A DNA stretch of 64,000 nt from Rhodosorus marinus CCMP1338. Lineage: Eukaryota; Plantae; Rhodophyta. Location: assembly GCA_029953675.1 (NCBI GenBank), contig JAMWBK010000010.1:1302001-1366000 (forward strand), read 5' to 3'. A model generated the notes under the pieces. That model worked only from the letters and a program-made list of their open reading frames with translations. It searched no databases and was not told the DNA's origin. Positions 1-64,000 of this stretch are shown in pieces (position 1 is the stretch's first letter; every line of letters starts with the position of its first letter). Made by a program: the position numbers and the translations under genes.

Positions 1-130
1 ATTGCTTACCGAGTCGAAAATAAATGTACTTTGGTTTTTACAGAAAGCACAATCTCATTTTGAAGAAAATTGTGCTAGCTCTCTACCGAGATGTTATAAT
101 GCATAAATTGGTTCAATATGTGGCAGCCTG

Positions 131-2958
131 TCACAGCACCTTCAGTATCCTCCGCATATCTTGATTCACGGAAAATCCTCTGTCCTTGAAAGCCTTGGAT
201 GACAAAAACTCTCCGGTGTTCGTAATTCCCATCTCACGGGCTCGCGCGTTGAAGTCGGCTAGATCAATTTCTACGTTCACTTCGCCGCTGTCGTGCGTGA
301 CTGTACCGTGAGAAGTCAAGTAGTCTCTGACCAATCTACTGACAAGATAGAACAGTAGCTCGAAATCATTCCGATAGTACGTTAAGTACTTGAAGAATTT
401 ACGCTTGAGGCCTCTCATGACAGAGAATTTCTGGCTCTGGAAGAAGGACTCCAGCATCACGCTAATCGCAACGTTCACGTCATCGTCTCTGACGTAGCTG
501 CGCAGATGCATCCTCGCTCGGGCTTCCGACATACGGACGATAGACTCCAGGTGCCTTAACGCGATCGGCATTCCTCCACTGCTCAGTGACTCACGCCGAA
601 GATCGATGTACAGGCGGCTGATTTTCTCGTGGTCTACGTTCCCGAATCGGGGGGACGCGGTGCGGCGGGCAAAGATGAGATACTTCCTCAGCAGGTCCTG
701 CGGAATCAACTCGACGTTGGTCTCAGACATGACCTAAGGGAGGAACGCATTACAAACTGGCTTAGAGACTCACAAGTTCCACGAAAGATAAAAATCGAAG
801 GTTCTATGAAATCACGCACCGGCGCCTCGTTTGCTTCAGCGAGCTTGGATGTTCTAGACTCCGACGGATGAGACGAACTGTGCGAATTGACAACGAATCG
901 TGCGAGGTTCTCATCAACCAGGGGATCAACTGCATCTCGGACTACGCAAAGGACGTCGAATCTCGACAGAATCGGCTCGGTCAAGTCCACGTTCTCGGAG
1001 AAGCTTACGCTGGAGTCGTACCGTCCTTTCACAGGGTTTGCCGCGGCAATAACGGAGCACCTTGCCTGTAGCGTTGTGACAATGCCAGCTTTGGAAATGG
1101 AGATCGTTTGCTGTTCCATTGCCTCATGGATTGAAGTTCGATCTTGATCATTCATCTTATCGAACTCATCGATCAAGCAGGTTCCCCTGTCCGCCAAGAC
1201 AAGCGCACCACCTTCAAGAACCCACTCCCCTGAAACCGCATCTTTGCGAACCGCAGCTGTCAACCCCACGGCAGAAGCTCCCTTGCCGGTGGTATAGACC
1301 GCTCTGTTTGCAGTCTTCTCAACGTACTTGAGGAACTGGGATTTGGCAGTTCCTGGATCACCCAGCAGCAGAACGTTGATGTCTCCTCGAATGCGATGCT
1401 TCTCTCCGACTTCCTTCGCTTGTCCACCGAACAAACTCAACGCAATAGCTGTCTTGATGTCCTTGTGGCCATAGATTGAAGGTGCCATGGACGCAATGAT
1501 CCTGTCCGCAATCTTCGGGTCCTGGGACAGTTTCCTCAGCTCAAAGATCTCATCATCAGTCAAATCTTCCGTAACGTCCGACTCATCCATCTTTCGGACG
1601 TAGTTTGCTCGAATAACCGTCGAGAAAACGGGGAAACCATTCTTGATGTTGAGGCTGATATCTGGGCAATGGGTATAGACCCCGGTGACTTCGACTGCAT
1701 CACCCGGACGAGCACAATCAATCAAGTCGGCTGTGATCATGACGTCCTTCTGCCTGGGCAATCGACCGGCTGGCACACTTCCGGGGCTCTCTTGTATCGT
1801 CATTCTCTGGAAGTTATCGAAGACCGTTTGCTCGGCGTTGACCTTGAAGGGCCCACGAGATCCACACTCGCTGCACTGTGAAACTGCCTTCTCCGGTCTC
1901 GCTCCTGCGACTCCTGTTGGGACTTGAACAGCTCCGCATCTTTGGCAATCCAACTTGACGATCTTCATATGCGGAAACACTCCAGTTCTTCTCGTAACCA
2001 CTCCCGCCACCTTCACAAGACAGTTCAGATGGATGTGTCTGATATCCCTCAGGTTGTCTACGATCGGCAGATCCGCAATCCGAACGTAGATATCCGGATG
2101 GATCCTTTCGTAACTTGGAAACAGCGAGAGAGCTACTTGTTTCGCTACATCATCGAATATCGAAAGCATTTCAACGGGTGCATCAGCAACCCATACAGCA
2201 AGAACAGGATCTGCACTGCTGAGGTGGCGATAAGAAACCACAATGCTCTGGTGGTTGTTCGAGCACATGGCCCGTATAGATTCCATGTAGAGAGGCGATC
2301 CTGACTTCTGGTCTTTCGTCTCCCGCAGGAAGAGGTTGAATCGCCTTCGCAGTTCTCTTCGAGGTCTATCGAGAAGAACCCACTCACGAAGAGGGCCTCG
2401 ATAATTCTCAATGTCAAAGTTTGGATCTCCGTCATCTGCGAGACCAGACTGCTTGCTCATACCATCAGTATGTCCAGCACGCGAAGCAGCGGCGGCTTCT
2501 GCCAAAATTCGTCTCCGTTTCTGCTGATGTCCAATTTCTTCGTCGTCTTCGCCTGTGGCCATCTGGAGAGCGGCTGGCAATCGGCGATCGTCGCGCACTG
2601 CACGTCCCTCCATCCTGTCACGCTCTTGCATTTCTCTCTCAGCACCGAGTCGAGCGCCAATGCTTAGACTAGCAGACTCGACTTCTGCTTCCGGATCAAC
2701 TCTATATTGATCCAGATTGGGTATGGCCCGATAGTCGTCCATCATATTGTCTCCCAAAAGCTCCTCCCCGTCACTCTCCTCCTCATCGGGGGCCTCACCA
2801 TCTGAGGGCAATCTTTCATCCTCAACCTCACTGTCCAGAATCGCATCCTGCTCGACCTCCGAACCCTCCATACCGCCTTGTTCCGGTACTTCGTCGCTCA
2901 TAGAGTTATCAGCAGCCTGAGATCGATACCGCCTACCACCATTGTTTTGCCCCTCCAT
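131..2958 (-). CDS. MCM2: DNA replication licensing factor MCM2; exons 2958-820 and 733-131, 913 aa
   Basis: Acidic N-terminal extension, C4 zinc finger (CQRC..CSEC), Walker A GDPGTAKSQ, IDEFDKM, Arg finger SRFD. Phase-0 intron 819-734 (GTGCGT..TTAG, 86 bp) joins the two ORFs in frame. Confidence 0.97.
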
Positions 2959-3204
2959 CGTCAGAGCTTCCCGGCCCCAACAAGCCTAACCCTCGAAGTC
3001 CGAACGATACAGAAGATAACGAACCTCAGAACCTGTATCTTTTCCTGCACGACACAACAATCTGAAACCAACCGGACCACAGCTGATCCTCATCCCACCA
3101 GCCCTCAGCTACCCTTCCTCAAACCTCCATTTAACAACCCCATCCCATCCATACCTCATCCCTTCTGCTTGGACATCCGTTACAAGCGTGATCCCGAACT
3201 CCGA

Positions 3205-3566
3205 TTTCCCGCGCTCAAAACCAGATTTAGAACATATTCGATGCATTTTTTCCTATAATCAATACATACCTTTAATCTAAACTACAAGTAGCCCAAATTC
3301 ATGGAGGATTTTATTTTGTGAAATTCAATAGTTCTGACACATGCATGAAAATTTCCAACAATATTTTAACCCCCCTTTTTATCAGAGCATTTTAAAAAAC
3401 ATTTTCATTTTTTAAAATTATTTGCCGTTCAATAGTCCGGATATCTAATTGAAAATGCCCCCCCTTAGGAGCATGTGCGACTGACGATTGCGGGAACTAT
3501 TTCCCGCGTGAAAATATCCATAATAGTTAAGGAAATTCAACTTTAGGGTACTGGTATGGCGGGAAT
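3205..3566. promoter_or_regulatory. Cluster of E2F-type sites upstream of MCM2
   Basis: TTTCCCGC at 3205-3212 and 3500-3507, GCGGGAA at 3490-3496 (inverted relative to 3500-3507), GGCGGGAA at 3558-3565. All lie 250-600 bp upstream of the MCM2 ATG. Confidence 0.65.
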
Positions 3567-4648
3567 GTAGACGAGCGACGAACTTCGATTGGAAACAGAT
3601 GGATTAGTTCAGGCTAGCCTATCGCAGGCACATGCATGGGCAAATGTGATTCTCTGTGATTTGCCACTACTCAAAAGCATTGCTTTAAAATGAATCTGCT
3701 GTGACATTGCTGACAGGGTCGCTACGAGGCCTTGACGTCCACATGGATCACCTATTGGGCACGATCTTCGTCGAAACAATGCACTGACTTTGCGAAAGGT
3801 ACACCGTACTCATCTTTCAGCATAGAAGTCATTGAATCAAGCCTAGTTCGAAGCTGTCGGAAGCAGCAAACAAGTCAACTCGAGCACTCCGACTTCACAA
3901 AACTCAAGCGAATCGAGTGTAGTAGATCATGCGCACTCCCCGAAAAAAAAATTCGGATTGAGCTCGTCGCCTCTGGAAATTTGGCCAAAGAGACAAAGAC
4001 TTCCTCGCGATACAAAGAGCACCTGCTGGCTCTGTTTCGCGTTTTGCAGTTCCGCGGCGAGACCGAAATGTGGAGTTCTAGCTAGCGGCATATTCTTCGC
4101 TGCCTGGGTAGTGCGTGGGTACTGGCGAGACAAGTTGTCGCAGTTCTAGATTTGTTCTAGATTCAAGTAGGTGGATTTTATTACCAATTTTAAACGAACG
4201 ATAACCAAGCCTCGTCCTGATTTGGCGTCAACGAGGTGTTGCCGAAAGAGCTGCCTGAAACATATTGACTATCCAATAAAATCGAAGCTCGATGTTGCGT
4301 TTTACGAATCAGCCAATTATCCGATCCATGTTTGAATATCTCGATCACTAAGCCAGATGTAAGCATTATAATTGGCTTGCAAATCTTTTGCTTACTTCTT
4401 ATGTAATTTAGAGCTTATTGATTAGATACTATGAGTCCAAGTCGATTGTTAATTGGATAAATTCATCTAAATGTTCAGGAGATCGATTGAATCTCCGGGT
4501 TTGTTTTGGTTGAAGAGGTGGTTGGTTCGGTTTCCACACAGACCGGAAGATGGCTTCCGGTGATTCTTCTGGGGCTCCGTGAGGTATTTCTTGGAGCACT
4601 GTCGGATTGGTTTCGGAAAATCAGGATTTTGAGTGAGGGCATCACGAC

Positions 4649-5422
4649 ATGGCCTTCGTTGTTGGTGCTCCGGGGATTCGCCCAGCGAGCTCCTCCAAGG
4701 CAGCTTACGTTCGGAGGACGCCGGTTCTAGTCAGATCAAATCGGAGAACAGTCCTCCGTATGAGCTCTGAGGTCACTGTCGGTGACGTTGTGATTATCAA
4801 AGGAGCGTATGGGCGGTACACACTTGGTGTAGTATCGAATGTGGGTGGAAAATTTGCGGACGTGAAGGAGCTGGAGAAGTTCTCCTCGGGTTCCGGTAAG
4901 TGAGCAGCACTTAGGAACATCTCTGGAAGTCCTTTCTCATTTCCATGGGCTGAGGCCATTCCATCCTCTGTTTGTATTGAAGGTGAGAGTTATGTTGCTA
5001 GCAAGTCTGAAAATTATGAATCTGTTACCAAGATGAGAACCCTTCAAGCGGCTTATGATAAGAGCACAAACAGCTACAGCGTCTCCGAAGGCGACATAGA
5101 GGCAGCTAAGAAAGACCTCGAAGAGCTGGGAGGTGCATCGGATGTGAAGATGCCAGAGCCTGAGAGCAAGGACTATTCAAAAAAGCCAGGTTTCCCCAAA
5201 CCAACGAAGACTCAGGCTATCATAGGAGCCGCGCTGGGACTCCTAGTCTCTGGGGTTTTCGGCTTCGGATTCTACAGCGCTAGATCCACTTATGCGAATA
5301 TCGATCCCTCTACGGACCTATACCAGAACATTTTGTTGTCCGGATTGCAGTGGGGAGCACTTCTCTCGCTCTTCACAGCAGGCGGGCTGACTATCTACTC
5401 ATTGACGGCATCTGACGACTAA
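4649..5422 (+). CDS. Uncharacterised plastid-targeted membrane protein, about 228 aa; exons 4649-4895 and 4983-5422
   Basis: MAFV start with Ser/Arg-rich transit peptide. Phase-1 intron 4896-4982 (GTAAGT..GAAG) joins the ORFs in frame. Two hydrophobic helices near the C-terminus. Confidence 0.75.
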
Positions 5423-6066
5423 ACCAAATCAAACCTGTTCCTGTTTAACCCTACATCGTACGCAATAGATCCTCAAGGCAGGCATGCAAGCAACTCCAGC
5501 ATAAAACGCCTGCGACTTCCCTTGGGAAAACGCGTGTCGTTCCTGTGCGAAGCAGAGGTATTCGCGGCTGAGTTCTTTACATGATCAGCCTTCCATCTCC
5601 CCGATCGTGTCCTCCTCACCTACTTGATATTTCTCATAAACTGAATCCATACGGCCACCGCCCAATGTTCACCGTCCACCGCGTTCGTTCAATGTTACCT
5701 GAGTGGGACAACCCGCGGGGCAGATGTCCACAAGTAACATTCGCCATTTCATTCTGAACCGAATCTGGATCGACACAAATTGTTTTTCATATATTTATGG
5801 TGTACTTTTCGAGTTTTCCTTTTTCAGACGATTCGTAATTGTACAAATATGAAAAACAGATAAATGCGCTCGGCCATTTACTTTGCGGGCACTGTACTCT
5901 GAAGGATATATAAAGAGCGTATTTTGCGTGGTAGTCCGATAGTGAGAAGGCGTGCGAGGGGTGGAAGAGTCTTTGCGTATGTGGCTGATAAAAAATCAGT
6001 GGTGCTCAGATAGTAATCGTTGACTAGCTGTGGGCAGCTATTCGGTGTTCCAAACAATTCAAATCG

Positions 6067-9053
6067 ATGTCCCGCTCGTTAGCAAGAACTGGGACGTCAG
6101 TGAGAACTCGAACAGGAACTTCGCGTGGCTTTTCACAGTGCATTGTCGCGCTGATAGAGAATCGATGTCGTGAAGTCGGAGCGGCTATATACAACCTTCG
6201 ATCTTTCGATATTGAGCTGCGGCAGTATGGAGATAACAACCTCTATACGTCGACGTTGAGAGTCCTGAGCATTTATGAGTAGGCCCATCCTCCCCGCCAC
6301 GCAATACGGAAAGCTAGCTAACACTTTTACCTGAGGACGCTTGCATATAGACCACAGGAAATTTTGCTCTCTGAATCCAGTGCCAACGGGAATCTCGACT
6401 CAGCCATTAATCGAGTCCTACCAACCAATGCGAAGGTGAACGTCAATCAAACGCTGTTTAACGCTCTAGGTTTGTGCAAACTCCCTTTCTCAATCACAAA
6501 TTGCCGAACCCTTTTCCACCAAAAAAAAGAAAACCTTTCTCCCGAGAAAACTCTTCAATGACACCGTGGGAGCTGTTTTGAGAGATGAGCTGATCTCCGA
6601 AGCTACCAATGAGCGATTTCAAAAGTACCTGGCACTGGCATGCCTTGCTTCTCTCGTGAAGCACCTGGAGGACTCGCTTAATATAACTCTTGCAGAAGGA
6701 TGTATTCGAGTAAGATACCACAGTGGCCATAATATGCTATTTCTCGACTATGAAACCATCGAGGCGCTTGAACTAATATCGAACGTAGTCGGCGAGAAGA
6801 AAAGCACTTTGTTCGCGATTATGAATTCCTGCAAGACGCCTAGCGGTTCCAACCTGCTGAGAAAGAACCTGCTGGAGCCCCCTTCTGATATGCGCACCAT
6901 TCAGACTAGGCATGAGCTCGTTGGCGCTGTCCTCGCCAATGATGACGTGTATTTCAAGTTAGCCTCCATTCTGAGCGCATTTCCAGACCTTGAGAATGCC
7001 ATCTCGCAGCTGACGCAGGTATGAAAGCGATAGAACGCAGCTCGTGTCCCTGAATTCCAGTCCACCATTTCTTGAACGTGCCTGTGTCCTGTTCAGAGAG
7101 ACTTCGCGTCAGAGAAGAGCTTCATGACACAAAGCCCAAGAATTCAGCTAGTCAAAAATGTCGTCGCTCTAAAGCAAAGCTTAGAGGCCCTTCCAAGCCT
7201 TGTCGAGTGCATATCAAGAATCTCCGAAAACGCCATAATACCGCCTATGATAGAATCACTCAAGTCCCCAGTCCTTTCCCAAGTCCAGGCCAGCATTGCC
7301 GAGGCGAGGAAACGGTTCATTCTTACCTGAAAACACAACTACTGTCAGCGGCTGACACAATCCTTGCAACCAAATCATATTCATCATGTTCAGGTCCTTG
7401 AGGAAGACGCAGCGATCAGCAAACAAGCGGAGCAAATGCGTCTGCAAGGTGCGTTTGCGATAAAAGCGGGTAGGAACGGGCTACTAGACGTTGCGAGAAA
7501 AACTCTTAGCGAAACAATCGAAGGTGCGACTTTCGAGCATAGGAGATGATCTCGGATCGTGAAACTCATCAACTCCTCCACGAATATGTCAAACAGACAT
7601 CCACACCCTGGTAACTGAAATTCGGGACGAGAATGGGCTTGCTTCAGTACAGCTAAAATACTCAGTTCGCCAGGGATACCATCTCTGTTGTGCTGCTTCG
7701 GGACCGGATTCGCTCACAGGGGAAAAGTGGTGCCAAATAGTGGTGAAAGGAAATCAGGTAGTCTTCTCATGCGAGCAGCTGAGAGAGCTGAATGACAGAT
7801 ACACAGAAAGTCTCAATGAAATTTGGCTGCTAAGCCACAGGGAGCTGACCGATCTCCTGCAGACCGTATACGGACAAGAAGCAATTGTCGCGATTCACCG
7901 GTTGTGCGATTGCTTGTCGTTTCTGGACCTTATACTCTCTTTCGCTACAAACGTAACTTTGAGGTACGAAGAAGCGTGTTCCGACATTTCCTGCAAGCAC
8001 GAAGGATTTACAAGAGGAAAATTTCATTTACCGCTCTCAGTACCGGGTACTCAAAGCCAGTCATCACAAATGATGGGCCTATTGCCGTGAAAGCCGGGAG
8101 GCACGCTCTGCTTGAGCGAAACGTGGCAGGCTTTGTACCAAACGACACTTTCCTCTCGGAGCTATCCAGGTTCCACGTCATATCTGGAGTCAATATGGCC
8201 GGAAAGACTTCTTACATTAAGCAAGTGGCCTTGTTGGTAATCTTGAGCCACGTCGGAAGCTATATACCGGCCGACATTGGGTCCTTTCCGGTGGTACGAA
8301 GAATATGCTCTCATTTCGACAGCGAAGACGCTTTTGAGAGGAACGTTTCCTCGTTCTCTCGAGAAATGCTCGACCTGGCTTCTATTCTCAAGTTTGGAGC
8401 TGAGGATGGAATTTCGTTGTTCCTCATCGATGAACTTGGGAGAGGGACTTCCTACATGGATGGTCTAAGCATGTGCTGGACTGCTGCTGAGTATCTATCT
8501 GCTTCCCCACAAACATTTACACTTTTCGCATCCCACTTCTCGGGGCTTCGTCATATCGAAAAAATCTCACCTGGGTTCGTTACCTCTCTCATGACCTTCA
8601 CGAGTTTCCTCTGCTATCTGCCAAGGCTCACATACTCCAGTAGCTCATAATCTCAGGCTTAAAGTGTATCATCTCGATGCTCGCACACGGGAGACAGAAT
8701 GCAACGACAGGAGCACCGAACTCTTGGAAGCAGGGACAGCAGCTGGGAGTATCATATGTACTCACCTACTCGCGGAGGGTCCTTGTGAGATTACGGACTA
8801 TGGCCTCCGCACTGCTGCGTCAGCTGGGATGCCAAGAACAGTTCTTGAGAGGGCGGTACTGCTGAAACAGAAATTCAACGGAACCTACTCGGACAGCGTT
8901 AGAGTTCAGGTCTCACCGGAAGATTCTAGATTGCGACGGGATCTGGCCATTACACAACAACTTCGCCTACTAAAGGGGGCTCGACTGTCGCAGGCGAGGT
9001 TGCGAGAGCGTCTTCGGGTTTTGAAAGACGACTACAGCAACGGGAACACTTGA
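6067..9053 (+). CDS. MSH4: MutS homolog 4 (meiotic crossover factor), multi-exon
   Basis: N-terminal IVALIENRCREVG matches plant MSH4 IENRAKEVG. TPSGSNLLRKNLLEP, Walker A GVNMAGKTS, LIDELGRGT, TFTLFASHF, YGLRTAASAGMP. Introns at about 6279-6350, 6437-6528, 7019-7095, 7304-7393 (GC-AG), 7523-7596, 7963-8040, 8575-8656. Confidence 0.9.
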
Positions 9054-9172
9054 CCAGCAATTATTTGCATAGGGAACATTTTACCATGAAGCAACGACAA
9101 GACGAGGTCAAATGGACACCTTCCGACGTGCGTTCTCGATGGTAGAGCGAATCCTAATTTTCATTTGTCGAA

Positions 9173-11343
<2,171 letters not shown>

Positions 11344-12447
11344 CCTTACTCACCCCTCCCCCGCCCAACAAAACACCCTAAGATACTGGGATGAAAAAGA
11401 AAAAAGAAAAGGGCAACAACACAACCAAAACCCAGCAAAAATGAAATAATCAATAACCCGTTCCCTTATCTCTCCCCACCCCGCTCCCCCTCCCAACCCC
11501 CATCTGACAGCCCAGTCCTCAGCTTCAAACCCCTCGAGCCCCAAGACATATATATATCCTGCTAAAAGTATCAAAGGCCAGAATCACTTACCTCACCTTG
11601 GCCATGAAGAAACATCAAAAAAACCCAACTGACCTGAATCGTCCTCACCAATACAAAAAAATCGAAACCTCGATCATAAGATTTATTTAGATCTATAAAC
11701 CGATTTTCATGTACTTGTGAAGAAACTAAGTCTCTATCTTATCATCGACTATCCAGGGGTTAAAATCTAAGCGGAAATAGTCCTTAAATATAGTAAATAA
11801 CATCTTTATGCGTTTCGAAAAGGAAAATTTTACCCCTAGTTGAACGTGCAGTTCTAATGTACGACCTGGGGCAGCAAAATGTCTTGTGTTTTGAATATTT
11901 TTGGCGGAGGGAGCTTTTTTTTAACGGAAGAGTGGTGGATAGAGCTCCCGATAATTGAAATTCAGGACTTTTTGGCGGGGGGTTTTCGTTCGAAGGCTGT
12001 CCCACTGCGAGGATTATATTGACTTAATGTAGTCATTTTGATCGATCAGTCGGAAGGGGTCGTTCAATGGTGAGGAATGGGATTATTGAAATACAAGCAT
12101 TGTACGGTCCTTGTCTCCCACCAAATATCTGAATAGAAAGAGCGCTGCTAGAAAGTCTCTGCGTTGCTCAGTGCAAGCAATGGATTTACATCTGTTTGTG
12201 GATTTCTAGGTAGCACCAGATGAGCGGCAAAAGAGCTGTGCAGCAAAGCCACTCGGACCGGCTCGAAACTCACAAGTGCCTGTTCGCGACTAGGATCATC
12301 GATTCATCTTGTCTACCCAGTAGCAATTTCATCTTTGACATCCCTTTGTTATGTTATGCAGCGCCGCGGACTGAGAACTTTTCGTGGCCTTTTGTCTTCG
12401 GCAATGGCGAAAGGAACCGGCGCTGCTCGTTCTGTCCCTCACCGAGT

Positions 12448-12474
12448 TATATATATATATATATATATATATAT
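12448..12474. repeat. (TA)n microsatellite, about 13 units
   Basis: Direct reading of tatatata run. Confidence 0.95.
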
Positions 12475-12818
12475 TCAGAACGGGTTGTGGGACAGATACC
12501 CTTTAGAGCGTCGGGGATCAATGAGGGACTTCCTTCCGCCCAAAGCTTCTGAGAAACTCGTGAAAGATCTTTTACCGTCTAACAAAGCACGTGTTTCACA
12601 CCAGACACTCATAACCTCATCTCAACATCTTCCTAACCCAACTACGAATTCTATACAAGAGCATTGAACCACTCGTCAGGCACAGGTTCTCCTCTCCGAA
12701 TGGTAAGCTCCTTCCGTTTGTTAAATTCTTGTTCATCCATTCTACAGACCAGACTCGCTTTGCAAACGGCAGTGCCTGCGAACGCTGCATCATTTCAAGC
12801 AAAGCAAAACTCAGCCTC

Positions 12819-14070
12819 CTAAAAACCAAAGGTGCTCAGGGGTCCGGTCTCTTTCGTAAGATTCATATTGATCAACGTTTCGTTCTGCCGGATGAACTGA
12901 TCGAAGGATGTACTGATCGGGAGCCCAACTGGTGTGAACCGAGCTGGATCGAGACCGGGTGCTTTTCCATACTTCTGTCTCAAAGCGAAGTTTCGCACAT
13001 CGTATAGCTTCGCCAGAAGCCCTCGGTACGCCCCGAACTTCAGCCTCTCCACGCGACAGCACAAAAGGCATATAAGCACCAGCATTTCGTCGTCTAGATC
13101 AGAGAGCAGTGCCTGCTTCTCTTCCGCCGTTGCAAGAAATACTCTAGTCATAAGCTTGAACTCCTCGCCCAGCAAATTTTCCGTTCGTCCAAGCCCCAGA
13201 AAAGCATCCAGCGCACCCGTGAGTTGCTCGTAAACCTTCTTTTGGTATGGTGACGGGTTACCCTCGGAGCCCTGCAACTCCCACGCCGCAATGGCGGCGT
13301 GCAATACAACCCAAAACCAGTCCGCTTCGAGCGAGGTTTTACCAGAGTGGGCGACAACAGCAGAGTTTAGGTCTGTGGAGCCCACCACTTCTCTTACTCT
13401 TTCGTCCGCGTCTGATGCGGCCTGATAGTATGGTTTGTCCATCACAGCGCACGCGTCAAGAACCTAGAGACGAAAGAAAAGTTTTTCCCTCTCAGCACTT
13501 CTTTCACCTCCAGCTGGTCCCTGTTGAACAAAACTGTACCTTTGCCCTAAGTTTTCTCAACACATCTCCATCATTATCCATTTCGCTCTCGTACTTGAGC
13601 AAAATCGAGGTCAGATTATACAGAAACGAAGTTGAAATCAAATGCCTGTTCGCGCCTACTGTCTCGAGGAACTGATCACCTTCTCCTGCGTTCTTCAGAG
13701 CTTCGATAATACCGAACACGTCCTTGTCAAATCCCACTCTAAGCTCTTCCTTTCTCTCCGCACTGATTTCCGGAATTACCGTAGTGCGGACCTTCCTCTC
13801 TGCGTTCTCAAACGGATCCTCCGCGCCATCCAACTCCTCCTTATCCAACGTCTCGGTATTCTTCCTCGCGATTTCCTCCATTTCCTCCCCACCAGGAATT
13901 TGAGTGTTAGTCTGCTTCCTGTTCAGGTCCATATCCTCCGAAGGCCTCCCAGAAAACTGACTACCTCCTTTCACCTTCATCTCCTTCCCCATCATAACAA
14001 CCCGTCTCCGTCGATGTGTGTGACTCGGACGTTCGCATGACACACTTCCAAGTCCACCCACAAAACCCAT
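12819..14070 (-). CDS. Uncharacterised plastid-targeted, mostly helical protein; exons 14070-13540 and 13463-12819
   Basis: MGFVGG start with Arg-rich transit peptide (a further in-frame ATG lies at 14088). Phase-0 intron 13539-13464 (GTACAG..CTAG, 76 bp) joins the 194-aa and 208-aa ORFs. Confidence 0.75.
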
Positions 14071-14717
14071 ACAATCAAACCTCTCCATCTTTTTTACTCC
14101 ACCCTTTCAAAAAACCCAAAATATGTTCCTACGGCAGTGCACTCCAAGCTGATCCCTCTATTCCTTATATCAACACTATCCATTTCGAATCACTCGCACA
14201 AGTTGCATCCCCTTCACCACTAGTTCTTTTCATCACTAAATGTCTCAATGCCCGTCCGCATCAAACGACTCTACAAGACCCCCCCCTTCAAGATTTCTCT
14301 AAATATGAAATTATGTCTAATTAGTTTTAATTTACGAGAAATTTGCATTTTAGAGGATTTGATGTGAAGGGTACTAATTTTGAATAATAATTCTCGATCT
14401 TATCTGGAGCACTTTGGTAGCGAGTTCCAGAGTCGAGAACTCCTGGGGTGTTTATGTTAGGGACATGGCTGCTCAGGCGTATAATCGGAATGGCCACAAC
14501 GTTTTCTTTCGGTGCTTTTGCTGTAGTTTACAGTCTACTGAAGGCTCATTTAGTATAGTGAGGATTATATCGTACGGATGGTTAAGTTATTCGTCGAGCT
14601 GCACCATGGTTCGTTGGGTCGCCGCAGAGAGGCGTGCAGGCCGTCCTGGTTGGCCTTGGCGGGAGTGTCTTGTTTTTTTTCCCACGAGTGTGAAACGGTG
14701 GTCGTGGGAAGGCGCCG

Positions 14718-15476
14718 TTAAACTTTCCAGGCCTCAGCGTGTAAGCACTCAAACTCCTTGTTGCTACTGAGGGTTGGCGACGTGAAAGTCTCACAATATG
14801 ATGAGGTTCCGTGAAGCAGCTCGGAGTCAATACGAATCGCATTACCCTCTGGTCCAGTACCGACTGCGATGTAGTTTCTCGTTTTTATCTGGTAACTCTT
14901 ATTGGTCCTGCTCCAAGGGTACGTTTGGACTTTGCCGTCATTGTCAAACTTGAAGACAAAGTTCTCTCCCGTTCCCGTACTCTTCAGTTCTGATGCCTTG
15001 GACCAATCTCCCATGCAAAACGCACCAAAGCGAGCATGGTTTGAGTCCTCAAAGAGAAGCAAGGAAGGTACCGTACCACGAAGGTTGACACACATATGAG
15101 CAAGGCTGAAACCATCCACTTCAGTACTGAATAACCTTGTCAGAGTCGACATTTGAAATCGAGAAGGGAAGGCCAGGGCTAAGTCGTTCCAGTCGGACTC
15201 AGCGGAGACTATGCTCGATTCGCCGTTGAGCTTGACTTTCGCTTCCGGGGCAATGTGCGCCGTCGAAAGCAAAGATGCTTGAGCAGCAATTGGCAGAGCT
15301 GACGCAGAGCTTGCATCCGATCCAACGGTAGCGTTTTGGTTGCGCGCTGTAGGTCTTTGTTGGACAGTAGATTGTTTAGGTTGTCCCCCCCTTACATTCC
15401 TGAAGAACCTGTACGACAACAACATGAACAACAGCTGCAGTCCAAGCAGAAGCGAAACGATCAAAGCCGCAATCAT
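14718..15476 (-). CDS. TLDc-domain protein (OXR1/Rtc5-like); 5' end uncertain
   Basis: LFSTEVDGFSL..M, LLLFED....FGAF, GTGENFVFKF, YPWSRTNKSY, YIAVGTG....IRIDSEL..GTSSYCETFTSPTLS, FEC..AEAW are TLDc hallmarks. Confidence 0.88.
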   Translation of the reverse strand: MIAALIVSLLLGLQLLFMLLSYRFFRNVRGGQPKQSTVQQRPTARNQNATVGSDASSASALPIAAQASLLSTAHIAPEAKVKLNGESSIVSAESDWNDLALAFPSRFQMSTLTRLFSTEVDGFSLAHMCVNLRGTVPSLLLFEDSNHARFGAFCMGDWSKASELKSTGTGENFVFKFDNDGKVQTYPWSRTNKSYQIKTRNYIAVGTGPEGNAIRIDSELLHGTSSYCETFTSPTLSSNKEFECLHAEAWKV

Positions 15477-16408
15477 CTGTCTAAACAGTTTCTACCACAT
15501 CAGCAGATCGCGTCCCACTCAATCGGCCTCGCGACAGCTACCCAAACGAATTCTATCCAAAGCACCAGTGTACTGTACACCATCCTTTTGCCATGCCAAC
15601 AGCTGCGAATGGAAAAGCTTGCAGCGATCTAGTGTTTTAAGCTGCGTTGGTGTGAGTTCATGGAGGTTAATATTGACTTGAACTCGTGCATGCCCTCCAG
15701 TATACGTGTAACACATAGTCGCCTTTGGACAGCGCCTTATGATGGATCTTAGCGTGACGATTGGCGTTGGGTCACAGCGAAGCTCAATCGCTTTTAGCCT
15801 CAGCAATAGATAAGGTCGCGTCGTTCGGTGATGGTATTGGGTCGTTCTTCAAAGGAAAGACCTTGCAGTACCCATGGCTTGTGGGTTCTCGGCGAGGATG
15901 ACCTTGGAATCATCAACACTTGCTTCCAAGTTTTCTTAACGGCTGTTGATACGTATATTAGAAATGAAGCCATCAGTTGACCTATTTGAGAGAGCCGTTG
16001 AACCAAGGCTTGAGCCCTGAAGGGAGTACACTACTTGTCACATTCTTAACAATGTCCTTTTGTTGTTGTGCGGGTTCGCGCTTGTCAAGGTTTTCCTATT
16101 CAACAAATTTCTGAGTTCCCCATGGAAACGAGCGGAAGCGACGACCGTTTTCCACCCAGAGGCATATTCCAGAATTTCAGCGCCAGGAACCTAAAATATC
16201 CTTGTTTAGGTAATTCACTCTCAGATATAAGTGGTTCGTCCTAATATTCAATTTTACTGAATAAATTCTATCCTTAGTGTTTGTGCTGCTGTCCTAGGTT
16301 GCTCACGAACGTAAATATTGCAGAATCCAAATTTATCGACAAACAGTGTTTTAGGAACGCACGGTTTTCGTCGTCGTTAATAAGTCTGTGGAAAGCTGCT
16401 GTTCCACG

Positions 16409-17047
16409 ATGGGAGGGAAGTTGGGCCGGTCTGGAGAGAAGCTGAAAGAGATTGCGTCCTCGTTGAACACCATGGATTCTATAAGAGATGCAAGAGAAAA
16501 GCACAAGCGGAAGCTTGCTGCCTCGAAGGAGTTGAAGCTTCGAAGGTTACGAGTGGCAAGGGATGGCGCAGCAGCATCGGACGAAGTAGAGGTAGCTCGA
16601 AAGAATGAGGGTAAGAAGAGAACGCGTGTTGAGCTGAAGGATTGTTCTTTCCTGAGCACTGGGCGAAAGCAGGCGAAGGAAAATGGAGAAAGCGCTTCAA
16701 AACCCAACGGAACTACCCCAAGGAAGCGGCGCCGGCCGAAAGGAGACGTTGAACAGCTCAGCGCGGACAAAAGTGAGGAGAAACAAGACAGAGCTTCAAA
16801 CAAGTCAGAGGAGATCGATGATTTGTTCAAGGGGAAAAAGAAGAAAAAGACCTCAACCGAACCTGGGGTGAACGCTGGGAGTCAATCGTTGAAATCCAGT
16901 AGAGGAGGTCGGAGGCCACTGGATTCGGAGGAGATGCGCTATACAGAGGACGGTCTCAGAATATATACCTACGACGATTTGAAACGTGACCAACCTGAAG
17001 GCTTGAACGGACCATGTCCATTTGATTGCAACTGCTGCTTCTACTGA
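16409..17047 (+). CDS. DUF1764-family Lys-rich protein of unknown function
   Basis: EEIDDLF, RYTEDGLRIYT and C-terminal GPCPFDCNCCF match the DUF1764 motif as recalled. ATG at 16409. Confidence 0.85.
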   Translation: MGGKLGRSGEKLKEIASSLNTMDSIRDAREKHKRKLAASKELKLRRLRVARDGAAASDEVEVARKNEGKKRTRVELKDCSFLSTGRKQAKENGESASKPNGTTPRKRRRPKGDVEQLSADKSEEKQDRASNKSEEIDDLFKGKKKKKTSTEPGVNAGSQSLKSSRGGRRPLDSEEMRYTEDGLRIYTYDDLKRDQPEGLNGPCPFDCNCCFY

Positions 17048-17136
17048 CACAGAGCTGTCGCCAACTATGAAAAACATGACACGTGGAATCTGTACACAAA
17101 TGCAGGATGTAACGCCAAACTACACCGCCACGAAAA

Positions 17137-17817
17137 CTAACCAAATCCTTTCCGATTTCTGTCCTGAGCGGAAACCTATTTAAGAAGCCCTTCGGTCAGC
17201 TTGTATATCCCAGCCAATTAAAAAAGCACAAGGATACCTGCCTTCCTACCTGCCTATTGAAAGCCAACAACTGCTTGGTGGCGTCTTCAAATTCAGTGAT
17301 GGGCATGTGGATCGAGATGGTGGAAATGAAACATCTGTCTTTGCCCGGCCGGCCCCATTGCCAATAGGAGACGCTCCCAGGAGTTTATTTCATAAAAACC
17401 GAATTTTCGAATGAATCTGATCGAAAAGGAAGTTCTTGTACGGACTGTGAGATGTTCATCGCGAATTGGTTGCGTGATGATGACTGAAGATTGCGGAACA
17501 GGCCACGTTGGGGGGCAGGACCAACCCATCGCAGCCTTTGGAGCGATCGACTGGGCTACCCAAAACACGCAAATGCAAATCCAGCAGAAAATGAGGACGC
17601 CACTGCAGAGCACGAGAGAACCACCAAGAAGCTCCTTTGCCTCACAGCAGCACACCTCGCTATTTCGCCATTCGCATGGGGCGCAGATCCTAACGGTCCA
17701 CGCTTAGTGACTCCTAAGCACGCAAGCAAACCGTAACCCCCGTAGATGGAAAGCTCCGGCGGAATTAGTAAAAACCACGTTTTCCGGACCAATTGATTGT
17801 GAACGAGTAGCTTCCAT
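17137..17817 (-). CDS. Putative small multi-exon gene with a hydrophobic segment; model uncertain
   Basis: ATG 17817. Plausible 76-bp first intron (GTCCGG..CTTAG) and terminal intron 17249-17176 giving ...LLAFNRQVSAQDRNRKGFG*. Sense-strand G-rich leader at 17900-18200 resembles those of the other genes. Confidence 0.3.
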
Positions 17818-18295
17818 AGGGTCGGCCCTTCTCTATTTCCATTTCCCAAAACTCAATATCAGGTCACAACACACCAGATCGATGGAAAATAATGAAAAGA
17901 AAAATCCATGTGGCAATGATCAAGGGCTTCAAAATACGCTAAAAAAAAGGAAAAAGGAGCGATCTCCGCCTCCGTCGGTAAAATACTTGAGAACACGACT
18001 CCGATCATCATTCACCGATCATCGCGTATCGAAAATTTCATCGAACAGCCTTTCCGCCTCCATCCACATCCTCCTCTTGGCCCCCCAAAGCCTTCCCCAA
18101 CCCCCTCCCCCCATTGGAAACTTCCAAAACCAAAGCCTTGTACGCAAGTTTTCCCCTTTTCATTTTCCTTCCTTAGACCCTAACAATGCAAAACAGGTTA
18201 TCCAGGGGATTGGAGTCAACAAAACGACTTTCAAAAAATCGAATATCTCCTGTATTGAATAGACAAACAAATTAACAATATCCCATGTCTTTTGC

Positions 18296-18356
18296 GCGGG
18301 AACTGTTACAGTATTTCATAAAAATAACATTTTTCAATGACAGAAGTCGCGGGAAA
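18296..18356. promoter_or_regulatory. E2F-type sites upstream of RBR
   Basis: GCGGGAAC at 18296-18303 and GCGGGAAA (reverse complement of TTTCCCGC) at 18349-18356, about 960 bp upstream of the RBR ATG. Confidence 0.4.
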
Positions 18357-19313
18357 ATTTACCTTGATCATTCAATTTATGAGAAAATATCCAGGAGATC
18401 CTCTTCCTTATTTCTATTCTAATTTTATTCAAAATTTCATCTACTGACTTGCTGAACATTGGCCCGGCACCTCAATCACTTTAGCCCGAATGAAAAATCT
18501 CACGGCCCAGAATTCCACAATTTTTTGGGGTTTTTAGTAAAATATACTAGCCTATCGTAAACTGGTCCAAATGAATAGATCTAGGAAAATGTAGATAGCG
18601 GAGGGGGCTGAAATTGTCCGTAGTACTATTTTATGTTCGTTTTTTGCTATAGTTTAGCTTTTCCTACCCGAAAATAGGGGGTGTGAAAGGTCCAGAAGTT
18701 TGTTGCAAGTGTAGACCGAGAGAGCCCCCGGCATTCCTATTCGCTTAGTAGCATATCCTTAAGTTTTTAGTGTTTTTTTTTTTTTTCAGAGATAATCCTC
18801 GTAAAGACAAAAAGACACCACCTTTAGTGGTTTGTTTTTGGGTGGTTGCATTGCTAAAATGGGTTTGGAGGTCCAGGATTTGGTGTCGTTTTTTTTGGTT
18901 TTGTTTTGTACTTTCTTCCTTTTTTTTGGTTTAGAGGAAGGAGCTCGTATATTGTGTTTTCAGAGGCTGCGGGGATTTTAGTGATTTTGGGGGGGTAGTT
19001 CCTCAGCATGGGAGGAGGGGGGTGAGATGGGATATTGAGAGAGGCTTTGTTGAGAAGGAATCTTTTCTAAGGAAAGGTTTCAATAGATGAAAGCAAGGCT
19101 TGCGGTTATATATACAAATTGGACTTTCTTGGATGAGAGATTTTGAGGAGAGTAGCCTAGGTGAGGTAGGCTTTTGAGGAAGGGTTTGGTTGGGGCTTTG
19201 GGGTGGAGGAGGGATGGTGTGATTAGTACTAGGCTGAACGAGCGGGTTGCGGTGGAGGTGAGTTGGGGGAGGGTTTTGGGTTGAGGTAGCTTTGGGTGGG
19301 TGGGGGAGGGAAC

Positions 19314-22300
19314 ATGGTTGGAACGTCTGTCTCTGAGGCTGCGTGCCGGCCTGCGTCTGAGGAGGAGTGTATCCGGGCATTGCAACAGACTGCGGATGAG
19401 ATCTCTGCACCGGAGGCTGTTCGCTGCAGAGCGATTGCTCTGTTCAAGGGGAATTATCCGACGGTGAAGGGGGTGCGTGCTTCCTGGGTATAATCATTGC
19501 AGGAGCTAGTGCTGTGCTCTGACCGAAGCGTTTTCTTTTGCCCTACCAGATTGATAATTCGGAGAGTCAGCTTAGGTACTGGGCAGCATGCTCGCTGCTG
19601 GCTGCCAGCTACTCTTCGTGTCCTATTCCAGTCGCCAGAGTAATGAAAGCTGCTGGGAGGCAGTTGAAGGTTACTGAATTCTTCGAAAGGACGAAACTTG
19701 CTCTGCGAATGAAAGGGAATGAACAGGACTGCGACAAAGGTGTTCCTCACGTTCGCCGACTGGAAAGAGCTTTCATGGTCACAGCCGATATCTTTCGCAA
19801 GTATTTGTCCATTTTCGAGAAGCTCGTCCCGGTCTTCTCAGCGGATGTGTTTAAGGTACTGAGCGATGAGAGCTCGGACAGAAAGTTTTTCCGGGCGCTG
19901 TGGCTATTTTTCATCAACTACAAAGGAATAATTTTCCACTCGGGAAACGAAAGGTCTCCGCTGCTCGACCGGGTGCCTGCCTTCCTTTTCCTTGTTGCCT
20001 GCGTTATTTGCGCTACGCAGAATCTTGATGGGCTCAAACCAAATGCCGAGGTTGGGCCACCTTTGAAAAGGCTCAAGACCGGAGAGGATCAGATTCGGAG
20101 CCGAATTCGAACGCTGTGCAAGGACACGCGATACATAGAGTCGGACGTACTTCATTACATAGACTCTCTACGGGTAATGTAGCATGAACACACAACCAAC
20201 TGGTCAATATTGCTGCATCCTAAACACAAAGCTTTTGTGGTGAACGGTAAACTGTGGATAGGAAACTGTTCCAAGGGACACACTAGCGCTTCTACCCATT
20301 TCCAGCTCCTCGGATTCTAGGCCCTTGGACGCTCTACTGGAAAAGCTTACGAAAGAGTACGAAGAGCAGATACATAACCCCAACGGAGATGGCACAATCG
20401 ATGAGAGATTGTTCACGGACGCGCCCGAGTTTTTGGGTGTTACTCAAACTGTGGAGAAATTCGACCTCCTTGCAAAGCCGTATGTGCCAACTGGAACCGG
20501 AGAGTACTATATGAAGCTCACAAAGTCAAGCGGAGATGCGCTTGATGCTTTGGCGGCAGTGGCCCACGTGTCCCCGAGATCTCCCTGCGAAACAACAATG
20601 CAGAAGGTTCCGAAGCCCATTCCTCAGACCCCAGTTTCTGTGAGCATAGTGTCCGTCACGTGGTTGAAGAGCTTGGCTGACACTCGACCGGAGAATGCTG
20701 GATCGTCCCCGCCCAAGCAGTCCCAGCACTTTGAACGCATGCTTTCCCGAGGTAAGGGAAAAGACTGCTTTCGAGCACGTTTAACATGAATGATGGATTT
20801 TTTTTCACCAATGAGCCTTCCGTTCTATCAACCAGAATCCTGGATAACAATTTGTAGCCGGGCACAGAAGATGCTGAGCACGTACTTAAGAAAGAATTAT
20901 GGTACAATCGCCGCGAACCAGAAGATACGAGAAGCAACAGCCGTTTACTTCTCCAGCTTGGAGGGCATTATGCGCGCGGAGGAAAAGCGGTTGAAAACAT
21001 CCAACCTAGACGCGCTTGCGCACAATGGAACGTTTCATAGTGCGCTCCTGGCGATATCTTGTGAAACTGCTTCAGTGGCGTATGGGCGCAGAGAGTTCGC
21101 CCCGTTTCCCAAGATTCTCGACGATTTGGATATTGAACCATTCGATATGACCAAGGTAATAGGCCGTGAGAGTAATTCGGGTTACGGATAATGAATTTTG
21201 GTTCGCAGGAATAATTTTTTTTTGACCGGATGATTCCCCGAGTATGAGCAAGTTGCTTAACAGCGCCTTCGTCTTCATAGGTTGTTGAGTCGTTCATCAA
21301 GCACACCCCTGGTCTGCCGAAGGCCATTGGCCGGCATCTGCTTCGATGCGAGGAGCGAATTCTGGAGAAGTTAGCCTGGATGCCCGGATCTGCTCTAGTC
21401 AGATCTTTAGAAATTAGAGAAGAAAAGTACCGAGTAGAGAATGGAAGCGCTGAAGACTCACAGCAGTCGGACACGGGCAATTTTAGCCAAGGCACGGTTG
21501 ACCTCATATCATCGAGCCAACTGTCAGAGTCGGTACACGAAACTGGAAGGACGGCTGAAATCCCTTCTGTTGGGAACGAAAGCCACGGTGTAGCTGAATC
21601 TGCTGGAGTAGTTCCCAGACCCTTCGTTGAAGTGCCTGAAGCGGCTTTAGATATCTTTTTCCGAAAGCTTCTTTTTGTGGGCTCTGCGAGGCTTCAGGCA
21701 CTATCGACGCGTTCGGGATTGTCGTCTGTACAAGTGGAGAATGTTTGGAGCGCTCTCAAATACATTATTTCGGAGAAGTGGAGGTTGATAATCGGCCGTC
21801 ACCTGGATCAGATGATCATGTGCTGTGTGTATGGCGTTGCGAAATTAAGCCAGGAAACATCCTCGATGAAGTTCTCTGACATTACCCGCTGGTATGAGAT
21901 GCTCCCTCACACGAGAGAGGAGTCCTTCAAGCAGTACGTGAGCTCGATTTACGTGGACGTGAAACTCTCTGGAGACGGAAAAAATGAGCAGGGGGATATT
22001 ATTAAGTTCTACAATCACGTGTTCGTGCAGAGCATGAAAGGCTTCCTCTTGGAATGTCGATCTCGAGATCCGACCAAGAAGGGTATGGCTTCAGAGGATA
22101 TCAGAAACATGAGCAGGGATCCCATCAAGGCTCAGATCTCAGCTTCTTCCATGAGAAGGACGTCGAACACCGAACAGCAACCTAGAGTTGTCGGAAAGGT
22201 GCGTCCGACTACCCACTGTGGTCGCCTCTTGAGATTTGAGGGGGACGATCTCTCTCCTTCGTCTTTTTCTTTACCAACCCGTTTTCTTCTCCATCTTGAT

Positions 22301-22684
22301 TAGGTGAAGATCAGTTCAATGAGCCCTTCGTCGAGGATGCAAATGTCGCGTGCTGGATTCGGAGCTCCACTAGGGACTATGTCACCTGCGACCAGGACAC
22401 TGTATGCGTTTGGTGAGAGCCCAGTCCTGAACTACCACAACTTGAACAGGAACTTGGAGGAGGGTCGACGACTTCGACTCAACTCTCGGGAAGAGAACAG
22501 CGAAGAATCAGCCGTGAATGCGATTTGGCGGAAGTACGCTGATGTTTTCTCAATGGCACCCGTCGCAGGCTTCGCCGTGGACAACGACAAAGCCAAACCT
22601 GTTCCGACGAAACTGGGTGCCCGCGCTGGGAAACCACCCCTGCCTGTCGATACAAATAGCCCAACGAAAAGGGACGGCCAGTAA
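19314..22684 (+). CDS. RBR: Retinoblastoma-related protein, 6 exons
   Basis: Pocket A (FHSALLAISCE..FPKILDDL..EPFDMTKVVESFIKH..GRHLLRCEERILEKLAW), pocket B (IFFRKL..RHLDQMIMCCVYGVAKL..DIIKFYNHVF), C-terminal TLYAFGESP, many SP/TP sites. Introns at about 19474-19549, 20175-20261, 20752-20834, 21156-21280, 22199-22283. Confidence 0.95.
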
Positions 22685-22896
22685 GTAGCCGTCTCCGAAC
22701 GTATCAATTTCGCGAAGGTTTGGTCAAAAGTCTATTTATAGCCTCATCAGTAAGAAAGGTAGTCCCTTGCACTCTAGTTAGTGAAGGAAGTAAAGATTCG
22801 GTGGGATATATTTTGCATTAACGAGCAGCTCGACCACCGATAGTGTTTTCCAGAGGATCCTGTGAATATGTCCTCAAGCGCAGAAGTTTTCAAGTG

Positions 22897-23827
22897 TTAG
22901 TTGTTGAGCTGTGGAAAAATGTCTAGCAGAGATACTCCTGTCTCTTCACTGTTTCCCAATTCAGGGAATATTTTTCTCGCTCCCTCGAACTTTTGGTCTT
23001 TGGTTGAGTCAGTGTAAGTGATCACGCATTCCATACCAGCGGCAAGAGCTGCCTGAAGCCCTATCAAGCTGTCCTCGATCACAACGCAATTACTAGGAGA
23101 AACGTTCATCCTTTCGCTGGCGACGTTATAGATTGTTGGGTCCGGCTTCTTCTTTGGCACGTCGTCTCCGGCAAGAATGACATCGAAATTGGAAAGTCGT
23201 TCCTCTCCGACTAGGTTGTTGAGAACATACCAGACAGAGCTCTTTGTTGCAGCCGAACAGATTGCGAGTTTGAGCAACCCATCGCTCCTGGCGGCGATCG
23301 CATCGTCCATGAATCGAGCTACTCCAGGTCGAAGGGATGCAACACCTCCCGCAATGTACTCCTGATATATTTCCTGATCGATTGATGGAGAGGTAGATAG
23401 ACTCAGAAACGCGCTGAGCATGAACAAGCCATCATCACAGATACCATACCGTTTTCCGATCTTGTAGTTGGTCGATCAGGAAGGTCTCGGCGTCTGAAGA
23501 AGAGGGAGATGGACCCAGCTTTGAAGCTGGCCAGCCGTACGTTCTAAAGTAGTATCTCATCTTCGGCTTTCCGCCGCCGACCTTATTCTGGAGCTCGTCA
23601 TAGTACTCAGGAGTCCACTCATATTCAACATCAAACTCCCTGAACACCTGATTGTAGGCGTCACGATGCAGCGACTCGGACTCCAAAATAACTCCATCAC
23701 AATCAAAAATCAGCGCCTGGCTCGCTTTACAAACCAGTCCACCTTGTCTACACACAGACCGTCTCCCCCTCACCGCCGTTACATCACCCTGGATCAGAGT
23801 AAAATTACCTACAACAAACCCGATCAT
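22897..23827 (-). CDS. cbbY: CbbY-like HAD phosphatase (xylulose-bisphosphate phosphatase type), plastid-targeted
   Basis: Transit peptide MIGFVVG. HAD motif I LIFDCDGVILESE, VGGGKPKMRYYF, LAICSAATKSSV, KKKPDPTIY, VIEDSLIGLQAA. Intron 23449-23374. Confidence 0.9.
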
Positions 23828-25319
23828 CGCGAAAAATCTGTCCTGTCACTCAACAAACACCTTCTCCCAAAACTTTACGCACTCCAAAGTCTCCTCCTTA
23901 ACCAAATGTAGTCCCGAGTTGCACATCGACAACTCAATCCGTGCTCAACACTCGAAACCTGCTGAGATCGTCTCGCTTATCTAGAAAATCCGTTTCTTGT
24001 TTGTAAATAGTTTTTCTCAAGTATATTCTCGAAGGATGATGACAACCAAAGGTGGGTTTCACAGCTGGGAGAAATTATCGGAATTTCTTGTTTGACATGG
24101 AATGGGACAAAAAGATAAGTCTTCGATTTTTGGGGACAAATTATGGGACAGACGCACCTTGGGTTTAGTGGAGCATGGAGAGGATGCTCGTTCCCATTGA
24201 GTGGAAACTATATGCTATCGAGAAAGATCGGAGTACTGCGTACCTGAGCGAGCTCGTCTGGGGTGGTTATTTCGTGAGATAAATCTGAACTGCGGAACGC
24301 TCGAAAAGTTGAGTAGTGGATGAGCTGGAGTGCGTTCTTCTTCGAACGTCAGCGTATGTAGGCTTATGACAAGAGGCGTTGATCAAAACCACTGTTCGTG
24401 CCCTGGGCATGCTTCAAGACCTTAAACCGTGTTTGTAGAGTGCTTTGGTTTCCTGGACAGAGATTGCTTTGTAGGTCAAAGGCGACTAATCCCAAAACAG
24501 GCTCGATCGATTTGTGCTGTTTTCGAAAACCTTCTGGGTTGAAAAGCAACTCTATTCGAGGTTGGGTGACCACTACGACACTATAAAAGCAAGCGAGTAC
24601 GGCAGATCTCGTCGATAAACTTGTTCTTAGTTCCAACAAATACCCTCTTAAAAAAATCGTGTTGTCTGGTCAGCCAAAACCGTAGCCAGCCACTTCGTCA
24701 ACATTCACAAAAGTAACCTACCAAGAAAGTTCAGAATACCAACCCTGGCTCTTCACATGACCACAAGAGCCTTGCTGTGCCATAAAATACTAGGCAGCTG
24801 CCCTGCCATCCCTCTTGGTCATCAACAAAGCACGGGCTCCCCTGGAGGCACGTCACCCTGAACAAGCCGTAAGAACATCCATACCAACATACGATGGCAG
24901 GCGTCCTTACCACTCAAATTCATTCGAAAACCAGGCTTTATCGCGTTCTCAAGTTCTGACGAAGAAGGGGACGGAGGCACGGCCATGTATCATTCGCCAC
25001 ATTTCTTGGCCAGAAAAATTCATTGGTGAAACTTTTTTTTGAGTGATTTCGAGGTTTCTGACGATGACGAAGGGAAATTGAAGCATCTCAAGTAACACTC
25101 GCCACAAGTCTGGCCCTTGAATTTTTCTAAGCTTTTTTCTAACTCTGTGAAGAACGAAGTCAATCGCCGAGTTGGCGTCGGGTTGGGAAGGGATTTAAGA
25201 GGATGGACCGGGTGCGGGCTTGGTAGGTAGAGTAGGAGTTGGGCGTGCAGTTAGCAGTTGGGAACAAGGATTCGCTGGAATCTGGTTTCTTTGGTTTTTT
25301 TGTGTTTTAGGAATTATTT

Positions 25320-27689
25320 ATGGGAATGAGCTTTGTTTTTCCTGGTGGTTTTCTCCAGGAAACTGGGAACTCTCCACGAAAGAGAAGACCAAGATGCGGC
25401 AGCAGTGGTGGCTTTATTCAGCAATTGGGAGTTTCTGGACGGGTTGGAAGAACTGACCCGATATGTGGTTTGAGCAGTAACGAAGTGGGAGATTGGCTTG
25501 ATGATCGAGACACGTTGGATGATCGTGTGGGGTTCTCCAAAGATGATTACCTCACGCAGCCGAAAAAAAATCCTGGTGATCGGCTGCCTATTCCCCGAAA
25601 ACCTTGGGAGGGTAAGAAGTTATTCATTCCAGATGAGCTGCTGGCAGACCCTGTGTTCAAGTGGGAAGTTCAGGGGCTGATGGTTCAGCACTTTCGAGGA
25701 CGTCTCGACGAATCTTATTCAAAGGAAATTGATGCATATAGAAAGGACAGGCCTGAGGTAACGGAGGATGACCTGAAGGCACGTGCGGAATACCAAAAGG
25801 CAGCGAAGAAGGCAATTCAAGAGAATCCGCAAGACTGGTTGCTGAGAAATTGGAGGACAAACGAACCTGTTGACCTCGACAGTGTGTATAAGAATCCACT
25901 GCTTATGTTGAACACCTCCAAAGACTCTCTTAGGACTCTTTCAACACAGCCCCCGATGATAGAGCCAGAGGTTTTGGAAGAACTGGACGAGCTGGCAATT
26001 GACACTGTTCTGAAGCTGAAGCAAGACGAGCAGGAGAAAGGCTTGAACCTTGTGGAGTGTACAAAGTGCGGAAGACTTGCAGAAAGTAGAGAGTTGGTAC
26101 AGAACGGAAAGTGCGCGTTCTGCAACAGGGATGTGGCAGAGCAGAAGAGGCAAGCAATGGTGGAGGCGATGGAAAGCGAGGAAGGCTCAGAACCGCAAGA
26201 ATCGAAGCTTCCACGTCGGAACTGGCCAACTGTACCTTCGCGCAACTATCACATGACAGGGAGCTTCCTGATGCGGTACTTGCGCAACAAGATGCCGCTG
26301 GATATCAGCCAGGCGAATTGGTTGCTATGGATCGATCCGTCAAACTATTCAGAGATCCCTGGCGAGAGCTCGTTTCTTTCAGCAGAAGAGCGCTACCTTG
26401 ACGGGCACCTGAAACCAGCCTCAAAGCTTCTCTTCGAAGCCTCTCGAGAGTTAGACGACGAGGAAGAACTGGAAGATTTCGAAGAGGGAGAGGATATTGA
26501 ATACTTGGACAGAATGTACGATGGATGCGATGGTTGTGCAAATGTCATGGAATCGATTGAGTGCCTTCAGACAAGGGGTAAGTTACATTTCAAGCAAACT
26601 CTACCGGTGACGTTGGACTTGAGCAGCGCTCTGATGTCCTTGATGTAAATACTTGCAGTCCACGAGCTGAACAGCACAATGTACAGAAAAGACGACGTCT
26701 GTCTGGCCAGTGGTGCCGCAGGGGCATTTCGCGCAGCCTTGGAAGTTCTGTGCAGTCGGGGGGAGAACATACTTGTTCCAGAGCCAACGGACGGAATGTT
26801 TGAGTCCGTTGCTGAGTCGCTGGGTGTTGAGGTTCAATACTATCAAGTGGTCAGGCACAACCGCGAGTGGGGATTCGACCTGCAGGAGATTGCGCAGATG
26901 ATGAACTCTCATACTGCTGCCTTGATCGTAAAAAACCCGAACAGTATAGGCGGCTTTTTACACTCGAGGGAAGATCTCGCAGGAGTTTGCGATTTGTGCG
27001 GCAATTGCGGTGTGCCGATCATAGCTGACGAGGTCTTATCTGACTTTGTCTTTGATAGCTCCTGGATATCTCGTCTAGAAGAAATGGGAATCCCGAACCC
27101 GTCCAAGTCCCCCAAGTTCGTTCCGACGATGGAAGCTGCGGATGGAAAAGTACCCGTGCTCACTATCGGCGAAACTAGTCATCGATTCCAAGCTCAGCTG
27201 CTTCGGCTGGGTTGGCTTCTTGTTTCGGCGGATCCCTCTCAGATGAGCGAAGAAGTTCGATTTGCGCTGCGCACTGTCGGTACTGCTCAGCTTCCGCATG
27301 ATCTCCATGTCGTAGCGGGTTCGTTGTCCCAGTTCCTCGACCCGAGGAGCATCGCAGATGCCAGAGCCACGGTGGACAACATAAGTCAGAGCCTTACTTC
27401 CCTAATCTCTAACATACACCGCGACACTTTCGAGTGCTCTATCCCAAGTGCGGGAATGAGCGTTCTAGTGAAGGTGGACTTGGAGCGTTTCGACTTCAGC
27501 TCGACAAGAGACTTTACGGAATACCTCCTCAAGGAGCAGAACATTGGCATTGTTCCGGGTTCCGTTTTCCACGTTGATAAGTACTGCTTCCTGCAGCCCA
27601 CAACTTCCGCTAGGATGGGCCAGGCGTGCTACGAATTTCGACTGTTCCTGGACAGACTCTCCAAAACGCTGGATAAGAAACGGGCATAG
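25320..27689 (+). CDS. 762-aa plastid-targeted protein: unknown N-terminal domain, C4 zinc ribbon, and degenerate class I aminotransferase (TAT-like) fold; exons 25320-26577 and 26659-27689
   Basis: Phase-1 intron 26578-26658 (GTAAGT..TTGCAG, 81 bp) joins the 442-aa and 336-aa ORFs in frame. The TAT-like alignment (DPS..Y, DDVCLASG, GENILVP.P, LIVKNP, PIIADEV, RLGW, EQNIGIVPG) begins upstream of the intron. Confidence 0.8.
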
Positions 27690-28248
27690 CAGCTTTCCAA
27701 GCAAAGAAAAGGACCCTCCGAACGCCAATACCGTATCTAAATATAGACTAATTTTTTTTAATCTGAAACATGATTCCTCGCGAACCGTTTATCTCGCGCT
27801 CCAAAGTCATTGCCACAACAATCATGCTAGTCCGTGGAGATTAGTAGGTTCTATACCCACTCGGTGGGGGAGAACGGTTTGTGCATAACCCGATCCGATA
27901 GGGTCCATGCTTCTCTAGCATATGAAATTCCTAGTTTTGCTTCCTGACCCATTTCATCGTCTCCTCTTGCTGCAGCAAACTACGAATCCGCGGTCAAACT
28001 TGAAATCGACTTAAACCGTCCCAGCGAGCTGGTAGGTCACAGTTTAGTGGCTGCGGTTTTCTGTACAGTCATCTGATTCCCGTTCCGTTCAGTATCCATA
28101 GCATATCCACGGCGGTGGAATCCACATCAAAGTACCTTCAACGGTCCTAGGGGCCATCAAAAGCTAGGGTTTGCCAACAAAAAAGGGGTCTGGGGGCATT
28201 CACAAGCTCTTCAAAGATCATCTTCGGTCACGTCGTTCTTCCTGGTTC

Positions 28249-29567
28249 TCAGGAAAGGTCCCCGGTCCACAACTTCCAGCAGAAGCTCTGAAGTGTCCAT
28301 ACCATAAAGATTGAGCCCAGGGCCGCCACTGCATATGCAGCGGCGTTGGCTACGGCCAAGTTGGCTGGTTTGGCGCTGCGTTCTAGTGCCTTGACGTACA
28401 GCAGTGGAGGAATGATGAATGTTTGCAGGGTGTCCGTTACTCCACCAGCCAAGCCTATCAGCAGGGCGAAGTTTGGAACAGCGATTGCAACGGAAGAGAT
28501 GAACATGACAAGCACTGATCTGATCAAGTTCTTCGTGAGCAAGTTCTTCTTCGTGACGCGAGGGTTGTCACCCAGTATCGCTATTTCGACGTATTCTCGG
28601 GCTGGAGCAAGCATCAGAGTGAACGTTATAGCCAGATCCACTGATAAACCGACAGCCGTGAGTGTGAACAAATAACCCGAACCAACGTTTCGCAGAACGT
28701 TGTCCTTGATAGAAGATCCGTAGGCCTAACCATGAGCGACAAGAAGCATTCCTGAGGATTCTTTTCACAATAGGGCTGGCCTCGGAATGACAAAGAAGCG
28801 AGGACACACCGGCTTACCGCGTAGCAACCGAGTCCGAAGATTATGTTAATCAGCGCGCAAAAAGAAAAGCTCGCTGGAATAACGGTAGAGGTGAACTCGT
28901 CAGGGTGCTGCATCTCCCTCTCGATAGGAAGTGCGACATAGTGGATGCAGAACAAGAAAACAGCGGGGCCCCAGAAAAGTGGGAAGGTTTGCGAGGTGAA
29001 AGGAACAAAGCTCGGGCTTGGTTTCATTCCTCGTTCAAGCCAAATAGTAGAAGCATCAACCGCAACCGCCGCCATTGCCAAGAAAAAACATATGTTTCCG
29101 AAAATAGACCAAAAGGCAAGATGTTTCCACGTTCTGACCCAGCTTAGAAAGATGAAACAGGGCACTATCATCAAAATGACGTGCGTTGTTCTGATATCCA
29201 AAATCTCGGAGAATAGACCTCCAATAAATGTTAAATACCCAGCGCATGCTCCAAAGCACGAAAGAAACGTCGCAGTTCTTACAGTTACAGACCACTTATG
29301 TCCTAAAAGCTCGCCTGCAACCTCCGCATAGTTCATATTATACTCCGTACTCAAAATTCTCTTGGAAACTACCAACATCCAGACTGTCGCTGTTGCAACC
29401 AACGCGACAACACTCACTCCAATACCTCCACCTACATATCCAGCTTGCGCAAAAGCCCATGGTAAAGCAAATGATCCAGAACCTAGAATAAGCTTCACAA
29501 CATTCGCCATACCAGCTAACCTCTCCCCTCGAATGTCATCAACACTTCCATGACTAGTTCCAGCCAT
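28249..29567 (-). CDS. Amino acid transporter, AAAP/SLC36-38 (AVT3-like) family; intron 28817-28726
   Basis: NVVKLILGSGSFALPWAFAQAGYVGG, FPLFWGPAVFLFCIHYVALPIEREMQHP.EF, LIGLAGG...FIIPPLLY. Multiple TM helices. Confidence 0.9.
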
Positions 29568-29633
29568 CTTCCCGTTTCCTACTCTGCACACGCACCCCCA
29601 AAACCACGAAAGAAACAGATTCGCTGTTTCCTA

Positions 29634-29646
29634 ACACACACACACA

Positions 29647-29691
<45 letters not shown>

Positions 29692-29704
29692 GCTCGCTCG
29701 CGCT
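29634..29704. repeat. Compound microsatellite (AC)n-(CT)n-(CGCT)n in the transporter 5' region
   Basis: Direct reading. Confidence 0.95.
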
Positions 29705-29818
29705 CTAAGAGCCTCTGAAATGCTAATCCAGTCTCCATCCCATTGCAACCATTCCAAATAAAATCTCGAAACAATCCGGCCCTTCGCAACATAAAAACCC
29801 CACTGGGACCGTCGACTT

Positions 29819-29957
29819 CGAAAACAGATATTATCAATAAAACTAAATGTAAATTTGATGGAATCAGCAAACCTCCGCTCCGTTAAAACCCTACCGGACG
29901 GTGACACCGAAAACAGATTTTGTCAATAAAACTAAATGTAAACTTGTGATGGAATCA
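29819..29957. repeat. Imperfect direct repeat of about 48 bp, period about 89 bp
   Basis: cgaaaacagat(a/t)tt(a/g)tcaataaaactaaatgtaaa..tgatggaatca at about 29819 and 29908. Confidence 0.85.
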
Positions 29958-30371
29958 TTCCTGCCAGATATTTATCCGATGGGCAGATAGTAACTCAGCG
30001 TATGATTAGTTTTTACACGTCTAAGGGGTTCGGTGATGAAATCAAAATCGACGAAAATTATAGTGTTTTAAAAGGAGTTGTTGAAAGGGAGGCCGTTGAT
30101 ATTGATGAACGCAATCGGCTCTACACGTCATCCCCTGAAAACGATGTCCACTGTGGACGGCATAAATAGCGCATCCCCAGAGCGAGCGCAGATTTACAGC
30201 ACCAGAGAGCTAGGATCCTGAGGCCAAAAGGGCGAGGAGAAGGATGCCCTTTCCTCAGCGACGCTCGCGAGGGTGGTGATCAGCATGTTCTTCTAGTACT
30301 GGGGCGATGTCGTCATGATTTTCTGACGTGAGGTTCATCTGGTACGATTGAGAACAGTAGTATTTGTTGAG

Positions 30372-30721
30372 TTCCAGTAGTCAGGATCGAGAGGCATTCC
30401 TCCGTCCATCTTCGATATTGATCTTCGATATTGATGGCTGGCGTTTTCTCTCTTCCTTGAGTATTATGCTGCGGCTATTTTTTATTGCTTATCTTGTCGA
30501 GGACTTCAATCCAGGGCTAACCATCCGAAGGAGAGGAAAAACTACACGCGACGTAAGGAACCAACCTCAAGAATACGAGCAGTTGAACTTCGCCAAACGA
30601 GATAAATTCCAGTAGTCAGGATCGAGAGGCATTCCTCCGTCCATCTTCGATATTGATCTTCGATATTGATGGCCGGCATTTTCTCTCTTCCTTGAGTATT
30701 ATGCTGTGGCTATTTTTTATT
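30372..30721. repeat. Pair of 115-bp direct repeats (3 mismatches) separated by 120 bp
   Basis: 30372-30486 and 30607-30721, offset 235. Each copy contains an internal tandem tcttcgatattga. Confidence 0.95.
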
Positions 30722-31256
30722 TTTTTTCTATCGCCACGCTAGTTGCAGATGCCCCTCTCTGCTTGCGTTAATTTCCTCCGTCTCGGGGCGGTAATATTCG
30801 AACAAACTTGTTGTTTTTGTTGGACTTCTTCTTGGCAACGGGCGACTGGGAGCCGTATGTGGTGAAGAATTTGGCCGTATTAGACCATCGCCCGGTAAAA
30901 TGCGCAGCTGCTGATTGAATTTCGCGCTTGAGATCGCTATCCACCTAGACACCTCCTATTAGAGTAAAACAGAGCTTCATCTCGTGATTCAATCTTTTTA
31001 AGGCGTAAGAGATTGAACTCAATAAAATGATTGTACTTGGTCGATGGGATCTAGTGTCTCTGAGGCTGAAACGACGATGCCCTGCCAAGCTGATGATTAG
31101 TATTACAATCCAATTGTTTACATGACACAACAAGCAAGCAGGAGATATCTCTTGAATACAGGCGATAAAAAAACAGGAGATTTCATCCGCTCAATGCAGT
31201 CGATTTTGCGTTATCGGCTACTTGACCGCAGAAGTGAAGGCTTGAGTCGAGTTTCA

Positions 31257-32627
31257 TCATGGCACAATAACATCTGGGCCGTAATTCCACCTGTATACAT
31301 AGCTAGCCCCTCGGTCCTCCTTTCCCTCCGGCCCGGTGTCACATTTCGGACAACCAATAACAATATGTCGGTCGTCAATGCTGACACCCTTTCCAAACTC
31401 GTCCTCTGGTTGCGCGGTAACTATTCCGTTGCTGTCAGTCCTGTATATTTTCTTCACGATTCGCCACTCGTAGCCCTGGCACCTAACAGCAACGTAAACT
31501 GCTCCGCTTCTGGTACCCGATTTGTTGTCCCCCCACGCAGAAACCACAAGAACATTCCCGTAGCGAGACACTCGCTGCCCGAAGAAACTAGGTCCCTTTC
31601 TGTCCGGGTAGAAACTTCCAATTGTCTTGTATTCACCGTCGATCTCCTGATATAAGTACACGGATCCAGTATTATACCCTAGTTCGCTCCTTCCTCTTTC
31701 TCCACCAACAACGGCGATGCTTCCAAGAGTATGGACACCTTCGCCAAAGTGCTGCTCGTTGAACATCGGTCCAGCAGGACTGTTGGGCCAGTCCTCGTGC
31801 TCTTCCTTGTGTGGGTTAAACTTCTTGGTCAACTTCCACAAACCCTTAGCGTTTCTTGTGTAAAGATAAGCTCGCCCGACCCTCGCACTGCCTACTCTGT
31901 GCCTTGGCGATCCGACGATGAGTCGCGGAGTTAGGTTGGGGTTGGTTGTGCCGTGGAGGTGCACCTCATCTCCGTACTGGACGCTTGCAACACTTCCTCT
32001 CAATGTCTGCACAAGTTGCCATTCCCTTAAGCGTTTTCGCTCATATATATAGACAGCTCCGGCCTTGGTAATACCCTCATCCGGATCGTCCTGTCTACGG
32101 GCTCCGATAACGGCGGTTTCACCCTCAACTGCAACGGCGTACCCGAAGTACGCGGATTTCATTCCATCACCGTTTTCAGAAGGCGCGCTGAACGTGAACG
32201 TTCGTTTCCATTCGCCGTCGACGAGCTCGAACATATTGGCGGAGCCGCTCCTAGGACCGAAGAATCTCGTATCGAAAGGATGACCACCAATGATTCGATA
32301 TTTCGTCCCATCGGACCATGCGTCAACGTTCAGACCGAAGTACCCCCCATGAACTCGCTCATCGGGGAGAAGCTCGTCCTCGTAAATCCACTTTCCCTTC
32401 TCCTTTCGGAAAACCCACATCCCGCCTTGCCAGCCCTGGTACCCATAGCCACCCATAACCAGACGATTCTTAAACACTCGGACGTAGTGCCCGGCAAAAA
32501 TAGGCCCAGCATTCGGCCCGGCTCCTTCTGGAAGCAGCTCGCTCTGTCCAGTCAGCTCAATCGATGGACAGCGCAAACCAAGAACGCCGGCAACAAGCAG
32601 CAACCCAGCACAAACTAAAACTTTCAT
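31257..32627 (-). CDS. Secreted 7-bladed FG-GAP (integrin-alpha-like) beta-propeller, 456 aa, intronless
   Basis: Signal peptide MKVLVCAGLLLVAGVLG. Seven FG...(V/I)G.P...GAVYI-type repeats, e.g. YFGYAVAVEGETAVIGAR..GAVYIY and EFGKGVSIDDRHIVIGCP..GASYVY. Confidence 0.88.
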   Translation of the reverse strand: MKVLVCAGLLLVAGVLGLRCPSIELTGQSELLPEGAGPNAGPIFAGHYVRVFKNRLVMGGYGYQGWQGGMWVFRKEKGKWIYEDELLPDERVHGGYFGLNVDAWSDGTKYRIIGGHPFDTRFFGPRSGSANMFELVDGEWKRTFTFSAPSENGDGMKSAYFGYAVAVEGETAVIGARRQDDPDEGITKAGAVYIYERKRLREWQLVQTLRGSVASVQYGDEVHLHGTTNPNLTPRLIVGSPRHRVGSARVGRAYLYTRNAKGLWKLTKKFNPHKEEHEDWPNSPAGPMFNEQHFGEGVHTLGSIAVVGGERGRSELGYNTGSVYLYQEIDGEYKTIGSFYPDRKGPSFFGQRVSRYGNVLVVSAWGDNKSGTRSGAVYVAVRCQGYEWRIVKKIYRTDSNGIVTAQPEDEFGKGVSIDDRHIVIGCPKCDTGPEGKEDRGASYVYRWNYGPDVIVP

Positions 32628-34578
32628 TTTACTAAACAATTTTAGCCAACCGTATCCACCACAAAACCAGTCACTCAAGCACAGCCGCCATCGTAATCTG
32701 AACAGACCTCCGCTTAGACTCACCTCCTCCCCCTCACTCCTCCAATCCTTCACTCCGTCTTCATATGCGTATCGCGACCAGTCCTCACCGCCCAATGATT
32801 CAACAAAGTGTCAACAAACGTTCCCAAAACTCTCCAACTAGGAACGGCAAAATCCCCAACCTTCCACCTAATTTCGATCCAGTTCACCTCTTTTCTTCTC
32901 TTTTTTTTTTTCAAATCTTGTGTTTCTGTGTTTTCCAACTACAGTCAGTTATACAAAAATCTATTAAATTCTCTAAGCTCGCAAAAATCATATACATCAA
33001 ATTTTTAAACAGAAAATTAACCGTTCCCCGAAAATGATAAGATGCTGGTTAATTTCACTAACATGAATATTTGAAATGTTTCTCTGTTAGCTCCTCTCTT
33101 TTTTATCTTGTGAAAAACAAAGACAATCAATCAAACTGAACCGACTTCGACCGCGTTACGCATTTTTCAATAATAATTTGATAGAAGAGCAAACATCCAA
33201 ATAAATTAGAATTATTCTTGAAAATCAGGAAGTAAAAATAAATAAATATAGTAAATGGCTAGTAAACTTTTGCTCATTTCTGGCTAGCACACCACATTCT
33301 TCCCTTTTTTTTCCTCAAGCCTTTGCAAAAGTTGTTTCGTTTGTTATTTTTTCACGTATACGTTGTGACCTTTTATCAATCGAATTCGGCAGCTTATAAT
33401 ATGATAAAGATAATATATATATAAACTTTAGACCATATTATTTAGTTTTGACTCGCTTGTTCACAAAATAATGTACTAGTACCAGTTTTAGAGGCCTGGG
33501 AAGATATTGTCGACATAAGTAAGGAACAAAGGTTCTTGTTTTAGTACGCTCATATCGGATAAAATGTAAATTAGTGGGGTTTATTTAATAGGGTATAAAT
33601 GAATGATTTAATGTTGTTGGTGTACGTCCAAGAATTTTGACTCTGGATTTCTCTGACAAAGATACCAGAAGGCCGTACTGATGGTGCTGGGTTTGCGCCC
33701 GATTGGATAGACTGCGACCAATGAAGTATTGGTAGTTGCTCACTGGCACTTCTTTTATACAATGGGGATTAAAATTTTGCTTAAAGATCCAGGATGGATT
33801 GCAGATAGTTGCTGAGGGTTTTGCAGCACAGGATAGCCAGCAAGTTTGTCCGACTGAATGAGTGCGGTGCATTTTGCTCTGAGGATGTTCGTCTACACCG
33901 TATGGTTTGAGCTTGTTAGGGGACACAACTGCATCTCGGAAATTTTTTTTCTCCCACTCTCGTGGACGTGTAGCCTCTGGTAGTGAGGACTAACACCTGA
34001 GTGTCTCACCGGGAATTTTCCGAGCATGGGAAGCCACATGGTTATAACCATTTGCTGCTCTCGTCGAGGCAAACCCGGACGATCTTTGAAAGCAGGTAGC
34101 GGATACTTCTGTGGTAGAGCATGTGATATGGAGCGGAAACTCCACAACGTCGAAGTTGCCACCGTGGAACTGAATTCACAGTCGTCCCCTAGGAGCTCCG
34201 TTGGTTTTGCCCTCATCGAATAATCAAACGTTTCCAGCTGACCAAACTGCCAGAAAATGTAGCCTTTGTCATGTCTTTGAGGGCGATGCAATTTGCTCAA
34301 GTACTGAACAACTTACCCCTTTCCAACTTCAATACTTCGTGCAAACGTGGAAACGTACAAACATAGCAAAGGATGAATGCACTATTGTGTAGGAGTTGTC
34401 GCGAAGCCGATGGCTTAATGGGCATTGTCAGGAAACCTCGAGCATGATGCGAGAACCCGACCGCGGCGCGATACGAATTATTCTTCTTTCTGACACATAT
34501 TTTTCAGCACGTGGCGAAAAGCTGAGTCCGTACTTTGTTCTCGGGCTAGAAAATTTTGCATGGTACAAATCACTTTGT

Positions 34579-35428
34579 CAGGGGTGTCATATACCGTCCG
34601 ATAAAGGTTATCGGACGCGTCTGATAAACTCTTTCACATATCAAATGTTGAAATAATTATAAAATTACGCAGTATGCGTTTTTCAATTATTCAAAAACAA
34701 GTCTGATTATCGGTCCGATAAACTGTCCGATACTCAATCAACGCTACTGTATTAATCAATCATCTCTGGTCGAAGTATTGCATATTGATTATTTTTCATT
34801 GTGACAAGCTGTCACTCTGATATAGTGAATTGGGATTGTTTTTGAACTGCACAGACTGTCAGAGACAATCTAATGGTTCTAGGATGGTTTCTTAGAATGC
34901 TCACAAACAGGGGAAGGGGGATGGATGATTGCTGGGCACCTTGCGAAGCAGGCAGTCTTTGTCAAGAATCAATTTGTTCGAAGCCTATCTACCCTGAGGT
35001 GCGGAAAGGGAGACGCTGATGACGCGCATCCAACAGCAAAAGCTGCGTTCGAACGGCCAGAGAGTCAGAGACAGCTCCGTGAGGGGGACTGTCGAGACGG
35101 CCGGGGGGCATTGCGAAAAATACGGCGAAGCCAGCGAGGAGCAAGCAACACTGTCCAAAAGACGAATGCAAGTCGTTGTCAATGTCCCCGAATGGGCAAT
35201 TGAGGCTCAATCAACACTCGTCGTTGATTGAATGAAAAATGGGGATCTAATCGGTCCTTATCGGAAGCTTATCAGACAAAAAAAAAAATTCTTCTTCATT
35301 CAGGCTCCACAACTCGTATCGGACTCGAGCCAGAAGAAAAACTCTTAATTATTACGTAATTTCATGTATATGGAACTTTATCGGACACCAATGGACTTTT
35401 TTTATCGGAAGGCAATATGACAAACCTA
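34579..35428. mobile_element. Non-autonomous DNA transposon, hAT-like, about 850 bp
   Basis: Imperfect TIRs CAGGGGTGTCATAT-ACCGTCCGATAAA vs reverse complement TAGGTTTGTCATATTGCCTTCCGATAAA. About five TCCGATAA/TCTGATAA subterminal motifs at each end, mostly in opposite orientation. No intact transposase. Confidence 0.7.
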
Positions 35429-35850
35429 CTTCGTACCAACGACAGATTGACAGTCAAGTGGTCATCGTTCGCTCATATTCGAATATCCCTACATGAGCCC
35501 ATCAAGTAGATCTGAATACTCTCCTGGTTGGGGCTATCAAAGCCTAGGAGCAAAGAGTCGATGCGATAGTGTCCCCCAAAACTGCTTCCCAGGATAGGGC
35601 ATGGTGGCAGAGATCGACTTGACGCGAGTGTGCTTGGTTGTCAAACACTTCCATACGACCGACGGGGAAAAAATCGTGAATGCCGTATATTAGGTTGAGG
35701 ACATTGGAGAGGAAAAGAGGTCACAAACCATCCAACTTTCGAGAGACATTGAGCACTCCATTGCTCATCCGAGCAGCAAACTTAGCAAGGAAAGCGGATA
35801 TTGCTGATCAAACGTTTCCATCTCGCTTAGCTAGCTCATGGTCATGCACC

Positions 35851-35913
35851 GTGGTAGTATTGGGGAAAAGCCTGGTTAGGTAAGGTAACCAGGCTTTTTC
35901 ACACCATTACCAC
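35851..35913. other. Long imperfect inverted repeat / RNA hairpin (28-position stem, 7-nt loop)
   Basis: GTGGTAGTATTGGGGAAAAGCCTGGTTA-GGTAAGG-TAACCAGGCTTTTTCACACCATTACCAC; 25 of 28 positions pair (2 G-U). Confidence 0.85.
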
Positions 35914-36877
35914 TGCCTTTGCGCTTCGATTCGTCAAGACGTCTTATCTCAAACTACTATCACCGTTATATTAATCACTTCCAGATTCCTTTCGATCGGG
36001 AAAGGAACGAGATGGGGGTCCTAACGAGCAGTACGGATCATATAACTGATTTGGTAACGGCTTTTGTACGTGTATCTGTTGATAACTTGAGGTTTATTGG
36101 CGATCATAAGCGATCCCAGCGGAGGCATGTCTCCACCAGCGTTCCATGAATCCGCCAGACCTGTGCTTGGGTTCGGAATACAACTTGTACCGTACCGCTG
36201 CGTCCTACATCTTTCACAGAGCCTGAAATAGCTTAGTGCTGCGGGCTCGGTATCTTAAGAACGAAATTGCAGAGTCAAAGCACTGCACAGCAGCAGCTCG
36301 GTTCTCATTTCAAAAAGAACAGTCACAACAAAGAAGTCCTCGGGTCATCAGTACAGTTTTACTAAAGCACTAAAATCCCATCGAAGAGCGCTTGCGTCGA
36401 TACGCCGTTTTCCTGCAAGGAGCCGGTGGAGAGCACAGGCGAAATTTAACTGGACTGTATAGCCACAGAAGGTCCTACAGAAATATTCGTTCTGTTATCT
36501 CATCTACTTGAAAGCTCCTTACTTTGTTCTTGGTTTGTCTGAAGCTCTCTGGTCTAAGTTTTCGCGAGAGAGACTCTCCCTGCCTAGCATTAATGCGTAG
36601 CAACCGCTGGCCTTTGGGTAGGGGAGGAGACAGGAGGACGAGGTGGTAGTTCCCGGAGGTTCGGCATGCTAGAGGCTTTCCGGGACGAGAACTTTGGTTT
36701 CTTTTCTGAGCGAGCACTTGGGAGACAGTTTTTTGCTGATACCCTTCTTGAGGAAGATGGAGAGGAAGAAATGGATATCTTTTTTGGCGAAAATTTGTCA
36801 TTGTGAGTGAGAAATGGGCGTCTTGAGGGGGTTGAGTTTTCCGATTGGTTTTCCTTAATTCGCCAAGTTTGGGTAGA

Positions 36878-38971
36878 ATGCATCGTTTCGGCGGTCTTCT
36901 ATGGAGTCGTGCGCCCTTGGCAGGAAGTGGTCGGAGATACGCTTCTTCGCAGCTGAAACAAGGGATCAGAAGCCGAGCATCTACAGACAGAAGAGAGAAG
37001 CAGGGTGGTGAAGAAAGCGCATCCTCTGCTAATGGGGAGCGTCAGGACCAAATGCCAGGTGGATTGCTTGAGCAACCTCCTGCCCCGTCGGATGATGTCT
37101 CTGATCAAAGTGACCAGCTGTTCGATCGTATCAAAGATATCGGGACTTCAGGTCCGCCTTCGAGCTTTGAAGACGACCGAGAACAAACGGCCAAACAGGA
37201 CGAGGTAGTGCGTGACTTTCAACAAGAATTGAAGCAAATGGCAAGTATCTCGAAGCGGTCTAGAAGTGGAAGAGGGTCTTCAGAGGCGGGACCGCCAGGA
37301 CTTGTGGAAGATGCATGGAAAGTTGCCAGAAAGCAAGGGAAGCAACTCGGCGTCCAGGATGATTCTTCCAGCATGCGAGAGGGATCAAAATTTTCCACTA
37401 GCGAAAGAAGGTCACCGGGTATGGATCAAGACACACTGATGTCGTTAATGGCGAGCAGGGGGGATACAGCTGATCGTGCAGCGCTGGTCATTCGGGAAAT
37501 TGAAAAGTCTGCACGAATTTCAAGCAGCGCAAACCTTCGAAAACTTGAACGAATCGTTCGGGAAGATTTTGACTTCAACAGGAAACTTGTTTCCAGTTTG
37601 ATTAGTGGATACTCCAATGCAGGTGACTACGGAGGGTCGGGAAAATTGTTCTTGAGTCTCCCCCAAAACGCCAAGACCGGGGCAGTCACGCGAAGCTGGT
37701 TATCCGCAAGTTTGAACGTCAAAAACGCCCCGGCTATTGCAGAAATCTCCTCCGCAATGTTTGACAGCAAGACATACATGACAAACGAACAGATGGACGA
37801 GGTCGTCAACTTGCTCATCAGCTTCAAAATGTATGAGCAAGTCATGCGTGTTCTAGGTCAGCAAGCTACGGTGTTCCCTCCAGAGAGAATTGGCTGCGTG
37901 CGTAACAACATACTGAAGGCCATCACGCATCTCGTCGACGAAGACATGCACGACTTTGCCGCGTATCAGCTCGTTAGTGTACTTTCGAAATCGGGTTTAA
38001 GGTTCGATCGGGCTATTCTGGAGGCAGCGGTCAAATGCATGGCCGGGGAGCCCGCTAGGATAGAGGCAACAATCGCATCTGTACAGGAGACTGCGTCACG
38101 AGCACCTTCCGACAAAACCTGGGAAGTACTCGCGAACGCTTATGCTTCGTTGGGAGATATTCTGTCAACTAATCTTACAATAGCGAGGGCCGCATATGCA
38201 GGAGCGAGATATGTAGGCCCTCGAGTCGTAATTCGGCTCTACGGAAAATCGGGACAGACTGCAGGTGTCTTGAGAGAGTTTCAATCCATTAAGAAACCTT
38301 GCTTAGGTGACTTCAACCTTATACTTCGAAGCGGGCTAACTGCTGAGCAAGTTCTTCCTGAAATACATCGGCACTCGCTCATTCCCAACGGCGAGACGTT
38401 TGGCATCCTGTCGGCAATCGTGTACAAACGACGGGGAGCGGACTTGAAGGCTCTTTCCCGGATAGTTGATTCTATGCGAGCTGTGAAGGTCGACGTCCAC
38501 GACGTAGAGTACAAGAGAGAACTGTTTACTGAGTTGGTGAACACCTATGACGAGGAAGAAGTACTCAGCGTTCTAGCATTCCTGGACCAATTCAGCAATG
38601 ACTATGGGAGAGATGTTGCCTCGAGGTTGATCAGGGCTTTAATCCGGCACAACAAACTGGAGGAAGCGGAGAAAATAGCTACAAAGCGTGAACTTGACGA
38701 TAGTGGCAAAGAAGCCCTAAGCTTTGGATACATGAGGAAGGGTAACGTGAAAGCGGCTGAGGTTTGGGCAAACATGGTGCACGAAAGAAGCGAAGCACTT
38801 GAGAACGCCATCTCCCGAGCTTCGGAGGTGACACCGGAGTCCAAAACGTGGTCACCGTCTGCAAAGAGGAAGAAGAGCTACGAGTTGAAGACTACAAATT
38901 CCTTCCTCACGTCGTTGGAGAAACAGCCGAAAGTTTCCGAAGCTACGGAACAGGAGTGGTGGACCGTGTAG
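36878..38971 (+). CDS. Pentatricopeptide-repeat-like protein, probably mitochondrial, intronless
   Basis: Arg/Ser-rich presequence MHRFGGLLWSRAPLAGSGRRYASS. Degenerate PPR helices (VSSLISGYSNAGDY, VIRLYGKSGQ, IPNGETFGIL, LIRALIRHNKLEEA). Confidence 0.72.
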   Translation: MHRFGGLLWSRAPLAGSGRRYASSQLKQGIRSRASTDRREKQGGEESASSANGERQDQMPGGLLEQPPAPSDDVSDQSDQLFDRIKDIGTSGPPSSFEDDREQTAKQDEVVRDFQQELKQMASISKRSRSGRGSSEAGPPGLVEDAWKVARKQGKQLGVQDDSSSMREGSKFSTSERRSPGMDQDTLMSLMASRGDTADRAALVIREIEKSARISSSANLRKLERIVREDFDFNRKLVSSLISGYSNAGDYGGSGKLFLSLPQNAKTGAVTRSWLSASLNVKNAPAIAEISSAMFDSKTYMTNEQMDEVVNLLISFKMYEQVMRVLGQQATVFPPERIGCVRNNILKAITHLVDEDMHDFAAYQLVSVLSKSGLRFDRAILEAAVKCMAGEPARIEATIASVQETASRAPSDKTWEVLANAYASLGDILSTNLTIARAAYAGARYVGPRVVIRLYGKSGQTAGVLREFQSIKKPCLGDFNLILRSGLTAEQVLPEIHRHSLIPNGETFGILSAIVYKRRGADLKALSRIVDSMRAVKVDVHDVEYKRELFTELVNTYDEEEVLSVLAFLDQFSNDYGRDVASRLIRALIRHNKLEEAEKIATKRELDDSGKEALSFGYMRKGNVKAAEVWANMVHERSEALENAISRASEVTPESKTWSPSAKRKKSYELKTTNSFLTSLEKQPKVSEATEQEWWTV

Positions 38972-40005
38972 TGGCAGCTCGACCTGCCTTAGTTTAGTAG
39001 TACTTGAAAGCTTCGTACTACTGGTTCGGCAGTAGCAGTCTAGTTCGGAAGTGTACAAAGTTTTAGGATATTGAGGAGAAGACCAGAACCTGAGGTTCAC
39101 ATGTACTCAAGTTCAAAGCCAATGAAGACCAGACTTTCAACACCTGGATACTCCGTCAGACAGCTCAACTGCTGGCTCTCAAGAAGACCGGCTTAAATAA
39201 GAGAGTAACATCATCGTCCAGAGAAACAGACTGCTGTCCTCGTTTTGATGAACGGAGCATTTACAATGCTATCCTCCTGAGGCATCACCCTGAGCTGCGG
39301 TGATGCCGATAGCGCCCAAATCCATCGTCGCTTTCTCGCTAATGGGTAATACGGTAGGGAATTCCTTTACGAGGTGTCTTGAGTAACCAACCGTTTCCGT
39401 TCCATCGAGCAGCTGAAATGGACACCACTACGGGTCAATCGGTCTAGCCGAATGTCGGGGATACGAGAGCCGGCTTGCCATTCGAACCAGCCTTACAAGA
39501 AAAAATTTAACCCTGTGTTTATAATTCCAGTTCAACAAATACACGGATAATAACGAGCACGACCTTGTCGTTTTCCGGCGGGCTTCGCATCACTTAATGG
39601 TCGCAAAGGTGTTTGTCCGTCATCATCATCAAGAACCAGCATGACCTTTGAAGATTGGAGCGGTTTCCCTCAGAACAACTGCAAGAGACTCCTCAATAAG
39701 AACTTTTTCCAGACCGAGCGCTGTGGGTTACTTGCTTGGCTGGAAGATTATTGCCCATCGTCAACCGATTTGCGTCTCGGAGCTGGTGAGGTCTGTGAAG
39801 TTACCTGTTTAATTGTATAGTTGGTTGCGAACCGGGAGAAGTTGGAAGGTCATCCTCGGTATGTACGGGAGATGGAACAAAGGCTGAATGGATTGGTTTA
39901 GGTCGGTGTCAAATGGCCTTCCTTTGTATGAGGTTACCGTAGGCCTCAAAAGGAGCTTGGGAATGCCAGTCTATGTCATGCACTGAACAGAACGGAGCTC
40001 TCTGT

Positions 40006-41383
40006 ATGGATGCATTCAATACCTCCGAACTCGCTCCTTCCAGTATGAACTCGCTTTCGCACGAGTCCTTCTCTTTTGCGCTCTGTTGCTAATCTGTGGG
40101 TTGACGATTTTACTTGTTCCCGTTAGGTGAGATTGCTCCGGTGGGTTGTATTCCGTACGAGAAGGACTACGAAGGATATTGGCGCGCTCTTAGGGGAGCT
40201 ATCGAGCGCGAGGAAATTTCCGATAGAGGAGCTGTTATATCAGACTTGATTATTGACTACAATCCTGGCCACTATACGGCGTGGGAATACCGACGGAAGT
40301 GGTCAGTGCAGGAAGGACTTGTCAACGAAGAGATCCAATATGCCGCTGAGCAAGTCGTTTCCAATCCAAAGAACTATCAAGTCTGGCATCACCATCGTCG
40401 CCTTGTTGAGATCCTGGACAAGCCTGTCGATGCTCTCGAGCTAACGCGGAACAGCCTGGAAGAGGATGCTAAGAACTACCACGCGTGGAGCTACAGGCAG
40501 TGGATTGTGAAGAAATTCGATCTTTTTTCGGTTCGTTTTCGAGCGGCAGGGCCCAAACCACTGGAGCTTGTCGGTCGGGAACCAGAAACTCATTCCCGTT
40601 GTGACCCGGTTTTTTTTCCTCCGCTTGACGTAGAATGAGCATGAGTTTGTCTCCAAGTTCATCGATGCTGATGTCAGGAATAACTCAGCGTGGAACTATA
40701 GATACTTCCTGATCAGAGAGACAAAATTCGGTCCTCATTCTCATTTCGTTGAAGAACCTAGTCTGGTCCAGGAGACAAGTTACGCGATCCGGAAATCGCG
40801 TCTAGCTCCACACAATGAGTCGCCCTGGAACTACATCCGCGCACTCACGAGGCTCGCGAGGATGCCCCTGGTGGACGTCGTAGGCCTGGTGGACGCGTTG
40901 CGGGACTCAAATCCGCAGGCGACAATCGACAACAGATTTGCGGCGCACCTGTACGCTGACATACTCGCGGAATCCGACTCTCGCGCAGACAAGGAAGCTG
41001 CTGCAAAGCTATTTCAGTAAGTAGCTACACGCATTTTCGCCAATACCTCCCACCAGGCTTTTCTCCGTTTTGCGCGGATTACATATTGCCCCTTCCCTCG
41101 CCACAAAATTACACCACAACGTCTTGGATTGCTCACTTGCTTCACAGGCATTTACATTCCTGACGAAAGGCTTGGAAACAGAAAAGCAGTTCTTAGGACG
41201 AACTCATTAGACTTGAGCTCTCGAAGTCTATCAAGAAGTTTCTCCCCTGTCCAACAAAGAACTTAAAAGGCAATGATTTCGTGTTCTCGTCTTTCTAGGA
41301 ATCTAAGAGACAGTGATCCGTGCCGTCGGCGATATTGGGATCACAAACTTTCCACTATACAGAAATCCATCTCCAGATCCTGA
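40006..41383 (+). CDS. FNTA: Protein farnesyltransferase/GGTase-I alpha subunit; introns at about 40043-40126, 40530-40633 and 41017-41298
   Basis: PPTA repeats NPGHYTAWEYRR, NPKNYQVWHHHR, DAKNYHAWSYRQW, DVRNNSAWNYRYF, PHNESPWNYI; terminal DP.RRRYW. Confidence 0.92.
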
Positions 41384-41566
41384 AATCGATAGGCCTTGGC
41401 ACCGATTTCAGGGGCTCCGCCAGAGTTTGCATGGCGCTGTTACAGTTCACTTCCTGTGGGGACCATTTTTAGTTCTCTGACATCTGCTTGTGCAACGCAG
41501 GATGCAGCCGAAGTACAGTTCACAATGTGGTCCGAAGTCACGACCGCGTATCGGCTCCTAGCCGGC

Positions 41567-41851
41567 TCAAAGGAATTCCGCGCTGAGAACGCGCGGGATG
41601 GAAGATGCAGAGTCTGGAAGATGCGCATGTTGTTCACCATTCCACGCGACTACACATGTCTCATGCGACACACTCCCCTTGTTCCTAAGGATTAAAAATT
41701 TCCGTTCAGGTCTGACTGCGGCATGGAAGCTCTTGGACAAAAACACTCTCTTCCAATTTAGAACGGGTCTCAATTGCCGTTCGATGGCGAATCTACCCCG
41801 CGCGGAGATTCTGCTGGGCGTGATGATCGCATCTCCTGAGCAAAATGCCAT
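41567..41851 (-). CDS. Possible small plastid-targeted protein; model unresolved
   Basis: MAFCSG start with Arg-rich N-terminus and a sense-strand G-rich leader at about 41980-42030. No recognisable domain. Confidence 0.2.
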   Translation of the reverse strand: MAFCSGDAIITPSRISARGRFAIERQLRPVLNWKRVFLSKSFHAAVRPERKFLILRNKGSVSHETCVVAWNGEQHAHLPDSASSIPRVLSAEFL

Positions 41852-44800
41852 GGAGCTGATGGCCACCACTGTCTATTCTTGGGGTGTTGAGCGAACGTCA
41901 TGATTTAATAGATCAGGAACGTTCTCCATAAGAAGAAACTAGTACCTCTCGTTTAAGGGTACTCAGCCCTCCGACTTGATCCCCAACCTCCCCAGTCCCT
42001 CCTTAAACGTGCACGCACCACCTTTTTTTAACCGCCAAGTCATCACTCTGCACAGGACTATAAAATTTCTCTATGAATCATCATACTCTATTTTTATGAG
42101 CAATTCTACTATTCCCAAAGTACCAGAATCCTGTAAATTCCATCTTGGGATCTGTTGATTCGTTACGCATTCATGTTGTTTGCCTAGTCTCACCAATAAA
42201 CGTCCGTCTATATTCGGACCGACAGGGCTCTCTCATCAAATTATTTCTAATTTCTTGGACCGCGAAGATTCCGTATGAGCTCTATTGGACTACGCTAAGT
42301 ATTATTGATTGACATACAAAATCTTTCTACCAATGAAAACAAGAACAGTTGTAGCTACCAAAATTTCTATTCTCTTATGTAAAATTGTAAGAATCTTCGC
42401 CCGAACGAGGATGAACGATTTTCGTGTGTTTTTTTTCCCGAATTTGAACCTTAAGATCTGAAATAGAGTAAAACGGTGAGCCTTTGGACCTCTTTGAGAA
42501 TCTCCGTTTCCTGTCCTGTCCCAAATGTGTTTTTTTGAAAAATGAACCCAACCAATGGCGTTTGAATGTTCCCACATGCCTTTGTACGATCCCTATTGGC
42601 CAAGGATATTCTTCCCTTCAAGTTTCCTTTCTCTGAAGATTCAAAGGCGTTCAAAAACATCCACTAGAAGAGAAACCCCTCCAAATTCTTTTTTGCCGCT
42701 GCCAGGTCAGATATATTAATCTTCTTAAATAAATTCTGCAGTCAGCACCCCAAGGGTCTTCTCGACGAAAGACGTTTTGACAGCTGGCCTTTTCTGGAAA
42801 GGTTTTACGAATATAAATGTGACACATGCTTCACCGGGGAACTTTTTTTATTGGAATCTCTTTTTTTTAAGGCTCTTCAATGGAATCCTGCCAATGAGAT
42901 ATCCAATCAGTATGGACGAGGGATGATTTCTGATGCCGACAATTACTGTATTTACAAAACTTTTACCATCGCTAGCAGTTCAAAAATGATGGTAGGCGGC
43001 GATATCACAACCAATCAAAGAAAACCCACCTCGAATTGCAAGAAACCAGATATTTCCAACAGCTCTCTTGTTTTTTATATGAAGCGGAATTGTTTTGTAG
43101 TTAATGGAATATTTTATTGGTTGTACTGGTTGCTGTGTTTTTGTGATCCACCTTTCTTTCCCCCACAACGCTTTCTGAGAAACGCAGCACTCGTTCGAAT
43201 CTGGTTTCCAAATGAGGATTCCGTAGTGAGATCGTTGATTTCTTCACATGATAGCCACCCCCCCCTCTTTCTTCATCGTACTGCTGCCAAAGCGCGTCCC
43301 AATTTGTTCTTTTGGTCTGTGTGCGATTCAAGTGTTGCTTTCTATGGAATCCATTGTTTTCCAAGTTTTATGAATAAAATAATTGCTATTACGATTTGGA
43401 CGAATAGAAAATCGAGAGAAAACTGGAAAGATACGGTGACATTCCATGATCCAATTTAAAAAACAAAAAATGGGAATTTTTTCCTACCAAAATTCCTATC
43501 GAGACCGGACGATTCCCTACGAAATTTCATCCATAATTGATACATCTGGCAACCCTTCCCGGTCTAGCTTCAAATTGCCGCTTTTTTAAATGAAAAAAAT
43601 ATCAGATTGCCCGTGCATTCTATATTGGAAAAAAAAGGCAAAAGACTCGGAGGGGGGAATTGGTGAGAGTCGTTCTCTTACATGTTTCTCGCATCAATTA
43701 TTTCTTCTTCATTTCTTAATATCTACACACACCCGTGTTTTTTCATGGTTTCCGCAACAGCACGTCCTCGATTTTCTATCAAATAATTCTTCAACAAAAT
43801 CATGAAAAAAGTATCACCAAGGATAGAGAACTCACAGGTTCAGTTAGAAACTGGCTTTTCCTTATTAAGCCAAGTTTTACCATTTTTCAAAGCTTCTTTC
43901 CACTTTTAGCTGTTGTTTTCTGCCCACCATGATCCAGACGCAGGACAACCATGAAAGGTTTTTCCTAAAAAAATTAGTTTTCCTAGACATCCGGAACAGC
44001 AAGCAGCCTTTAACATCAATTAACCGAGCAAATAGAAACAGGGGTTATATTCCTATATGAGTTCGCAATTGTACAGATCAAAGGGTAGCGAATGCATCGG
44101 ATAACTACAGAATATGCTTTTAATTATTTACATAATAGTGTTCTTTTGTATGTTTTACGAGGGGTAAATGATATAACGAAATGAAGGAATCTCCCAACCG
44201 TACCCCCCCTCGTTGAATATTGAACAACCCTATTAATGGGGATTTCTTTTCTTCCTGTTTTTTTTTTCTTTTCGAAATTCGGTTGACGAAATTGCATTGA
44301 ACGGGTAAAAGAAAGTCCCATTAGATTCAGCAAGAGCCAAAAAAAAGGGACACAGATTGTGCCGATTTGTTTTTTCCCCTTTACTTCTTTGAGCAGGCGA
44401 GTGATGAGGCAGGGGAAAGACGCGTATGTGTGTAGGGGTTGGAAGAGGTTTTTCTTTTTGGTGGGTGCGGAACAGGAGAGTAGGCAATGTGAACCGAAAT
44501 AAGGGTTGGGCAGAGAGAGGTGTAGTTGGGAGGTGAAGTTAGGGTTTTGTTTTTGACGGTGAGTCAGGGTAACTATAGTGGATTAATTGTTTAGAATCTT
44601 CTTTGGGTATTCGTTTGTCTTTACTATGTCCATGACTCGGTCTGGGGGACATGCTCCGGTAGGGCTTTTGACTGTGTACGGGTGCGGGAGGGTATAGGTT
44701 TGGGAGGGGAGAGGGGCGAGGTGGTGGTGAGATCGGTTGGAGGAAGCTGGCTGATGTAGATGAGAGAATTTTTGTAGTTCTGGTTGAAAGTAGCTTCGAG

Positions 44801-45003
44801 GGTGCATTCCACTTAGACATGAGCATGCGTGGTTTGGAGGTCAGTTGTAAAGTTTGTGGGCTGTGTTTAGTTGAGGATTCGTTTCAGGGAGGTGGAATCC
44901 GCAGATAGAGTTCGGGAGGTGTTGGCTTCGAGAAGCGATTGTGGAGTCGAGGGGAGAACAGGGCTGGGTAGGTCGGGCCAGGTCCACCAGGAGGGATCAC
45001 GGT

Positions 45004-47087
45004 ATGGGGGATAGTGTAGGTTTGTACATGCATGGCGCGGCTTGGGGCGTTCCGGTTGGGGACAAGGAGCATCGTCGGAGAGTGGATGATACTCGTAGGG
45101 ATGAGGACATCTTCTTTCCGTACTCGAGCAGCGTTTCGAACCCTTCAAACGACCCGTCAAACAGCTCCGATTTTAATAGTGGGAAGTTATCATCGCGGGC
45201 TTTCCTCAACGATGAGCGGCTGTTCTATGGGACTGACTTGTCGCCGGAATCTCCATGCGAGAGAGGAGGATCAATTTCCAATATGGTGAACAGCGTGCTT
45301 TCTTCACCCAACAAGGGACCTGCCAAGGCGATGGTACGAGACGTGAAAGGAACTCTTGGGGGAGGTGTCTGAGGGCTGAACATGATTGTTCTCTGTCATA
45401 TAGGGAGGAGGATTCTACTTTCCCGATCAGGAATATGTGTCTAATGTGCAGGAGAGAGGAGCAGAACACGATCTAGGATATGTAAGCAGATTCAGTAGTA
45501 TTTTCTCTGGCGAGGAGAGTGAGCCAGCTTTGATGGAGGTGAGCAGGCGGTCAGACTCGTTTTGATGGGCCAGAACAACAGGCTCCACTAACAGGCACTA
45601 ATTGGTGCGGAAATTTTTCAGACTCGGCAGAGCACACAAGAGTTTGAGAGGATTGTACAACAGAATTACGGCGATTTGAAAGTGACCGATGTGAAACGAA
45701 TAGCTGAGCCGAGTGGGATAAGCGGACAGGATGCGTCGTCCATTGCAATGTACCCAGACGAGCACCCCCAGGCGTGGTCGAAGGCCAGCCATAAGCCAAA
45801 GAAGGTGAGCGCATTCCTCCAAAAATGTCGTCGATGTGGCTTTGTGGCCTTGTCATCTCACAGTTGTTCTCTACTCTGAGCATAGGATGTGGCCGCATCA
45901 GAGAAGAAAGCCCTGAACAGAAATACCTCAAGCCCGCGAAGCGGAGGTACAAGCAACTACAAGCACGGATCTAATAAAAGTGATGACGGGGGAAGGCCAG
46001 AATTCCAATACCCCCTTCGACCCGGCTTCGCCGACTGTCAATACTACCTGAAGACTGGAAAATGCACCTATGGCGCCCGTTGCAAGTTTAATCATCCTGT
46101 GAGAGACGAAAGGTAGGCAGTATATGAGTATTTTTGCTCGTTGCTGGCGGATACTGTTAAACTCACTTGAAGTCTTAATTTGTTGTTGCCTCGAATAGGT
46201 TGGTTACTGCGTTGAATCGCCGGGATTGCTTCGATTTTGTGCAGACGGGAAAATGTCCATATGGTCGAAGCTGCAAGTACAACCATCCCAACCGCAAGGA
46301 TATGGCAGTCTTGGGGCTCGGGAACGGGGCACCGGACGCCGCCACGACTCGGGGCCGTATCCCAACAACAAATACCGGCCCTGCACTTCCGCGGTCCCCA
46401 ACCGGGGCTCCTACGAAGGGTGCTGCGGGGGCGGAAGAGCTAGGTCCGAACCCCTCACCAATGCCGCTGTCACCAAGGAACCGCATCGAGGCGGTGGCAC
46501 GAAACCCAAAGATTTCTAGCGTAGGGTTTGGGGATGGCACGCGGAAGTCATCTCCAGTGTACAACGGGCACCAAAGCCCTCCTGGTAAGCAATCGTTTCT
46601 CGTTGTTGCTGATGCGTATGTGGAGAGCCACTTGGGCATGTGGGCTTACGTGGGATTCTCTTTGTTAACAAGGTACGGGAACAACCCACGCTGGCGTCTC
46701 CAACCAAATTCCGTGGAGCAACGTCGTGAGCAAGCAGCCTCCTTCTACCGGGGAAACCGGACAGATGTTGGGAAGAGCCCACCAACTTCAAAACGCACGG
46801 CAGCCTGCGGGTACGTGGAAGCTCATCGAGGATTTTCCTGCAGCCCGACTGTCCCTGAGGGCTAAAATGTTCTCGTTCTTGTCCAAACCATAATAGCAGG
46901 ATTTGTGGACAACGGTGAAAGCTCACACATGTCCAGAGGTACGAACGCGTTTGGGTTTAACACCGCAATATCAGCGATTGAGAACGACGATGCTTTCAAC
47001 GCGTTGTACTACCGCGGTTCGATGAGCAACTTCGAGCAGGCACATGCTGCAGGCGACGTGAATAGTGTGAAAAAGTGGAAATTTTAG
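45004..47087 (+). CDS. Tandem CCCH zinc-finger RNA-binding protein (plant ZFN/HUA1-like fingers), about 7 exons
   Basis: [30 protein letters not shown] and [24 protein letters not shown] (C-x8-C-x5-C-x3-H). In-frame introns at about 45334-45403, 45539-45594, 45805-45885, 46113-46198, 46584-46671, 46810-46899. Confidence 0.85.
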
Positions 47088-48417
47088 GTGTGTCACGTGG
47101 GTTACACGTGAGGGGGATTGGTGGAAAGGGAATTGGAAGCTTTGAATCGGACACGTCAGGTTCGAAGGAATGAGGCATTCCTGTATATAAAGGATGCACC
47201 GCGCATTTTAGGTATTGGCTGGATGAATATCCTTGCATGACAGTGTGCGGGAGAAGTACCCCGGCCAAAAATTATACTGCTTTGGCTTGCAGAGATATGC
47301 TTCGAGGACATTGTGTTGCGTTGGAAGACAACAGGAAGGCCCTTTAGGAGTGAAAAGAGTTTGAGTTATATATTTGCCGTTAGTTTTCTATGTGCGTGTA
47401 TTGGACTAGCAACTAGGGTTTTCCCTGTACAAGACGTGAACTCTGCGCTGTTTTATTGTTTTTTTCTTTTGAAGAGAGAGATCGAGGTATAGGAATAATG
47501 TGTTCGTTTTTTTTTGTATGAGCTCGTGTAATTGTTATTGTGGATCGCAATAAACAGCCCTAATGAAGATAGTGCACTTTTTCTGAAGAGCTACGTGAGG
47601 AGCTTTGCGGACGGAATCACGCAACGGTTTGGATCTCTTGGAGTTGAGAACTTGCACGAAGGGGGGCCGCGAGCTGGGCTCGTTCCAAATCCTCGTAGTC
47701 TAGTTCATGTTCGCTAGTACAGCCGTTCTGTACTTGGACGTAGTACTATTGTGGAATATTTATTAGTTTATTCATATAATCTATGCCAGGATTGCAACTA
47801 GTACATCATCTACACTATATGCGGGGAGATGGGAGAAGTTTTTTACGGGCTTGCTCCTCTTCAAGGATGTGAAGGCACAGTGAAGACCGAGCTGAATGAA
47901 TTGATCTGTTCATATTCCAAAGGAATTCACTAGGCTACGCCAAGGAAGGGCGGTGATCTACGTACACCCCTTCCGTAGAGTAGGTCTTTATGCAAACCGA
48001 AAGAATCCCCAGTTTCGCGGACTGCGACTAGTGTCTTGAACCAGGCTGCGCAAGAAATTCCCGAGTAGGCTACGCCAAATTAATGCGGTCTGCCTGCTCG
48101 TCTCGAACACAAAGATTTCAAATCATGTAGCACAGCTGACGCCAACTTCGGAGACTTGCAGCGGAAAGAACTCCCCCCCTCACCGATGTGGACGCTATGA
48201 GCATTGGGAAACTGTAACCTTAGATTGGGGTTACGTCGATTGCTTGGCAGCGAAGGCTTGTGAGAAGGAAGATGATTACTTTCATTCTAAGATTGAGAAT
48301 CGTAGATAGCCTTCGGAGCTGACTGTGTGCGAAGTATTAGCCAGCAAATGGAATCTTTGAAGTGTTGAAGAGTGCCGGCTTTTGTTGTGATCGATGATGG
48401 GTCAGAGAGTGTGGGGG

Positions 48418-49497
48418 ATGGGTTTTTGCGTCGGAGGGGTCCGAGCGAGTATGAATCGGGCTAAGAGGATAGACGCTCATCCTTTGCAAAGCAAGTATCC
48501 TCAAAAGAGAACCTCGGGGATTTTCAACATGCCTCCAAAGCATTTCATAAATTTAACGAATGGAATTGAAACTCTCAGAGTGAGCACGGGGGTCGCTGGA
48601 GACCCGCATTTCATGGCAGCGTCGCATCACTTGCCGATGCAATCGACTAAGCCATGATCCTCTTTGTTTGTTAAAATCATTCAGGTGGTTAGAGAAGACC
48701 TGGAGGTACAAGACGCCATGTTCCTGCGGATTCAAAGCTCGCTTTGTGAGCGAGGCGCTTATGACAAAATCCTGATGGAAACTGATCACAACCTTCTCCT
48801 TCATCTAGGTGAGTGTTCTTCGCTTCCTTTTTAAAGCTCCTTTCCCTCGCGAGCCTTCTAATTGGATCGGACGCCAGCACATCCTCCGCCCTTTATGTCT
48901 TTGATCATATCCAGATGGAAGCTCCGCGAAGTGACAGTGCTTTGCCGTCACACCTGAAGTTCATTTTTTTCGTGTTCTTTGGATTGATTAGCGACCGGCC
49001 ATCCGTGTTACGTCTATGACTTGGCCTCGAGATCTAAACGGTACGGTGTACCCCGTGCGATTTGGTATGGACTGGAGTTTATAAAGTACGCGTGTGGATA
49101 TTGCTGGTTTGGCTCAGAATCCGAGTTGTTACAGTCGGAGGTTCTTCTTCGTGGGAAGAACGTTGCTGGTGAGTGGTGGAAAGTTATGCGACACACGGTG
49201 AGCAAACCTGTGAAGCAGCGACTCAAATACTACAGTGAGTTCGTTGAGGAGCTTGGAGTTCAAGAGCTTCGTGCGTATGGTGTCGTTGGACGCGCAACAG
49301 AGTACGATGGTTGCAAAGAAATATATGCGAAGATGGTCCGCGATTCGTACGAGCTCAACCCATCTGCTGCTGCCGACGAACAGCCGAGCAACGACGAGTT
49401 CCGACTGAGACTGGAGGAAAGCGGTTTGAGGGTTTTCGACCATACTGACCCATTTGAACATAATCTTCGTGAGTCAGCGAAGATGAAGCCTTTGTAA
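48418..49497 (+). CDS. Uncharacterised plastid-targeted protein, 263 aa; exons 48418-48579, 48685-48808, 48992-49497
   Basis: MGFCVGG transit-like start. Both GT-AG introns (105 and 183 bp) are phase-consistent and give HFINLTNGIETL..FLRIQSSLCE..LLLHLATGHPCYVYDLASR..GVPRAIWYG. Confidence 0.78.
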
Positions 49498-50406
49498 AGA
49501 TATACGACACTTTGTACAGTGAAGCTTGACCAGCATGGGCATTGCGAATCGCTTTCTTTGAGCTCACCGGCCTTTCGTAGATCCACGGCAGTAAACAGCG
49601 ATGTGGTCTCAATCGAGCTACCACTGCCACAGACAGCAACGATGGGCAACAGACATCATTCCGTCTTCCTCGCGACTCCAGACGCGAGAACATAGTTCAT
49701 TCCTCTGATCCTTGAGAACGGATCAAAAAACAAAACGTCCTCACTTCACAAGCCCAGTATCACTTCTCACAAGCACTTTACCGGTTTCTTGCTTGAGCAG
49801 TGCTAGAACAGGACATTCTATCTATTCATATAGAGTGCCGTGAAAATCAAGAGGGTCCGAAGTTGTCCTCCTTGAAACCTCAAGAGCATTTCAATGCCAC
49901 TCAAGAAGTCTCGGGACGAGGGCGCTAGCGCTGAGGCCCGGTTCAACTTGCCATTTTTGTTCGTGAGAGCTCTCGAATACATCAAGTTGTCTCTTCAGTG
50001 TTGTTCTGTGAGGACCAAAACTCAATTTTCAGTAGTTCGTTCTCGGGCCTCGAAGACATCGCCCTCTGAGTCTTCCACCGATCCATAACACAACAGGTGC
50101 CGATGGGCGGATGAGAAGGTGTCGATGTTGAGGAGTTCACGGCCCAACTTTTTAGTTCTTTGTCCTTCTTTGAGGTTTGTTCTTCTCAAGTTTCATATAC
50201 TTTTAAGACTAAGACGAGTTTAGCGAAGAAAACCGAGTCGTTTTTGTTGTGTTTTCCTAAGGTATGTCCTTGTCCACCGTAAGTGACGCTATGAGAGGTC
50301 TGCGGTTCGTCGGATCGAGATAAGCGCGACGTTTGGATAAAGAACGAGAGGTTCGGCTGTTAAGAGCCGACGTGACTGCTTTTGACGAGGTGTCAAAAAG
50401 ACAAAA

Positions 50407-52340
50407 ATGAATACAAAAGTGGATCGCAGGACTCCAGGGTTCGATCAGCGTCGTGAGCATTGGAAGCACTCCCATGTCCCACTGCTGTATGATTGGATGT
50501 TGAGTCGTAAATGTCCATGGCCATCAGCCTGCGTACAGTTTGGACGTGGTTATGACTCAAGAGATACATACACTGACAGGTAGTGTCATCAAACAAGATA
50601 CTTTAGGAGACCTCGTGCTCGGATAGGGAGCCGAGCTTTCTGGCGTCTGATTCTGTTTCTTGCGCGTGGAGTGCTTCCGACTCACTTCTGGTTTGTTTTC
50701 TTTTGCTACCGATCAGAACTCTATATCTATCGGAAAGGACTGGTGAAACAAGCGACGCGAATACCCTCTACGTAGCGAGCGCACGTGTGGCCAACGAACA
50801 CGCTACGAGGTCGGCTGATGTTACGAAGAAGTGGTCAGAGAATGTTTATAGAGATCCTCTTCCGTCGTCGGATTTTAGAATTAAGAAGAAGATTATCCAC
50901 CCTGGTGAAGTGAATCGCGTTCGTGAGCTCAGAGAAGGCGTCGTTGTCACACATACGGATCATCCAAATCTGTTTTTATGGGATATTGAGAGACAACCAC
51001 ATCGAAAGGACACCTCCTCAAAAGGCGTGGAGTCCAACGTTCCAGATCTGACATTGGTTGGACATCAGGCGAACGCAGAGTATGCCGTTGAGAGCGCAGA
51101 GGAAGGAAAGATCATAGCAAGCGGAGGAAAAGACAAGCTGGTACTGATCTGGCAAATGGAGGATTATGAGACCCTCCTTTCGAGCAAGTGAGTTTCTTCC
51201 GGTAGAAATGGGAAAATAGTCTCCAACGCATTAGAACCACGCATCAGCAGAGAATGGATCGTTGTGATACCGCTCACAGCGTGAGCTGTTCTCTCTCTCC
51301 CTTTCTTTCTGGTGGCGCTACCCGAACATACTACGGTTACAATAGAAATTCACATCTGTTGAACCGGACGATACTTCGAGGACATTCGGATACCGTTGAA
51401 GGGCTTGCATTTAACCCTGAAGATTCTCGGAGACTGTGTAGCGGTGGCGACGATAGGTGTGTCTTCTTCTGGGATTCAAGAAAATCTGCAGCCACTGGGA
51501 AGATTAACGACGCCCATCAAGGGGTAAGAAATGAGTCGGGAGTTGGTCTCTGCTGAGCTAGCCCGCTGTCGGGATCTAGAGTTCGAGGAGATTTTCCCCT
51601 CTCACTTGTAACGTGCTTCCTGGTTTTCAGGATGTGAACTGTGTTGATTGGAGTCATAATGGAATGTACATAGCGTCCGGTGGAGCTGATCATCGAATAC
51701 GAATATGGGACGTCCGTCAGCTTTCACAGTCTTCTGAAGTAACCTCGTTTGCCGATTTGAGGGAGCACACAGGACAAATCAACGAGGTCCAGTTCCAACC
51801 TTGCAGAAACTCGTCAGTGCTTGGTTCTTGCGCAGAGGATGGACAAGTCCTCTTGTGGGATATTGTGAGCTTCGATATCCTTCACAATACCTATAAAATG
51901 ACCTCGGCCGGGCGTGTGCGTTCCTAAACATACGGCGATTTTCTCCTTCTCACGCTGAAACTATCAAATATAGGCGCAGGTGGAGTCTGATTCCAAATCT
52001 TCAACCGGAGGTGAAATACCAAGCTTGCTACTCTTCCGACACTACGGTCACCAGTATGCGGTTTCCGAATTCCAGTGGAGCACTGTACCGGATGATCCTT
52101 GGACCATTGCGTCTGTTTCTGAAGATGAGGAGGTGAGTCATTGGAGCTGGAAAAATCAACAATGACATTGACTGATGCATCCCTAAGACGAGCTTTGGGA
52201 CGAATTTGCCTTTTGACTCCGGGGCTGTGCACCTTTCGCGAATGAAACAGGGCGCGACGTTACAAATATGGCGCCTGCTCGACTTGATCTACAGTTCGCC
52301 AGTTGACGCGGCGAATATTCTACGATCTGAGGGTATGTAA
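50407..52340 (+). CDS. MSI4: MSI4/FVE-like histone-binding WD40 protein (RBBP4/7 family), multi-exon
   Basis: HVPLLYDW..WPS, RTLYLSERT, IIHPGEVNRVRE, THTDHPNLFLWD, SGGKDKLVLIW, GHSDTVEGLAF, DVNCVDWS, LLFRHYGH, DDPWTIASVS, GATLQIWRLLDLIY. Confidence 0.9.
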
Positions 52341-53340
52341 TATCTTAGGAATAGGGATGGTTGAGTGTGTAGGATGAGCGAGTTCAAGAATTTTTGTGCG
52401 ACGGCGTGAAGCCGCGGTAGAGCTGCTGCTCGTGATCGGCTTATGGATGCGAGGACAGACGCGTTTTGAAACCGCGTCAGAAGACACCTCTTGACGGGAG
52501 GGGGTTTCTCGTGTTTCTAATGAGCACAAGCGGGAGGCTGGATAGGATGTGGTTCCTCCACTTCGTAGGAGACGTGGAATTGTGAAAGGAAGGAAGCACT
52601 ACGGCCACCATGTGTGAAGATCTCGAGAAGATAGTTTGCAGCTATAAGACACCCTGGAAGATTGCGAATCACTCAGTACTGGTTTTCGTCGAGGCTGGCC
52701 GACCCAGGATAATCATTGCTACCCGACTCTCCACGGTATTCGTTTTCTGAGAAGAAACGAACTCGAAACACGTAGAATGATCCACCTGCGAATGTGTACT
52801 GCAACTTTTAGGGAGGCCTTCACTTCGCCGTCCGAGTACAAACTGTTCCTCGGCGTAGGGTGTAAAATCTACCGCGATTGGTAAACGCATATACGGGCGC
52901 ATCCGAGGATAATGACATCACCCCACCCGGTTCAGACCGGTCATGTTCAGGGACTGGTTGATTGCACGACCATAAAATTAGCTTTCAGATGATGCCAACT
53001 ACAGGACAACTTCGGTTGTCCTCATCGCAGGTTGCAAAGACCATACCAGAGTTGGCCCCTGCTCTTCATGTCCAAGAAGGCATCCAGTCTCAGTGCAATC
53101 AGTCGATCATGATCTGAAAGGCAGTGCTAGAGATCAAGACGGTATCAATCATGCAAACTTTGCACGCTGCTCTTCATGACCGACGATGCTCCAGAAGACT
53201 TCACAAGCAATCACGATCGGCAAACACAAAGCAAGGCGGTAACTTCATCAATTACGTCGGACTTCAACACCCAGAACCACCAAGCCGCTGCTCATGATCG
53301 TTTGTATCCGAACCATGGCTGCCGTCAAGTTAGAGAATTT

Positions 53341-53730
53341 GAATTTGTGAGTGACTAGCTAAGTGTACATCATCCTCACGATGACAACACACAGGAAACC
53401 CGTCTTGTTGAGTCTTGTGGCAGATCTAAAGCCAACGATTACCACCAACAAGTCACCTGCCATGATCGACCGTTGTGTTGGAAGCTTAGCTACTGACTTG
53501 TTAGGAGCATGGGAATTTGAACAACTAGCCAAGTGTACATCATCCTCAAAGATGACAAGCCTCTGGACTACCCCTCTGTTAGGTTTTCAGTAGGATCCTC
53601 AGTTTCGTCTCTTTCATCGATGTCATTTTCAGATTACTTAGGGTTTGGGGAAAGAAGGTCTGAGCGAAGAGACCTGCAACAAGAAGAACTCCTTTTAAGT
53701 CTTCTGGCCGATCTAAAAGCAAACGATCTA
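53341..53730. repeat. Degenerate direct repeats in a decayed intergenic region
   Basis: actagc(t/c)aagtgtacatcatcctca..gatgacaa at 53354 and 53524 (period 170). tctt(g/c)tggc(a/c)gatctaaa..caacgat at about 53412 and 53700. Confidence 0.75.
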
Positions 53731-54630
53731 AACGATTTTGCTATAAATGGACTAAGAGAGTCTGACTGTTTGCGTGTCGGAGCTTTTGGGGATTTGTTTC
53801 GTGGTTGACTTGATCGGAAAATCATTGTGATCGTCTTTGGGTTTATGTTCTGTATCGACGGTCTGATCGTTTGTGGAGGTATTTTTTTCAGTTTGGTATG
53901 GAGGCGGGTGCGCAAGGATCTGGATAGAGTCTTCTTCAAGAGGACAGATTGTAGAAACGCTGGGGTGATAAAGTGTTTGGGTAGGAATGTTTAACGGGGG
54001 AGGGGGGTTGAGGGGGGGTGGGTGGGGGGTGGGGTGGGAGGAGTTTGACTCTTGAGAGTTTCGTTTTGTTGGATCTGATGATTCTTGTAGAAGGATCTTG
54101 GTTGTGAAGGAGAATCTGAAAGAACACAGCTTTGAGAGGATTCGGAACGTGCTGATCGATGTTCTTGGATAGTAGTGGGCGTGTATGGTGAATAGTTAAC
54201 GGTAGCTTTGTCAAGGATCGGTTTGAACATGGCTGATGTAGGAACCGCGGAGAGAGTTACGTGTGAATTCTTGCTAATTTGATTCGAGTTTGGGGAGGAT
54301 ATGTCGAATGGATCGGGACTACGGCATCTGAATTTTCGAGTCGGAGAGGTAAGCGGGTTGTTCCGGGTTCTGGGATCTTGAGGTTTTTGGAGAATGGGTG
54401 AAGGAAATCATGTTAGCGGTTTCCTGTGAGTGGATCTTGGGACCGGGATTTGGCGCTTGAAGTGAAGATCGGATGTTTCGTTTTAGGTGTATTTAGTCTC
54501 TGTCCTGTACAGAGAATTCGTCTTACTAGACTCTTTAGGATTGCTGTTTTGTATGCGTAGTGCGTGTGTGTGTGTTTGCGTGCGTGTTTTAGGTAGGTTT
54601 TTGTTTAACGTGACGCTCAACTAGAGCAGG

Positions 54631-57600
54631 ATGGAGTTGGGAATAGATATACATGGGCTGGAGGCCATGTGCAGAGCTATGTATGAAGGACAGGATCAAA
54701 AGCAGCGAGAGGAAGCTGAGAAGACCCTGATGCCGCTAGGAGAATCAGCAGATAATGTTGTCGCTTGCTTTTCGATAATTTCAGGCTCGTCCGAGCCACT
54801 CGCTCAGGTTTTCGCTGCGGCTTGCCTCCTGAAAATCGCGGACAACCACTGGACGAGAATACCGGAAGCACAGCGCGTCGAGCTCTGGAAGTTTTCTTAT
54901 TCCCTCCTTGCAGAAAGAGGTTAGTAGATCTTCTAGCCGGGCCGCGGTCTCCCCTTCCAGAGTCTCGGACAAATTGTCGGAACAGCGTTTGCTCTGCATT
55001 CCCTAGCTCGATCGCAAAGAGGGAACCGATTCCAACGTGGAGAAGAACTCGGAGTATGCGTCAAACTTGTCTGAAACATTCTCTCCCCTGTTCCTTTGCA
55101 ATGGTATCGTTCAGGTCCTGGCCTAGCGAGTTATGTTGTTGCAGACGTTACAGCCGTGTTCTGCAGGGTGACAAAATTGGGATGGAACGATGAAGGTCCC
55201 TATAGATCAATTGTAGATGATGTTGCTAAATTTTTGGAGGCTTCAGAGGAGCACTGTGACATTGGCCTTATTATCCTGAACAGAATAACGATTGAAATGA
55301 ATCAGTCAACACCTGCGATTCGGAAGTTCTTCTCCCAGGCCCAGAACAGAAAGGTCAGCTCGTTTCGTCCGACCCCTGGCTGATGGGGTTAGTGGAACGA
55401 CAGCGACTTACGGATCGATATCTTCTTCTATGTGTGTTTCTACGATTGCAGGTCGCTACGTCGTTCCGGGACCTGCTTCTGTTAAGGATTTTCGAGCTGT
55501 CACTTTCCACACTAACTCGGTTGTCACCACCGCCTGCTCACTCAGCGCTCCGACTGCGTGCTCTCCAACTAGCCCAATCTTGCCTCGGCTTCGACTTTAT
55601 TGGGGCTTCTTTCGATGAGGCTAGCGAAGATATGGGCACCATTCACGTGCCCGTCGCGTGGAGAGCTGTGATTGAGGACCCGAAGACGCTTACCCTTTTT
55701 TTTGACACTTACAATGAATCGGCAAGCGTGAACGGGGAAGTGGCGGGGAAAACCATCGAGTGCCTGGTACAGATGTCGTCCATCAGGCGCTCGATCTTCT
55801 CCACTGATGAGAAGCGGCTCAACTATCTCTACCAGCACATGCGAGCTACGGTTGAAGTGTTGTCGAACAATAGGGGCTTGGATCAGCCGGAGACCTACCA
55901 CCATTTCTGTCGCTGGTTGTCCAGGTTGAAAGCTAACCACGAGCTCTCCGAGTTGATGGGTTCAGACTTGTTTCCCGACTGGATCCGAAATGTCGCGGAG
56001 CTCACTCTCCATTGCATTTCGAGCGACTGGTCGATAGTGGGTAACTCGCTGTATTACCTGTTGAACCTTTGGAGTAAACTGGTGCACCCCATATCGAAGC
56101 TGAAGAGGAACTCGAGTACTTCTCTAGAGACGTACGTCGAGAAGATCGTCCAGATGTACGTGACGTCGCGGTTGCATGCCCTGCAAAGTGAGACGTCACC
56201 GTCGGACTGGGACAACCTTGATGACGAAGAGAATATAGCTCAGGAGGAGTTTGCTGAGCACCTGGAGAGCATTCCCGCAATCTTTCGACTGCACTACGAC
56301 AAGACGGCCCAATTTTTGATCCAGTTGATCGATCCCTTGCTTGAGCAATACAAGGCTGGCATTGCCAACAACGTCCCGGCCGTGGATCGATTTCTGCTCG
56401 AAAGGCACTTGGCGTGGTTAGTTCGAGTATCGGGATCTGTTGTGGGTGGTAGGATTATCTCTACCTCATCCGAGAACCAAGAACATAGTGATGGTGAGCT
56501 GTCCTCTCGCGTTTTTCAGCTGATGATCTACACTGTCGACGAGGATCGGAGTCGAAGCAAGGTGAGCCCACCAAAGCAAACGCTAGTATTCCTGGGCAAC
56601 TAACGAGTCTTTGTGCGGCCGAGTTGCTGAGGGATTTTGTGCACCCGGGATCCATTGTTCAAGCACTAACTCGCTTTTGAACTCTCTTCGGCAGATGGGA
56701 GTTGGGAAACAACCGCGGGGTATGATTGAACTGGATGGGGCCATCGTTGATTTTATACAGTCCTTCAGGAAAGCGTACATTGGGGAGCAAGCGGTCAGCA
56801 CATCTAAAGTCTACGTGCGAATGTCGGAGCGATTGGGAATATCCGATCATATCGTAGTGCTCGATGTCGTCGCATCAAAGATTGCCTGCGTTCTGCAGAA
56901 GTACGGGATCGTTTGCGGAACTGCGGTGGTCAAGAAGACCTTGCAACTGCTCTCCGATCTCGCCTTTGGCCACTCGTCCGGGCGGTTGCTTGGCAAGCTG
57001 AAGACGATTCGCTCGATGCTGAACAACCACGGGGAAGAGTCGTTTCTGTTTATGAAGGGCTCGTCGATGGGACAGCAAAGGACACTCTTCTACCAGACGC
57101 TGACTAAGATACTGTTTTCCCTGATCAGCCTGGGCGAATTTGACCCTGAAGCTGAGTTCGAGCGCTTCCTTCAACCTCTGCAGTTAAGACTTGAGGCCAT
57201 CGCGGCTGTACAATCAGACGAAATGATGATCAACGACCCGGAGGTGTCGAACGCATTGATCGGAGCCCTGCGCGACCTCCGAGGGATAGTAACAGCCACA
57301 CTTTTGAAGAAGACGTACACCATGTTCTTCGATTGGTTTTATCCCCAACATGTCCCTCTTCTCTACCGTGCAATAAGGGTAGGTAGACTAACGCTCTTTT
57401 CTGTCCACGGTGCCTAGCGAGAAAGCTGGATGCTTCGGTTGCCCGCTTCTCGTCTGCGAGCTTATTCAAGATCCATCCCTAGGACAGGGAGCGCTGCCTA
57501 AGTCGCCAGCAGATACTTGCTCACATTTGTTTCTGAGCTAAGACGCGAATAACTTTGTGTTTCTATGTACACTTCCAGGTCGCAGCTGCCGCTGGGTCAT

Positions 57601-58808
57601 ATCCAGTATGCAACCCACTCTTGAAGTTTTATGCTGAGCTTGTCAGCAACAAACCACCGAGAATAATATTTGACCCGTCTTCACCGAATGGCATCTTACT
57701 GTTCCGGGAGACTTCCAAGATCATTGTCAACTACTGCACAGCGACGTTGGCCCAATGGAATGCTGCAGGGAGACAAGGGTCTGATCCCTACCGACAACTC
57801 TACAAGGGGGCGGCAACATGCTTGTTGATGTTCTCTCGATCACTTTCAGGGAACTATGTAAATTTTGGGTAAGTTCAGAAGAAGCTTGAGATGAGCGTTG
57901 CAACCAAGCGCTCTCTATAGCTCGGGTCTACAAGAAGAAAGAATTTCACTGAAGCCTGTTCTCGTCATTGAACAGAGTTTTTGGCCTGTACGGCGATACG
58001 GCGCTTGAGGATGCGCTTCGTGTAAGCCTAGAGATTGCGCTTGCGATACCTGTGAAGGATCTGCTGGCATACCAGAAGGTTTCGAAGGCCTATTTCAGCC
58101 TTATGGATAACCTTTGCGCAAATCACGGTAGCAGTATCGTCGCAGTGGAACACGACGTGTTTGTTCACATTGTGAGCACGTTACAGGAGGGACTAAGCGT
58201 TTCAGATGTTTGGAGCCATTGTACCGAAGCTCTTGATCATCTGTCCGAGTTCAGGTGAGGCTGACACCTGACTTGAGCTTCTCCGCGGCGAGGAAGCCTG
58301 GGTTCGAATATTGTCTGACGGGTTTGTTCTTTTGTCACGAACGTCAAAGGTTCCGATCATCGATGAAGGATACCCAGAACTCAAGAAATTTTGCTGCTCA
58401 CTTGGAGAGAAGTCCTAATCTTTTCCCGACCTGCCTCGAAACAGTGTTTAATCTGATCCTGCATGAAGATTGCACGAACCAATGGAGTCTGTCAAGGCCA
58501 TTATTGAGTTTGATTCTTACGAACGAAGGTTCGTACGGGGCGCCCTCCTATCCTGCTTAGACGGGTCCTAGATGCACTTTTCTGCTTTCTCACACGGTTA
58601 AGCTGTTCTCGCGACCACCAAAGGTGCCTTTTTACAACTTAAGAAGCAAATGATCGAGTCACAGACAGATCCGAAAATAAGGGATGGGGTCGCAGCTGCG
58701 TTTGACAAACTGATGGGTGATGTTCAACCCACGCTGGAGAACAAGAACCGAGATCGCTTCACCTCTCAGGTCGCGGTATTTCGTCACGCACTCCGTTCAC
58801 TTCAATAG
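54631..58808 (+). CDS. XPO7: Exportin-7 (RanBP16/17-like importin-beta family), multi-exon
   Basis: LEAMCRAMYE..QREEAEK, VATSFRD.LL.RIF, VQMSSIRRSIF, YHHFCRWLSRLK, FRKAYIGEQ, RDLRGI, FDPSSPNGILLFRE, NYVNFGVFGLYGD, NQWSLSRPLL, KNRDRFT. Confidence 0.93.
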
Positions 58809-60575
58809 CATCTGTAACACATCTTCAATCGCGAAGGACTACAAGTATTTGACCGTCCCGAAACCTTGCTAGCAGATTCCCTTGATAACGGAGTATCTAT
58901 GTACAGGATCGAATATCGCTTCGGGGCTGGCGATGCCTATAGGGGCTCCCTTGAAGAAGTAAAAAATGCCAACGAAAACAGCCAAGCAAATGAGCGCAAC
59001 CCTGGAAAGAAAAAAACAACAACAGATTTTCGCTGCCTCATATAAGGGCGACAGCTTTTCTGTTGATCTATGGCAGAGCAAAAGCTGCTCCCAACTCGAA
59101 CACCCCACATGTGCAGATCATTATAGGATCACGAATTATGTTACTGAACATTCTCAACACAAAGGCTCCTTCCCAATTTGTCCCAAAAAGCCCTGTACGA
59201 CCGATAAGTCTTTCATCTATCGAATTATAACAATATATGATAACAAAAGAGATAGGTCGTTAATGGCTTTATCCAATTACAGAGGAGATAGTATCGAATG
59301 CATCGCTTACTGGAGTATCGTGCGTAGAAGAAATCAATCTGCTACAAAAAATACACCAATAATCCAACAGTTTGTGTCCTACGCCCTTGGTGATTGGTGT
59401 AAGCCCAACCTTCCAAAAGATCCGTATTTTTTTTTCGGGCGTCCTTTATCATGCAGTTTGCTTATTCCGGTGCAATTAATCTCGATGATCACCCTATATT
59501 TTAGAAGTTTTATGCCGTATTATGCAACCGATCTCGAATATGCTACATACAATTACCAGTAATTACGTCAAGAAAAAATTATTTTTTTTGCCCGTTCCGC
59601 AGTGAAAGCCATATTTAGCACTACACAAAAGAAAAACAAATGAAAAATCAATGTCAGCACGGTATCTATACCTCTTTTGTACAAAAACAATTAAGGGCAT
59701 CCATTCCTACATTCCTTTGAGGGGGGTAAAACGATTTTGACTAAGAATCTTGTAGAAAAGAGTCCGTAGGGTGAAGGATTGAATACAAAACTGTATTAAT
59801 GCCGCAAAAATATCAATAAAATAAAACCTTTGCGCTGTTATTCGACGGTATAGGGAGGGTACGTTTTAACCCAGGGTATGAGAAAACAGTATAAACCAGA
59901 TTTTTCTTTTTTCATGCGGCATGAAAAGGCCAACTTTTGATTGATAACCTGACAAAGGGAAGGAGGTGGGATGGCTATTAGAGATGGAAGCAGAGGTAAC
60001 ATTGGACTGTAGTCAGTTTTATTTTTTGGCCCAGCTGAGGTTTGTAAAAAGACGGATTTTTTCTCTGGCTGCGAAAACGGTTATTTGTGATGGAGTGGAG
60101 AACGGAAAGGATGGTTAAGGAGGGTTGGGAAGGGTTCGGCAGGGATGGTGAGGGGTAGGGGAGGGAGGATGAACAGGTTTGACTTGGTTTAAGAAGAGGT
60201 TTGGTGTTTATTCCTGGAGTATTTATTCGTTTCAGCCAGAATTTTTCCTTTCTATCTGTGTTTTTGGAGTTGGTCGCGAAATTGTTTTTACCCAGGCGCT
60301 GCTTGTTGTGGTCTTAGGGGGAGTGTCTGAGGGTTTTGTGCGCAGGCATGTGATGAGAGGCCACCGACAGAAGCAACAGAAGCAACAGAAGCAAGCCGAG
60401 TGAGTGCGGAAGTGCTCTGCGTTTATGCCGTGGAGTAGCTGCATGATTGAAGCGCCGGCCGGTGAAGGAACATAAGGCGGTTATAAGCAATTCTGTGTTT
60501 TGCGGGATGTTCTCGACACGGCCGTAATTGCTTGGATACAGGTCGTGTTGCGAGCTGTTGAGATTTCAGGTTTCG

Positions 60576-63500
60576 ATGCCTACAAAGACGAAACCTAGTG
60601 ATAAAATGAGTATGGGACAGGTTCAACGAAGAGTTTGCCTCGGGCAATCCTTCGAACTTGATGAGGAGGCCAAGGAAGCCACGAACATTCTGAAAGATCT
60701 GATACACAGAGTTTCCGAAATTATTCATTTATCGCAATCTGAGCATGTTCGAACAGTGGGTCTCCTGACTCCGGAAGACTATCTTCGGACGTACGCGTAA
60801 GTTCTAGGGAGACTTTCCGCCTTGATTATGCTGACCTCCGTCGGCTGCGAAGCTAATCCTATCGTCTCCCTGTCGCTCTCTCCTGAAGGATTCTGTATAA
60901 CATTTTCAGTAGGAATTCCATGACCAACAACCTGGGAATTTGGAAAAGAGTGCTATATGAGTTAGACATTGGAGTGAAGCGAATCTGCTCGGTAAGTTGG
61001 AGAGAACTTCAGGTATTCGTCTTCGTTTTTCGATCACCGACACTGGATCACTGAATTGTCTTTCCTATCTGGCTTCCGTAGGGTTTCTCTTTCGGGAAGC
61101 ACGACCCGGGCCTGCGGGACTTGCAGGATTGTTGGACTAGAGTTGACCTGTTCGCTAACTGTGTACAGAGATTATTTCCGTCGTCGATGGCGAACAGAGA
61201 AATATGGCTTGTGTTTCCCCTCACTCGCCCGGGGCCATTCGAGCATAGCTATAAGGCAAAGGATTTCTCGGTTGATGTAGCAGTGCTATCTCTTGCCAGA
61301 GCTTATCTGAGAAAACGGAAGCTCGTGCTCGAGGAAGGTGTCCTTGACCTCGTCGACAGTGCTCGTCAAGGAGAGAGCGTTAATCTGAGGATGATGAAAT
61401 TGGTGAGCGGCGCACAAACTTGCTCTTGGGAAACTGCTCCCGCAAGGGCTAAAAGCTTTAATTCTGAACACTGTCGCATTAGGCCCTCTCACTACTTGCC
61501 AATACTGACTACAATCCACTCAAAGACGGCGAAGGGACGACGTGTCCCATCGTCCTCAATCATGCTGCCGGGCGCCGATTTTACCATGGCTTTCGCAAGA
61601 AGTTCATCGCGCGAAGAGCCCTATTCTATCGCGTAAGAGCCAAGGAGCTAATTGAACGTTCTAGCACGAGCCTTGAAATATTGACGGAGGTGAGCTTCCC
61701 GCTCCGCATTAGCTTTAAGGCGGAATTAGGGGTCTCAAGCTCTTTGTTCCCCCGCGATCAACAGGTAAAGCGCATCCGTGACAGTGAGATCAACCTTTGC
61801 CGTTCGCTCTTACTCTTCGAATTTATAGAAGACCACATGCGAACAGCGGATGAAGACCTTGCCGGGTCGTTCGAGCTTCCGATATGCTCTGAATTGATTA
61901 GCATGGTGAGAGTTCTTCGAAAATGCAAAAACGCGTTGTACATCATGCTCTCCATTGTCCACTGGAGCACACACGGGGTTCATCGATGCGTTCAATGTTC
62001 CGACGATTTTCGAATTCACATCACGCTTACCCTCCACTGGATTCACACTCTTCACGATGGACAGTTCCAAGAGCATCGCACAGACGAACTACAAGACGCG
62101 TTTGTTCTATTGCGTAGAAGTCAGAATGGGCTTGCTCATGCCAAGGGTTCTATAGCCGAGCTCGCGCAAAGAGACTGGACCGCGGTTCTGGATGTGTCCA
62201 GCGGGTGAGGAATACGCTTTGTAGGTCAATAGGGGGAGTATGTTTGGATTCACCACTGAAACGAAATCCCATGTCTGTGTTCTGTTTTCGAACACTTCAG
62301 GTCAAGCGACAAGAATGAGGATCAAGCTGAGCATATGAATCACTGCATCGAAAGGCTGTCAAGAGTGATATTTCATCGCGAGCAAACCATCATGCTGGCG
62401 GCAGGTTCAAGCATACAGACCGAGCTGTATGAAACGTTTCTGGAAGGGCTATCAACAGCCCTGCGGACGATGCCGAGGAAGGGACTCCCTATCTGGAAAT
62501 GCGCTGTGCTTCATGTGCACGACATACTTTCTCGGAAGGATTTAGATGTGGAGAATGACGATGCACGGAATCGGCTGCGCACATGGGAACGTATTTTGCC
62601 GGTTTTGCCGAACAAAGTATGTTCCTTGACCTGGGGTAGCATTGTGCGAATCACAGCACGTCACGAATTCTGACTTTGTGTGTGTCGATTTCGCACCGCG
62701 TTCTAGGACTTATTCTTGGTTGACTACAGGAGAAAACTAGTGGAAAGAGCGCTCAGTGAAAGCGCCCAAATCGAGGATGAAAATTCCGCGCTTGACCTTC
62801 TCATGAAGTCTCTCGATTCTTCCCAAGTAATTGCGATGTACTCCATGGTCAATGACCTGAAGAAGTCTGAAAGCATCACGAGATCATGGCATGAACAAGA
62901 TCAATCGAACAATCTTTGTTCCTTGAAGGTCAGCTGGGTCTGCAGTGATCTCCGCCCCTGCAATCAGACGAGTACTGAATGTTTGTATTTCTGCAAAACA
63001 GATTCTGTCTTCGCAAAATTGGACGCTTGATCGACAAGGGTGTGAGGCTCCGGGATTGATGGGAATACTCACGTTGGGCACACTGACGTACCTTAACTCT
63101 GAGCTTCACAAGCGGAAACTGACGTTTCTGCCTAAGTGCAGCTCTGTGACTCTTGAGGCACATCTTGGCTCAAGTTTTGAGGTTGTTGGTAACGCACTTC
63201 ATGCGTCCATTCTTCTACTATTCAATGACCGGACACAACTATCAGAGGAAACTGCGGCATCGAAGCTCGGCTGTTCGAGAGAAGAACTCGGAGCTCTAAC
63301 ACAGCGTTTGCCCATGATAAAACGTCAGGGCAACCAGCTAGTACTTGACACTGACTTCCAGGGCGAAGATGCGGTAGTCGAGTGCAGAAGCGCTGATGAC
63401 TTTTTCGATGACGGCGAAGATGCTGCTGTCCCTACTGAAAGTCTTGGAGAGACTCTGTGCTTTAGGGACCAAACCGTGCAAGCTGCAGTAATGAGGGTAA

Positions 63501-63676
63501 TGAAGTCATGGAATCACTTAGGATGTGAAGAGCTTGAGGCCATGGTTGTGGTACAGCTGCAAAACTGGTTCGTTCCAGATCCTAGTATGATCAAGGACGC
63601 GACAGCGAAACTCCAAAAGCGCGACTTTCTCCGGCATGATCAGGAAAGGAACACTTATACATACATAAACTGCTAA
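60576..63676 (+). CDS. Highly divergent cullin, multi-exon; 5' end uncertain
   Basis: Cullin-homology signature (YRRKLVERAL..SMVNDLKKS..ILSSQNW..KRKLTF..SILLLFN) and winged-helix C-terminus VQAAVMRVMKS..FVPDPSMIK..RDFLRHD..YTY with the neddylation Lys position retained. Confidence 0.8.
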
Positions 63677-63758
63677 CTACACTTCCCTGTTCTCTATTTT
63701 TATTCCCTTTGGATTGTGTAACGCAAAACACTTGTACATATGGAAAAGTATGAAATCA

Positions 63759-64000
63759 CTAGAAACTGTGATCCCATAAAACACTTGTCGCAATGGCCAC
63801 TTTGGAAGTACTTGCTAATTTTTGGGATGGTTTTGTCATGCGGAAGCATAGAAACAGACAGCACAGCGACGTACCAGGCTTTGACTTGGTGAAGCAGGAA
63901 GCGAAAGTCGACTTGGCCACTCGCTCAAGCTTGTCCAAGTCAAATTGATATGCACCTGTGTCTATGCTTCCGCTTGACAAAACCGGTCCAGCAAAAATAA
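63759..64000 (-). CDS. Probable 3' end of a gene running off the window; product unknown
   Basis: Open frame from the window edge to TAG at 63759, with a possible 60-bp intron at 63874-63815. Convergent with the cullin. Confidence 0.3.
   Translation of the reverse strand, partial: IFAGPVLSSGSIDTGAYQFDLDKLERVAKSTFASCFTKSKPGTSLCCLFLCFRMTKPSQKLASTSKVAIATSVLWDHSF

What the first reader, a model, noticed from the sequence alone, without database searches (positions are those of the whole stretch)
25320..27689. Plastid-targeted pseudoenzyme: unknown domain + C4 zinc ribbon + catalytically dead aminotransferase fold
Seen: the two ORFs join in frame across a canonical 81-bp intron (26578-26658), and TAT-like sequence (WIDPSNY, YDGCDG) already starts in the first ORF, so this reads as one 762-aa protein with an MSFV transit-like start, about 250 aa of unrecognised sequence and CTKC-x14-CAFC. 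Known: tyrosine aminotransferases have GGLAKRW..GWRLGW (Schiff-base Lys), NPSNP, DEIY and a C-terminal substrate-binding Arg. Here these read GETSHRFQAQLLRLGW (Lys to His), KNPNSI, DEVL and DKYCFL, while the scaffold aligns almost without gaps. Inference: a retained but non-catalytic fold-type-I dimer used as a ligand sensor or scaffold in the plastid, comparable in logic to the MocR/GabR sensor domain but fused to a zinc ribbon. I know of no described example.
Basis: partly seen in the sequence, partly recalled or inferred. Interest (0 to 1): 0.75.

Follow-up and report, generated by a model that had tools for sequence, protein, structure and literature searches.

The report
Dead tyrosine aminotransferase with zinc ribbon
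A red alga (Rhodosorus marinus) carries an expressed, evolutionarily conserved gene for a probably plastid-bound protein that keeps the shape of tyrosine aminotransferase and the zinc ribbon that red-algal versions of that enzyme carry, but has rebuilt the vitamin-B6 pocket so that it almost certainly no longer transaminates; its new job is unknown.

Summary
ORF1 (25320-26648) and ORF2 (26679-27689) join across an 81-nt GTAAGT...CAG intron (26578-26658). The 762-aa product is identical to the annotated Rhodosorus marinus protein KAJ8901921.1, and a transcript-derived protein from a second strain spans the junction.

The C-terminal 460 aa model as a complete tyrosine aminotransferase (TAT) fold. 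Invariant cofactor and substrate residues are replaced: Lys258 to His, Phe140 to Asp/Glu, Tyr225 to Leu, Gly255 to Glu, Arg386 to Phe/Tyr; Asn194 and Tyr70* are lost.

Orthologs in Purpureofilum and two unnamed assemblies share these changes, the zinc ribbon and, where the sequence reaches that far, a clade-specific helical N-domain. pN (0.37-0.44) is far below pS (0.73-0.85).

New here: the zinc ribbon is inherited. Every long TAT-like hit, and all named ones are red algae, has CxxC-x14-18-CxxC ahead of an intact TAT domain. Rhodosorus also has an ordinary 441-aa TAT without the ribbon.

Best reading: a Stylonematophyceae-specific pseudoenzyme derived from the red-algal zinc-ribbon TAT, probably plastid-targeted, using a remodelled but conserved pocket to bind something else. 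That function, like localisation, is inferred. No description was found in the searched literature.

The parts
25320..26577 (+). Exon 1 (aa 1-419 plus the first base of codon 420)
   Evidence: ORF. The model is identical to KAJ8901921.1. A transcript-derived protein starts with the same MGMSFV.
26578..26658 (+). 81-nt phase-1 intron, GTAAGT...TTGCAG, containing the in-frame TAA at 26646-26648
   Evidence: It is removed in the NCBI model and in MMETSP transcript-derived P0151.
26659..27689 (+). Exon 2 (rest of codon 420, aa 421-762, stop at 27687-27689): core of the aminotransferase fold
   Evidence: Pfam PF00155 E 3.7e-24; TIGR01265 E 2.5e-47; AF2 pLDDT 84-98.
25320..25490 (+). Presequence (about aa 1-57): MGMSFVFPGG..., Gly/Ser/Arg-rich with only 3 acidic residues in 56; putative Phe-type red-algal plastid transit peptide
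   Evidence: Composition. It differs at 27% of positions between the two Rhodosorus strains, against 5.8% in the AT core. AF2 pLDDT is below 35. Motif criterion from PMC7038456. Localisation was not tested.
25605..26039 (+). Clade-specific helical N-domain (aa 96-240) with invariant motifs LFIP-EL, NP..WLLRNWRT..P..DSVY and EELDELAI
   Evidence: Conserved in Rhodosorus, Purpureofilum and L001. No Pfam, NCBIfam or PDB match. It does not align with the N-extensions of the active zinc-ribbon TATs.
26058..26123 (+). C4 zinc ribbon, CTKC-x14-CAFC (aa 247-268)
   Evidence: All four Cys are invariant in the clade. It aligns with the ribbon of the active red-algal TATs (hhalign E 2.7e-5). AF2 models it as a beta-hairpin pair, pLDDT 73-82. 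There are only weak hits to zf-C2HC5 and ribosomal zinc ribbons.
26217..26577 (+). Degenerate N-terminal arm of the TAT fold (aa 300-419): RNWP..., WIDPSNY (= S-x-GDPT-x-Y), a 21-aa acidic insert (26448-26510), and YDGCDG (= NGY-S-x-S, Tyr70* replaced by Cys)
   Evidence: Alignment. Foldseek covers nearly all of human TAT (427 columns, target TM 0.85). AF2 confidence is low here, pLDDT 42-67.
26790..26792 (+). Asp464 in place of the PLP-stacking Phe (AAT position 140)
   Evidence: D/D/D/E/D in the clade against Phe in 18 of 18 zinc-ribbon TATs and 25 of 26 standard TATs.
26931..26954 (+). KNPNSIGG in place of NNPSNPCG: Asn194 and Pro195 lost
   Evidence: Asn194 becomes S/N/R/R/R and Pro195 becomes I/V; both are invariant in the active proteins.
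27024..27038 (+). ADEVL: Asp222 and Glu223 kept, Tyr225 replaced by Leu546
   Evidence: Leu is invariant in the clade; Tyr is invariant in 44 active proteins.
27057..27119 (+). Clade-specific insert (SSWISRLEEMGIPNPSKSPKF) after the Asp222 strand
   Evidence: Absent from mouse, human and Leishmania TAT. Present with W...KFVP in all clade members.
27168..27188 (+). GETSHRF: Glu591 (position 255), Ser593 (257) and His594 in place of the Schiff-base Lys258 (codon CAT at 27180-27182); Arg602 (= Arg266) follows in LRLGW
   Evidence: E, S, H and R are invariant in all five clade sequences.
27579..27596 (+). KYCFLQ: Phe730 in place of the substrate-carboxylate Arg386
   Evidence: F/F/Y/F/Y against Arg in 44 of 44 active proteins.

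Best explanation
This is one nuclear gene of the red alga Rhodosorus marinus, with two exons and one 81-nt intron. It encodes a 762-aa pseudoenzyme found so far only in Stylonematophyceae and two unnamed assemblies. It descends from the red-algal plastid tyrosine aminotransferase, which carries an N-terminal extension with a C4 zinc ribbon. In this lineage the protein kept the Phe-type presequence, the zinc ribbon and the whole fold-type-I aminotransferase fold, and it gained a helical N-domain of about 145 aa. The PLP and substrate pocket was rebuilt: Lys258 to His, stacking Phe140 to Asp/Glu, Tyr225 to Leu, Gly255 to Glu, Arg386 to Phe/Tyr, with Asn194, Ser110 and Tyr70* lost. Asp222, Ser257 and Arg266 stayed. 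These changes remove the Schiff-base Lys, the ring stack, the O3' hydrogen bonds and the carboxylate clamp, and they put new acidic groups where the cofactor ring and phosphate sit. The protein therefore most likely neither binds PLP in the classical way nor transaminates. The replacement residues are themselves invariant and the gene is under purifying selection, so the pocket is probably still used, now to bind a different ligand or a metal. The zinc ribbon and N-domain would then couple that binding to a partner. Catalysis is left to the ordinary 441-aa TAT of the same genome. Shown: gene structure, expression, conservation, fold, residue replacements and ancestry of the zinc ribbon. Inferred: loss of PLP binding and activity, plastid location, and the binding or regulatory role.
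For: Gene model and splice. Fold: AF2 pLDDT 84-98 over aa 410-762; Foldseek finds human TAT 3dyd_B at E 3.8e-24, target TM 0.85 over 427 columns. Residue replacements against 18 zinc-ribbon TATs and 26 standard TATs: with Tyr70*; the first-shell residue list comes from PMC3823064. Orthologs with the same N-domain, ribbon and SHR motif: Purpureofilum P0162 (33% identity over 95% of the length) and L001 (N-domain 39%, AT core 46%). L002 has the AT core plus the conserved neighbouring transporter. Selection: pN 0.37-0.44 against pS 0.73-0.85 for both the AT core and the N-domain; between strains the AT core differs at 5.8% of positions and the presequence at 27%. Pocket still constrained: 7 of 12 former first-shell positions are invariant against 77 of 317 elsewhere, Fisher p = 0.014. 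Family score: TIGR01265 gives 161.6 and 139.3 bits against a cutoff of 292.45, while Rhodosorus P0247, Galdieria and Gracilariopsis TATs score 428-465. Ribbon ancestry: every TAT-like hit of 630 aa or more in the set has a CxxC...CxxC match, while three hits of 577-586 aa have none. The ribbons align at hhalign E 2.7e-5. All named members are red algae. Active ribbon-less TAT in the same genome: P0247, NDN08_007726.
Against: No biochemical data exist. Asp222, Ser257 and Arg266 survive, and His-for-Lys is catalytic in the PMP-dependent dehydratases ColD and E1 (PMC8987622), so some cofactor chemistry is not excluded. First-shell positions lie in the structural core, so their conservation may partly reflect folding rather than binding. 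The tree cannot place the clade: the stem is 2.4 substitutions per site and the branch uniting it with red-algal TATs has support of only 26. Descent from the zinc-ribbon TAT therefore rests on shared architecture and a 34-column ribbon alignment at 74% probability. Synonymous sites are saturated, so no true dN/dS is available. Only four independent lineages are known. A second transcript-derived product (P0152) covers ORF2 alone.
Confidence: 0.55

Rival explanations
1. Prozyme-like partner. The dead protein pairs with the active 441-aa TAT of the same genome (P0247) in a fold-type-I heterodimer, and tunes or tethers its activity through the zinc ribbon and N-domain. Precedents are the Lys-less Ser4 subunit of the Serratia SerTA aminotransferase and, from my own knowledge, the trypanosome AdoMetDC prozyme.
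For: Fold-type-I aminotransferases are obligate dimers (established knowledge), and the dimer fold is modelled as intact. An active TAT without a ribbon, which also starts with a Phe-type presequence (MDPLLFCG...), is encoded in the same genome. Ser4/Ser5 shows that a Lys-less fold-type-I paralog can be required for the activity of its partner (PMC11726168).
Against: The residue that a subunit normally lends to its partner's active site, Tyr70*, is lost (Cys in Rhodosorus, Ala in Purpureofilum), and its surroundings are the least conserved and least confidently modelled part of the fold. Identity to P0247-type TATs is only about 20-25%, so the interface may no longer match. No interaction data exist.
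Confidence: 0.2
2. Changed chemistry rather than a dead enzyme. The invariant His258 acts as a general base on a non-covalently held PMP or PLP, as in ColD and E1, or the new Asp/Glu140-Glu255-His258 cluster binds a catalytic metal, giving a new enzyme.
For: His-for-Lys is catalytic in the fold-type-I 3-dehydratases ColD, E1 and SpnQ (PMC8987622). His258, Glu255, Arg259 and Leu225 are invariant, and Asp222, Ser257 and Arg266 are kept.
Against: As I recall their structures, ColD and E1 keep the rest of the cofactor cradle; the review read here says only that they bind PMP. Here the ring-stacking Phe, Asn194, Tyr225 and Ser110 are gone, and two acidic side chains are added where the ring and phosphate sit. 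The protein is a TAT derivative, not a member of the DegT/DnrJ/EryC1 family. A cluster with a single His is not a recognisable metal-enzyme motif.
Confidence: 0.15
3. Two separate genes or transcripts: ORF1 (unknown domain plus zinc ribbon) and ORF2 (truncated aminotransferase-like protein starting at Met427).
For: A transcript-derived product, P0152 (Transcript_17889, 339 aa), starts exactly at MYRKDD. ORF2 has its own ATG.
Against: Transcript-derived P0151 and the NCBI model join the ORFs. The 756-aa Purpureofilum ortholog is a single protein. In L001 both parts lie on one strand of one contig. The TAT fold begins about 120 aa before the end of ORF1, so ORF2 alone would be an incomplete fold. 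P0152 is most simply the ORF called on an intron-retaining isoform.
Confidence: 0.05
4. A decaying duplicate (unitary pseudogene) of TAT that still has an open frame by chance.
For: Many catalytic residues are lost. Branches are very long: the stem is 2.4 and internal branches 1.1-1.7 substitutions per site, against 0.2-0.4 in the active clade.
Against: The frame is open over 762 codons in at least four lineages that are only 33-46% identical. pN is far below pS. The gene is expressed. The replacement residues are invariant.
Confidence: 0.02

Closest known systems
Red-algal zinc-ribbon tyrosine aminotransferases, e.g. 'Tyrosine aminotransferase [Gracilariopsis chorda]' (P0182, 857 aa), Galdieria sulphuraria XP_005707036 and G. 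partita GJQ12422 (P0012), Compsopogon MMETSP0312 (P0207), and Eucheuma, Gracilaria, Agarophyton and Pyropia proteins
   Same: Phe-type presequence, a long N-terminal extension with one CxxC-x14-18-CxxC zinc ribbon, and a C-terminal TAT fold.
   Different: Those proteins keep every catalytic and PLP residue (SKQF...GWRLGW, NPSNPCGS, DEVY, F-x-R-I-V) and pass TIGR01265. They lack the LFIPEEL/WLLRNWRT/EELDELAI N-domain, the acidic insert and the 21-aa insert after Asp222. In the literature searches run here I found no description of this architecture either.
MocR/GabR-type regulators (fold-type-I aminotransferase-like effector domain fused to a DNA-binding domain)
   Same: An aminotransferase fold reused for something other than metabolism and fused to a small N-terminal module.
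   Different: From my own knowledge, MocR proteins are bacterial, carry a GntR-type winged helix-turn-helix, keep the Schiff-base Lys and bind PLP. Here there is no wHTH, Lys is His, and the match to a MocR-like model is marginal: NF052290 gives 38.7 bits against a cutoff of 487.
Ser4 of the SerTA heterotetramer, Serratia sp. ATCC 39006 (PMC11726168)
   Same: A fold-type-I aminotransferase paralog that lacks the catalytic Lys yet is retained and functional as a non-catalytic subunit.
   Different: Ser4 is a truncated bacterial sugar-aminotransferase homolog encoded next to its active partner. The protein here has a full-length fold, extra domains and no linked partner gene. Heteromer formation is untested.
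ColD / E1 / SpnQ nucleotide-sugar 3-dehydratases (PMC8987622)
   Same: Fold-type-I proteins in which the conserved Lys is replaced by an invariant His.
   Different: They are active PMP enzymes of the DegT/DnrJ/EryC1 family. From my own knowledge their cofactor cradle is otherwise intact, whereas here it is largely dismantled, and the parent family is TAT.
Antizyme inhibitor (a dead ornithine decarboxylase homolog) and trypanosomatid prozymes (from my own knowledge, not checked here)
   Same: PLP-enzyme or metabolic-enzyme paralogs that lost cofactor binding or catalysis and became regulators of the pathway they came from.
   Different: The fold (type III) and partners differ. They serve only as a functional precedent.

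Membership tests
Tyrosine/nicotianamine aminotransferase subfamily (TIGR01265; class I-gamma) | Whole-protein HMM score at or above the curated cutoff (292.45 bits) | tested here: not met
   P0001 scores 161.6 bits and Purpureofilum P0162 139.3 bits. The controls P0247, P0012 and P0182 score 428, 450 and 465 bits.
Tyrosine/nicotianamine aminotransferase subfamily (TIGR01265; class I-gamma) | Schiff-base Lys (AAT Lys258) in S-K-x-(F/W) | tested here: not met
   His in all five clade sequences; Lys in 44 of 44 active relatives.
Tyrosine/nicotianamine aminotransferase subfamily (TIGR01265; class I-gamma) | PLP cradle: stacking aromatic 140, Asn194, Tyr225, Tyr70*, Asp222, Arg266 | tested here: not met
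   Position 140 is Asp/Glu, 194 is Ser/Asn/Arg, 225 is Leu and 70* is Cys/Ala. Only Asp222, Ser257 and Arg266 are kept. The residue list is from PMC3823064.
Tyrosine/nicotianamine aminotransferase subfamily (TIGR01265; class I-gamma) | Substrate alpha-carboxylate Arg386 | tested here: not met
   Phe or Tyr in the clade; Arg in 44 of 44 active proteins.
Tyrosine/nicotianamine aminotransferase subfamily (TIGR01265; class I-gamma) | Fold-type-I aminotransferase fold closest to TAT | tested here: met
   Foldseek finds 3dyd_B (human TAT) at E 3.8e-24 and target TM 0.85; T. cruzi, Leishmania and mouse TAT come next. PF00155 E 3.7e-24.
Tyrosine/nicotianamine aminotransferase subfamily (TIGR01265; class I-gamma) | PLP binding and transaminase activity | not testable with these tools
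   Needs purified protein.
Red-algal zinc-ribbon TAT architecture (informal, defined here) | One CxxC-x(14-18)-CxxC ribbon in the extension N-terminal to the TAT fold | tested here: met
   aa 247-268; aligns with the ribbon of the active proteins, hhalign E 2.7e-5.
Red-algal zinc-ribbon TAT architecture (informal, defined here) | Phe within the first few residues (Phe-based red-algal plastid presequence) | tested here: met
   MGMSFVFPGG here and MGTLGFTW in Purpureofilum, compared with MLSFV-, MHAFVP-, MAAFIP- and MPAAAFVP- in the active proteins. Criterion from PMC7038456. Import itself was not tested.
Red-algal zinc-ribbon TAT architecture (informal, defined here) | Phylogenetic nesting within red-algal TATs | tested here: inconclusive
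   In the best tree the clade sits on the red-algal side of a branch, but with support of only 26 and a stem of 2.4 substitutions per site.
MocR/GabR regulators | N-terminal GntR-type winged helix-turn-helix plus a PLP-binding Lys | tested here: not met
   No wHTH or GntR hit in Pfam or NCBIfam. Lys is replaced by His.
ColD/E1-type His-dependent PMP dehydratases (DegT/DnrJ/EryC1) | His in place of Lys within an otherwise intact cofactor cradle, and membership of PF01041 | tested here: not met
   His is present, but PF01041 is not among the Pfam hits listed at E up to 1 and the cradle is dismantled.
Non-catalytic partner subunit (Ser4-like or prozyme-like) | Stable heteromer with an active paralog of the same organism | not testable with these tools
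   An active paralog exists (P0247). The interaction was not tested.

The most novel reading that the evidence does not exclude
The zinc-ribbon extension carried by plastid TATs in the named members of five red-algal classes (Florideophyceae, Bangiophyceae, Cyanidiophyceae, Compsopogonophyceae, Stylonematophyceae) has a second, non-catalytic job, such as binding a plastid nucleic acid or protein to regulate aromatic amino acid or prenylquinone metabolism. In Stylonematophyceae the two jobs were separated. Catalysis went to a ribbon-less 441-aa TAT. The ribbon function went to this dedicated pseudoenzyme, whose former PLP pocket (Asp/Glu140, Glu255, His258, Arg259, Leu225) was rebuilt into a sensor for a metal or a cationic or aromatic metabolite. 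This would be a natural dissection of a moonlighting enzyme.
Probability: 0.2. Interest if true: 0.75.

Novelty: new variant of a known kind. Interest (0 to 1): 0.5.

Why it matters
Catalytically dead relatives of enzymes are common, but dead fold-type-I aminotransferases with a conserved, rebuilt pocket are rarely documented. This one comes with a clean evolutionary contrast: active zinc-ribbon TATs in other red algae, and in the same genome a ribbon-less active TAT next to a ribbon-bearing dead one. That contrast makes two questions testable. First, what is the zinc-ribbon extension of red-algal TATs for, given that I found no description of it? Second, what does a PLP pocket become once Lys, the ring stack and the carboxylate clamp are replaced by His and acidic residues? 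Practically, the protein should not be annotated as a tyrosine aminotransferase in metabolic reconstructions of red algae.

Tried and rejected
1. The word-seeded homolog search with the 419-aa exon-1 product found nothing. Its length window (up to 733 aa) excluded the 756-765-aa orthologs. Repeating it with the 762-aa database protein found Purpureofilum P0162.

2. The metagenome scan first failed because the alignment had no conserved stretch. With the AT-core alignment it returned only an unrelated aminotransferase at 26% identity (L003). I therefore have no nucleotide sequence of the second Rhodosorus strain and no unsaturated dN/dS.

3. A scan of bacterial and archaeal genomes for the N-domain motifs gave 180 pattern matches but no relative.

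4. Sequence and profile searches of the N-terminal half against PDB gave nothing usable. There was only a non-significant beta-catenin-like match (E 0.055) and weak zinc-ribbon ribosomal proteins eL37, eL43 and uS14 (E 0.08-3).

5. AlphaFold of the N-domain alone, from a 4-sequence alignment, had pLDDT 55 and pTM 0.35. That is too poor for a fold search, so none was run.

6. Two trees could not place the clade because of long-branch effects.

7. hhalign between the N-domain and the active N-extensions aligned only the ribbon.

8. The pseudogene reading and the two-gene reading were considered and rejected (see the rival explanations).

9. Literature searches for red-algal TAT, pseudo-aminotransferases, and zinc ribbon plus aminotransferase found no description of this protein or of the zinc-ribbon TAT architecture.

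10. tRNA, Rfam and tandem-repeat scans of the window found nothing.

The N-domain has therefore not been searched exhaustively.
Full report
**What is in the sequence**

The window is nuclear DNA of a eukaryote. Its larger ORFs encode MCM2, a retinoblastoma B domain, MutS domain V, exportin-7, cullin, a TLDc protein and an amino-acid transporter.

At the reported place there are two ORFs on the + strand: 25320-26648 (442 aa) and 26679-27689 (336 aa). They lie in the same frame and are separated by one TAA at 26646-26648. GTAAGT at 26578 and TTGCAG ending at 26658 delimit an 81-nt phase-1 intron. Among all frame-preserving GT...AG pairs that remove the stop, this is the only one with a consensus donor. 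Another gene in the window, exportin-7, has a similar short intron (GTGAGC...CAG, 56562-56694).

**Confirmation of the gene model and the source**

An exhaustive HMMER search with the exon-2 product returned a 762-aa protein that is 100% identical over aa 421-762 (P0001). It is KAJ8901921.1, 'hypothetical protein NDN08_004125 [Rhodosorus marinus]'. Rhodosorus is a red alga of the class Stylonematophyceae.

A 765-aa protein predicted from an MMETSP transcript of another Rhodosorus strain (P0151) reads continuously across the junction...IECLQARVHELNSTMYRKDD.... The intron is therefore removed in vivo. A second transcript-derived product (P0152, 339 aa) starts at MYRKDD. I read it as the ORF called on an intron-retaining isoform, but I could not check this.

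**The aminotransferase part**

- Exon 2 matches Pfam Aminotran_1_2 (E 3.7e-24) and the tyrosine/nicotianamine aminotransferase model TIGR01265 (E 2.5e-47), starting at profile position 94.
- The best solved relatives are mouse, human, Leishmania and T. cruzi TAT, at E 4e-29 to 4e-26.
- An AlphaFold model of the full protein, built on a 50-sequence alignment, has pLDDT 84-98 over aa 410-762.
- Foldseek places that model on human TAT 3dyd_B with E 3.8e-24 and target-normalised TM 0.85 over 427 columns.
- In the alignment, RNWP...WIDPSNY corresponds to (D/E)xW...S-x-GDPT-x-Y, and YDGCDG corresponds to the NGY-S-x-S motif.

**The active site**

I used the first-shell list for aspartate aminotransferase (Tyr70, Gly108, Thr109, Trp140, Asn194, Asp222, Ala224, Tyr225, Ser255, Ser257, Lys258, Arg266, Arg386; PMC3823064). 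I compared the five sequences of this clade with 18 long zinc-ribbon TATs and 26 standard TATs.

| Position (AAT numbering) | Active TATs | This clade |
|---|---|---|
| Lys258 | Lys | His, invariant |
| 140 (PLP-stacking aromatic) | Phe | Asp/Glu |
| Tyr225 | Tyr | Leu, invariant |
| 255 | Gly | Glu, invariant |
| Arg386 | Arg | Phe/Tyr |
| Asn194 | Asn | Ser/Asn/Arg |
| Pro195 | Pro | Ile/Val |
| Ser after position 109 | Ser | Ala/Glu/Arg |
| Tyr70* | Tyr | Cys (Rhodosorus), Ala (Purpureofilum) |

Gly108, Asp222, Glu223, Ser257 and Arg266 are kept.

The whole-protein TIGR01265 score is 161.6 bits, and 139.3 for the Purpureofilum ortholog, against a cutoff of 292.45. The ordinary Rhodosorus TAT and the Galdieria and Gracilariopsis TATs score 428-465. 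It includes two new acidic side chains where the cofactor ring and phosphate would sit. I infer that classical PLP binding and transamination are lost.

**Conservation**

- A 756-aa protein of Purpureofilum apyrenoidigerum, also Stylonematophyceae, is 33% identical over 95% of the length.
- A Logan contig (L001) encodes the N-domain (39% identity, E 3e-62) and the AT core (46%) on one strand.
- A JGI contig (L002) encodes the AT core (38%) followed by the same convergent amino-acid transporter gene as in the window.
- All keep G-E-x-S-H-R, DE(V/A)L and the Phe/Tyr at position 386.
- Nei-Gojobori proportions are pN 0.37-0.44 against pS 0.73-0.85, for both the AT core and the N-domain. Synonymous sites are saturated, so this shows constraint but gives no precise ratio.
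- Between the two Rhodosorus strains, 27% of the first 60 residues differ, against 5.8% of the AT core and 6.9% of the N-domain.
- Across four lineages, 7 of 12 former first-shell positions are invariant against 77 of 317 other positions (Fisher one-sided p = 0.014).

This is not a decaying gene, and the old pocket is still among the most constrained parts. Some of that constraint could be structural.

**The N-terminal half**

- Residues 1-57 are Gly/Ser/Arg-rich with 3 acidic residues in 56 and start MGMSFVFPGG. Red algae use a Phe-based motif at the very N-terminus of plastid presequences (PMC7038456). Plastid targeting is therefore plausible but untested.
- Residues 96-240 form a predicted helical region (pLDDT 64-82 in parts). 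It has invariant motifs LFIP-EL, NP..WLLRNWRT..P..DSVY and EELDELAI. It has no match in Pfam, NCBIfam, PDB sequences or profiles, or bacterial and archaeal genomes.
- Residues 247-268 are a C4 zinc ribbon with all four Cys invariant.

**The new point: the ribbon is inherited**

The exhaustive search also returned many long proteins (630-1026 aa) with the TAT domain at the C-terminus. Every one of them has a CxxC...CxxC match (CxxC-x14-18-CxxC in nearly all) in its N-terminal extension, ahead of a TAT domain. The domain reads S-K-Q-F-x4-G-W-R-x-G-W, and the 18 compared keep every catalytic residue. Three hits of 577-586 aa have no ribbon.

Many of these proteins start with Phe-type presequences such as MLSFV-, MHAFVP-, MAAFIP- and MPAAAFVP-. 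All members that carry an organism name are red algae: Gracilariopsis, Gracilaria, Agarophyton, Eucheuma, Pyropia, Galdieria and Compsopogon. Several are transcript-derived, so the architecture is not a gene-model artefact.

A profile-profile comparison of the N-terminal halves aligns only the ribbon (34 columns, E 2.7e-5, 74% probability). So the helical N-domain is specific to the dead clade.

Rhodosorus itself has an ordinary 441-aa TAT (P0247, NDN08_007726). It has all catalytic residues, a short Phe-type presequence and no ribbon. No active ribbon-bearing TAT from Rhodosorus appeared among the best 120 hits.

Trees show the dead clade as monophyletic (SH-aLRT 100) on a very long stem (2.4 substitutions per site). 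Its attachment is unresolved. It falls on the red-algal side of a branch in the best tree, with support of only 26.

**Interpretation**

The best-supported reading is a pseudoenzyme, known so far only from Stylonematophyceae and two unnamed assemblies, derived from the red-algal plastid zinc-ribbon TAT. It keeps the presequence, ribbon and fold, and it gained an N-domain. Its cofactor pocket has been converted into a different but conserved site.

I favour a non-catalytic binding or regulatory role. That part is inference.

Rivals:
- A prozyme-like heterodimer with P0247. The precedent is Ser4/Ser5 (PMC11726168). It is weakened by the loss of Tyr70* and the low identity.
- A new chemistry using His258. 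The precedent is ColD/E1 (PMC8987622). It is weakened by the dismantled cofactor cradle.
- Two separate genes, or a pseudogene. Both are contradicted by the transcripts, the orthologs and pN far below pS.

**Novelty**

In the literature searches I ran, I found no paper describing either this protein or the zinc-ribbon TAT architecture. Databases name it a hypothetical protein or a generic aminotransferase-domain protein. I rate it a new variant of a known kind (pseudoenzymes derived from PLP enzymes), of moderate interest. The most interesting untested possibility is that the red-algal ribbon extension has its own function, which this lineage has separated from catalysis.

Noticed in passing
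window 28249-29591 (- strand); L002 1537-2769 (-): An amino-acid transporter gene (Pfam Aa_trans, E 1e-38) lies tail-to-tail about 560 nt downstream of the dead aminotransferase. The same convergent pair occurs in L002, where the transporter is 62% and 49% identical over its two parts while the aminotransferase-like gene is only 38% identical. This may be conserved microsynteny or a functional link; I cannot tell which. In the window the transporter is split into two overlapping ORFs (28249-28671 and 28626-29591), so it probably has an intron.
   Followed up: partly
related proteins P0004-P0036, P0182, P0207, P0012, P0169, P0175, P0176: A family of long (630-1026 aa) TATs, all red-algal where an organism is named, with a Phe-type presequence, a poorly conserved extension holding one C4 zinc ribbon, and an apparently active TAT domain. 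I found no description of this architecture in the literature searched; databases call them simply 'tyrosine aminotransferase'.
   Followed up: partly
P0152 (MMETSP Transcript_17889), corresponding to window 26679-27689: A second transcript-derived product covers only ORF2, starting at Met427. It is probably called on an intron-retaining isoform, which would end the long protein at the TAA inside the intron (26646-26648). Regulated intron retention is possible.
   Followed up: no
window 26943-26945 (codon 515): The position equivalent to the PLP-binding Asn194 is Ser in the genome strain and Asn in the MMETSP strain of Rhodosorus, and Arg in the other lineages. It appears to be free to vary.
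   Followed up: yes
window 26448-26510 and 27057-27119: Two inserts are specific to the dead clade. One is an acidic run (ELDDEEELEDFEEGED...) between the GDP and former NGY motifs, present in acidic form in all lineages. The other is a 21-aa insert (W...KFVP) right after the Asp222 strand.
   Followed up: partly
window 55383-57417 (+): An exportin-7-like gene is split into two ORFs by a 133-nt intron, GTGAGC...CAG, at 56562-56694, in phase with both ORFs. It is a second example of the short canonical introns of this genome.
   Followed up: partly
window 42001-44000 and 32001-34000: Two stretches have lower G+C (0.389 and 0.428) than the window average of about 0.48. I did not examine them.
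   Followed up: no
P0247 (Rhodosorus NDN08_007726) and P0052 (Porphyridium purpureum): The active TATs of Rhodosorus (441 aa) and Porphyridium (476 aa) lack the zinc-ribbon extension and group together in the tree (support 86). The ribbon has therefore been lost from, or was never present in, the catalytic TAT of these two lineages.
   Followed up: partly
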